Origin: Eledone cirrhosa
Lineage: Eukaryota
Reading direction: 5' to 3'
Assembly: GCA_964016885.1 (NCBI GenBank)
Contig: OZ024740.1
Span: 407,588,001 to 407,652,000, forward strand
DNA: 64,000 bases
The notes under the pieces were generated by a model that had not been told where the DNA came from, ran no database searches, and was given only the letters and a program-made list of their open reading frames with translations. This document shows positions 1-64,000 of the stretch, one piece after another (the stretch's first letter is position 1; each line of letters opens with the position of its first letter). The translations under genes were made by a program, and so were the position numbers.

Positions 1-356
1 ACAGACCCAGATGCCTTCAGCATCTCGGCAGCTATACCCGATGGACCGGTTGCCTTCCCTATCTTCATATCTCTGATTGCCTTACTTACTACGCTGCCGC
101 TGACTTGTACTGCTGGTCCCTCTATAGGGTCTACGTGGGGTAGGGTCTCTTCTTCCCATGCATTCTCCTCATTTAGTAATCTATCATAATGACTCTTCCA
201 TGCATCTTTCTTCTCAGCACTTGTGAGGGCAAGCTCACCTTTATCATTCCGGATACACTTCTCTCCAATGACATCACAACTATCTCTGACACACTGCCTC
301 GCAATCTTGAATACCTCCTGTTTCTGGTCCTCACGTTGTAAAACATGCTTGAATTT
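1..356 (-). mobile_element. RTE-clade LINE fragment (5'-truncated, continues off the window)
   Basis: Minus strand translates [22 protein letters not shown]...[14 protein letters not shown], homologous to ORF 41284..43395. Confidence 0.92.
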
Positions 357-514
357 TAATAAATAAATAAATAAATAAATAAAATAAAGGGTCAGTATTT
401 TCATTCAAACAATATATTTACTACTCTCATTTCATAGAATTATCTGGAAAGTAGCATTCTTTCACCTTTCATTGATACTTGAAGAAGTTGATGTTTTTTC
501 TTGAAATAAGAAAA

Positions 515-564
515 AAAACTATCTTCAGGTTTTCAACTGGAGTTGAAAACCTGAAGATAGTTTT
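515..564. repeat. Perfect palindrome, 24-bp arms, 2-nt spacer
   Basis: AAAACTATCTTCAGGTTTTCAACT-GG-AGTTGAAAACCTGAAGATAGTTTT. Confidence 0.95.
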
Positions 565-653
565 CCACCATATATATTTTCCCCTCGAGCTCCCAGATAC
601 AGGAAAACTATCTATTGGGCAATTTTCACAATGGATAACAACAGATTTTGTTA

Positions 654-714
654 ATCATCATCATCATCATCATCATCAATTAATGTCTATCTTCCACGCT
701 AGCATGGGTTAGAC
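654..714 (-). mobile_element. RTE 3'-terminal tail with (TGA)n fused to the U1 copy
   Basis: GTCTAACCCATGCTAGCGTGGAAGATAGACATTAATTGA(TGA)n matches the RTE ends at about 51251-51312 and 53282-53344. Confidence 0.9.
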
Positions 715-719
715 TTTTT

Positions 720-881
720 AGGTGAGCGCGAATGCAGACCCCACACTTAGGAATAGTGCACCCGAGTCGCCCACATTTGGGGCAATCACAAAGGTCAACC
801 CAACCAGAGTGCAATGGAAGGGCCTCACTCTGGGAGAACCACCTAGCTGATCATGGTTAACCCCTGTGCCAGGTTAAATGT
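720..881 (-). pseudogene. U1: Full-length U1 snRNA-derived retrocopy (head of a U1-RTE chimera)
   Basis: Minus strand: ACATTTAACCTGGCACAGGGG..CCATGATCA..GGTGGTTCTCCCAG..GAGGC..TCCATTGCACTCTGG..CCCCAAATGTGGG..ACTCG..GGGGTCTGCATTCGCGCTCACCT, colinear with U1 over about 162 nt; 5' end and Sm site are degenerate. Confidence 0.88.
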
Positions 882-2933
882 GTGATAAGTCATTTCACAT
901 AATTTCACAGCAATATGTAGATACTAAATACATGTGTGGAAGAGGGTTTTACTATTTATATTTAGATTTTGAACAGGTCCAATTAATAGCACTACCATAC
1001 CTATAAAGCTTATTTTGAACAGACAACGCTCCCCAGTAACACTACCAAGCAAAAGCCTTTTGGAGATTCTTCATAATCCCAAACTTAAATTTCTTCAGAA
1101 AAGGCATTACCTCATAAACCTTCAAAATTTTCACAAGCTCATTGTTACTCATACCCTCCACTAATTCTTTATAAAATATAAGAATTCACATTCTGCTTAC
1201 TGCATTGTATGCACATAAATAGCCATAGTCTCTCAAGACATTTCTTCCAACCAGAGGGCATATTGACAGTAGATGGATCTTTAGAACAAAGACTCTTGCC
1301 ACCTCGACAAAAAGCAAAAAATCAGATATTCCAATCTAGTAATATATTTCCTGGGTCAAGCCATGATAGTTAAGTCATAGAGCATCAAGATGATTTAGGC
1401 ATTAGCTCCATATGCTTAACCTTTATAGTATAACTCCATCTCAGCTAATTTCTCAGTGAGATTAGCCATGTCATGCTTCACTGCCTCACTTCCTAAACAC
1501 CAAGCAGACCCCTAGTCTAGTAAAAATCGATGCTTCTTTTCATTTTCTCTAGATATGTGGTTGGAATGTCTACTGGTAAAAAAACCCAGTAATATCTTAA
1601 CCTACACCAGCAAATTCTCAGTAAAGAAATTTATATAGATTGGTGGAAATAAACCAGGTACACAAGAAATATTAACATAGCAAATAAGTATTGGTCATAA
1701 ATCTAATGTATACATTGGACCCAGTCTGTATGAACCTATTCCAGTAAGACTACTGCAATATTAACATCATAACTAAATAAGCATCTGAAAAAAGTATGCG
1801 GATATGTTGACCAATTTCTGATCAACAAGACTAAAGTGTGACAATATAGAAAGAATATGGTCATGGTCTAGTTGGATTACAATGTGTTTAATTCTGTTAC
1901 CTTTATATAGTTCATAGGTTTCCTATTTTGTTAAACATCCAGAAACAATAGTCAGAGTCCAAGATGATCTGACTTCACACTGGTAAGTGATGTCGATATT
2001 AAGTGCAGAACAAAAATAATTGTCTCTAATGTGATAAAATATCTCAAGACTAATTCTTATGTTGAAGTTTCCAGACCAACTCAATTGAAAACATAAACAT
2101 TAACCTAATATATAACCTTTTGTAAATGATCTAAAGCTAGCAATATAACCAATGGTAAAAGTATTGAGGGATGAATGAAAAAATTGATAGTGTTTGAAGA
2201 AGAAATATAACCCAAGAAATTTACAGTTAAATCAACAAAATATAGCCCTGTCTATATACAATAAATCAATAATCATGTGTGTGATGAGACCTAAGACAAG
2301 GAAACAAAAACTGGAAATTACTGACAACTAGCAGAAACTTCTACTCTTATAGAAAATGTCCACCTTCATCTAAAATGAATACAAGGAAGCATAAATTTAA
2401 CACTGGTTGAGATAAATTTTGAATAAACTACTGTAATAGTGTTTATTAACCATCAAACATAGTGCTCCTATAACATGAGGTTTGAAAAAGGGTTCCTCAA
2501 AAAATATTTCATAAATGATAACAAGGAATACACACACAAAGAAGCTACAGAATTCTAAATTTAAAAAGATTACAGAGAAAGATTTTTGTTAATCAATACA
2601 AAAAAATGCATAGCTACGTAGCCAGAAAATTTAATTCAGAGCAAGATTCTTAACAGTCTCTCCAGCAAGAGAATATTTACATGGTCACTCAAACTGCTAA
2701 ACACTCCTTAAATAACACTCCACTTTCCTAAAATGAGAACATATTAGATAATGTAGTCATAAATACCCACCAAAAGATAGCCTGATAATGGTTGGAATAC
2801 TTTTGATTATAGGACTGTTTGATCAAAATTGACCTAGGGCTAAACATTAACAAACTAGAGGAGTCTTGAACTAGTAATTATTGCATTAGTTCTGACTTTG
2901 AAAGGTGAGCTTTAGAATTCAAGAGTTATAAAC

Positions 2934-3106
2934 AATAATTGTTTCTACTTTAGGCACAAGGCCAGCAATTACCCAGTGCATTACTGGTACTTTATTTTAT
3001 CGACCCCGTAAGGATGAAAGGCAAAGTCAACCTCGGCGGGATTTGAACTCAGATCGTAAAGGGATGTAACTATGCTGGAAAGCATGGCGTCCGACCCTCT
3101 ACCGAT
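2934..3106 (-). mobile_element. tRNA-derived SINE with a Meta-like central domain
   Basis: B box GAGTTCAAATCC; domain GCCTTTCATCCTTACGGGGTCGATAAAATAAAGTACCAG; 12-bp TSD ATAAACAATAAT. Confidence 0.85.
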
Positions 3107-3504
3107 AAACAATAATAAAAGATCTTGCTCAAAAGCATTGCAGGAGTAATACACCCAAGTGTAATCTCACATCATTAATAACTGTCAAAATATACCATTA
3201 TAGTATTACCGGCCTATGAAGCACAATGGGGCCAAACTATTATACAAGGCTATCCATAGAAATATGGATAATAAAATTGGCAAGCAGCAATGCTGTATAG
3301 ACTCTCACAATATGATGAGTATTGCTGGAATATTATATATATTAGTGAAATGTAAACACAACTGACTGGACATGTTTCTCAGAGACACAGAATGAAAAAT
3401 GTGTACCACTGTGTATGTATGTGTAAATGTGTATATGTACATATGTATATCAACATCATTTTACATTCGTATATGTGTGTATATGTACGTATATATATAT
3501 ATAT

Positions 3505-3685
3505 AAAATAGAATAGCTTTCACCGTATTTTTTGACTAAAGAAATTTTAGTCTGATAATGGGGTTTAGAACCCTCAGTACATGTACGTCAATATTCATCT
3601 TTTTCCATTTATCTGAGGGTTCTAAACCCCATTATCAAACTAAAATTTCTTTAGTCAAAAAATACGGTGAAAGCTATTCTATTTT
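3505..3685. repeat. Inverted repeat, 73-bp arms (1 mismatch), 35-nt spacer
   Basis: 3505-3577 is the reverse complement of 3613-3685. Confidence 0.95.
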
Positions 3686-3737
3686 CTAATTTCAAACCTG
3701 CTCACTGTTTCAAAACATATTTACATATATATATATA

Positions 3738-3841
3738 TATAACAACTAGAAATTGATTAACATATAAATAAACATATGAAACAATCCCCTGTGATTGTTT
3801 CATATGTTTATTTATATGTTAATCAATTTCTAGTTGTTATA
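3738..3841. repeat. Perfect inverted repeat, 49-bp arms, 6-nt loop
   Basis: 3738-3786 vs 3793-3841. Confidence 0.95.
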
Positions 3842-6619
3842 AAATGCTCGGACCTATTCATTAGAATCTTGGAGCTTATTTTACGGGTGATATGGTGCAT
3901 GCCTTTCTGGCATGACACCCATAATTTTTATTTAGATTAAATTCACTTTGATTTATCTTAATTTTGTATATATATATATTTGGGCACTTGTGTTCTGGAC
4001 CAGACTGAGGAAGCAGTGAAAGGAGTGATGAAGTGAGAACAGCAAGGGCTAGGCTACATGAGAGGGAGTTATATATATATATATATATAAGTGTGTGTGT
4101 GTACATATACACACACATATTCCGATTCAAATGTGTACAATACATTGTAGCAGATTGGTTATGCCAAAAAGCTATTTTTGTATAGGACACAGGAATATGT
4201 TTGTGTGAAATTGATTGCAACATGCAAATAAATAAAAGCTTGAGTATATAAATAATTCCAAGTGAAATGGCTGACATAGTATCATTGAAAAGCAATTCTC
4301 TTTGAATGCCTAATTAAGAAATCAATATCTGACTAAAAATTTGTGTTAATGTATGGAAGAAATAAACTTAAGTTAATGTAATCTTATTTTAAAAACCAGT
4401 AAAAAGTTGATAGTTTTATATTTTGAACTATATAACATACCAGAATCAAACACCAATCTGTGGTAACTAAAATGAGCTTAATACAACTTCCTCTATTAAA
4501 TCAGTTGCTTTGATGTATTGCATCAAAAATTATTATTTATAAGTTGAAAGTTGTTACATATAAACTTTCCTATGTTGAAAGCAAAGTTTCTATTTTAAAT
4601 TGAAATATCATACAAATACATTTTAGATCAGTACAAGGGCAAACAATTATACAGTAAGGGTATAGTCAATTGAATTACTTTATGATACACAAAAGAGCGA
4701 AAGACTTTTTAGCTCCTGTACATTGTGAATTCAGAACATAGATAAAACTACATACTAAGGTGCTACTATTTCTGCTTCACCACTGTATTCATACCATTGT
4801 AAATAATAAATGAATATATTATGATGATGATGATGATTACAAAATTAAATGGAAGGTAGAGTTTATCTTCATATTAGCTGTTCACAGACACAACTGTATT
4901 GTTATAACGATGTGGTTCCATGCTTAATCAAACTGCATGGAACCTTTAGTTAGTGTCTTCTACCATAGACTCGGCTTAACCAATAGCGTGTGAATGATTT
5001 TTTGTAGATATCAACTGTGTGAAATCCTGCTGACTGTGAATGTGCGTGTGTTATAATAATTCTGACACATAACACAGCATGTTCAGTACATGAATGTAGT
5101 GCTGAATGTAAACATAAATTTGTGAACAATTTGAACACCTTTCTTCTTTCATTTCAATATAGATGACTGTTGATAAACATAAAACCACAAAGATACAAGG
5201 TTTTGTACTTTAAATAACTCTTTATATATATATATATAGTAGTAAGGGTGCAATTGGATTGCATTCACAGGTGGTCTGCTAAGATGAGTAACACTGATTC
5301 TTTGTTCCCTAATTATATCATCATCATCATCATCATCATCAGTATGAAGATATATATATAGGTGAAATGTTACTGGTTAAGTCCAGTAAGACCATTATTC
5401 AACTTAGAACTCTATACTTACGAAAAGTAGAGTATAAATATTATAAAAAATTTCTGCCCTATGGTTAAACATTTACTGTTTCGATAGTAAATGAAAAATA
5501 AAATCTAATTTGATCTGACTTGTTTGAAAAGTATCGCCCCCCCCCCCCCCCCCCCCACACGGGCATAGTTATAGTTTGGTTGACAGGTATTGGGACCTAT
5601 CAGGAAGGGGACTGTGTGATGAACTAGTGAAAAAAAAAGAAGTGGTTGAGAGAAATACAAAAAAAGGGAAGGAGGAGGAAAGAGGAAGAATATATAGAAA
5701 GGGGCGAAGAAAGATATGGAGGTGTACGGTTGTATAAGTAAGAGAACTGATGGTGTTGATGTTAGTTATTGTCATTATCTCCTGTTTTAAATATCTTTAT
5801 TTTCTATGGCCTAGGCCCTCAGAATGAGGTGGGGTCAGTTTAATGTGATGGGGTAGTCATTTGATAATGTATTTTAGTTTCTAGTTGGGAGGTATTGTGT
5901 CTGTTAGACTGGAGTTGGCTATGGGACAAAATTCAATAAATCATCCTGTTGGCAGGACAGTTTTTGTGTGTGCTTTCTTGGGTGTGTGTTGTGTGCATGA
6001 CGTGTGTACTGCTTTATATATATGTGTGTATGTGTGTGTGAGCATGTTTATGTATATGTGTTTATGTCACCTTTATCAGTGCACATCGGGGAGGGGAAAA
6101 GTTGCAAACATAACTGAAAAACTAGTATTCTTTGAACAAATACTTCTGTGATATCTGTCCTACAATGAGTTAGATTCATATCTTTCTTGGTCAAATATGC
6201 AGTAAATTAATAATTAGCTTGTTAGAAAACTCTAACCAATAATATTGCTATTGTTCACCAATTGTAACATAAAATAAAAAATTAAATTAAATTAAATAAC
6301 TATATAAAGTTCAAAATCACTTTGTAATTAAAATAAAATTTAAATATTTGTCCTACTTCTTTAAGGCTGGTCCAGACACAGATAGCTACAATACATCTTC
6401 CAGATATAAAAACTGAACAACAAAATAAAGGCTAGTTGTTTGGAGGCTATAAGAAATCTGAAGCATCATTACAGAACTTTAAAATTACTGATTGTAATAC
6501 TCCAAATGAATCTAACCTAGGTCAATACGGACAATATTAAAACAATGATGGTGATATTTAGTTTTGTCCTTGAACATTCATGTTCAAATTTTGTCAGAGA
6601 GAACTTTGTTTTAAAATAA

Positions 6620-6730
6620 TATAATAATAATGAAATTATTGTGTACAGTGCTCAGGTGCACTACAACTAATCAAAGGTGCATGTATAGTACATAGAATAA
6701 TATACAAATTTCAGGGAAGTGAATAGTGTA
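6620..6730 (-). mobile_element. CR1-like LINE 3' UTR fragment
   Basis: Near-identical to about 56090-56195, the 3' UTR of the CR1-like copy. Confidence 0.65.
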
Positions 6731-7774
6731 TCCTTCTACAGTCAAACAGATAAGTATTGGTGATGTAATGGGGTTACTTTAACTAGATTTACCCCTCTAC
6801 GATGTTCTGATAATTACTGTGTGGTTAAGAAGTTTGCTTCACAACCACATAGCTCTATATTTAAACCCACTATGTGGTCTTTTGTGCACGTGTATGCTAC
6901 CACAGCTTCCGATTGACCAATGTTTTATCAGAGCATTTTGTTAGTCACAAACTATGTAGAATCCTATTATATACAGATATTTACCTTAATTATTTTATGT
7001 CTGAAATTCTATCATATAGTAAATATAGTCCTAATTACTTTTTAGAAAAATTATAAGCCTCCTTAATTCATAAAACTAAAATCAATTACACATTTATGTA
7101 TGATATTTAGTTTTGCATAGTTTTATCTTTTTTTGCTTCTCACACAGGAAAATTATTTTTTTTTAAATAAACACTTTTTGTAATTATATCTCTTACACAA
7201 ATATACATTTTAAATATATTTTATTTCCAATTTAGTTGCATGTATGTTTAATTTAATAATATACATGTTTTTTCTCATATGCACACATTTCCTACAAATA
7301 TATTAACCATTTGTTGTATACAACCTCCCACAAAACTCCCCTGTATTGATCTTTCCTTTTAATGAATTTTTCAAATAAGGCACTTAATGGATGAAGTTTA
7401 ACAGTGTTTAACAGTATTCAATGAAATCCTCTTATAACGTTCAAATATTTTCTATGTGGTCTATATATATATATATATCATCATCATTTAACATCCATTT
7501 CCAAGCTAGCATGGGTTTTGTTCCATTTGATGCGGGAATGGTCGGGACACCATGTCTCGCTCACACGGAAGCATCTCTGGCATTGTGTGTGTGTGTGTGT
7601 ATACACACACACACATAATATATATATAGAGAGAGATTTCTTGTTATATTTATTATAAGATCAGAAATGGGAAACTCTGAGTAATGATGGGGAGAAGTTT
7701 TCAGTTTCTAATAAATATCATAAATAAATAACTCTACTTTCTGTAAGGAGTATACCCATTTCTCTTTGTCCACA

Positions 7775-7930
7775 GGTAGGTAGGTAGGTGTGTGTGTGTG
7801 TGTATATGTACACACACACACACATACATACATATGGTAGGTGTGTGTGTATGTGTACATACACACACACACACATACATATGGTAGGTGTGTGTGTGTA
7901 TGTGTACATACACACACACATACATATGGA
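7775..7930. repeat. Compound (TG)n/(CA)n minisatellite, about 3 units
   Basis: Repeated GGTAGG(TG)nTATGTGTACATA(CA)nTACATAT. Confidence 0.85.
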
Positions 7931-8168
7931 AGGCACTTTATTTTTTGTTGCTCCAGTTAACTCAGCTGTAGAAATGAATTGCAGCATCATACCAAGCTGT
8001 ATTGGCCATTGCCTTTCCCTTGAACAACACCAGTGGAGTGGAAAGGGGAGATCGGTATGCATGGCTGACTGCTGGTCTTCCACAAACAACCTTGCCTGGA
8101 CTTGAGCCATGGCAGGGAACTTTCAAGGTGCAAATCCCATGGTCATTCATGACCGAAGGGGCTTTAGG
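7929..8168 (+). mobile_element. 5'-truncated CORE-type SINE with a distinct tail
   Basis: CACTTTATT..GCTCCAGTTAACTCAGCTGTAGAAATGA shared with the 45750 family, followed by unrelated 3' sequence. Confidence 0.65.
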
Positions 8169-8876
8169 AATATATGTATGTGTGTATATATATATATATC
8201 ATTATCACCATTTAGCATCTGCTTTTCCATGCTAACATGGGTTGGGTGGATCTTCACAGACAATGTGAGTTAAAGTTACTGTCTTCCCAGACAGGCGAGG
8301 GCCACATCTCACTAGTATATGTTCTGATTTTGACATGGTTTCTGTAGCTGGATGCCCTTTCTGTACAACATGGACTCATATGAATTGTGAAAGTACAGAA
8401 TCAATTGTAGAAAATTATGCAACTAAATAAAATACAATTTTCATCCTGAATTGTCATGGTGATAATTAAGTTCTGTATACAGAAAAGAAATTGTCAGAAT
8501 ATATTCAAGGCAACATGCCAAGGTGTGTAATACCATCACAGGAATATTCATCTCTATTAGATCCATACATTATCTGGAATACTACCTGACTGATAAAAAT
8601 TGGTGAGACATGGAATTATTTATTTATATAAGTATTTACTTATATAAAACCTGATTATATTTATCATTTCTCCATGATGGGTGACTCAAAGTACACATGC
8701 TTTTACTCAAAAATGTGTTTCCATTCCTTCCTCTTCTCACCCTCCATCTTTTATTTCTCATTCTATCTTTTAAAGAAGGACTACTGTCCAAATGGTAGAG
8801 ACTCTTTTCCTACTGTATCAAGCGTTAAACTAATATATTTCTTCATTGTACTGTGTTGTTTCTGTTTACTTTTTGC

Positions 8877-8909
<33 letters not shown>

Positions 8910-8910
<1 letters not shown>

Positions 8911-10480
8911 ATCATCATTATAGTTTTTATGTCCATTTTCCCATGTTTGCATAGGTTGGATGGGCCCTTTTCAGCACAGCATCTCTCCACACACTGTATT
9001 CCTTCATCTCATCTATGAGTCCTGGTGACTTGAAATCAGCTTTCACCACCTCTTCCCAGGTCTACCTCCACCACAGCTTCCTTCCACTGGCCATCATCCA
9101 TGTGCATCCCATATCCATACCAAAGCAATCTTCTCTCTTGCATACCACTTTGGATTCCTCTTAAACCCAGTTTCTCCCTCAGTTCATCCAAGCTTTGCAT
9201 TTCTCTCACATTTACATTACACATCCATTTAAGCATGGTTGCTTCATTTCTCTCCAGCCTATGCTTATCCTTTCTGTCACTACCATACAGCTTCACACTT
9301 CACACACAAGTATCATACAATCATTCTTTTGTACAAAAGAAAAAACATTTTGTTGTCAACAGTGTGAGTAACTCTCTAAACTTCTAACCTGTCCTTATTC
9401 TAGCTATTATGCCTGCAGAGCATTCCCCTTCTATTACTATCAACCACTTCATGAAGGATCCATAGGAGGTTTATATCGCTGATATTCATCCCCTCGATTA
9501 CTCCTGTGCATCTTTCACATACAAAGTCTTGCCTTTCTTTTAGTCTACCTGTTTTTCCACCACATCTTTTCTGTATCCAAGGTTTACATCATGTACACTT
9601 TATGGAGTTTATGTCTACTCTTTTTCTACATATTGAACATGGTCACTTCCCTGACAGAATCAGGGTCCTATCTCATTTCTTACTTACTAGCGCTTTAGTT
9701 TTGGTTAAGTTTACTCTCAGACCTTATGATTGTAAATTCTGTTTCCATAATCAGAATTTATTCTCTAGTTCTTTTAGGGATTCAGCTACAAGCACCAGAT
9801 CATCTGCATAGAGAAGTTCCCATGGACAGTCAGTCTTAAACTCCCCTGATATTGCCTGGAGAACTATGAGAAACAGCAGGGGGCTAAGAATCGAACCTTC
9901 ATGAACACCTACTTGTACCATAAATTCCTCACTAGACTCACTTCCTACTCTCACTTTACTGACAGCTCTTCTGTACATAGCTAGCACTGCTCTCACAAGC
10001 CATTCTTCTACACCTATTTTCCTTAAGGACCACTAGATAATAGATTGAGGTACTCTGCCTTTTCTAGATCAACAAAAACTAAATATAGTGGCTTATTCTT
10101 GGCTAGGAACTTTTCTTGTAATTGTCTCACTAGAAAGAGGACATCTGTAGTACTTCTCCCAGGCATAAAACCAAACTGCATCACGTCTAATTTTACTCTT
10201 TCCCTTATTAGCTGTATATATATCTCTTTCTGTCACTTTCACAACTTGATCAATTAGTTTTATTCCTCTGGTTGCTTCTAGAGCATCACCTTTGCCCATG
10301 TAGCAATTTATGATTGTACTGCTGTGCCAGTCATTGGGTATGACTGTCCTGTATTACTTGATTTACTATACAGGTTACTAGTTTGACTCCTACTTCTCCA
10401 GATGCTTTTAGCATCTCAGTAACTATTTCTGATGGTCCTACAGCTTTACCATTCTTCATCTTTGATTGCTTCTTTGACCC
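8910..10480 (-). mobile_element. Degenerate RTE LINE (RT region to 3' end)
   Basis: ORF-track fragments [56 protein letters not shown]; tail near 8910-8960. Confidence 0.92.
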
Positions 10481-12408
10481 TAAAACTGTCAACTTTAATA
10501 GCTTGTGCTTCTGTTGGGGAAGTTGGGGGTAGTCTCTTTTCCTGCTATACATTTATCTGTCTCTCATAGTAACATGTCTTTGTTAAGCTTTATGTCTCTC
10601 AAGTACTCTGTGAATCGGTCCAAAATGGGGGCCTGTTTGTCCAATATATATATCTATAAACAACAGGTATAAGTCAAGATTTCATAATTTATTTCTTTTA
10701 TTACGATTATATGTATTTCACTGATAGCCACAATTCAACAGCTATGACCTCTTCAGACAGTTAGAAGCAACATATATATATATATATATATGTGTGTGGG
10801 GGGGGGGGTTGTCTATTCATAATATATATATATATGTGTGTGTGTGTTTGCATGTGTGTGCGTATAATTTAATGTCCATTTTCTCTGTTATAAATGTGAA
10901 CACAGATATTGAATTTTAAAGATTAATTACACTGAGAAACGCAACTTTTAGTGACTTTGATGTTAGACCTGTCCCTGGGTATATTGACGTCACTCATTCT
11001 AAAAATGACATTAGTTTTCTCTATTATCTCTACTTCTCAAGATATGGTGTATGTCTAGAAATAATCTATATAATGCTATATAATTGCTGAGTGGCAATCA
11101 CTTTTGTTTCCTGAATACAAAAGTATGATAAATGTCAGCAAATATAGTGTTTTAACATGAAACAAGCTTACGACACACAAGATTAGGACACACAAAAAAA
11201 AAAAAGATATATGTTTTCATTGAGACATCTCACAAAAACTACGTTTCTGAGATTTTATGAGCTGAAATATTCCTGGACATGCACATTGGATGCTCCAGCA
11301 GTAATCCAGTATCATGTGTATTATATTGTCCACAACAGCATTTTCTCATGGTCTTTAGTTATTGATGGAACCTTTTACCCTGTTCCCTGTTTAGATCACC
11401 GAGGCTATTTACGAAATATGGCTGTGGAGGTAATTTAGTTTGATCCTCATTTTTACAAAAAGAAAAGAGCATTGAGTTCCCAAGGAAAATTTTTCATAAC
11501 TATATTAAATGATGACCATGCACATACTTCAATGTTGTCTATTAGAACTTCTAAATGTGGGTTGTTCTCACTCAATGTTTGTCATTAGTTCCACTATCCC
11601 AAAGATATATAAAGTATGGATACCTAGTGTAACCAGTATGTTGGCCCAGGAGAAAAATTTGCTAACTTCAGATTCACATCGTCATCCATTGGTGGTCTTG
11701 GTATAATACATTTTCTAGGCAGCTGAATAATCAATTAAGATTGATCTGTATATGTTGCAATTGTATAAAAGAACATAAATATAGGTGAAAATTTAATTAC
11801 TGAGGTGTATCTGATTTATGAGCAGATTATAATACCATTCCAAAAAGATAATAAACTAGAGTTGCCATAACAAAATGGATAGTATTTTCTGAATAAGTGG
11901 CATGAAAATACCAAGAGTCATGTCTAAAATTTCATCTCAGGCACCAAGAAAAAACTTCTTTTTTCCTCAGTGTAATAAATGGTACTCTATTTATTGGTAT
12001 ATTTTATAAACAAACTCTGGATGAATGTAAGCAGCTTCTTAAGGAATAACATTTTACTATACAATAACATTTTTGTATATACTAAACCAACTTCCTGACA
12101 AACAATATCTAGTAGCTGTTAGTATTATAATAATTATTTAATAAAAAAAGTATATATATATATATATATACAACTTGAATTTGTTTTGCAAGGTTTTTGA
12201 TATGAGTGTCGAAACAAATATTGTTATACTTGGGGAGGGTCATATTGTTGTAATATTGCCAGAAATAATAACAGAACACACTCACTGTTTGGTTGGTTTT
12301 CGCTTCTGTATCTTTTATATCTCCATAGTTAATTTATTTGGTAATCAATGTTTATAATTGATTGACCAGCAGTTAAAAATACAGATATATATATAAATAT
12401 ATATAGTC

Positions 12409-12452
12409 TATCAAAGTTCTTTCGTTGCACATCTGCAACATCATCAGTGATA
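12409..12452 (-). ncRNA. Minimal type I hammerhead ribozyme motif (Penelope-type)
   Basis: TATCA-CTGATGA-T-GTTGCA-GATG-TGCAAC-GAAA-G-AA-CTT-TGATA: intact core, 6-bp stem II, 5-bp stem I, vestigial stem III. Confidence 0.7.
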
Positions 12453-12729
12453 CTATTATGTTTCCTCCTGTCTATGCCATTTTTATTTTAATTTTAATTT
12501 AATGGAATAACAACAACAACCATACCCAAACAAACAATACTGACTTAGGGAAATACAAATAAATAAATAAATATATACACAAGTACAATAACAACAAACA
12601 CATATAAACACACACTAGTGAACAAAGATAGAATACAAAAACAAAAATACATATACTCAAACGTGAACACACACACCAAATACTATACACACACGCAAAC
12701 GCATGTGCAGAGACAGAGACAAGAAGAAA

Positions 12730-12760
<31 letters not shown>

Positions 12761-12808
12761 AAATAAAAATGGCGTAGACATACAATACAACAGGAGGAAA
12801 CATAATAG

Positions 12809-12852
12809 TATCACTGATGATGTTGCAGATGTGCAACGAAAGAACTTTAATA
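12809..12852 (+). ncRNA. Second hammerhead motif copy (one stem I mismatch)
   Basis: TATCA-CTGATGA-T-GTTGCA-GATG-TGCAAC-GAAA-G-AA-CTT-TAATA. Confidence 0.6.
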
Positions 12853-12855
12853 GGC

Positions 12856-12892
<37 letters not shown>

Positions 12893-13196
12893 TTATATCT
12901 GTATTTTTAACTGCTGGTCAATCAATGATAAACATTGATTGCCAAATAAATTAACTATGGAGATATAAAAGATACAGAAGCGAAAATCAACCAAACAGTG
13001 AGTGTGTTCTGTTATTATTTCTTGCAATATTACAACAATATCACCCTCCCCAAGTATAACAATATATATTAACTGGAATCTCACTAACATAGAGATATTC
13101 AGTTTTTTATTAAGTTCGTATCTAAGCCAAGCTATATAACAAAGCATTAGTTCAGAGTTATTGTTGCACTTGCCTTTTCAAAAAAACAATACTTAC

Positions 13197-13259
13197 AACA
13201 GACCGTTTGAATGCTAAATTCATTGCTGATTGATCTTTGATGATAGTAAAAGTCTCTGA
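13197..13259 (-). CDS. Candidate further Slo2 exon in the variable C-terminal region (SETFTIIKDQSAMNLAFKRSV)
   Basis: 63 nt, phase 0-0 and open, long polypyrimidine tract plus AAG, GTAAGT donor; no recognisable homology. Confidence 0.5.
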
Positions 13260-13429
13260 CTTGCAAAGGTAATAATAAAAAAGGAAAATAAAACATCAAC
13301 TGATTGTAGGTAGTTGACAGTAGAAAAAGTCATAGAACAATTGTGATTTTACAACAAAGCTATTATTTTGCTAGGGGTGAATTGCTTGAAAAGGTGGTCT
13401 ATCAGGGATTGTTTTTTTTCATATATATA

Positions 13430-14468
13430 TCATCATCATGATCATCGATTAACGTCCATCTTCCATGCTAGCATGGGTTAGACGGATTTGCCCACTTGAG
13501 GCAAGATTGGTCGAGTGACCATGTCTCGCTTGTATAGAATTGTTTCTGGTTGGATGCCCTTCTTAATGCCAGCCACATATACTGTGTGGACTGGGAGCCT
13601 TTTTACTGTGTTTCCTAGATGTTCTGTGGTACCATCATAACTTTGCAGAGAAAGGGTGGTGTGGGCGGAAGTGGAATGGAGTAGGGGGTGTGGGTTGGAG
13701 TGTATATTGGGTTAAGCGGTCCCTACTGACAGTAGGTTTAAGTTCGTACGTAAGGGAAGGCGAGTCTTCTGTATTACTGCATCGCGCCAAAGATCTCAAT
13801 CCAGTGATATTGTCTTAGAGAGGTGTAAGTGTGCAAGGTCAGTTTTTATCACCTTGTCCCATGTTTTTCTGGGTCTACCAACTCTGTAGCTTCCATCAAT
13901 TTTGATCACCCTGCACTTTTTTTTATACAGCTTCATAAACATCACATGACCATACCAATGTAATCTCCTTTCAAGTAAACAGCATCTGATCCCTCTTATT
14001 CCTAATTTCTCACTTAGTTCATTTACGTTTTGCCGTTTGTGTATATTAATATTACTATCCAACGGAGCATGCATGCTTCATTCCTTTCCAGTCTACGCAG
14101 GTCCTCTGCACGTAATGCCCATGTCTCACTGCCATGTAGCATTGCTGTTTGTATACAGGCATCATACAATCTGCATTTCATTTTTAGAGAGAAACCTTTT
14201 GTGGCCAACAGCGGTATTAGTTCTCTGAACTTTTTCCATTCCATTCTAACTCTGGCTACTGTACTTTCAGAACACCCTCCTCCACTGCTGATTTTGTCAC
14301 CCAGGTAACGGAAAGTATTCACTATTTCTATAAAACTATCTGGGCAGCTGAAGGAGCTAGTATCCAGTGGGCACTTGCTACTTAATGCACCTGAGCATCG
14401 GCCACATATAAAATCTACAATCTTAGAGCGCTTGCCTGTGATCCTGCTACATCTTTTATGTACTCACA
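13430..14468 (-). mobile_element. 5'-truncated RTE LINE, same family as the 40-kb element
   Basis: [23 protein letters not shown]..., [17 protein letters not shown]; 3' UTR and (TGA)n tail. Confidence 0.94.
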
Positions 14469-15599
14469 CACACATATATATATATCATCATTTGATGTTT
14501 GCTTTCTTTGCTATATATACATACACATAGATATATACATATGATATGTATATACAGATGTGCCTAGTGCATAGGTATTATGTTCAGAATGCATACATAA
14601 TTGTGGTGTTTCACATAAGAATCGGGATCAAATATTAATGTTTGTCTTACAAAAATATGCAGTACAATTCAATACACCATGATATATAATTTGAACAGAT
14701 TATAAGTTTAAGTTCAGGATCTCTGCTTATATCCTTTCAAGGGATCTTCAGAAACTGAGATGTTTTAATATCTGTTGATGCAGATATAAACATTTCAAAA
14801 TATTACTGGCAAATGTCATAATAAAACTCAGAAACACATAATAGATGAATGAGAGAATATGAGGTAGAACTTCCGCTGCAACCAATGAGATAGATTAGAT
14901 AGAATGAATTTTACATAATTTGAAGAGGTGAAAGAAAAAGACTAACATGTAAATATTAATAAGCTAACTGTCTATATAGTTTATAAAGTAAACCTAATAA
15001 TTGAATAAATTAATAGTTATACGACGCATAAAATAATAATAGTTGTAGTAATAAATAAACGTAAAAATTATGATCAAACTCAATAAAATAAAATGAGGAA
15101 ATACTAATTGTAGTACATTACTCATATATTATCATATCTATGATTCAGATATACTTACTGATTAGTGACATTAGACTATGAGCAAGATACAAACAGAAAA
15201 CTAAGATGATCTGGAGAAGAAACATATGGAAGTTTAAAGAGCCATCTATAGCAAGTAGTTTAGATATATAATAGGAACAAGAGGAGTTAGAAACATATAA
15301 CAGAGAGGACAATTTGGGAATTTTTACAAAATCTGTAGATAGGGGAAGGTACTGACCAAATGAAGAGTGAAACTCGTGGAACAGTGCAGAACATAGGGCC
15401 ATAACAACTAAGAGGCTTAGGAGGTCTGGAAGATGGAGGGTAGCAACAAAAAAAAAGTAGATAGAAGAGAGGTTAAGTGTCAGCTTTATCTAGAAAGAGG
15501 GGAGGCAAAAAGTAAGAGGTTTACAATGTTCTGCAATGTAAAGTTTTTCGAATTGCAAGCCAGTGTACAAGAGAGAACTAAGATATTGTGGTAGAAATG

Positions 15600-15810
15600 T
15601 ATCTTAAATTTATTGATGGTGGTAAACTTAAACTTACTGATGAGAAAAAGAAAGCATAGAAGTGTTACTTCAGGTGGTTGTGGAATGAGGAGAATGCATG
15701 GGAGAATGAGGGAAAATCCCCCCCCCCCCCAATTGAGGAATCAGCCATCAAAGCTGATAGCTATATGGTAGCTAAGACAATTATAGAAATGAAGGTAGAA
15801 AAGGCAGCTG
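15600..15810 (+). mobile_element. Old RTE internal fragment
   Basis: Similar to about 41690-41895 (AATGAGGAGAATGCATGGGAGAA...ATGAAG..AAGGCAGCTG). Confidence 0.6.
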
Positions 15811-16009
15811 TAAAATGCCGGTGGTGCCCCCCAAAACATACACAATATAACATGTAAGGTGATTGATATTAGGAAGGGCATCCAACCATAGAATCCAAGC
15901 CAAATATGGAATGTATGAGCAGAACTCCGATGGCAGAGCTCAAGCCGTTTAGACAGCTATTTCTGGACTCAGCCCAGAAATAGCTGTCGAAACATAATTG
16001 GTTAAAAAA

Positions 16010-16530
16010 TGTATTGATGTAGTTCACTAGCTTATTAGGCTTTCTATATGGATAGATTTAAGGTCACATCTACTACTATCAAATGGTTAAGACTTTAAAA
16101 AATGTTATCAGCTCGTTCTTGAACTTATCTATTGCTCAGTGGCTGCATATGATCATAGCCAACAAACAATCATCACGATACAGTTCACTTCTTACATTAT
16201 GGAATTCTTCTTTAACCCTTTAGTATTTAAACCGGCCATATCCGGCCAGAATTCTCTCACCCCTTTCAGTTCAAACTTGCCATAACTGGTCACTCATACT
16301 GATATTATAGTATTGTTCTCAAAATAAATAATATCAAAATCTCATAAATTCGATATTATGTGAGATAATTATGTGAGGTAAGGCCTTTACCGGGAAAATA
16401 AAATAGTAAATATAGAGTAATGTAAATACTAAAGGGTTAATAGAAAGGAATATTAGGAAACCATTAAGGTCTGTGACCTCCAGTGAATCACTTACCCCCA
16501 TGCTCACATCTGTGAGAGTACTATTAGATT
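16010..16530 (-). mobile_element. Penelope-like element RT remnant interrupted by a MITE
   Basis: With the MITE removed: DVSMGVSDSLEVTDLNGFLIFLSIKEEFHNVRSELYRDDCLLA, then DVTLNL and PYRKPNKLVNYIN (PLE RT motifs). Confidence 0.75.
16216..16436 (+). mobile_element. piggyBac-type MITE
   Basis: TTAA TSDs; TIR CCCTTTAGTATTTA / TAAATACTAAAGGG. Confidence 0.9.
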
Positions 16531-16649
16531 TCTTTTATTCAAATAGAATTATCAAAATTTATCACAGATTCCTAAGCATTAAATATAACATCAACTTTGA
16601 GATCCTTAATCTCCATTATAATCCTGGAATAATTAATAGTTCTAAATGA

Positions 16650-16862
16650 TGGTTTCTGATTTAGGCACAAGGTCAGCAATTTTTGGTAAAGGGGAAGTTG
16701 ATTAAATCGACCTCAGTGTATTACTGGTACTTTATCAACCAAGTAAGGCTGAAAGGCAAAGCTAAACTCAGCAGGATTTGAACTCGGAACATAAAGAGTC
16801 ATAACTCTATGTCACAAAGCATGTTGTCCGATGCTCTATTGATATGGCCAATCCACCACCCT
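16650..16862 (-). mobile_element. Meta-type tRNA SINE, full length, diverged
   Basis: Same head, B box and central domain as 2934-3106. Confidence 0.8.
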
Positions 16863-17096
16863 AAATAATAATAGTTGTTCATGTCAAATTAAATAATTCA
16901 ATTTTGTTCCTTGGAATGATCTACTGTTGTTAAATACGTGATATATCAATATAACTCATAATTATATATGCAATATTATTAAGAATCCATGCAGCCGATA
17001 TTGCAAATGAATTAAGGAGGAGAAATAAGCTTAAAACTTCAAAGAATTAGAGATAAAAATGGTTAATGTTTTGATTTATAATGGTAAGATACTTAC

Positions 17097-17228
17097 TGAA
17101 TTTGTGTCAGATCCATCAAGTTGTTGAGTTCGATAAATTCCAATAGGAATCTCACAAGTTGTTGAGCAAAGTTTCTGGTACAGTCGTCCATATGTTCTTA
17201 TCCATAAATCATCTTTAGCTATCTTCAT
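17097..17228 (-). CDS. Slo2: Slo2 exon ([44 protein letters not shown])
   Basis: 132 nt, TAG/GTAAGT. Confidence 0.96.
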
Positions 17229-20200
17229 CTAAAAAGACCCAAAATTAAAGCAATATGATTATGTTGCAAATGAAACACACTGTATGTTATTACATTTTCT
17301 TACTGCTTAGCTGGATTATTAGCTATGATTTCTTAACTATTTTATATCTATTTTATATCTAATTTAGATATTTACTGATTCACCTTCCCTGCTGAACCCT
17401 TGCACCCCCAACACTCTCTCAACCCAGTAAAGCCTAACATACCTCCAAAATGTTGGACGCCATCCATTAAACCATATTCCCCAAGCAATATATAAATTTC
17501 TCCTTTTAGGCCACCAGTTATGAAATGTCAGCACGACTATGTACAGTGAGCACCCAAATAACGTAATGAAATAGAGCTGATGCCACTACAGAAGCATCCA
17601 GTTCACTCTGTGAGGGGGTAGCACTGGAGCCACAACAAAAAGCACCCAGTGCATCCAGTAAGGTGTTACTCTCGGATTCATGATAAAATACTCTCAGTAC
17701 ACTCTGTTAAGTGGTTGGCATTAGGAAGGGCATCCAGCTGTAGAAACCAAGCCAAAACAAAGTGTATGAGAAGAAGAAGAAGGAGAAGGAGAAGGAGGAG
17801 AAGAAGAAGAAGAAGAAGAAGAAGAAGAAGAAGAAGAAGAAGAAGAAGAAGAAGAAGAAGAAGAAGAAGAAGAAGAAGAAGAAGAAGAAGAATTTTGGTG
17901 AAAACACATGCATGGAATTCAATATTTAGACTATTGTAGTGATAGAATTAAAATAAAAAATTGAGGTGAAGTATATACATAAAAATCAAACTTTTCATAC
18001 ATTAGTCTTCCAAAAGAGTCAAACTATACTTACACAAGATAAGTGACCAGATCCTACAGCTTGGTCAATACCAAGTAGTAGACGGACAAATGTTATTAAA
18101 TAATCTTTTACAAATGCCTGTTAGAAAAGATGAAAATATGATAGGTTACAATTTATTTATAAAAATTAATTTAACATGTAATTGTATTTCATTAGTATTA
18201 ATTGGTATAAATAATCTACTTTATTTAGAATGGATGCTGCATGGTGAAATGGCTAAGAAATATGCTGCTTAATTGTTAGGGCTGGGTTGGTTTGGTTTTA
18301 TTGTGTAGTATATTGTGTGAGTGTGTGTGACAGCTCACACCTATGCAGGGTTAGCTGGCCTCCTCCAAGGTATATCTCGTTGGAGGTGTCTTGGGTGATT
18401 TAACGATAGGGACCCCAGTCTTATCATCTCATTTCTACAGCTGAGTAAATTGGAGCAACATGAAATAAAGTGTCTTGCTCAAGGAAACAACACATCACCC
18501 GATCCGAGAATTGAACTCACAACCTTTCGATTGCAAGCCCAATGCTCTAACCACTAAGCCATGTGTAGAATATTGGACAAGATTTATAAGTAAAATTGGG
18601 TAGATGAAAACTGTTCAGAAGCCTGCCTGTTTTTTTATTGTACCTCTTATTCTAAGGGCTAGCCTTGTCACATACTGTCATGCTGCATTTCCTTAAGTAT
18701 CTTGTAAAGAGTACAGCTGTTAGTGGAATACTCAGCCATTTATATAATCATTTTAGGAGTAGTGCGTTCCATTGACCAAACAACTGGAACACTCATTGTC
18801 AAAACCAGTTGAGATCAATTTATATTTTTTATTTAACTTAGCTCAAAACGGTGAAATTTTTTTCTCAAATTTAGTTTCGAGAACAAAACTTTAGCCATCA
18901 TAAATAATCAATACTAGCTTATTACGTTCCCCTAATCATATCATGGTCAACTTTGATTTTACATCAAACTTATATTTATTCAACAATTTTAATTCATATT
19001 AGTTCCTCTCAATTCTAATTCCTATTCCAATAACTTATAAAGACACTGCATAACTTCATTCAACTAATTTAATGTTGAATGCCTTGATAGTAAATATGTT
19101 TGCACTTGATCCTCACTCTTCACAATCCACAAAACACAGCACAAAATACTCTGTGCAAACCTTTATACACAGAACTGCAATCCTCTGGAACTTACTCCCT
19201 GCCCACATTTCCTGATAAAATTTCAAGCTGAACCACAACTGTAATAGCCTAGTGAATTTAAATTGATCTTCAAAATACAAGAGCACTTCTCTCCTCTCTG
19301 GACTAAACTCTAAAATGTATACATGAGAGGCAATATTTTATTTGGTGCACTTTTTAATTTGTAACACTAAACTAGTATTCATAATCCATTATTCTATAAA
19401 TAGTCCACTATAAGTTGTACAGGTGCTGTTCAAAGAATGTCTCCTGTGATTATCCACCAAAATTAACTGACAATATTTATCATATATTAAAGCTATTATA
19501 CACACCAAAATGTGCCTAATAGCTTTAATATATGTATATAGCCTACTTTCTTATTAAGAATATATCTTCCAAGTTTCACTTTGTATCTTTCCTTCTTCAA
19601 CTCGAAAGACTAACCAAAATCACAAATTTAAAAGACAACAGATTTGTTCTATTCATTATAATTCTTTTCCTATGTGCTGTATTTCTATATTTGAGTTAAT
19701 CAAATAAGACCAACTCGATGATGGTATAAAAGGCTTTTTAAAATATAATTATGATACAATTTTATTTTACATATCAAAACATTATATAGAATATTTATAC
19801 ACTGTTCTAAAGAAGTTGAGTTAAACAGAAAATACACGTTTTATCTTAAAAGAAAACAATAAATAAGAGAACATATATTCACCTGATATAATAAAGTGTC
19901 CAGCATACTTGCACTAAAGACATTGCCAGCTGCAAATGGTAATCTGAACATGTAGTACATATGGGATCCTTTCTCTTTCTCTTTCTTTAAAAGAATAAAA
20001 AATTGTTTTCTTTATTCATTTAAAAATTATTTTAATTGTCTGGAAAAAACAGGGGAAGCTAACAAATTTGTCAGCAATACTTTGTATATTCATAGGAAAA
20101 CAGCAGCATTTTTACTAAAAAAAGAAGACAGATGTGGAAAATCATGCAACATATGTACTGAAACTTGCTCAGGGCTTGAAATGTACATCTTCTACTAATA

Positions 20201-23200
20201 CATGCATGTATGCACATACATACACACTCACAGACAAATGACTGGGTGTGTGGAGTGAAATGTCACTAATAAGTCTTATAAACATTATCATTGTAAACAT
20301 ATATTTTGATGATGTCTTATATGAAAACATAAACAACTTTCACATGTGCAAAGCATAAATACACAGTTCCCTATTGGCTGGGTGTTATCTTCATGCCCAT
20401 TAAATGCTACAATCAATCAGAAGTAGCAATTTAAAAACACAAATTAATCTGTTTATTCTAGTAATAGATTAGAAACACATTACTAAGTGATCTATGGTGC
20501 CAGGACTTTGCTAGATTATATTGGCAATGATTGGTATTATTTCGGCTAAATGTTTATTTTTTTAATTATATTTCTATGCAAAAGAAGACACAAATGAAGT
20601 TTCAAACAGTATTTATGAAATACAAAATGTGACATATACACAAGAATAAAGCTAAAATATTATAAAGACTAATCTACTGCAACTAATATTTCACTATATG
20701 CATCATCATCATCAACGGATGTTAAATGATGATGAATATAAATGATATATACTGAAAAGGTTGTATCAAATTAAAATCTATTAGAATAATAAAAAAAATT
20801 TTACTTTCAGAAAGTTTAGAGGAAACTCATGAAAATGATTCTTGTAAATATCTACTGCAGATGGACATAATATATACAGATTATTGCAGCAACTGTTGCT
20901 GATCTACTTTATCTCAAACCCTAACCCTAACATATTGTATTCTTTAACTTATGAATAACTAGGCACAGGATTACCTGTCTGGTTAAAACATTCACTTTGA
21001 AACCACAGAGTTAAAACTGTGCATGAGCATTACCTTAAGTATTTTCTATTATAACCTCAAATTGAACAAGACTTTCTGAGTGGAATTTAGTTGATGGAAA
21101 CTGCATGGAAGTCTGTTGTATGTGTCTTAGTATTCTTCTATTCCTATCCTTATTATTGGGGGTCGGCGACCATGCACAATTGCATGTATGTGTATATAAA
21201 TATCCATGTACACATGTATATATGTGTATATCATTTGGCAAAAGATGTAAAACATCAGAGAGAAAACCAATAAACCAGAACTTTCAAACAAATTCCTTGT
21301 GGTATGTATTCTGCCTGAGTCATAGAATATATAAGACTCCCCATCAAAAAAACTGTGAACCACTGATTGTCTCATTGGAAGCCACCAACTAACGATGCTA
21401 TTGTCCACAAAAGACGATATAAAATGTGAAAATCAAGCATTTGGGAAATATGAACACAATAGCAAAATATTATAGTATTCTTTTAACTGTAGTTCTTAAC
21501 TCCAAAGGCAGGTGTTGAAAATAGGATACATTACTTATCATGGTGGATTGGCAGTATCGGTAGAGGGTTGGATGCCATGCTTTGATGCATAGAGTTACAG
21601 CCCTTGCCATTCTGAGTTCAAATCCTGCTGAGGTTAACTTTGCCTTTCATCCTTACGGGATCGATAAAATAAAGTACCAGTAATGCACTGGGATAATTGC
21701 TGGCCTTGTGCCAAAAGTAGAAACAATTATTGTTATTGACACTATTATTATTATTTATTATTTATTGTTCCTGGATGACTGAAAGGCAAAATTGGCTTTG
21801 GCAGATTTGGGATTTAGAGTTATGAGATACCAAGTAATGTAATGCTTTGAATTATCTGAAAGGGTTGCAATGATAAAACCTTTTACTTTTGAAATATTTG
21901 AGAAAATGTAAAATGTACACAAATAATAAGATGTAGGCATAATAGCTATAATACATCATTTGCTGCAAGCAAATATTTATTTACCCAAAGAAAATTACAA
22001 AAAGTGACACAAGATTATTGATTTGTGAAAATGAGCTGTGCTTGTAGAAGGATGGGAAAAACTAATCTAGTGTATTCTTGTTTCAGATATTTCAACTGCC
22101 CTGTCAATAATTAAGTAACATAATTCCAAAATTTCTCTGCCCCACATCATGTTTCATAAAGAAAAAGAATTGATATAATCTTGGAAAATAACATGACAAG
22201 AACTTTCATCATTCTTGTACCTTGCTGTAGACTTAGTTTAGGAAAGATACTTACTTTTTCAGTTTTGGAAACTTGGAATGAATAAGAATCTTTTGCTCGG
22301 AATTGCATAAACCTCATATTGGATGACTGTGATAATTCTGTGATGATATTAGCACTAGGAAATAATCTGTAAAGTGGAAAAAAATCAGGTGTTTTATATT
22401 TTAAAATAGATAAATTTATAGAAGTGGTGACTTGCAAAATTATTCATAATTTAATGAAATCAGTGTTCAAGTAGAATACATTTTATATTATCAATAATTT
22501 GTGTTATTACCATCACCATTATTTTTATGGCTGATTTTCGATGCTGAGTTGAATGAGACTTTTGAAAGAGAATTATATGGCTGGATTTCCTACTTGACAC
22601 TAACCCCGATTTGTTTTTTAAGTAAGGTATAGATCTTTGTATGTCTAGCTGCTGAGTTGTGGGACAAAAACAAATATCATCACCTGTGCTAGTGACATGA
22701 AATGTGAAGAGAAGAAACAGAGATAAACAAATGCACAGACACACACATATACAAATAATGGTCTTTATAAAGTTTCTGTTTACCAAATTCATTCACAAGA
22801 CATCTTTTTGGATTGAAGTGGAAACCCCATGATTGCAAAGCAAACTTCTTTACCATACAGCCATGCCTCATTGATTTCTCTCTCAGATCACATGACCACT
22901 CAATCACTAGGTATTGTGTTGCTGCACTAAGAGGGATGTATTTGTGCACTTTGGACAACAGATATATTTACGATTTTAACAATGAAATAACTTTTTAAAT
23001 TTTTGGCAAAGATGGCCATAAAATCACTCGGTATGCAAATGAGGCTAATTAGCCGATGTATACATTTGAGACTACTATGTATTCTGAGCAGTTCAGTGGG
23101 TAGCAATGAGCAGTATAAACAATCTTGACAAGGCGCACTCTGAAACAATTTTCAATTGTCAAATGTTTTTTCTCATCTACCACTGGAACAAAAGGATGAC

Positions 23201-26200
23201 GTTGTCATCTACCACGTAGTTTTTTATGAGGCTGATTACTTGTAAGAAAACTGAAAATTAATAATATTATGATATTATTATAATATTATTATTATTCACT
23301 CATGAATACAATATATAACTACTTACTTGAATATTGTCTGGACAGCAACAATTGTATTACAATCTGATAAGGTATCTTCTTCTGCTGAATTTGAACTTTC
23401 TTTATTCACAATGACCACATTATCAGCAAGAGTGATGCCAGCTCTAAGAAGATCATCTAGGCTATAAAAATAAATAGGAATATGTAAATAAATATTAAAA
23501 TATCTACAGAAAGTAATATAAAGTCTTAATATATAATGAAATTAATTGATAATAATATATTTCTGATATGCCAAATATCTTTATTTCTGGTAAGATAAAT
23601 GGGTATGGTAGGTACTTTTCATTAGAAGATGAAAGAACAATTCTTAAGACATTACATTATTTCTAAAGGTTATAATAATAGAAGTCAGCAAATTAATGGC
23701 TCTTGAATAACAAGTTTGCACTTCGAAGAAGGAGCTGCATTGTTTAAAATGTATAATATTAGCACCGTCATATCGTCAAAGACATAGTCTTTGGATTCTT
23801 TGTATTAACTATCTAGCAATAAGATTTGCTAATTTCATTCCACCTTTCTTTTAACTGTAGTCAGACTTTGTTGGGTAAAGACAGTTTTCTTTTAAAAACC
23901 AGAATATTAAGAAGACTTTACAAGAGAGAGATGTCTGTTCTCTGGAACAATCATTATTTTTATTTCCGATCTTTTTTTTTTATTTCACTCTAGATTTAGA
24001 CATCTTTGTTTCCTGCAATATTTCTTTTAAGGTAAAGTCTTTCTCAAATAGAATATTCATAAATAAGAAAGATATTTGCTCACCATTCTATTGATCCTAA
24101 CATCCAGTAGACTAATGGAAAGTAACATATTGTCTCTAAGAAATTAGTGTCTGGTCTGAAATAATGGAATATAATTAAAGTTGATTATAAGATATACAAG
24201 TTATTCTCTAGAGACCAAATAGAGGAAAAAATAAATATGAAAGTTTGAAAAGAAAATTCAGAAAATTGCAATTTTTAATAATAGGGGTTTATCATATTAG
24301 CACAAAGAGGGAATCAGTCAAATAAATTAGTGCAATACTTGACTGGTACTTATTTTACTTAAATTAATTAATTTTATCCCTCTAAATTTCAGGACATAGA
24401 AGTCTGAAACTAAATGTTAGATATTTAACCCAACATTACTGTTTCTCCTACTTCACTAACCTTTTCTATAAAATAGGAAATATAACATAAAAAAATAAAG
24501 GAAAATGGGAAATGGGAAAGGGGTTGGCTCCAAAATACCTGGCACCAAACATTCCAGGAAGACCTCAAGCACACAGGAACCAATTAGACAGGTGTGGAGA
24601 GAACTGAAGCAAATCAACCATGCTGGTAGTAACTTGCTGCCTTGTGGGTTTTAAAATGTGGGAAGATCTAAATAAGTCTGTATAATAATAATTATTATTT
24701 CACAAGGGCGGTGGATTGGCAGTATTGGTAGAGGGTTGGACGCCATGCTTTCCAGCATAGTTATGTCCCTTTGCGGTCTGAGTTCAAATCCTGCCGAGGT
24801 TAACTTTGCCTTTCATTCTTATGAGGTCGATAAAATAAAGTACCAGTAATGTACTGGGTAATTGATGGGCTTGTGTCAAAAGTAGAAACAATTATTTCAC
24901 TAGTCTTATTTTATTGTGTACTTTTTCCTTCATAATCAAATGAAGTTTCATGTGTTACTTTAGGTTCATGCAGTCTTTTGTTTTGGTTTTCTGTTTTCCA
25001 CTTTTATTGTGTTTGCAGTTCTAGTGCTGTTTTCTGTGCAAGTTCAACGGTTTTGATAACATGTATATCTGCATCTATCTTTATCATTCTTGAGGAACCA
25101 ATAATTATGAGATTTGTTTCTATTTTCAATAACAATAGTCTGGTTATGTTTATGTCAATATAAAGTTATTCTTATAATATTGGATAATTTATAGGAAAGT
25201 TTAATAAGTCTAATTAGCATAAGGTATGAAGAACTCGGTGTCTTTGGCTGCAAGTTATTTTGTTTTGAATGGAGAACTTTAAAATTCCTAATAAGATTTA
25301 AAAAAAAGTGAAGTTTAACTCAAGAATAAAAATCATGCTACAATCATTTTTTTTTCTTCCAGATTAGACCAGTTCACAGCAGACATGCTAAAAATTGTTG
25401 AGTAAGGGTAAGAAGGATAAATAATTAGAGCTTTAAGGATTGTGTGAAATATATTTTATTGCAAAACCAGTTCAATCGGATTTTGTGAAAATTTGGTAAC
25501 AGTAAAAAGAGTAACAATGAGATTCACTCATAGTAACTTGCTAATGATCAGAGTTTGGTGGCAAAGGGAAACACAATAATCTCTGACTTACACCTGATAT
25601 ACAAATGATCCTGATATTTCCCTGAAGTAGATTCTATATTAAATCAGGAAAAATAGATGAAAAGCTAACATTAGGTACTGCTAGATTACATGCGATTTCA
25701 ATTGGAATAGTTTTACTGGACAAAATATTTGTTTTCTATTAACATTAAGTTAAGTTTTGAAACCTAATATCAATAAAAATGTTTAAAATCTCATCATTAT
25801 TATTGTTTTCTTAATATGAAATAGGTTATTTACTAGTATAATTTTCTGGGGTAGGTCTTATATTTAAAACAAAAAGTTAAAACTCTGGAAATGCATGTTT
25901 CTGAAGTTTGTTATCTTGGCCAAGATAAAGGTAATCTTATATATTAATGCATATATCTTTAACAAAAATATATTCACTTAAAAGAAAAATATTCTGTTAT
26001 CATTACAGAAAATTTTATTATATTTAAGATTTTATAAATAAGAAAACGCAAAGTATAAGCAACAGCAAATATTCTCTAACACAAATGATAGATTAAATTT
26101 TACTGATAATTTTATAAGTGAAGTTTGAAAAGATCCTCAAAGAGAAAATAGTTATAGATTTTTATGACACAAGAAACATAAATTGCTACATAAATAATGG

Positions 26201-27531
26201 AAACAAATTAAATACTTTATTTGTGGTAGAGTTCTTTTCTTTTTGACACTCTATTTTGTCACTCTATTGTCACTGTAGGTTTAACTTTATACTGAAATTA
26301 TTAAATATATTGTTTTAATTTACCCCATAAAAATTAAAGAAAAAAATTAGAATTTAGAAGGTTTTATTCATTTATGTAACAAAATGTTTAAAAAGAAATG
26401 CTGAAAAGAATACTTACTTTTTTTCCAAAAGTAATACTATTGGGTTGAGAGTATGTTTAGGGCGAGCATGAGATCGGAGAGGCACAATAAAGTTGTACAA
26501 ACCATTACTAGCATTATCAGCAGCTATAATAATTGCTCGGTTTGGCCAGTTATAATCTTTTGCATTGTTATAACTGCAATGTTCACATGTCTATAAGCAC
26601 AAAACATTTAAAACAAAATACCATTAAATAAAAGATAGGTTTCTTTATTTAAATAAAAGATAATGAACTGAAGTAGTCTACAACATTAAATATAACTTTT
26701 AAAAATGATTATATTTAATAGTCATAAATTATAGAATAATGGTAAAGAGAAACTAACAATTTATACAAGGAATATATAACAATTTTGAATAAGTTTTACT
26801 GATAATGATTTTATGAAGACATAAAAATGATAAATTGACCGTTTTTATTGAATTATTAATTCGTAAATAGCTAAAATATGTTAGTTAAAAACAAAATAAA
26901 ATAACTGAAAATAAATTCAGAAAATTTAATATTTTACCGTAGCTAACTGTAAACAACAAAGTGGCCGTTTTTCTCTAAGAAGGTGACATAAGGTGGGACT
27001 TGTACCAATGTATGGAGTAACTGGAGGGAATCCTCGAATATAACTGAAGAATAAAATAAAAAAATTTGAATTTTGAAGCTTTGTCATATCTGCAATAACA
27101 TCAATATTACTCATGATTTTAATGTATATTTTGCAGCTAATGAATATTTTTATGATATATTTCAATTTATAAATCAATAAGCATTTATGAACAAATTTAA
27201 CACTTATAAAATTATTCAAGCGATTGTGTAATCTAAATATGGGAAAATATATTTTTCAGTTGAAAATGTAAATTCAGGATGTTTTAAAATAACATATTTC
27301 GAATTCGGCAAAATAAAGAACCAAATTTTGATGCAAATTTGATGCATTTCTTGATATTTGAGTAATGAGTTTTTAAAATGGCTTATGTATTTTAATTTAA
27401 TCAGTGATTTTTCTGTATTTCATTTTAAATTATTAAACATGTTTGAAATGTATGCCTAACACACACACATACATACACACATATTGTCATCACCATCATC
27501 ATCATTGTTTAACGTCCATCTTTCACGCTAG

Positions 27532-27585
<54 letters not shown>

Positions 27586-29952
27586 TTCTAATTGAGAAAG
27601 TGTTTGTTTTTTGTAGCCTAACTTTATTATTATAACTTATTGTGAAATTGATAAAAGCAGTTGCTATTAACAATTGCATATATATATATATATATGAGAG
27701 ATAGAGAGAGAGAGAGAGAGAGATGGGGGGGGGGGAGATGGATAGGGTTTATCAGATTGTTACTATCGATAAGATTGAAGGACATTTTCATTTTGTTTCC
27801 ATATGCCTTAGTTCATAAATTGGAATTTTGTATCCAATTTCTTTAAGGCCTAGATGAAAAGAAGGAGCAGTGTCCATGACCTATATAGGTCCTCTGTAAT
27901 TGGTCAAATTGATACAGTTCTGGGGAGGAAGGAATGGGTGGACTGGTTAGTGTGAGGAGAGTGAGATGAGAGATAGTGTGGGTAATGAGAAGACAGATGG
28001 ATGTTTAGGATGGAGGTGGAATGCAACAAGCTATTTATGAGCAGCAGAATTCTTTGCAGTGATGGTAGAATATGAATTGTAGAGACAGTAGATTAGAGAG
28101 CTAGAGGTGAAAAAACTATATTTAGAGAAATATTCATAGTAATACAAAGGAAAAGTCATATCAAAAGATCAACTTTGAATCAATTTTATACAAACTCTTC
28201 TATACACAGTATGATTATATCTACAGCACAGAATGAATTATAATTAACTGGGTGATGTCTAAAAACATCTGACTGATAAAATGACAAGTCAGTCAATCAT
28301 ATTGGTGGCCTCCCCACTGCCCTGGCGGACAGATTGGAGAAGGTGTTTCCCCAGAGGACGGCAAGGGAGCCTTCTTTTGGTTGTGATCAAGGATGTTTGT
28401 TTGCATAGCAGCAGCACTGCTCCAGATATGAGAGTAGTATTTCATTGTGGATCTCATTTGATTATTGTAAAAATAAGCTTGGGATTCTGCTGAAGTATAT
28501 TTGGATTTTGAAGAGGTGCAGAATGTAGCTTTTGATATTTTAGGAATATGAGATTATGAGAAAAAAAAATCATCACACCAATAACATGTAGATCAATTAC
28601 TGATAATGGCAAGATTGAGGATGGTGGTGCTGATGATCCTTTTTGTTTGGAATGTTGCTCCTATTTGATCAAATAATCTGGGATGTCAGGGTTAAAACAT
28701 CAGCAATTTCAATTCATAGAATATTATATATACCAACTTGAACCACTCTACTAATACTCTTGTGATGATCTTGGAAAAGCCAAGAATATCACAAATTCTC
28801 TTTTCCATTTATATAAATTTAATATTTGTTGCTAATATGATATATCTTCAAAGGAAATTACTGAAAATTTATTCAATATTTGCCATTTTGTTTTCAATGT
28901 AACATTTGTATTTTACATTACAATCTTAAATTCCAAAATAGTACTTACTCTAAGTGTATACTATTACTCCAGTTACCATCTGTCTGTTCACTTTCTGAAT
29001 AATCTGTTTCATCTGTGTCAGAATCGGAGTCTCCCATCCTTAAATGTAGATTGATGGAATCTAGTACAGCAGGTACAGGAGCAATGCTTGGCCGTTTTTG
29101 AAGACTTTGGATATTTAACTCTTTTGGTAAATCTAATGGTGATCGTTTACTGTCTTGTCGGTTTAAACAGGACCTTGGTGAATTGACCTTTGTATGTTGT
29201 AGTTCTAATGCAACAGTACCTAGATTTATAAGAAAAGAAAGATTTTTAACTATTGTAGTTAATAATTATTATGATGAAATATATTGACATAGTTAATTAG
29301 AAATTAATGTCTGCTGAAGATACAGACAAAACATACATATATATATAACCCATGCAAGTATAGAAAAACAGATGTAAAAATGACAATGATGATAATATAG
29401 TAACAGGGGCACAGCTAATTTCAAAATGTTTCAAAAATTAAATAAGGTTGAAGGACAGATCAATAAATAATAGAGAACACGAGAAAAATGTTCATGTGAG
29501 TCCTCAACAGATTGCACAGATTGTGTTCAAAGAATTAAGCATCACTATATGTGAATAAAAAATTTTGGTTTATAGATTATCACGTTTGGTTCTGTTATTT
29601 AAATAAAGCCAAGAAAATCTAGTTTATATAACTGATAACAGAACTTGACTTCAGATCACTTCAGTTTTTTAATTTTGTACAGCTATTAAAGATTATAAGA
29701 AGCAAGCTCAAGAGGGAAAAAGTAAACAGAAGATAATTAAGCTACAAGCTTATTTTGTTATAGATGTAATATCAAAAGATTTGGAGAAATAGAAAAATCC
29801 ACAAAATATGCACATTGTCAATCTGCGTTACATATAAATATGATCAATTCAGAAAAATCTCTGAATGTCAGAAAAGTTGCCTTTTTTCTGTATTCTACTA
29901 TGAAGGTATGTAACAATTATTACAAGTGTTAATTTTCTCTGAATCACCTACA

Positions 29953-30040
<88 letters not shown>

Positions 30041-33000
30041 AAAAGGGACAGAGAAAATTAAGATATACACTGACCTACACTTGCAATCATACTTGCAACT
30101 CTGGAAGCTTGCTCTGCACCTTGAGGAAGGCGAGCTTTATCCCCTTTTGGATCTTCTTGGTTTGGATGTGCAAGAATAAAAGCAGAATTTTCTTCTTTTG
30201 TAATATTCATGTAGAAACAAATATCAGAACTTCTCATGATATGTCGGGGTCCTGGATTTAGCTGGATGGTTGAGTTATGAATATCTTGCTGGATTCCAAC
30301 AAGACTTACCCCATACCTATTATGAAAGAAAATTAATATAATATATGTAGTGTATATAAATATATACACAATATGAATTAAGCACTTTCTTTGTGAACCA
30401 ACAATTGTCCCTACTTTTAGCTAGCTAGACTGAGGCCTGTTGAATCTAGAAAGACTAAACATTCTGCTATCTCCTTGATATTATGCCACACCGGAAAAAT
30501 TTAGCTGATAAAGAGAAAAGTGTATAAAGTATATGGAAATTAAAAACTTTATTAATATTTAAAACTTGGACTCAAGTTTAAATGACCAATTGAAAACCTT
30601 AAAACTTTGAATTCTGCTATATTTTAAATATTTGAATCTCTTATCCTCAATAAGGAAGATACTGGATGAGAAGGTTTTCTCTGTTGGTGCCATCGCTCTT
30701 TTTAAGTTTTAGATTTTTGAGAATTCTGATTATATTTCTAATTTTGTTTCACATTTGGATTGCAAAATCTTATTCCTAATATAAAATATTTATAAACAAC
30801 ACTATAAAAACATATACATTCTTTTAGAAAACCTTTCTTATGATTTTCAGTAAAATGCTAAAACACACTTACTTTCGATGAGCATGGAAAGAAGCAAAAG
30901 TGAAACTTTTGCCTTCATATTCTCCAAAGAACTTGCTGTCCCCAAGTTTTATATGATATATTTCATTTCCTGACCCCCTACCATAAAGACGATGCCAATC
31001 AGCATTTGAAGTTTGTCCTTCTCTGAAAAATATAAACTCACCAGGTAAACAACCATTAACATGAAAATCAATAAAATAAAAGTGATAGAGATGTTGAAAA
31101 TATGTTAAGAATATTTTACTTAATATTACATTCTGTTTATCTAAGTTTTTCTTTTAACAATTCAAGGTAGAGTTTGCATATATTAATTAAGGTGGTTAAA
31201 TATATAATGGATTCATTAACACAATCAGAAGATTCTTAATTCTTACTCTGTCAAACACTACAATAACAAAAGGCAACAGTGTTACTTTTATAAAAAACGA
31301 TCAGTAGCCCAGTAACTTCAACCTATTTTGTCTTATCTACTAGAATATAGTGATACAAATATTGAATATTGTTTCTAACCTTTTTAATTGATTCAGTAAT
31401 ATATTTGAAATATATTTTACTAACTAATCATATTTTAAAGCTTGGCTAATCATCTACTTACACATATAACCCAAATTCTGAAAAATTTAAATATAAATTT
31501 TAATTAATAATTAAAATATTTTCTGAATTATTAAAACAACATTAATGGCTGTTTTATTGTAGTGATTCTAATGATAATAAATTGCTATCGTTACTTTTAT
31601 ATAATAGATTTTTTCAGAAAGAGGGAGAGAACTACTAAGATATTAATGGTGGTCCTAGAGACACAGTGTGCATCCAGTGATGTAGCTAGAGTGTGTGCCG
31701 CCCAGAGCTTCAGTTTGCCGTCCCCAGGCCCCCACCAAAAATACATATTGCTCAGTGACTAATTCTTAAAGTTATATATATATATATATATGTGAAACGA
31801 TGCAGGACCTACCCACTCTACTACCCCAAGTATTGAGTACTCTAGTGGGTTATAGTCTAGCTGGTTTTTACCACACTTTATCTGATATATATGATATATA
31901 TGATATATGATATATATATATATATATATATAAACTAGCCTGCGTACAATTATATTATGCTGCAGCATTAAAAGAACGCTTATAGCCTACAGCAGACCCA
32001 AAAGTTCTTCTCTCATAAAAGTGTCACCCAGGATGGGCCCCCCCCCCCCTCCCCCTTAGCTACACTACTGGCGGCATCTGTGAGAAGATACAGACCATCA
32101 AACATTTAGATGGACTGTATAAGCTGAAATTTATGGTATTATTTGATCAGACAAAAGTCAGTAGACTAAAGTAATTTGATATGTAAAGTTCATTATATAA
32201 TTATCAAATCTAAAATGAACAGAAATTTGAATTATAAATGAAATATTTCTTACAATCCTCGAGATGTATGTAATAAGAGGGTCACAAATGTTGATGTTCC
32301 AGGACAAAGGCAATTATTGGCAAGAAGAGCATATTTAAATTCGTCTTCACAAACAATGTGTTCTGAAACAGTAAATTAAACATATAACAATATCCTTCTT
32401 TTTCTTTTAATTCATAGAAATTAGATATACTGCAAGTAGCCTGAAAACAATACCAAGACAGTCATTATACATAGATAATATACACCACCATTCATTCTCT
32501 GTTAATAACAACACAAAGTTAAAACCATTACAAGTTTTACAAATGTTAAGCCTCACAATTTCTGAGAAAATTTTGTCTAATGACCACAAATATATAATTG
32601 TTTCTACTTTTGGCACAAGGCCAGCAATTATCCCAGTGCATTACTGGTACTTTATTTTATTGACCCCGTAAGGATGAAAGGCAAATATAACCTTGGCGGG
32701 ATTTGAACTCAGATCGTAAAGGCCCGTAACTCTATGCTGCAAAGCATGGCATCCGACCATCCAATGATACTGCCAATCCACAAATATATAATATGGCCTA
32801 AACTGCATTAAACAATCTAGAGTTCTTCTTTAGTGCTATAGAATGATTTAACTTGGATCCGTTACTAATTCTATACAAAGTGTAAGTATGTCTCTCATTA
32901 AAGTACTGCTCATATACTAGGAAGGTGCTACACATGTAAACATCTGGCTAATTGGTAAATATTCCCCTATCAACAAAGCACAGCCATTAGCCTACCTAAA

Positions 33001-35158
33001 TATTAGATCTTCTCTTTACATTTTCTACAAATGCTACAAGGAATTCTGAAGTAGAAAGATCTGTACCACTCTGTCTAATTCTTTTCCAATGCATCCTTAT
33101 TTATTTTGTATCTCATTCACTAATACTTCAACCAATGTTTCATTTCTACTCTCACTGCCTACATTTTTTTACAAACAGAAGTTGAAGCTGAATACCAACT
33201 ATATTGAGTTCACGAGTCTAGTAGGGCTTACAAACGTTATGTCTTGGCTCATCATTACGCAGATTAAATATAATCTTTAAAAAAAGAGAAAAAAGACAGT
33301 GAGATCTAATCTTAAGAAAATTCAATTTGTACTTGAAACGAGAGAAAGACTCATACCTTATATAAAAATAGATTTTTAATAAGCGACTATGGTGTAAGAT
33401 TTACATACCAGCAAATTTGACATGGAATTTATTTTCGGGTCGGAAAATTTGGACATATAGAGGACATAATGGTGCAAAATCTTTTACTGCCCATGATCTA
33501 AGAATTGTGTGTTGGTCCTAGAAGAACAAAAGCAACAAACAATATATAATTATCCCCAGTACAAATCAAATTTTATTTCAAAGAAAAAAGATAAAAGATA
33601 GATATTATGTCCAAAGATATATATGTACATTGTCAAGCAATTCGATATATTTATAGCTCATATTATGAAGTTTCTTATTAAAGTTAAATTACAAGTCCTT
33701 GTAAATAAAAATTAGAATCTATTTCAGAAAAATGATAAAATATTAAAGAATTTTAATATCACTGGGATGCAACATTGTAAAAGTAATAAAAAATATCTCG
33801 AGTAATGAAAATTTCATGTTAACACTGAAAAAAAACCCCACAAAAAACTTACAGCAGCATTTTTATCTGCATAATTCCGTGCAGCCAATATCATACAGGC
33901 CTCAGCATCTTGCATTCTAAATGAGAATAGGAAATTTGTTATTCATAAACAGTAATGATTCCTTATCATTTTTAAAATTCAATTTCCTATGCTGGCATGG
34001 GTTGATTGAAAATTTTGCGGTAGTGTTTTATAACCATATTCTCTTCCTTTTAGACACCTATTACAATACTCAAGGATATGGTATACTAATTTAAAAACAA
34101 CTGAAATACACACACATACATACACTCTGATATATTCTAATTGATTGCCTCACATAAAGCTCCGAGTAGCTCTGGATTTTACATAAATAAAAAAAATGTA
34201 CCACATGTGATGAGTATAATATTTTTCATTTAAATTTCTAAACATATCCTATTGAGCAGTTAGATTTTAGCAAACAAGAAGTTATCTCACACTTACACAC
34301 TATAGTGACTTGTGTCTAACGAAAAGACATCCTTAACAATTCCTTGTTATAAAAGCAATGAACTCATACAAATATAAAAAATTATTCATTAAAATATTGT
34401 TAATAATGAATAATTTCATACATGTGAACATCTCTTGAAATTTAATGATAATTAACTGGGCATAAAGTTAAAGTTATGGAATTGAAATTTGTTGAATATA
34501 AATAGGATCAAATAATGAATGGAAAATATTTGCATGTTTAACCCTTTAGCATTCCATTCACATTACTCTTTCACAGTAAAGGATTTATCTCACATAATTA
34601 TCTCACATAATATTGAATCTATGAGATTTTGAAGATATTTATTTTGAGAACAATACCTTAATATCAGTATGAGTAGCTAGTTATGGCCAGTTTGAACAGA
34701 AAGAGGTGAGAGAATTCTGGCCGGATATGGCCAGTTTATATGCTAAAGGGTTAATCAAATTAGGCTAATTCCAAAAAATATGTGCTGTCTTTATAGAAAT
34801 CATTAGAATTTTGCAGCAGCTTTTACAGCTACTTTCTATGTTTGCACTACAAAGTAATCCTGAGAAAAACAAAATACCTTATGTCTTAAATGGATAAAAG
34901 TAAAGACTGATAAATCTTTTTTTACAAAGTACATAATTTGTTTATATATGGATGTGTGTCCATCAGTATCTCTGCCTGTCTGCTGACATCTGAAAGCTGT
35001 TGTCCAGTTATCTAGTTAAAATGATGGGAAGGGATTTGTCATATCCAGAAGATATGGGTTTAATTCCTCATACCAGCTGATGGCAACTCCTTTTTCCGTC
35101 TTTTAAGGGTATTCACTCTGTTTTATAGCATTTCTGTGCTTGAGCACGTTCTTTGTAC

Positions 35159-35227
<69 letters not shown>

Positions 35228-38200
35228 TTCTCAGCGATTTAAAAGTAAAAAATTCAGCTTCGTACATTGTTTAATTAAAGTGTAAGACAATTAACAAAGA
35301 ATGAAAACAACAACATACCTGCACCTAGCAAGATCAGAATCTTTTAAAGCTGATCCCTGGATGTAGATGACTCTTTGTGCCCACAAAGGTACTTGTAATA
35401 GCATCTTCATTGTTGGGTCTAACTCACATGGTGATAATAGTACTACAAAGTAATCCTGAGAAAAACAAAATACCTTATGTCTTAAATGAATAAAAGTAAA
35501 GACTGATAAATCTTTTTTTACAAAGTTTTATGTATTATTTTAGATATTAATTTTTGAAAATAAGATAGGAAAGAGAAAAAAAGGAAAGAGTAAAAATGTT
35601 ATGTTTATAGCAAATGAACGAACATGATTGTGTTTTCTTCATATGTAGTCCCATCTCATTACTTTCACTGTTTAATTTATTTTTAATATTTGTTTCAGTT
35701 CATGAGCATCATTTGAGAAGATTTGTCAGCAAAATGTATGTAACCTAAATATCCACCATTTATTTTTATTTGTCTTTCATCCCATGAATAAATGACAGCA
35801 GATGGATAGATTGAAGACTGAGAAGACACATTCACAGAGTCAAAGAATACAGAAGATAAGAAAGAGAAATAAGATTGTAAAGTTTCATAGATGAAAGCAG
35901 CATAGAACAAGAACAATTGGCACCAGCTCCAGGAAGACTTCACTTTGCAGAGAGCACATAATGACTGAGAATGATGGCAATGATGAAGAGGAGGGGCGGG
36001 TAGGGGAGTAAGAAGAGATTTTCCAATTGAATTTGACCTCTTATTATGTCTACGTTACCCAGCTTAAAAGCATACATATATAATTTCTATTGCAAGTGAA
36101 TAAAATAATCAAACAATTGATTATTGCAAGTGTCTGTCTAAAATCAAATAAATGAAAATTTCTATATAATAATATTTTTCTGCTTCTTGAACACATTGGG
36201 ACACAGAGATACCTTAGGTGAGTTAACTTTCCAATCTATACCCATGGAAGGTGTTGCACATAGAGTTTTAAGCTACCAAAATGCCTCATTAGTTTTAAAG
36301 TCATTTTGGTTAAAGCAATGACCATTAAAAACTTTGTGGTACCTGTTTTTAAAGAAAGATAAATTGCTATATCTGCATCTGGTAATCAACTGAGTCAGTT
36401 GTAAATCTCTCAACCCTTCATTTATGTTGAGGACATGACAGCCACTTCAGTGTTGGTGATCTTCACAATAAAAGCACCCAGCACATACTGTGAAGTGGTT
36501 GGTGATAGGAAGTGCATCCAACCATAGAAAGCTTGCCGAACAAAACGTTGGGAAAACCTGCTAGTTGTGTCATAGACATGACAACGTCTCTAGTGTTGGT
36601 GCCATGATAAAATGCATTTGGTAAAACATAGAACAGTATATGAATGAGATGCCCCCTCCCCCAGCCTGTCTGGGAGGTCAGCAGCCTCGCTTCAGTACAG
36701 AGTCAGTTTATGAAGACCTGTCTAACCTTTGCTAGCAAGTGGATGTTAAATGATGATGATATTTAAAATGCAGCTGTTCCAATGTAAATGATTATAACAA
36801 CAGTCAATCTCTATAAATAATAGTTGAGAAAACTGAGTAGAGTACCCATGGAGATGGAAAAAAGTGTCTCCTACATCAACTATAAATATATATATTTATA
36901 TCATTTTGTGTCTGCTGTTTCATTTAGGGCTCCTATTTATATTAAAATCTCCCAACATAACTTTATACATGGACCATGTTGAAGAAAAATATATCAGCTA
37001 TATAAAAGTATAAGATTATTTTTACCTGAAGTTTAGGATGTGCATAGAATTCATTTAGAAAATCTAAAACTGTGTCCGCCTGTAAAGTTGTTGTACAAAC
37101 AACCACATGTTTTTCTGTTTGTGCCCGATGACTACTGTATGTCCCACCCTGCTTTTGTCTTTCTATCCATGTATAAGCAAGCTGCTCAAACTGAAAAACA
37201 AAGAATAAATTAACAAACCAATTATTAAACAGAATTTTGTAGGTAGACATAATTTAAAATATACTAGTGAGAATATTATTTCTCTCTTTATGTTATACAC
37301 TGAACAAATTCTGAATTTAAGAAAGTTGAATAGAGAGTGCTTAAAGAGTTGAGTGGGTTAATTGATGCTAAGAAATTTGGTTTATCAAAATAGATTAGAT
37401 ATAAAAGTAAAAGAATTACTTAAAAACATGAATTGATAATTTAATAATATATAATTCAAATAAGAAATTGCAGAAATGCATACAAAACATTAAAAGTTTA
37501 AATCAATTATAAATTAATTATTTATACTTTAGGCACAAGGCCAGCAATTACCCAGTACATTACTGGTACAAATTAATAAGATATAAAATGATAATATCTT
37601 ACTTGTCTAGGGAGTACAATCAGAGTTGTACAAATCATTATAATAACAAATAATTGACTGGGCCAGATATCTGGATTGATATCTCCATATCCAACTGTTG
37701 AGAAAGTAACTATGACAAACCAGAAAGCTTGGAAGAGATCTAACTGTTTTACACCACCTCGCTGTAGGTGTTGTATTCCACATGCACTACAAGAAAAGAA
37801 TATATCACATGTAAATAAATTGTAAAATACAACATATTATTATAAGTGACATTACATTGTATATTTTGTTATGATATACATAACATGATATCCAGTGTTT
37901 TGATAAATATTGGTTTCTGATTTAGTGCTTTGGTAAATATTGAGATACAATATATTGTAGTGATAACAGAGTAATTTAACCCTTTAGCAATTAAACTGGC
38001 CATATCTGGGCAGAATTATTTCACCTCTTTCTGTTCAAACTGGCCGTAACTCATACTGATGTTAAAGGTATTGTTCTCAAAATAAATAATATCAAAATCT
38101 CATAGATTTGACATTATGTGAGATAATTATGTGAGGTAAAGCCTTTACCATGAAAATAAAATAGTAAATATAGTGTAAAGTAAATGTTAAAGGGTTAAGT

Positions 38201-41200
38201 GATAGTTCCCCAACTCCAAGTGAAAACATCATGATGCACCATAGTTTCACTGGTGACAGAAATTTCTTCTGAAACAACCCATGGGACATTACTAAGGGAT
38301 CTTCTCTACCCTATGCTGTCTCCATTTCATCACCAGCCACTTTACGTGTGATGAATGAGTACTGAATACCGAAGTAGAGTTTCATAATATTCTATATTGG
38401 AGGCACATGGCTTAGTGGTTAGAGCATTGGCCTTGCAATCGAAAGGTTGTGAGTTCAATTCTCAGACCGGGTGATGTGTTGTTTCCTTGAGCAAGACACT
38501 TTATTTCACAATGCTCCAGTTTACTCAGCTGTAGAAATGAGATGATAGGGACTGGAGTCCCAGTCCCGATCATTCCACTGCAAAGTGGTCGTGGAGGTGC
38601 CACATTTACTTTACATAATTGTCTCTACTTTTGGCACAAGGCCAGCAATTACTGGTACTTTATTTTATCGACCCCATAAGGATGAAAGGCAACAAAGAAA
38701 TCATAGTTGAAAAATATAGAGCACAATATGTTATTCTAGTTTAATGAATTTTTATTGAAAATCTGTATATTATATATAAATAGACAATATTAAAATGCCC
38801 TAAGATAAAGTATTATTTTTCATCATAATATAATCACTTGCTAAGGAAACAATTCTCTAGACATTTCATATATAATTGCTTTTCTGTCTATAATAGAAGG
38901 AAGACAAAAGAAAATGATTTACAATTTTTTTTTCTTGCTGGGAATAACTGCACCATAAAATATCTGATTTCATCAGTGTTAACATTTAATGTTCATAGAA
39001 ATAAAAAAAAAACAAAAAAAAAAACACAAAACACAATTGCGAAACTCTGTAAGATATGTTAAGCAACTATTTTACAATAATTTATTTTCCATTAATGCAG
39101 TGTTATGTTTCTATCTTTTAATCAGAAAGAAAAATGTTGGACATGTGATTAATTTCTGCAAGTCTCAAACTTCCCAATGTCACTACATAATTAGTGTTCA
39201 GTTGTGGTTGTTACTATACTAATATTTTTTTAAAATCTAGGTGAAAAACTAAAAGGATACCTAAAAAAAGGTGTAGTCAATTTAAACAACCGTAGTACTT
39301 GACTGGTATTTATTTTATTGTCCCTAACAGAATTGACATTGGTAGGATTTGAACTCAGAAAGTAAAGAAACATTACTAAATATAGAAAGGCATTTGGACT
39401 GGTGCTTTATTGATTTTGCCATCCACCACAGTTCAATAATAATAATTATGATAATCATTATAATTTCTAAATTTAGTACAAAGAATTACACAATTGATAC
39501 TTAATGAAGGGTAAAACTAACACTGACATGATTAAAACTCAGAATATAATTTAGTTTCACTATCCACCATTTCTGCCACTCATACACATCATAAAAAAAT
39601 TACTCTAGTAAAAACTGCCTAAGAGCATTTCTAACAGTTAATTCTTATACTAATGACACTAGGCAACAAATTAAAAAAAAGTTCAAATGTTCAAACAAAG
39701 ATGTAATGAATAAATTGCTTGTACACAAACCTTGTAAATACCAAACAAAAAAATGTAGCACATAAGATCATTAACTGCTGTCCGAGAGCTGATTGAGATT
39801 TCTGCATTACACGGTGGAGATCATTCTATAATCAAGAAGAAAAACAATAGAGATTAAAATGTTTTTTTTTTTAATAATTGCTGACTAATTTATTAGAGGC
39901 ACTAAAATAAATTAATGTCAAACGGTATTTTTCTCAAAAAATTATATATATATATATATATCTCAGAACTTGTCAACCCTTATTAAATGGTCAGTCGATT
40001 CTACGAAAATGTAATGTATTATAGAACATTTTCTTCTTGTCTCCTTAAAACCTCGTTCATTCATCCATATATATCTACAATCGTTGCTATTCTTGCTTTA
40101 ATTTAATCTTCTCCACGCTGGTTCTAAATATTCTCCCTCATTGCTAACTACCCCATATCCCTCCCGCCCGCCCCCACTCTCCACCTTTACTATTTGGACC
40201 AATCACAAGTCAACGGCCTATGCTATCACCACTGGCTGCTTTTCGATATGATGGATGGACTAAGGAATTTCTGGAGAGTCTGAAGAATCTGGACACTCGA
40301 TGACAATGCCAAAGATAACGACAAATTCACCTCATGCTGCCGGACGAAGGGGCAAGGCCCCCCCCTCTTTGTTTCGGCCGCGGATGGCCAACATAACCCC
40401 AAACTCATTCCCCTCACCCCTCCCTGTGCCCCATCCTCCAAACACAATCCAAAACTTCAGAGTTGGTACCATGAACGTAGGCACCTTAAAAGGCCGCTCT
40501 AACGAGGTTGTAGAAATGCTTGAACGTAAGGAGGTTGATGTTTGCTGTATCCAAGAGACCAGGTGGAGGGGCAGGTCTGCTAGATTCATTGTGGGTAAAA
40601 AACGTTGCTATAAGCTTTTCTGGGTGGGGAATGGCAATGGGATAGGTGGGGTAGGAATCATGTTAGCAGAAAAGTGGGTGGATAAGATAATAGATGTAAA
40701 TAGAGTGAATGACAGAATAATTAAAATAAGACTTGTTCTAAACAGAACTACTGTGACAGTAATATCTGCATACGCGCCCCAATCCGGACTGCCTGGCGCT
40801 ATAAAAGACAGATTCTATGAGACACTGATGCTCACTACCTCCCAAATAACCGACAGTGACTATATAATTATTGGTGGCGACCTAAATGGTCACGTTGGAC
40901 AACATTGTGACGGCTATGACGGAATCCACGGAGGCTATGGGTTTGGTACTAGAAACGAGGAAGGCTCCAGAATCCTGGAATTCTATGATGCGAACAACCT
41001 AACTGTCTGTAACACTAACTTAAAAAAACGAGACAATCACTTGATCACCTACAGATCAGGAGAACATACCAGCCAGGTAGATTATATCCTTACCAGAAGA
41101 CGTGACAGAGTCTCTGTTGTAAACACTAAATCCCTTCCCCATGAAGAATGCACCTCCCAACATAGACTGATAATTAGCGACCTCATAGTCAGGACAAGAT

Positions 41201-44200
41201 GTACTAGATAGCAGAAGAGGACTATCCTCAGGAGAAAAATATGGAAGCTAAAGGATCCTACAGCCAGAAATAAATTTCAAAGCATGTTACTTGATGCTTT
41301 CGACAGTAAGGAAGAGCAATTAGAGTCGTACAAGGTAGAGGAACAGTGGGAATTCCTGAAAGCAAACCTGCTGATGGCGGCAGACGAAGTCTGTGGCTGG
41401 AGCAGGCCTGTAGGCAGGAGGAGAGTAACATGGTGGTGGAACAGTAAGGTGGAGGGGTCAATCAAGGCCAAAAAGCAGGCTTGGAAAGCATGGCGGGATG
41501 GGGGAAGTAGAGAAGACTATAAGGTGGCCAGGAGGGAAGCTAGGAGACAAGTGTACTTCGCAAGAAGGGAAGCAGAGGAAAGAAAGTTCAAGCATGTTCT
41601 ACAACGCGAGGACCAAAAACGTGAGGTGTTCAGGATTGCTAGGCAATGTGTCAAGGAAAACCGTGATATTGTCGGGGTGAAGTGTGTACTTAACAATGAT
41701 GGCGTACTTGCCATCACTGACGCTGATAAGAAGGTAGCTTGGAAGTGTCACTACGAAAGGCTACTAAATGAGGAGAATAAATGGGAGAAAGACAGTCTCC
41801 CCCACATCGATCCAATAGAGGGACCAGCAGTGTTAGTCGAAGGTAGTATAATAAGTAAGGCAATCAAAGATATGAAGACGGGTAAGGCGGCTGGGCCTTC
41901 GGAAATAGTTGCTGAGATGCTGAAAGCCTCCGGTACGGTGGGACACACCATGGTCACCCGGATAGTAAACCAAGTCATACAGAATGGGGTTGTTCCGAAG
42001 GACTGGCGTAGCAGCATCATCGTTAACTGTTACAAGGGTAAAGGAGACGCCCTAGATAGGAGTAACTATAGAGGCATTAAATTAATCGACCAGGTCATGA
42101 AGGTCACGGAAAAAGTAATAGCGCAACTAATCAGAGAGAGAATTGATCTAGATGAAATGCAGTTCGGGTTTGTGTCAGGCAAAAGTACCACAGACGCTCT
42201 TTTCATTGTACGACAACTACAGGAGAAGTACCTAGCTAAAAGTAAACCCCTATACTTAGCTTTTGTCGACTTGGAGAAAGCCTTCGACAGAGTCCCCCGT
42301 TCCATTATCTGGTGGGCTCTTAAAAAACTAGGTGTTGACGAATGGCTTGTGAGAGCTATACAAGCCATGTATAAAGAAACAGTCAGCAAGGTTAGAATTA
42401 ACAACGGATATAGTGAAGAGTTTAGCGTAAAAGTTGGTGTCCATCAGGGCTCTGTTCTTAGCCCCCTACTATTTATTATTGCTCTTCAGGCTATAACAGA
42501 GGAGTTCAAGACCGGCTGCCCATGGGAACTCCTATACGCAGATGATCTAACGCTCATAGCTGAATCAATGGCCGAGCTAGAGAAGAAATTCCAAACATGG
42601 AAGCACGGCCTAGAATCAAAAGGCCTTAAAATTAACCTGGCTAAGACTAAAGTTCTAGTTTGTAGGAAAGAAAATAAGGCACCGGTCCCCTCCGGGAAAT
42701 GGCCATGCTCAGTGTGTAGGAAAGGCGTAGGTAGAAACTCCATTTTATGTCCCAAATGCAAAGTATGGGTGCATAAAAGATGTAGTGGGATCACAGGTAA
42801 GCTAACTAAGAACACAGATTTTACATGTGGCCGGTGCTCTGGTGCAATAAGTAGCAGCAAGTGCCCACAAAATACTAGCTCATTCAACTGCGCAGAGGGC
42901 TCTATAGAAATAGTGGACAGCTTCCGTTACCTGGGTGACAAAATCAGCAGTGGGGGAGGGTGCTCTGAAAGTACAGTAGCTAGAGTCAGAACTGGATGGA
43001 AAAAGTTCAGAGAGCTTATACCACTATTAGCCGCTAAAGGGTTCTCCCTAAAAGTGAAAGGCAGGTTGTATGATGCCTGCATACGAACAGCAATGTTGCA
43101 TGGCAGTGAGACCTGGGCATTGTGTGCAGAGGATATACGCAGACTAGAGAGGAACGAAGCTTGCATGCTCCGCTGGATGTGCAATAGTAATATACGTGAA
43201 CGGCAAAGCATAAACGAACTAAGGAAAAAATTAGAAATAAGAGGGATCAGATGTTGTTTACTCGAGAGAAGGCTACGTTGGTATGGTCACGTGATGCGCA
43301 TGAAAGACGACAGCTGTATAACAAAGTGCAGGGCAATAAAGATAGATGGTAGCCACAGAGTAGGCGCAGACCCAGGAAAACCTGGGACGAGCTGATAAAT
43401 TCCGACCTCACACACTTACACCTCTCCAAGACAATGTCACTGGACCGAGACCTTTGGTGGTACTCAATAACAGAGAAGACCTGCCTTACCTAAATACAAA
43501 GTAAAACCTACTACAGTCAGTAGGCATCTTTAACAAAATACACCCCCGTCCCACCCCATCCACACCGCCCCCTTCAATGCAAAGTTATGTTGGTGCCACA
43601 ACATCCAGGCCGAAACAAACGAGATCGTGTAGGTGTCACGACAAAAAAACACACAGTCCACGCTGTAATGTGACCGTGTAGGCAACACGGTAAAAACCTC
43701 CCAGTCCCACACTGTAAATGTGGTTGGTGTTAGGAAGGGCATCCAGCTGTAGAAAACACGCCAGACAGTCCACGCTGTAATGTGGCCGTGTAGGCAACAC
43801 AGTAAAAACCTCCCAGCCCCACACTGTAAATGTGGTTGGTGTTAGGAAGGGCATCCAGCTGTAGAAAACCCGCCAGACAGTCCTATGCGAGCAAGACAAC
43901 CACTCTTGCCTCAAGTGGGAAAACTCCCGTCCAAACCCATGCAAGCGTGGAACAGGGACGTTAAACGATGATGATGATGATGATGATGATGATGATATAT
44001 ATATACACACACATGTATGGACCCATAACTTCTGGTGGAGTTGTATGGACCTCATAATGACCTTTAGGGGAGAGGGTGAACTCAGAGAGCCAGAAGGAAT
44101 TCCACAAACATTCTATTTAATGTTGTAAAACTCTGCCAATTTGCCACCTATACACACACAGATATGTATTGACACACACACACACACACACACACACAAA

Positions 44201-46139
44201 TGCATAGCTCCAGAAAGTTAATCATATGAATTCCTTGAAGATAACAAGCTTTTTTTAAGTTTTATTTCATCTGCTGTGGGTTACAAGTCTGCAGTAGTAG
44301 TAATCCATTAACTAAATACTAATCTCCTTCAAAGTTTGGAAATTTAATTTTAAGGAGATTTAACAAAAAGTAGGCCAATAAAATCATTAATTACCACAGA
44401 AAAAATTACTCTCATGATTATGCTTACATCAAAATGTTCTTTGTTGTTGATTAAACATATTTTTTATAAGATTCATCAATGTAAATTATTGGTTTTTGTT
44501 GAAAATTAACTTGATCTTTCAATAAGAAATATGTATATTTCTCATGTGGTCTTCTAATATGAATTATATGATATAATGATAGTTTTTACATTTGGCACAA
44601 GGCCAGCAATTTGAAAGGAAAGGGAAAGTTAATTAAATTGCTTTATTTTATCAACCCCATTAGGATGAAAGGCAAAGCTGAGCTTGGCAGGATTTGAACT
44701 TAGGCACATTAAGGGCCATAGATATATGCTACAAAGCATATTGTCTGATGCTCTACTGATATTGCAAATTCCCCACCCTTTTTATTTAACGATATACTAA
44801 TGAATCAATTTTATATGTTTTTATAAATTTTGAGTAAGTTATCCATTTGGATGAAAAACAAATGTTTATTTTCATTTTAAGTTTATTTATACATTGTAAA
44901 TTTCCTTAAACTTGAAGTTTTTATTACTAAAACAAGGTCATTGTCAAAAGGGTGGATTAAACTACTTGGATGTTGTCATCTGTTGTTTATAAATCCAATG
45001 TTCTCTATATTATTAAACTGTTTTTCTTGTTTATCATAGAAATATGCTTGCCTTCTATTCTCTTAATAGAATTTTCTGCTTGTGGTATCATGTATTATGT
45101 ATACTTTTCTGATAGTAATAGCAAATTTTCTTTTTGAGATGTTTATGTTTTTTTTTTGTTACGAAAGTAATATGTAAAGGAACTTGCAATATTTGAGTAG
45201 CTGGTAGCCACTATTAGATAAAGGACTCAAGATGAAAAACATCTCTGAGAACAAATGTTTATTTATATAATTATTGATTAGTGACAAACTGTAGGTTTCA
45301 ATCTTAGTCTGACATAAAATCCTGTGTTTGAATGAATAATTGAGTGCAAAGGGATATACATTTGCTTATTTGAATAATCTTAATGTGGCTTAGTGGTTAG
45401 GGTGTTTGGCTCACGATTGTGAGGTTGTGAGTGCAAGTTATAGACCAAATGGCCTGTTGTATCCTCGAGCAAGACACTTTATTTCACATTACTCCAGTCT
45501 AATTAGATAGCAAAAATGAGTTGTACTTGTAATTCACACATTGTATCATACTGAATCTCCCTGAGAACTAAATTAATGCTGCACATGTTTGTGAAATGCT
45601 CAGTTACTTACATGTTAATTTCCCAAGCATTGAATCAACTGGAGATCTTGTTGGAAATGACAGAGTTCCAACACAACACCCATTTATATATTTTTCATAT
45701 GTAAATAAATCTTCTTCTTCATTTCTATTTTATATATATATATATATATGGAGGCACATGGCTTAGTGGTTAGAGCATTGGCCTTGCAATCGAAAGGTTG
45801 TGAGTTCAATTCTCAGACCAGGTGATGTGTTGTTTCCTTGAGCAAGACACTTTATTTCACATTGCTCCAGTTTACTCAGCTGTAGAAATGAGATAATAGG
45901 GACTGGAGTCCCTATCATTCCACTGCAAAGTGGTCGTGGAGGTGCCACGGCAAAAAAGCACCCAGCCCAAATTGTAAAGTGGACGTGTAGGCGCCATGGA
46001 AAAAAAGCACCCAGCACTCACTGTAAATGAGGTTGGTGTTAGGAAGGGCATCCAGCTGTAGAAATCAAGCCAGAATCAGTTCCCGTCCCACCCTTGCAAG
46101 CAGGGAAAAGCGGACGTAAATGAAATGCTGCTGCTGATG

Positions 46140-46180
<41 letters not shown>

Positions 46181-49100
46181 TCTTCGTTTAACGTCCATCT
46201 TCCACGCTAGCAAGGTTGGTCGGGTGACCGTGTCTCACTCATATAGGACTATCTGGCAGGTTTTCTACGGCTGGATGCCCTTCCTAACACCAACCACATT
46301 TACAGTGTGGAACTGGGAACTTTCTACCGTGTGTTTTTTTTATATATATATATGTGTGTGTGTGTGTGTTTGTTCACAAACATCATTTTTAGTTATTTAA
46401 GAATGATAATAAAAAGTATATGATCCCATATAGACCACTCAATTAGTTGATATGAATAAAAGAACATTGAAAATTGTTGATAATGCCTACAAGCCCTGGT
46501 AGCTCAAGGAGGGGGGGGGGCTGCAGTATCCAAGCCATGCTTTTATGACCACGTTGAGAGCAGCATGGCATGGAAGGCAGCCAACACTGTAGCACAGTGG
46601 GTGGAGGCTGAAAGAGTCTATGGTGGATCCGCAGTGACATTGAGTGACTTGCAGATTTGGAGGTTAAGCCAGCATGACCATCTTCCTATTCCGTGGTGGT
46701 AAACCCCTCATCTGGGGTGCCACGTGTAACGACACATTCTCCAGCAGCAACCTGGTGCAGTCTGCGATTAACTCAGCACTTTGGGCTGAGTGGGGTAAAC
46801 TTGCCAAATATCGGCTGCTCTCTGACAGGTTTGCGGTTGAGCTCATGGCAGTGGAGACTTCTGGTATCATTGGCCCTAGGGTCACCTCCAGAGCTGGAAT
46901 GGCTCTTCCAACGTATCCCCCTCACCATCTTCTGGGTAAGCACCTTCTCTATTCTGTCCGTTGGGGCTGTGTGTTGGCCAGTGCATGGGCCCCCATTTGC
47001 TCATAATAGCGAGAGATGGAGAATGGGCGAGATGGGGGCAGTGACAGTGGAAGTTTGGTTCTTTTGTGTTCAGACCTGGTGTATATGTTTCATGGGCTCA
47101 AGCATATAATGCCAATAATGAAATTAATAGTTTGTTTTGTAGCTATTATTGGTTTTGTTTAATCAATGTATACCTGTTTGAATAGTATAACAAATGCTTT
47201 GTTACTTTGGCTACTTTAAAGTTTCCATTTCCCATATATTTTGTCAGCTGTTTTGCAATATTTATAATATTTGAGTATGCACTAAATAACTTTTTTTTTC
47301 TAAGCCTGTGGTGATAAGAACCTATTAATTATAAACATCAAATATGCTTTTATAATTGGATAATTCTCTTTTGAAGAAAAACAAGTATTATGATTAAAGA
47401 AAAATATCCTTTAATCCATTATTGAATTAGATTGTGTAAAAGACATATCTATAACTGTGATAGTTCTGCATAAATAACTGTTAAATAGCAAACAATGTTT
47501 AGCTGACAGTCTATATTTCAATATTCCTTTTCTAAAATTTATTAAAGAAAATACATAAAAAAAACATCTTTTATGGCTGTAATATTCTGTTACCTGTTTT
47601 ATGCAATATATATTATCAATATCCATAGAGGTCAAGATGTTAAATGTATTGAAAAATTCAGGTATTATGAGCAAACCTTGTAATGCTATCAAAACCTTAA
47701 CCCCCCCCCCCCCACACACACACACACTAAAAGAAAAAAACAACAACAAAAAAACATTTGTGTAATTCTTCAAGAAAAATATTCGAAAATTAGGATTCCG
47801 TCAATACAGACTGGCGAAAACGGCAAGAACATTCAATTAAATTTTCTTAGAGCATTAGTGTAGAATTTAAGAAATATTGTAAAAGAAACATACAAACATA
47901 TTTTGCAAAGCAGATTTTGCAAGCCAGCAGTTGAAAAATACTGGGATAAAAAGGTTCCGTAACTGAACACTAAATATCTGGAAAAAGAAGAGAAACAAAA
48001 TTATATGTTAATAACAAAAAAATATTATACAATAAAGATTAAAAAATAATATAAAAGGCAATTCATATGAAAAGGTTAAATAAAAAGAAATCAATATATT
48101 TAAAGATCATTAATTAATTGTTCATTGAAAAATAAAGTGAATTAATTATCACCTTTTCTTATAGACAAATCACACTGCCTGTGTGTTTTTAATATTTTGG
48201 TTTCAGCTTTTAAGTTGCATATTGTTGTTTTGTAAATACTGTTGGTAAACTTGCGTATGGTTGTTTTTAAATAAAAAGGAAAACTTCAGCAAAAATTATT
48301 CCAACAGTAGCAGATGAGGCAACTCATCATAGTAATATGGCAGTCAAGAAGACTGTACAAAGAAAGTGGCAAGAGCACATTGGAAAATGCTTAGAGAATG
48401 ATTGGATTCAAAGCAGAGTTAGAAGGAAGTGAGTATTCTCAACTCTCCATATAAGGAAAACAAAAAACCGATCCTCTAGTCTGTGGCTTGTAAAGAGTAA
48501 TTAAAATATTGGCATATGGAATGAAAGCATTAGAAAATGTATTGAAGACAAGGACATATGTGCAGATTTATGAAATGCAGTTTGGATTTATACTGGGAAA
48601 AGGAATGACTAATACAATGTTTATTGTGAGGCAGTTACAGAAAAAATTTGTTTCTTGGAGTTGATGATCTGGAGAAAGCTTTCAATAGGGTACCACATGA
48701 AGTAGTGATGTGGGTCTTGAGAGAGTTAGGCATAGAGAAATGGTTGGTTAAAGTAGTGATAACAATGTGTATAAGGAAGTGCATACATTCATAAAGACAA
48801 AGGACAGGAACAGTATAAGTCTGAGGTAAAGGATAGAGTGCGTCAGGGATAAGTGCTAAGCCCACTACTATTTGTAGTTGTTATGTAGATACTGGCTTGA
48901 AGTGTAAAGGAAGAGTTTACTATGAGGGTTGCTGTATGAAAATGACCTGGTGTTGATAGTGAGTATGGATGAAGTGAAGGAGAAGATGGGAGGAATGCAT
49001 GGAGGCAAAAGGTATGAAGGAGAATATCAAAAGACGAAGGTGACAGCAAGCAATAAAGCATTGATGAGATGGAAAGAACAGGAAACTGATCATGTGCAGT

Positions 49101-52100
49101 GTGCAGAAAGAGTGTTGGAGTGAACTTTATTAAATGTCCGATATGAACTGGATTGGTAAATTGAAAATGTAGTGGTGCAAAGGGATTATTAAATAATGTG
49201 GCAGCTACATTTAAATATATATGGAAGGAACTATAGAAGGAGAGGCTCTTGGGGGATGGTGCGAAAACATTTTATTAGTTTGATGGTATGTTGAATAGAG
49301 AAGTTGGCTCAGAATTAGTGACAGTACCAAGAGTGAGATGTCTCTGGAATGCTTTCTATTAAGGAGGGGGTTAATGAAACTGAAATGAAAGGTGTATGCC
49401 GCATATATGAGAAGTGATGTATTTTATAGTAGTGAGACATGGGTGATGAATGCAGAAAAGGCTGAAAATAATGGAAATGAGAATGGTTCAATAGATGAAT
49501 GAAGTATTACTGCAATGAAGTGCAGAGGATGATGGGAACAGAGCCAGTGATGAATGGGAAAAGAAATTGAATGAAATGGTTGGGTCACATGTTAAAAGGA
49601 TGAAAGTGGTCACATGTTAAAAGGTAAGAGGAGTGATGGAAATAAATATAGAAAGAAAAAAAAGGAAAAATCAAGAAAAGCATGGCTAACGATGATTGAA
49701 GAAGAAATGAAAGCCACAGGGTTGGTGAGGGGATGCTAATAATTGGAAAAAAACGAGAAGCTTTTCATGTAGACCATAAGGCTAACTCCTACTTTTGCAT
49801 GGAAGGTGGTTGTTGTATTCTCATAACAATAACATATAGTTATAGTTCATAAGCTTCATATAGATATTTTTAATGCTGATTTTATACTGTTATAGGTTTG
49901 TAATGCACTCAGTGTGTCACACTGAGATAAAGAATAACTGCACTAAATCTACTTCTTTGTCCCCTTATTCCTGGGAGGGTCGTGGGCAAATTAAATCTGA
50001 CATTTGAAATTCAATATTTCATTTTGCTTCCAGCTAAATCTGCTAAATTGCATACTTTTAAGATAAACAAATTGAATTTTTTTAATGTTTATTAAATTAT
50101 TTTAATAAACTTATTGGTTTTTTACTACATAACTCTATTTTATTAATAGTTTCATGAAACAAAGTTTATCTTAATCCCAAATAGCTTATTAGGTGATGTT
50201 TACCAATTGTAAACAGCACTTTATCTAATTTCTATTCAATTAGCACTTGATATTTCCAATGAACACTGCCTAAGGACAACGATGAATTTGACAGTATTTA
50301 TGAGCCACTCATTCAGGATAAATTCCCAATTGTCCAGCATATGACATTAAAAGGCACCTTAACAACAAAATCGTATAACTTAATGAAAGCAAATATTTAA
50401 CAAAAGTGTTTGTTCTTGTTTCATTAATAGTAATAATTGTTTCTACTTTAGGCACAAGGCCAGCAATTACCCAGTACATTACTGGTACTTTATTTTATCG
50501 ACCCCGTAAGGATGAAAGGCAAAGTAAACCTCGGCGGGATTTGAACTCAGACTGTAAAGGGACGTAACTATGCTAGAAAGCATGGCGTCCAACCCTCTAC
50601 CGATACTGCCAATTCACAGTAATAATAATGTAATATAAGTGAACGGCAAAGCATAAACGAACTAAGGGAGAAATTAGGAATAAGAGGGATCAGATGTTGT
50701 TTATTCGAGAGAAGACTACATTGGTACGGTCACGCAATGCGCATGAAAGACGACAGCTGTATAAAAAAAGTGGAGGGCAATAAAAATAGATGGTAGCCAC
50801 GGAGTAGGCAGACCCAGAAAAACCTAGGACGACTTGCTAAATTCCAACCTCACACACTTACACCTCTCCAAGACAATGTCACTGGACCGAGATCTTTGGC
50901 GATACACAGTAATACAGAAGACCCGCCTTGCCTAAGTACAAAGCGAAACCTACAGTCAGTAGGCACCTCTAACAAAAATACACCCCGGCCCCACTACCCC
51001 CACCCCTTCCAATGTAAAGTTATGTTGGTACCACAACATCCAGTCCGAAACAAATGAGGGCGTGTAGGTGTCACGACAAAAAAACACACAATCCACGCTG
51101 TAATGTGGCTGTGTAGGTAACACGGTAAAAACCTCCCAGTCCTCACTGTAAACGTGGTAGGTATTAGGAAGGGCATCCAGCCATAGAAAACCCGCCAGAC
51201 AGTCCTATACGAGCAGGACAACCAATCTTGCCTCAAGTGGGAAAATTCCCGTCCAAACCCATGCTAGCGTGGAAGATGGACGTTAAACGATGATGATGAT
51301 GATGATTATGATGAATGGTTTCTAAATTAGGCACAGGGAAAGTCGATTAAATCGACCCCAGTGCATTACTGGTGCTTTATTTTACCGAACCCCTAAGGAT
51401 GAAAGGCAAAGCTAACCTCGGTGGGATTTGAACTCAGATCGTAAATAATAATAATAATTGCAGAAACTAACCAAATACCTGGAAACCATATAACCTGCTT
51501 TCAGAAGAAGAGAAAGGATGCTGCAAAGGCTCATATGACTGTAAAGAGCAGCTGTTAATTAATAAAGCTATAACCAAAAACTGCAGAAAAAAAACAAAAA
51601 AAAACCCTCAGCAGGGAATGGATCGACCACCAAATGGTGCTTGATAGTGTTCCCCATACATGGATATTAAATACACTAGCATGAATAAAGTAGCACCAAC
51701 AATAAAAACATTTATCAAGCATGCTATGAGTAAGTGGCGAATAGTCCTGCAGATACAAACAAAGGGTAGAACTATAAAAACTGAGCTCATCCCAATCAAC
51801 AGAGGGATATTTCAAGGGGATTTCCTATCACCACTGCTTTTTTGCTTAGCACTAACACCATTATCTGAGACACTAAACAGTACTGGACTAGGGTATAAAA
51901 GATGCAACATGAAAATTAACCATCTATATATGGATAGATAGATTTATAGTGATTTATACAACTACATGTTGTAAAACTATATGTAGTAAAAAACCAATAA
52001 GTTTATTAAAATAATATAGTGATTCATACTACTACATCATAGTCCTGCAGGCAATAATGGAGGAGTTTAAGACCGGATGCCCATGGGAACTCCTGTATGC

Positions 52101-55100
52101 AGATGACCTCACACTTATAGCTGAATCTGTGGTAGAACTAGAGAAGAAATTCCAAACTTGGAAGCAGAGACTAGAAAGAAAGGGTCTCAAAGTCAACATG
52201 ACAAAGACTAAGGTCCTTGTAAGTAGACGAGAAAACAGAACCCAGATCTCCTCAGGGAAATGGCCTTGCTCAGTATGTAGGAAAGGTGTAGGTAGGAACT
52301 CCATTCTCTGCCCCAAATGCAAACAATGGGTACACAAGAGATGTAGCGGGATCTCAGGAAGCTTAATTAAGAATGTAGGCTTCACATGCAGCAGCTGTAC
52401 TGAGACAGCAAGCAGCAAACAGCCACAGGAAACGAGTACCACCAATCTCTGGGAGGGCTCTGTAGAGACAGTAGACAGCTTCTGTTACCTAGGTGTTCAG
52501 AAAGTACAATAACTAGGGTAAGAACAGGATGGAAGAAGTTCAGGGAACTACTGCCACTGCTAGCTGCAAAAGGCTTCTCCCTCAGAATGAAAGGCAGACT
52601 GTATGATGTGTGTATCCGAACAGCAATGTTGCATGGTAGTGAGACCTGGGCGCTGAAGGTGGAAGACTTACATAGATTAGAGAGAAACGAAGCCTGCATG
52701 CTCCGATGGATGTGTAATAGTAATATACGCGAACGACAAAGCATAAATGAATTGAGAGAGAGACTGAGCATAAGAGGAATCAAATGCTGTGTGCAGGAGA
52801 GGCGGTTGCGTTGGTATGAACATGTGATGTGTATGAAGGATGACAGCTGCAGAAAAAGGTGCAGAGCACTAGAAGTCGATGGAAACCGCGGAGTGGGGAG
52901 ACCCAAGATGACCTGGGATGAGGTGATAAAAGCCGACCTTACCCAATTACACCTCTCAAAGACGATGACACACGACCGTGACCTCTGGCGTCACGCAGTA
53001 ATACAGAGTACCCGACCTCCCATGGGTACAAGCTGAAGCATATAGACAATATGCCCCCACACCCTCCCACTGCAAGGTGGTCATGGAGGTGCCATGGAAA
53101 AAAAGCACCCAGCCCACACTGTAAAATGGACATGTAGGCGCCACGGAAAAAGCACCCAGCAATCACTGTAAATGAGGTTGGTGTTAGGAAGGGCATCCAG
53201 CTGTAGAAATCAAGCCAAATCAGTTCCTGTATGAGCAAGGCATGGTCAGCCGACCAGACACTGCCCACAACAGGACAACCCGTCTAACCCATGCTAACGT
53301 GGAAGAACGGACGTAAAACGGTGATGAATGTTGATGATGATGATTAAGCACTGCATGATCAGTATGTTCAGTAGGGGATGGTGATCATTTATTTAATATT
53401 TTATGCTATATTGCTACTTGAGTAGAACTGCCTGATAATAAACCCCAACAATAACAATAAAAGTAATATTTTTAATAGCATTTAAGTAGAAGACTTCCAT
53501 TTATCATTTATCTCATTATTATGAAACATAATATATCATTACAATAATGAATATTCTTTAAATCTTGATGTATTAACTTAGTTATTTAATAACATTTGAA
53601 TGAAACCAATCCCTACACATATTTATCCTAGATATGCTCCTCTTATTGGATCCAGATAAATAAAATGCTCACATACACAACACATTGACTGCAATATCAT
53701 ATGGATCAAATTATATGCTGAACTACATCATATCTGGTATATCCTGGGTAATTAAGGTAGTTACTTCTTGAGTTCACTATTTCTGCTACAATCCCAATTA
53801 GACCCTTCAATCACACACTGGCTAGAAATACATATCCCTGGATAGACATACAGAAATTCATACAAATAACCACTCTATGATCAGTATGTTCAGTGTGGCA
53901 GATATCTATTTAATCATTAAGCCATATGGCTACTTAAGTAGACCTGCTTTTGGCACAAGGCCAGCAATTACCTAGTGCATTACCGGTACTTTATTTTATC
54001 AACCCCGTAAGGATGAAAGGCAAAGTTAACTTCGGCGGGATTTGAACTCAGAATGGCAAGGGACGTAACTCTATGCATCAAAGCATGGCGTCCGACCCTC
54101 TACTGATACTGCCAATTCACCGAATAATAATAAAATCTAACAATAACAATAAAAACAATTTTTTAAAATAGATTTTATGTAGAGGACTTCCATTGATCAT
54201 TTTTCTTACTCTTATAAATCACAATATATCATTATAATAACGTATATTTTTTAATTCTTGATTAATTAACTTAATTCTTTAATTCCTTGAAATTATTGCA
54301 TTCTCAAGTAGTGGTTGTAAGTTATTAACAATAGGGAAGTCACTTGGAGAATAACAATTAAAAGAAAGAAAATGAAAGAAAAAAAAACAAAGCAATTACT
54401 TGAATTACATATTTTATATGATAAAGAAAAAAAGTATTAAAAGCAAAAGTTATTTCGCAGTTTACTGACAGATTGCAATATGTCTTTCAGGAATGTTTTC
54501 AAGACATTGCATTAAATTGTATTGTGTAGTTTATTATAGGCAAACAATTTAAACATCATAATTATTTTCTCTTGTCTCTTAACAAATGCACGACTTATTC
54601 TCTACAATGTTATATAATTATACAATGGATAAGTTGAAATACTTAGCTGAATTCATTTTGCTTTTAACAGAATTAAATTTGTCCATGCTAATGTCTTACC
54701 AAGAAACTAAACTCACCTAACCATTACATCAGTTTTTGTCAAGGAAAGACCAATAGATATTTGATTTTTGATCTGCTTTGGAATATGAATGCAAAGCTGA
54801 ATATAAAAGGCATCAACAAGTGATAAGATGCCACAAACTGACAGAATAAAGGGCACCTGCAGAATGAATAGATCAAACAAGTCTGTGCCCCAGATGAGAT
54901 GCCACAAATTATTATTGATCAACTTCAGATACTTTTTGTTTCATATGAAACTGCATATTACATATTGAACTATCACCACATTGGAAAAGGTTGGTGCAGA
55001 ACAAATCAGTGGAAAACCTTTCCATGTGAAAGTAGGTGGTGATGCAAATCAGGTTGGGAACCCCTGTTCTAGATAAAACAAATCATTGTATTTTAGTAGT

Positions 55101-58100
55101 TTATTTTGGTATGATTACACATGCAGACACATACACACATATGGCTTGTCCATTATCTTGAAGAGCAGCACTTTAGCGATTGTTTCTCCTTGTTTAATAT
55201 TTAATATTGATGATAAAGTCTCTCCATGGAATCTTAAGGATAGCGCTAATGGAAATATTTGGAGAGACATATATGGCAGCAGTAAGTTCCTCATGATTAA
55301 GGACCATGGATCAACAGATTTTTATCTGCTAGATTTATTAGCAATCACTATGGTTTTGTTTGTACAGTTTACTAAAGGAGTTTATTTTTGCCATTATCTT
55401 TTTTTTTTTATCTTGCTGTCAAATGAATGTATGCATCCTGGGTGACAAACAGTTTTAATATGTACTTTAACAAAGAAGTTGATGGATTATTTTTTCAAAA
55501 ATATTACTGAAACAATATATTATTTGCTGCACGACTGAATCCATAAATGTAAAAATGACAGCAGCACCAAAAACAAATGATAAAGGGATACATCAAGTGC
55601 TAGTCAGATAGGTGAATGAAGCATATAGTTTCTTGTACTAAATATTTACTGAAACAAAATATTTGCAGCATGACTGAGTCCATTAGTGTGAAAATAGCAG
55701 CAGCATCACTAACTGATGCAGAGTTTGGGTGGGGAGACTAAGTTCTGTTTTAACCCTTTAGTATTTAAACTGGCTGTATCTGGCCATAATTCTCTCACCT
55801 CTTTCTGCTCAAACTGGCTGTAACCAATTGCTTATAATGATGTTAAGGTATTGTTCTCAAAATAGATAATATCAAAATCTCATACATTCGATATTATGTG
55901 AGATAGTTATGTGAGATAAAATGTTTACTGTGAAAATACAATATTAAATATGAAGAAAGGTAAATGCTAAAGGCTTAATATAATAATAATTGTTTCTACT
56001 TTAGGCACAAGGCCAGCAATTCACCAGTGCATTACTGGTACTTTATTTTATCGACCTCGTAATGATGAAAGGCAAAGTCAATAATAATAATGATAATAAA
56101 AATTATTGTGTACAGTGTTCAGGTGCACTACAATTCATCAAAGGTGCATGTATAGTACATAGAATAATGTACAAATGTGATGAAAATGAACAGTATGAGT
56201 CATGATGCACACAGACACATGTGTGCGTGTGTATGTGGGGGTAGATATCAGGTGTAGCATTGGTGAATTTAAGGAAGCTTGGAAGTTTTGAAGGATGCAG
56301 TGTCCCAACAGCTAACAACTGATGCAGGTAGTTTGTTCTTTACTTCAGCAACTCAGCATGAAAAAAAAAATGTTTTCGAAAGTCATGGGAGCTGTGCTGT
56401 TTTCTGATTTTGTAAGCATGTGCATGGGTGTCACACACATGGAATTCAAAAAGATGCTCAGGGTTGTTGTTGGAAAGATGGTTATAATTTTGTGGGTGTC
56501 TACCAAGTCAGAGCTTTAATATATCCATGCCCAGGGAAGCAAGGTGTTCAGAGTATGGTAGATGCCTGATGGAGGGTATTCGTTTTATAGGCAAAGGAAG
56601 CACAAGTTCCTTGAAGTACACTCAACATTTTTCTGGGCTCTGAATAGCCCTGTAGTTCTTCTAAATTCCAAGGAGGCATTCTGTTAAGTAGCTAATATGA
56701 ATTCTCATCAAGTTTTAAAACTAACTCTACCAGTATGATCTCATGTGTGTTTGAAGAAGCCTAAACAACTTTCATAGAAATAATAAATATGGTTATACAG
56801 GTATTATAGAATAAAGTTCTATTGACTAAATATATACATTCTGGGTACTTGCTTTATAAACAGTCAAACATTTCTAAGAACTGCCTACAAATTATTGTAA
56901 ATATCAGACATAATTTGGCTATGATTGGAACTAAAATCAATACATAATGTTTCAAGCAAATAGATAAACTAAATACCTTTAACATTAATTAAATTTTATA
57001 ACAGCTCTATACCATATTAAATATGTGTATTAATAACATATTTGCCATTGATAAAAAACATGATATATTTAGCCCTCTAAAGGTCGATTACCAGAATTTA
57101 TAATCACATAGTATAAAGTATATTTTTGTACAGAAAACCAAAAAAGCATTGAACTACAAACTTATGCCTTCTCTTTAATTATTTCTTCAGCTTTTATGAC
57201 TCATAATTTTGGAAACGTTTGTATCTAGTATAACTGCACTTACATTGAATTTTAAACCAAACATGGGTTAGCAAATACATTTTAATTAAAAATAACAAAA
57301 ATGCTCTCCCCTTTTAATCATTAGACTAATTCTCTTTAAGAAAACCAATTTTTGATTTATCCAGTATATTGTGAGGTGTTGCTGCTAATTCTCCATTGAA
57401 AAAACATACCAGTTCAACTAGTCTAAATATAATCAGAGAAATTTGAATGAAAGTTCTCTCAACCATAGATGGCATTTCTTTCACAAATCAATGGAATATT
57501 CTTCAAACATTTTTTTCTATATTTATGCAATGTCAGTAGGGCTATTAAAAGAGCAGATTATTTTTAAAAACTAGCACTTCATTATATACAATGAAATAAA
57601 ATAGCTACTGTATACATAAAATGGTGTATGTAAGTAGAAAACTAAAGAAAAGAAATTGAATACATAATTTAAAGATAAAAAAATAATATTAAAAAATGAA
57701 ATAGGAAAAGTTATTTTAATACAATATAAAGAAAAAATATCTTTAATATGTTTAATAGAAGTTTAAAACAAAACTTACAGTGATGAGAAATGGTACTGTA
57801 TTTATTAATTCTAAGATGAATTCCACTGATAGAATTTGTTGTAAGATATTGCCCTTAAAAGAATAATAAAAAAGAGAAAAATTAATAATATTCTGCATAT
57901 AAATAACAACAACAACAACAACATATATTCATGTTCTGAAATAGCACCTTTTATTTTTACTTTATTTTCAATATCAAGTATCATTCATGCTTTAATTTCA
58001 AAACGATATCAATTAAATTCTTAATGATTATTAGTTTCAATTCTATTTGAATCAAGGAAATACTAATATGATCATAAATAGAGAATATTAACTAAAACAT

Positions 58101-58734
58101 TGTCGAAAACACTAACATAATTATCTAGTGATTTATTCAGAAGATAGAGAAAATATAGTACCTACCTTGTAACTTAAATATTGTACTAGGACTGTTTCTG
58201 TCAGACTAATTGTTGCAACTGTTAATTGACAAATCCATAAGCCTTGTGATCGATTGACCCAGAATATATCTTCCCTAAAATTATGGAAAGAGAAACCAAA
58301 TGTTTTTTATTTTACACAAAATAAAATAAAAAGCATGTCCAAATTCATTTAGGTTATCTATAGACTATTATCAAATATATTTATAATAAAAAGAAATCAA
58401 TATTCAACTAATTTTTAACAAAGTTTTCTCTTAATTGTTGTCATCTATCATCACCATTGATATAGTTCTGTTTGTTTAAATTCCAATTCTGATCTTTAAC
58501 TATACCTGAGTTTCTCATCATTAACCAAATTTCTTTTTCCCTTGCTGTTGAAATAAGATATAATATAAGAACATAAAGGGAGATGAGAAATGAAATCTTT
58601 GTGGTTAAAATAATTCAAGTGTATCAATAAAGATCTGTGATATTATAATTTTACAAAGGACTCAATGAAGAAAAATCTGAACTTACCATTTTATACTAGT
58701 GGATTCATTTGAATCAGTTTCTTTTCGACAAATA
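17097..58734 (-). CDS. Slo2: Slo2/KCNT (Slack-like) sodium-activated potassium channel, multi-exon and partial (22 traced exons, about 919 codons; N- and C-termini not found in window)
   Basis: 22 exons with GT-AG boundaries and consistent phases join into one ORF with Slo2 hallmarks: [80 protein letters not shown]. Confidence 0.97.
17769..17892 (+). repeat. (GAA)n microsatellite, about 120 bp, following an RTE-type 3' UTR fragment
   Basis: Direct reading; source of the spurious poly-R/F/S ORFs. Confidence 0.95.
18034..18117 (-). CDS. Slo2: Slo2 exon ([28 protein letters not shown])
   Basis: 84 nt, CAG/GTAAGT. Confidence 0.96.
18275..18565 (-). mobile_element. CORE-type tRNA SINE with an alternative tail
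   Basis: A box TGGCTTAGTGG, B box GAGTTCAATTC, CORE-like CCTTGAGCAAGACACTTTATTTCA. Confidence 0.82.
19883..19984 (-). CDS. Slo2: Slo2 exon ([34 protein letters not shown])
   Basis: 102 nt, AAG/GTGAAT. Confidence 0.95.
21541..21731 (+). mobile_element. Meta-type tRNA SINE
   Basis: TGGCAGTATCGG..GAGTTCAAATCC..GCCTTTCATCC..AGTAGAAACAATTATT. Confidence 0.87.
22255..22366 (-). CDS. Slo2: Slo2 exon ([37 protein letters not shown])
   Basis: 112 nt, CAG/GTAAGT. Confidence 0.96.
23327..23461 (-). CDS. Slo2: Slo2 exon ([21 protein letters not shown]...[10 protein letters not shown])
   Basis: 135 nt, TAG/GTAAGT. Confidence 0.96.
24084..24155 (-). CDS. Slo2: Slo2 exon ([24 protein letters not shown])
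   Basis: 72 nt, CAG/GTGAGC. Confidence 0.95.
24703..24896 (+). mobile_element. Meta-type tRNA SINE, full length
   Basis: Same family; TSD ATTATTTCAC. Confidence 0.87.
26418..26590 (-). CDS. Slo2: Slo2 exon, RCK2 (TCEHCSY...[12 protein letters not shown]...[10 protein letters not shown])
   Basis: 173 nt, TAG/GTAAGT. Confidence 0.96.
26938..27043 (-). CDS. Slo2: Slo2 exon ([35 protein letters not shown])
   Basis: 106 nt, CAG/GTAAAA. Confidence 0.96.
28949..29219 (-). CDS. Slo2: Slo2 exon, RCK1-RCK2 linker (GTVALELQ...KRPSIAPV...SIHLD)
   Basis: 271 nt, TAG/GTAAGT; conserved RPSIAPV motif. Confidence 0.94.
29954..30039 (+). repeat. (TG)n microsatellite, about 86 bp
   Basis: Direct reading; about 35 nt into the intron after the exon ending at 30075. 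Confidence 0.97.
30075..30316 (-). CDS. Slo2: Slo2 exon (YGVSLVGI...LNPGPRHIM...[10 protein letters not shown]...SMIASV)
   Basis: 242 nt, TAG/GTCAGT; lies inside ORF 30058..30369. Confidence 0.96.
30873..31022 (-). CDS. Slo2: Slo2 exon ([24 protein letters not shown]...[11 protein letters not shown])
   Basis: 150 nt, CAG/GTAAGT. Confidence 0.97.
31675..32070. mobile_element. Putative hAT-like non-autonomous DNA transposon
   Basis: Imperfect TIRs CAGTGATGTAGCTA / TAGCTACACTACTG with GC-rich subterminals; flanks share only GCATC. Confidence 0.55.
32254..32362 (-). CDS. Slo2: Slo2 exon ([36 protein letters not shown])
   Basis: 109 nt, CAG/GTAAGA. Confidence 0.97.
32596..32781 (-). mobile_element. 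Meta-type tRNA SINE
   Basis: Same family; TSD CCACAAATATATAAT. Confidence 0.87.
33409..33517 (-). CDS. Slo2: Slo2 exon ([36 protein letters not shown])
   Basis: 109 nt, TAG/GTATGT. Confidence 0.97.
33853..33916 (-). CDS. Slo2: Slo2 exon ([21 protein letters not shown])
   Basis: 64 nt, TAG/GTAAGT. Confidence 0.95.
34542..34750 (-). mobile_element. piggyBac-type MITE
   Basis: TTAA-CCCTTTAGCAT...ATGCTAAAGGG-TTAA; reverse copy of 16216-16436. Confidence 0.88.
34846..34930. repeat. 85-bp direct duplication of 35442-35526 (Slo2 splice acceptor plus 14 exon nt)
   Basis: Identical except for one mismatch. Confidence 0.95.
35319..35455 (-). CDS. Slo2: Slo2 exon, RCK1 ([13 protein letters not shown]...[18 protein letters not shown])
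   Basis: 137 nt, CAG/GTATGT. Confidence 0.96.
37026..37190 (-). CDS. Slo2: Slo2 exon, S6-RCK1 linker ([16 protein letters not shown]...[12 protein letters not shown])
   Basis: 165 nt, CAG/GTAAAA; lies inside ORF 36963..37250. Confidence 0.97.
37603..37786 (-). CDS. Slo2: Slo2 exon, pore and S6 ([11 protein letters not shown]...[20 protein letters not shown]...VLPRQ)
   Basis: 184 nt, TAG/GTAAGA; K+ selectivity filter TVGYGD. Confidence 0.97.
37980..38194 (+). mobile_element. piggyBac-type MITE
   Basis: TTAA TSDs, CCCTTTA termini, same internal sequence as 16216-16436. Confidence 0.88.
38399..38603 (+). mobile_element. CORE-type tRNA SINE, 3'-truncated
   Basis: Nearly identical to 45750-45948. 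Confidence 0.87.
39731..39825 (-). CDS. Slo2: Slo2 exon, S4-S5 linker and S5 ([32 protein letters not shown])
   Basis: 95 nt, TAG/GTTTGT. Confidence 0.95.
40148..43996 (+). mobile_element. Near full-length RTE-clade LINE (APE + RT + PHD finger); 5' boundary uncertain (39962-40148)
   Basis: APE motifs ([34 protein letters not shown]); RT motifs ([23 protein letters not shown]); 3' UTR and (TGA)n tail. Confidence 0.97.
40300..43493 (+). pseudogene. RTE ORF2 (endonuclease-reverse transcriptase) with one in-frame TAG (41209-41211) and a +2 frameshift (about 43364-43367)
   Basis: ORFs 40300..41211 and 41284..43395 share a frame; sister copies read GTAGGCAGACCC or equivalent (VGRPRKT) where this copy has GTAGGCGCAGACCC. 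Confidence 0.9.
44580..44780 (-). mobile_element. Meta-type tRNA SINE, diverged
   Basis: GGCACAAGGCCAGCAATT..GGATGAAAGGCAAAG..GGATTTGAACT. Confidence 0.8.
45383..45670 (+). mobile_element. CORE-type tRNA SINE, older subfamily
   Basis: TGGCTTAGTGGTTAGGG head, GAGCAAGACACTTTATTTCAC core, different tail. Confidence 0.75.
45750..46144 (+). mobile_element. Full-length CORE-type tRNA SINE with an RTE-derived tail
   Basis: A and B boxes, CORE-like domain; 45921-46070 matches the RTE 3' UTR at about 53068-53216; (TGA)n end. Confidence 0.9.
46178..46332 (-). mobile_element. RTE 3' end fragment
   Basis: Reverse complement of about 43797-43970. Confidence 0.85.
46485..46990. mobile_element. CRE-clade (RLE) non-LTR retrotransposon 3' fragment with an inverted 5' part
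   Basis: Plus: [38 protein letters not shown] (RLE). Minus 46485-46650: [34 protein letters not shown] (zinc knuckle and RH motif region). Confidence 0.75.
47894..47977 (-). CDS. Slo2: Slo2 exon, S4 ([28 protein letters not shown])
   Basis: 84 nt, CAG/GTATGT. Confidence 0.95.
48430..49812 (+). mobile_element. Highly degenerate RTE LINE
   Basis: GAAATGCAGTTTGGATTT, GATCTGGAGAAAGCTTTCAATAGGGTACCA, CAGGGATAAGTGCTAAGCCCACTACTATTT; many stops. Confidence 0.8.
50433..50618 (-). mobile_element. Meta-type tRNA SINE
   Basis: Young copy; TSD AGTAATAAT. Confidence 0.87.
50630..51312 (+). mobile_element. 5'-truncated RTE, same family as the 40-kb element
   Basis: Colinear with about 43186-43996 but lacks the 112-bp duplication. 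Confidence 0.94.
51459..51935 (+). mobile_element. R4/Dong-like non-LTR RT fragment
   Basis: [59 protein letters not shown]. Confidence 0.8.
52035..53344 (+). mobile_element. 5'-truncated RTE LINE, second family, with an internal deletion/frameshift near 52495
   Basis: ORFs 52057..52512 and 52587..53036 (YADD, PHD, thumb); 3' UTR; (TGA)n. Confidence 0.95.
53947..54122 (-). mobile_element. Meta-type tRNA SINE inserted in an older duplication
   Basis: Same family consensus. Confidence 0.87.
55754..55974 (+). mobile_element. piggyBac-type MITE
   Basis: TTAA-CCCTTTAGTATTTA...TAAATGCTAAAGGC-TTAA. Confidence 0.87.
56085..56605 (-). mobile_element. CR1-like LINE 3' end
   Basis: Minus strand: [56 protein letters not shown]; (ATT)n tail. 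Confidence 0.75.
57779..57853 (-). CDS. Slo2: Slo2 exon, S3 ([25 protein letters not shown])
   Basis: 75 nt, AAG/GTAAGT, phase 0-0. Confidence 0.93.
58166..58274 (-). CDS. Slo2: Slo2 exon, S2 ([36 protein letters not shown])
   Basis: 109 nt, TAG/GTAGGT; resembles KCNT WVER..LW.IQ...YLSYK. Confidence 0.93.
58687..58734 (-). CDS. Slo2: Slo2 exon, S1-S2 loop ([16 protein letters not shown])
   Basis: 48 nt, CAG acceptor, GTAAGT donor; terminal TG joins G of the next exon to give W. Confidence 0.8.
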
Positions 58735-61700
58735 CTGTAAAAGAAATTAATTACATTGAAAATATGTTGATTATTTTTTAACCAGAAACCAATTTGCTGA
58801 GAGATTCATTTTTAGTAATACTCTCTTTCAAACAATATATAAAGCACACTGAGAAATAATTCATAAAAAAGAAATTGCATGATGACCATTTTATTTATTC
58901 AATAAAATGTAATAAGTAATAATCCATATTCGTTTTTAAATTTAGAAATTTTTCCAGGAATATTATGTAAAAATATTAATATGATAAATGGAAATTGAAT
59001 TATTTCATAATTAAGTTATATATCTTTTCTTTAAAAAAAAACAAACAAAAACATTTTAGCCTTCATATCAAAGCACAGTATTATTTAAGGTTTTGAGTCT
59101 CATGTTGATTAGTATTGAATTGAATATATTTTCTCAACGTCTATCTTGTTTTCAAATCACTGCTTTCAGCCTTTCTGGTGTTATAACGGTTTAATTCATT
59201 AAATTAAAAAAATTCAAATTAATGTCATAAGGCAAGCTATGATGAGATTTAAACCATGTATGTGTCACTTGCTGGGTCACCATATTACTGCTTGACATTA
59301 TAGATTGCTTCTCATTGTAAACAGTGGATTGAGGTAAGGCACCTTGCTCTGCTGAACATCGAAATATATATTTATATATGAATTTTAATTTCTCCCACTA
59401 AGCTAATTATCTTGAAATAAAAATTAACAGTAAAATTTAATTGTTAAACCCCACCAAAAAAAAACCAAAAAAAAACAAAAAAACAAAACAAATTACATAA
59501 ATTACCTAATCTGAAAGAGAAAAACAGGCTGGTTTCCACCAGTGGGCCTGTTTCTTTTTTCTATCCCCAATTCATACTTATAATAGTTAATATTCATTTA
59601 TTAACTAGCCATATTATTAGCTAGCCATATGTCCATAATCTGAATTTTATACCTTAGAATTTTAACATCTATCCTTTTTAAAAATATATATATATACTGT
59701 TTTCAGAAAATAGTGAGAGTTAAACCTTTAATTACCAATCTTAATTGCAGTAAACTATTCCAAAATAAGACTACTAGGTGTCAAAAGAGATTTCTTAAGT
59801 AAAACAATATGTTTTAAATAACTTTACTACAAGCCTCAAGTTGCATCACTGCCCATTCATGTGAAGAAGTGCCTGCATAAAGAAAAGGGGAGAAAAGCAA
59901 ATCTGAGGTTTTAGTCTTATTCATAAGTTAAGTAACTATTATTTCCGCATCAAAATGTTTCTGCTTAATTCATATTTTATGATTATAAATATGGTTGCTG
60001 CTCTTCAGTTCTCAAAATCAACTTTTCATATGCTCACTAAATAACATAGAATAGTAAGGGTTTATGGTTAGATAAGCAAACTAATTTGATTTTTGCCATT
60101 GTGTTTTTGTTATATACAACAGGAAATGAGGAATTTGTTTTACTTCTAATTTAAAACTTTATATGGGAAGAAGAATACATTTTTATTTTCAAATGTAAGT
60201 ATGTTTCATGTTGTGTTAATGAAAAATAATGTTTTTGGCAGAAGAAATTTAAGCAGCCTTTTGTAAAACCAAATATTCAGAATGTAAATTAAATGTTGTT
60301 TGAACCAAAAATGATATCTGTACTGTTTTATCACAGAGAAATCAAAAAGAATAAATGCAGCATCTTTGAAACTCAACTTGAGAAACACTAATGAAGACAC
60401 AATTAAGAGAGAAATATTGAAAACATTTTGAAATTAAGAATATAGAAATAAATATGAGAAATTCATATACAGTATCAACAAGTAATATTCTGCCCCTTCT
60501 GTAGAATTTTCTGAAGGAAGTGCATCTTTGATTTGATTATTATCATACAGATATATCGTATTTGATGTTTATTAAGTAATTAGAGCGTATAATAAATACT
60601 ATTCAAATTCAGAAATAATGAACACAACCAAAATAGTGGAATGAAACAATTTCATAAAACCAATCATGATAAAGAGAAAGAGGTTTACTACCTCTCAAGT
60701 CATTCTTTTATAATATAGGAAATAATCATCAAAATATCTGAGAATAATATTCCATAGAATGCTAGAGGTCATAAAAATACAATATACAAAATCAGCAATC
60801 ATTAATTCTTAGTTATGTAACTGTAATACTTCCTTATTTATTCTTTGAAATATCAACAATACTTTGAATTGATAAATACTTTTGGTTTGGTGATAATTCT
60901 TTGCCAAAATGTATCATTTAACTTTACTACATAATATTTGACATTGGATAATAGAAAAGAAGTTTGAGTGTTAACTCTTAAAGTAGATGACTATTGGAAA
61001 CTTTTTAATATAGCCCAGAAAAATGTCTTATGAATAACTAATCTTTGTTAATAGTTTTAAATGTTTTATAATTAGTTTCATAAACTTGCTGCCAATTCAC
61101 TTGAGTAATATCGAATTAGTTATTAAATATTCTGAATAAAAAATGTTCATTTTGGTTCTATAATGTTCAATTTTGGAAAATTGATTTTAATTTCAATGCA
61201 AATTTGTTTTTAATTTAGAAGAAGAGAATATATTCCTATATCTTAACTTACAAATATTGATTTCTTATATTGGTGTCTATTTTCAGGCTTATAGGCAAGA
61301 GAAGTAAAAGTGTCATCTTGAAGTCTAACATAAGCAATATGGTGTTGTAAGTGAATTGAAATAACCACAACCCAGTTGTGGACTCCATGAGCTTTTAGAA
61401 TATATATTTGTTGTTCAATTTCCAATATATAGTTTAAAATTTAATGTCCACATAAACAACAATATCATCAGCATCTACTTAACATATTCTCAGTGAAAAT
61501 TATATAAACCACATAACCATATTAAAAATCCTTTCCATTCAAGCATTAAATATTGCAATATTTTCAGAATTTAATTTCAATGAAAATATCCATTATATTC
61601 ATATTTACTGAACATAAAATTTCTGAAGTAAAATTAAATTTCTCTTTGGAAATGTGTCTTTGAAATATAATTTTACAAAAATTGATTGAACAAAAATTAT

Positions 61701-61994
61701 AAAGATTTTAGACACCTTTTTACTTTATTATTATCACTTAATAACAGACCATATGAAAAGTCTCTGCAATCCTTAATGTACATAAGTGGTTCGCAAAAGC
61801 TATTTAAAGCAGGAGTTAGTTATCATTGCAGAAACTGCCAAAAAGCTGCAATAGAAATTCCAAAATGGAAAAATATTCTACACTCCAAAGGTTTAAAGGT
61901 CCATAAAGCAAACTTAGTGTCAACTGGGAAGTGGCCATAAATGATACCTAAGAAGGGAATAAATAATGACTTGATACTATCATATGTATTCAGT

Positions 61995-62169
61995 GCTCTC
62001 ACCTCTTTCTATTAAAACTAGCTGTAACTGGCCACTCATACTGATGTTAAGGTATTGTTCTCAAAATAAATAACATCGAAATCTCATAGATTCGATATTA
62101 TGAGAGATAAAGCCCTTACAGTGAAAAAATACAATAGTATATTTATAGAGTATTGTAAATGCTAAAGGG
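61995..62169 (+). mobile_element. piggyBac-type MITE, left end missing
   Basis: Internal match to the family; TAAATGCTAAAGGG-TTAA. Confidence 0.8.
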
Positions 62170-62717
62170 TTAAAGTATCATCAACTTCTCATAATTGAAA
62201 TATTATCTGGGCCTATAAAAGAAGCCAAGCCATTGGGGGTACAGTTATGACTATTAGTGTATATGCAAGATTGCCATGAAAGATTGTAATATTAAGCATA
62301 TAAGAGACTTTAAGATTTTAGTTGTATATTTCCTTGATATGTGTGGTAATTGTTTCTTTTTGCTGTTGAAAGAGATTACATATCCCGATTGAAGTGGAGC
62401 CAACCAAGTATGAGAAGCTTAGGTTGTGCAGGAATAATGTGTGGGTAGAGTGAAACTTAGTAACATTTATATATGAGTGTATGTTACAAATGACAGTGAG
62501 TATGCCATTATAGTACAGAAAGGAGATGTATCGGAAGCTTAACCCAAACTTTTCAAGTGCCGGTATGCTGGGGAATAGGTAAGTGATATAAGAAAGTATA
62601 CTGGTAGTTATTGAAAAGAGAGGGGACTCAAAGGGATTATTCATAACTATTTCCACCAGATGTGAAATGTTGTGAGTGAGAGTGATAGAAAGAAGTAGCT
62701 CATTATAATACATATAC

Positions 62718-62790
<73 letters not shown>

Positions 62791-62792
<2 letters not shown>

Positions 62793-62921
62793 TAGTTCCA
62801 CAACAGTTAGTACACCATTTCCGAGAACAATTTGTTTCACCTCAAATGGATCATTAGCTCGTTCGTTTGAGGTGAAACAAATTGTTCTCGGAAATGGTGT
62901 ACTAACTGTTGTGGAACTACT
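62791..62921. repeat. Perfect inverted repeat, 56-bp arms, abutting a (TA)n tract of about 60 bp
   Basis: 62791-62846 vs 62866-62921. Confidence 0.95.
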
Positions 62922-63012
62922 ACTACTACTAAACTCGTCCCATGAACTGAGTGCTCTACTACTGCAGATATAACCCACCAGAGTTCTGCCACTATATATA
63001 TATATATATATA

Positions 63013-63222
63013 TCATCATCATCATCATCATTTTATGTCCATTTTTCCATGCTAGCATGGGTTAGACGAGTTGTCCTGTCATGGGCAATTTTAATTCAGG
63101 TGGCCATGTGTTGCTCATACAGAACTGATTTTGGCTCGGTTTCTGCAATTGGATGCCCTTCCTAATGCCAGCCTCATTTACAGTGAGTACTGGGTGCTTT
63201 TTGTCATGATACCTACATGGCC
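63013..63222 (-). mobile_element. RTE/SINE 3' tail fragment
   Basis: CCATGCTAGCATGGGTTAGACG..GGATGCCCTTCCTAATGCCA..TGGGTGCTTTTT. Confidence 0.8.
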
Positions 63223-64000
63223 ACTTTATATATATATATAGAGAGAGAGAGTGAGAGAGATTTGGTGGGTTTACTCTGAAGTACACTGATTCAGAAAGAT
63301 GGGAGGAACAATATTGAGACTGATTGCTCAGTTAAGTTGGAAAGATTAGAGGATTTTTCATACAGCAACAATATGTATGAGGTGATGACATTAGTGGGAG
63401 GCTTAGGAATATTTTAGTTTTCTGGGGTAATTTTGCAGGTATTGAAGTAGGGGACTTTTACCTATATGGCTGCATCATAGCTTTAAGTAAACTAGTTGGG
63501 AGATTGTGGAACCACCAAATTAAATCTACCTGCACAATCCATTCCTTTAGGAATAAATAGAAAACTTAGAACACTAAATAACAAACATAGGTCATTTGGA
63601 GTTACTTAACATACATATCTACACATTTACCCTTCTAAATAATACCAATAGCTATTTACCATAAATAATATATAACAAAGTTAGATGATACATTAGCAAA
63701 TATACTTAACACACTGAAATTCAAAATATGCATTTATTCAATTTTTAAAAATACAATTACTAAAAATGACCAAAAATAATGTATTTAAGTAGTATATAAT
63801 AGGTTAAAATATTTTAATAACTTTCACAATAAAAATGGAAACTTTACATCAGATTTAGGGTGCAATCCAAAACAACAAATCTGGTTAGTAAAAGATCATC
63901 TGAAAAGTAAGATATATTTTGATCCATATAATAATGGCTTTGGTGACAAAAGAACTTACTGCAGAGCTTAAAAATTGACTTAGTTTCAAATTTAATATAA

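Follow-up and report, generated by a model that had tools for sequence, protein, structure and literature searches.

The window, a 64,000-nucleotide (64-kb) stretch of the Eledone cirrhosa genome, carries on its minus strand a copy of U1 snRNA fused to the 3' end of a LINE. In all likelihood this is a single-copy fusion of U1 nt 7-160 to an RTE-like LINE, probably produced in one target-primed reverse-transcription event and probably inert. The fusion is found once in the genome, its tail is shared with LINEs of the window, and its U1 part has decayed mostly at CpG positions.

Structure of the U1 copy

The U1-like sequence reported on the minus strand in the first-pass annotation was confirmed with the Rfam U1 covariance model, which matched positions 717-881 (minus strand) and scored 98.9 bits (cut-off 69.5, E 1.2e-23). 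U1 is the sole RNA family detected by Rfam within the 64-kb window. The U1 genes of the host however align to positions 874-721 (minus strand) only, with 94-96% identity. This stretch (721..874) corresponds to nt 7-160 of the 164-nt host U1, that is 154 nt instead of the full length of about 162 nt first reported, and is 96.1% identical to the gene type at C2:27.9 Mb and on C11. The U1A-binding loop, SL3 and SL4 are present as described, and the loop heptamer ATTGCAC (808..814) is intact according to both Rfam and the sequence. The U1 part stops 4 nt before the natural 3' end (nt 160 of 164), and the 3 nt CCG next to the U1 3' end are missing in the fusion copy.

At the other end U1 nt 1-6 are absent and the 5' splice-site-pairing end (nt 1-11) is therefore incomplete. 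Since these nucleotides are missing, the ACATTTA found there is best read as flank and not as the altered splice-site-binding end of the earlier description. A mutated U1 5' end was rejected; it needs three substitutions and one insertion in 7 nt, compared to one change in 136 non-CpG positions elsewhere. Six changes are found across U1 nt 7-160, five at the 18 CpG positions and one at the 136 others (Fisher p 7e-5), and at non-CpG sites the copy is < 1% from a U1 gene. This pattern looks like neutral CpG-type decay of a fairly young copy. Minimum-energy folding was uninformative, as the chimera gave a z value of -0.62 and a genuine U1 gene one of -0.42.

The Sm site was at first considered to be replaced. 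However, all 30 U1 gene loci fetched from the host (L032-L061; C2, C11 and C1128; up to 133 bits) read CTATTTCTAAG in the Sm region, and the window copy (746..756) differs from these genes by a single T>C at 751. A mutated Sm site was thus rejected, the host genes carrying the same non-consensus form. The Rfam U1 consensus in this region is AAUUUgUGG, and no consensus-type U1 was seen among the 30 loci fetched of the best 42 scored Rfam hits. The U2 genes of the host read GATTTTTAG. Because retrocopies carry the non-consensus Sm region, U1 of that form was transcribed. A literature search found no paper on the U1 snRNA Sm site in molluscs. Another species, referred to here as organism B, appears to share the host form.

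Judged from its sequence the window copy is not a functional U1, as the first-pass annotation had concluded, but the Sm site is not the reason. The real grounds are the missing nt 1-6 and the absence of gene flanks: when the copy was compared by eye with 29 other U1 loci, neither the host-type upstream promoter block nor the 3' box was seen next to it.

The host U1 genes include tandem arrays with a period of ~2,674 bp at C2:180.97-181.00 Mb, C2:169.42-169.46 Mb and C1128, the last of which may be an unplaced portion of the same U1 array. Three positions, including one in the SL1 loop, distinguish array-type U1 from the C2:27.9 Mb / C11 type. A U2 array is located on C3 and a U6 array on C19.

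The LINE-derived tail and its donor

The LINE-derived 3' part of the fusion is 60-66 nt long, lies on the same strand and is joined directly to U1. Reading away from U1, it consists of a junction T followed by an A5 run (715..720, the A5 at 719-715), a 36-nt 3'-terminal segment of an RTE-like LINE recognized by its motif matches in the window (679..714) and containing a short hairpin (708-694), and the (TGA)8 terminal repeat of the LINE (655..678). This succession of A5, terminal stem and repeat is the one originally described. The A5 was then regarded as a linker distinct from the tail. However, L074 and L084, which among the 29 other tail loci are closest to the fusion (2 mismatches in 45 nt), carry AAAAAC at the same place, immediately 5' of GTCTAA, and L084 has LINE coding sequence upstream. 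The A-run therefore probably came along with the LINE tail, as part of the donor subfamily.

The stem motif of the tail has nine matches in the window compared to none in 100 shuffles. Each of the nine tail copies is either the 3' end of a LINE or a short 3' fragment, and inspection by eye showed no tRNA head on any of them. The earlier statement that LINEs and SINEs of the window share this tail was confirmed for the LINEs only.

A near-full LINE with the same tail at 40264..43990 (plus strand) serves as a model for the mobilizing family. Its single ORF encodes both an AP endonuclease and a reverse transcriptase and contains one in-frame stop (41209-41211); its 3' end is a short tandem repeat. 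No other ORF of >= 120 aa was found upstream on the LINE strand. The putative donor is classed as RTE-like by this architecture alone. In the LINE at 40264..43990 the RT domain is followed by a PHD-like zinc-finger insert. At L155 (C1:407.52-407.53 Mb), long frames resemble, by eye, a different LINE with ORF1 and ORF2. A link of the fusion to the LINE fragment at 7-357 was rejected; the fragment is separate, ~300 bp distant, and begins mid-ORF.

Insertion site and mechanism

The fusion is flanked by candidate target-site duplications TTAAC at 873..877 (5' side) and 650..654 (3' side), both on the minus strand. The last two bases of the 5' copy also match U1 nt 7-8, a microhomology. The candidate duplication is only 5 bp long and lies in AT-rich DNA, and another register is possible, in which the tail is preceded by TAA and followed by TAAC, as would agree with two successive insertions. 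In the four sequencing runs compared, of nine listed, no empty allele or orthologous site was seen; the organism B contigs fell short of the flanks, and reads of the RAD-seq run X7 hardly reached the locus.

In the proposed mechanism, the LINE protein would nick the target site and prime on its own (TGA)n tail. The reverse transcriptase would copy ~60 nt of the LINE 3' end and then jump to an abundant RNA, U1, at its 3' end. Reverse transcription would halt 6-8 nt short of the U1 cap (nt 7-9), and the insert would be sealed by the 2-nt microhomology and the 5-bp duplication. A near-complete U1 3' end, within 4 nt of the natural one, is what is expected of a jump to an RNA 3' end.

Alternatively, the site could at first have received a tailless U1 retrocopy, to whose 3' end a tail-only LINE fragment was added by a second insertion; the TAA/TAAC around the tail could then be a second small duplication. 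Both ingredients are present in the genome. Tailless U1 fragments occur at L062, L063, L065, L066 and L071, and tail-only insertions of ~50 nt occur frequently: in a sample chosen for A-rich upstream sequence, 15 of the 29 tail loci other than the fusion had no upstream 3'-UTR match. Yet, barring a targeted site, a U1 copy and a tail would become neighbors by chance with a probability of ~0.8%, as calculated from 17 other tails in 132 kb, 12 loci, a single strand and a 10-nt window. The window copy extends to nt 160, while the breakpoint of most tailless copies is internal to U1, and the U1 and tail parts show similar slight CpG-type decay. Two events are thus unlikely, and a single target-primed event is the preferred reading.

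Copy number in the genome

The first-pass annotation left two options, a one-off RTE template-switch chimera or a member of a U1-headed SINE family mobilized by the RTE-like LINE. Copy number separates them. A 23-mer spanning the junction has one exact match in the 2,996 Mb assembly. Gene arrays took up the hits scored in the DNA similarity search (the best 40 of 341 candidates) and in the Rfam search (42), and copies were therefore counted with pattern probes. Four probes placed along U1, allowing up to 2 or 3 mismatches, matched 48, 46, 45 and 52 places, which combine into 12 dispersed loci, the window copy among them, and 43 gene copies located in five clusters or single genes. The 45 places matched by the U1 3'-end probe (up to 2 mismatches) are all gene clusters or the C11 gene, except for the window copy and one tailless copy. 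No LINE tail was found within 600 nt of the 11 other dispersed U1 loci; the window copy alone has one. The CpG-changed SL3 probe form of the window recurs only in one unrelated tailless copy, and the assembly probes found no second copy with shared private changes or extensions, the sign of a master copy.

The first three probes detect a full-length copy with a probability of 0.90 at 10% divergence and 0.27 at 20%, assuming no indels; hence only a much older family could escape detection. Reads gave the same result. A 94-base contig from run X1, which may be the assembly's own sample and is not independent, spans the junction with no differences at a depth of 10, compared to 9.5 and 10.5 in the flanks.

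With a small-RNA head and a LINE tail, the fusion has the anatomy of a SINE, and the hairpin and repeat for recognition by the LINE are intact. But the exact junction, the four U1 probes and the read depth all give one copy, and the fusion has no body sequence and no promoter. A SINEU-like family is ruled out for this assembly by copy number, and membership in one is scarcely credible as an account of the window copy. The single junction copy supports the one-off chimera. Lacking an upstream snRNA promoter, it would have no autonomous transcription and so could not seed a family.

Genomic context

Slo2/KCNT exons lie on the minus strand, the same strand as the fusion, as noted in the first-pass annotation. 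Upstream of the insertion, the last coding exon assigned to Slo2/KCNT is at 17079..17228 (minus strand; KCNT1 983-1018, E 3e-14), and a frame ~11.9 kb past the window start has a weak match to KCNT1 1109-1135 (E 0.26). Both hits are to KCNT1, and since these matches fall on either side of it the fusion is probably intronic in Slo2 and in the sense orientation. The fusion would be no more than a passenger in the Slo2 pre-mRNA, and its changes have the look of neutral decay; because the U1A heptamer is intact, U1A binding on that transcript is at most conceivable.

Other snRNA chimeras in the genome

A U6 3'-end probe matched 167 places. Among the 100 matches listed, 54 that lie outside the C19 array and the two top-scoring genes were examined. 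Three of these 54 dispersed loci (L158, L194 and L116) have U6 joined to the 3' UTR of the LINE family seen in the window fusion, each at its own position, with the LINE stem 126, 194 and 264 nt from the junction. L116 was counted here by its downstream match to the LINE UTR; automatic classification had given "other". Seven loci have U6 joined to a tRNA-head SINE and five to three other partner types, which were defined from these loci themselves. The remaining 21 are unclassified, and some may be genes or tailless copies. One U6 locus, L143, shows a 13-bp duplication enclosing both parts.

The largest group, 18 of 54 (including L134, L135, L141 and L156), joins U6 to a 65-nt tail ending in (AAAGAGT)n, in 17 cases at nearly the same start. 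These may represent chimeras formed at a hot spot, or else a multi-source family headed by U6. One master family was rejected, the heads being derived from at least two U6 paralogs and the junctions varying by a few bases; no parent element was recovered.

A recurrent breakpoint was also found in U1. In three U1 fragments (L069, L196 and L198) the U1 sequence breaks off at nt 71, just past the U1A loop, and gives way to the 5' end of a full tRNA-head SINE; two of them have 9-10 bp flanking repeats by eye. Two probes for this junction returned only the three known loci. Their SINE bodies diverge from one another by 18-20% and, against seven background copies, have no diagnostic column in common, and each U1 head differs at 2 of 50 nt from a different U1 paralog. 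A family was therefore rejected, there being three loci only with diverged bodies and heads from different paralogs, and the three look like independent events at one breakpoint. Together, the U6/LINE, U6/SINE and U1/SINE fusions show that snRNA chimeras are routine in this genome. The window copy is the sole U1 case found with this LINE.

These recurrent breakpoints, U1 nt 71 in three loci and the near-constant start of the 65-nt tail in 17 of 18 U6 fusions, would suit a mechanism in which the RNAs are first ligated by an RtcB-type enzyme and the fused RNA is then reverse-transcribed. Ligation by RtcB has been named as a route for LINE-1 chimeras in the accessible text of PMC11838501. The product is the same as that of template switching except for the joining step, and the two are indistinguishable by sequence. 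However, the substrate of RtcB must carry a 3' or cyclic phosphate, and intact U1 has neither. A jump would also agree with the A-rich junction, which might base-pair with the U1 3' flank. Prior ligation is thus highly improbable for the window fusion, and a template jump during target-primed reverse transcription remains preferred.

Head-to-head inverted pairs were also observed, involving a partial U1 (L197) and U6 3' ends (L157 and L178; C1:148.857 Mb and C4:274.669 Mb). They are possibly fold-back artefacts or twin-priming products.

Relation to known snRNA-headed retroposons

Chimeric retrocopies U6/L2, U6/Mon-1 (platypus) and U6/RTEX-2 (Anolis) were described by Doucet (2015; PMC4476161), the available portion of which reports mostly 5'-truncated snRNAs, short LINE pieces and 1-9 bp duplications, each copy having arisen independently. 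Like these, the window fusion consists of an snRNA followed on the same strand by a short piece of LINE 3' end that closes with a simple repeat, and it has a small candidate duplication; on this comparison it fits the same kind as the snRNA/LINE chimeras of platypus and Anolis. Unlike them, its head is U1, a pol II snRNA, instead of U6, and its host is an invertebrate, that survey having covered vertebrates as far as the same portion of the paper goes. In humans, U1/Alu and U2/Alu template-switch chimeras are reported in the consulted part of Kojima (2015; PMC4494074), with one U1 copy. The window fusion resembles the human U1/Alu in being a rare one-off U1-headed chimera, but its partner is an RTE-like LINE tail and not an L1-moved Alu.

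The SINEU elements of crocodilians form hundreds to more than a thousand near-full copies with a shared structure, according to the same part of PMC4494074. They have a target preference for Mariner-N4 and Tx1-Mar as the likely partner; for SINEU-1 no LINE sharing its 3' end is given there. The window fusion and SINEU both have a U1-derived 5' part and are retroposed units without an internal promoter. The window fusion however has one copy and a 3' end from a common LINE, which is Kojima's class of independent chimeras (PMC4494074), and its tail derives from a (TGA)n-ending endonuclease-RT LINE, not Tx1-Mar. SINEU is kept apart from independent chimeras also in the text seen of PMC5786205.

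The excerpted text of a paper on bivalve and gastropod SINEs (PMC4758252) mentions snRNA heads only for crocodilians, and that of a report of RTE-clade LINEs in octopus (PMC9115989) makes no mention of snRNA. Nothing relevant on a cephalopod or mollusc U1 SINE was found in the literature, and no report of a U1 chimera with an RTE-like partner in an invertebrate was found in the literature outside subscription papers and Repbase.

Two sequencing runs of organism B (X4 and X5, two samples of one study) were compared with window positions 721-838 and returned 1008 and 820 contigs, nearly all of them U1 nt 43-160 and mostly 80-95% alike. At nt 43, 131 contigs of X4 and 138 of X5 continue into a common AT-rich flank that is not U1. 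Beyond nt 160, 44 contigs of X4 and 48 of X5 have a common flank similar to the 3' flank of the host genes. This looks like a many-copy, 5'-truncated U1-derived repeat. No similar repeat of U1 nt 43-160 was seen in the Eledone cirrhosa assembly with the U1 probe.

Significance

The fusion extends the snRNA/LINE chimeras to U1 and to an RTE-like partner in an invertebrate, which is of modest value; the locus itself is an ordinary and probably dead retrocopy. A broader reading, speculative and rather doubtful at present, is that retroposons with snRNA heads are actively generated in this lineage. Among its fixed-breakpoint U1 and U6 fusions (U1 nt 71/tRNA-SINE and U6/65-nt tail), the window copy would then be a never-amplified proto-SINE, and the nt 43-160 unit of organism B, amplified to at least hundreds of copies, would be an undescribed family outside crocodilians. 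The recurrent breakpoints and the organism B repeat merit more attention than the window fusion.
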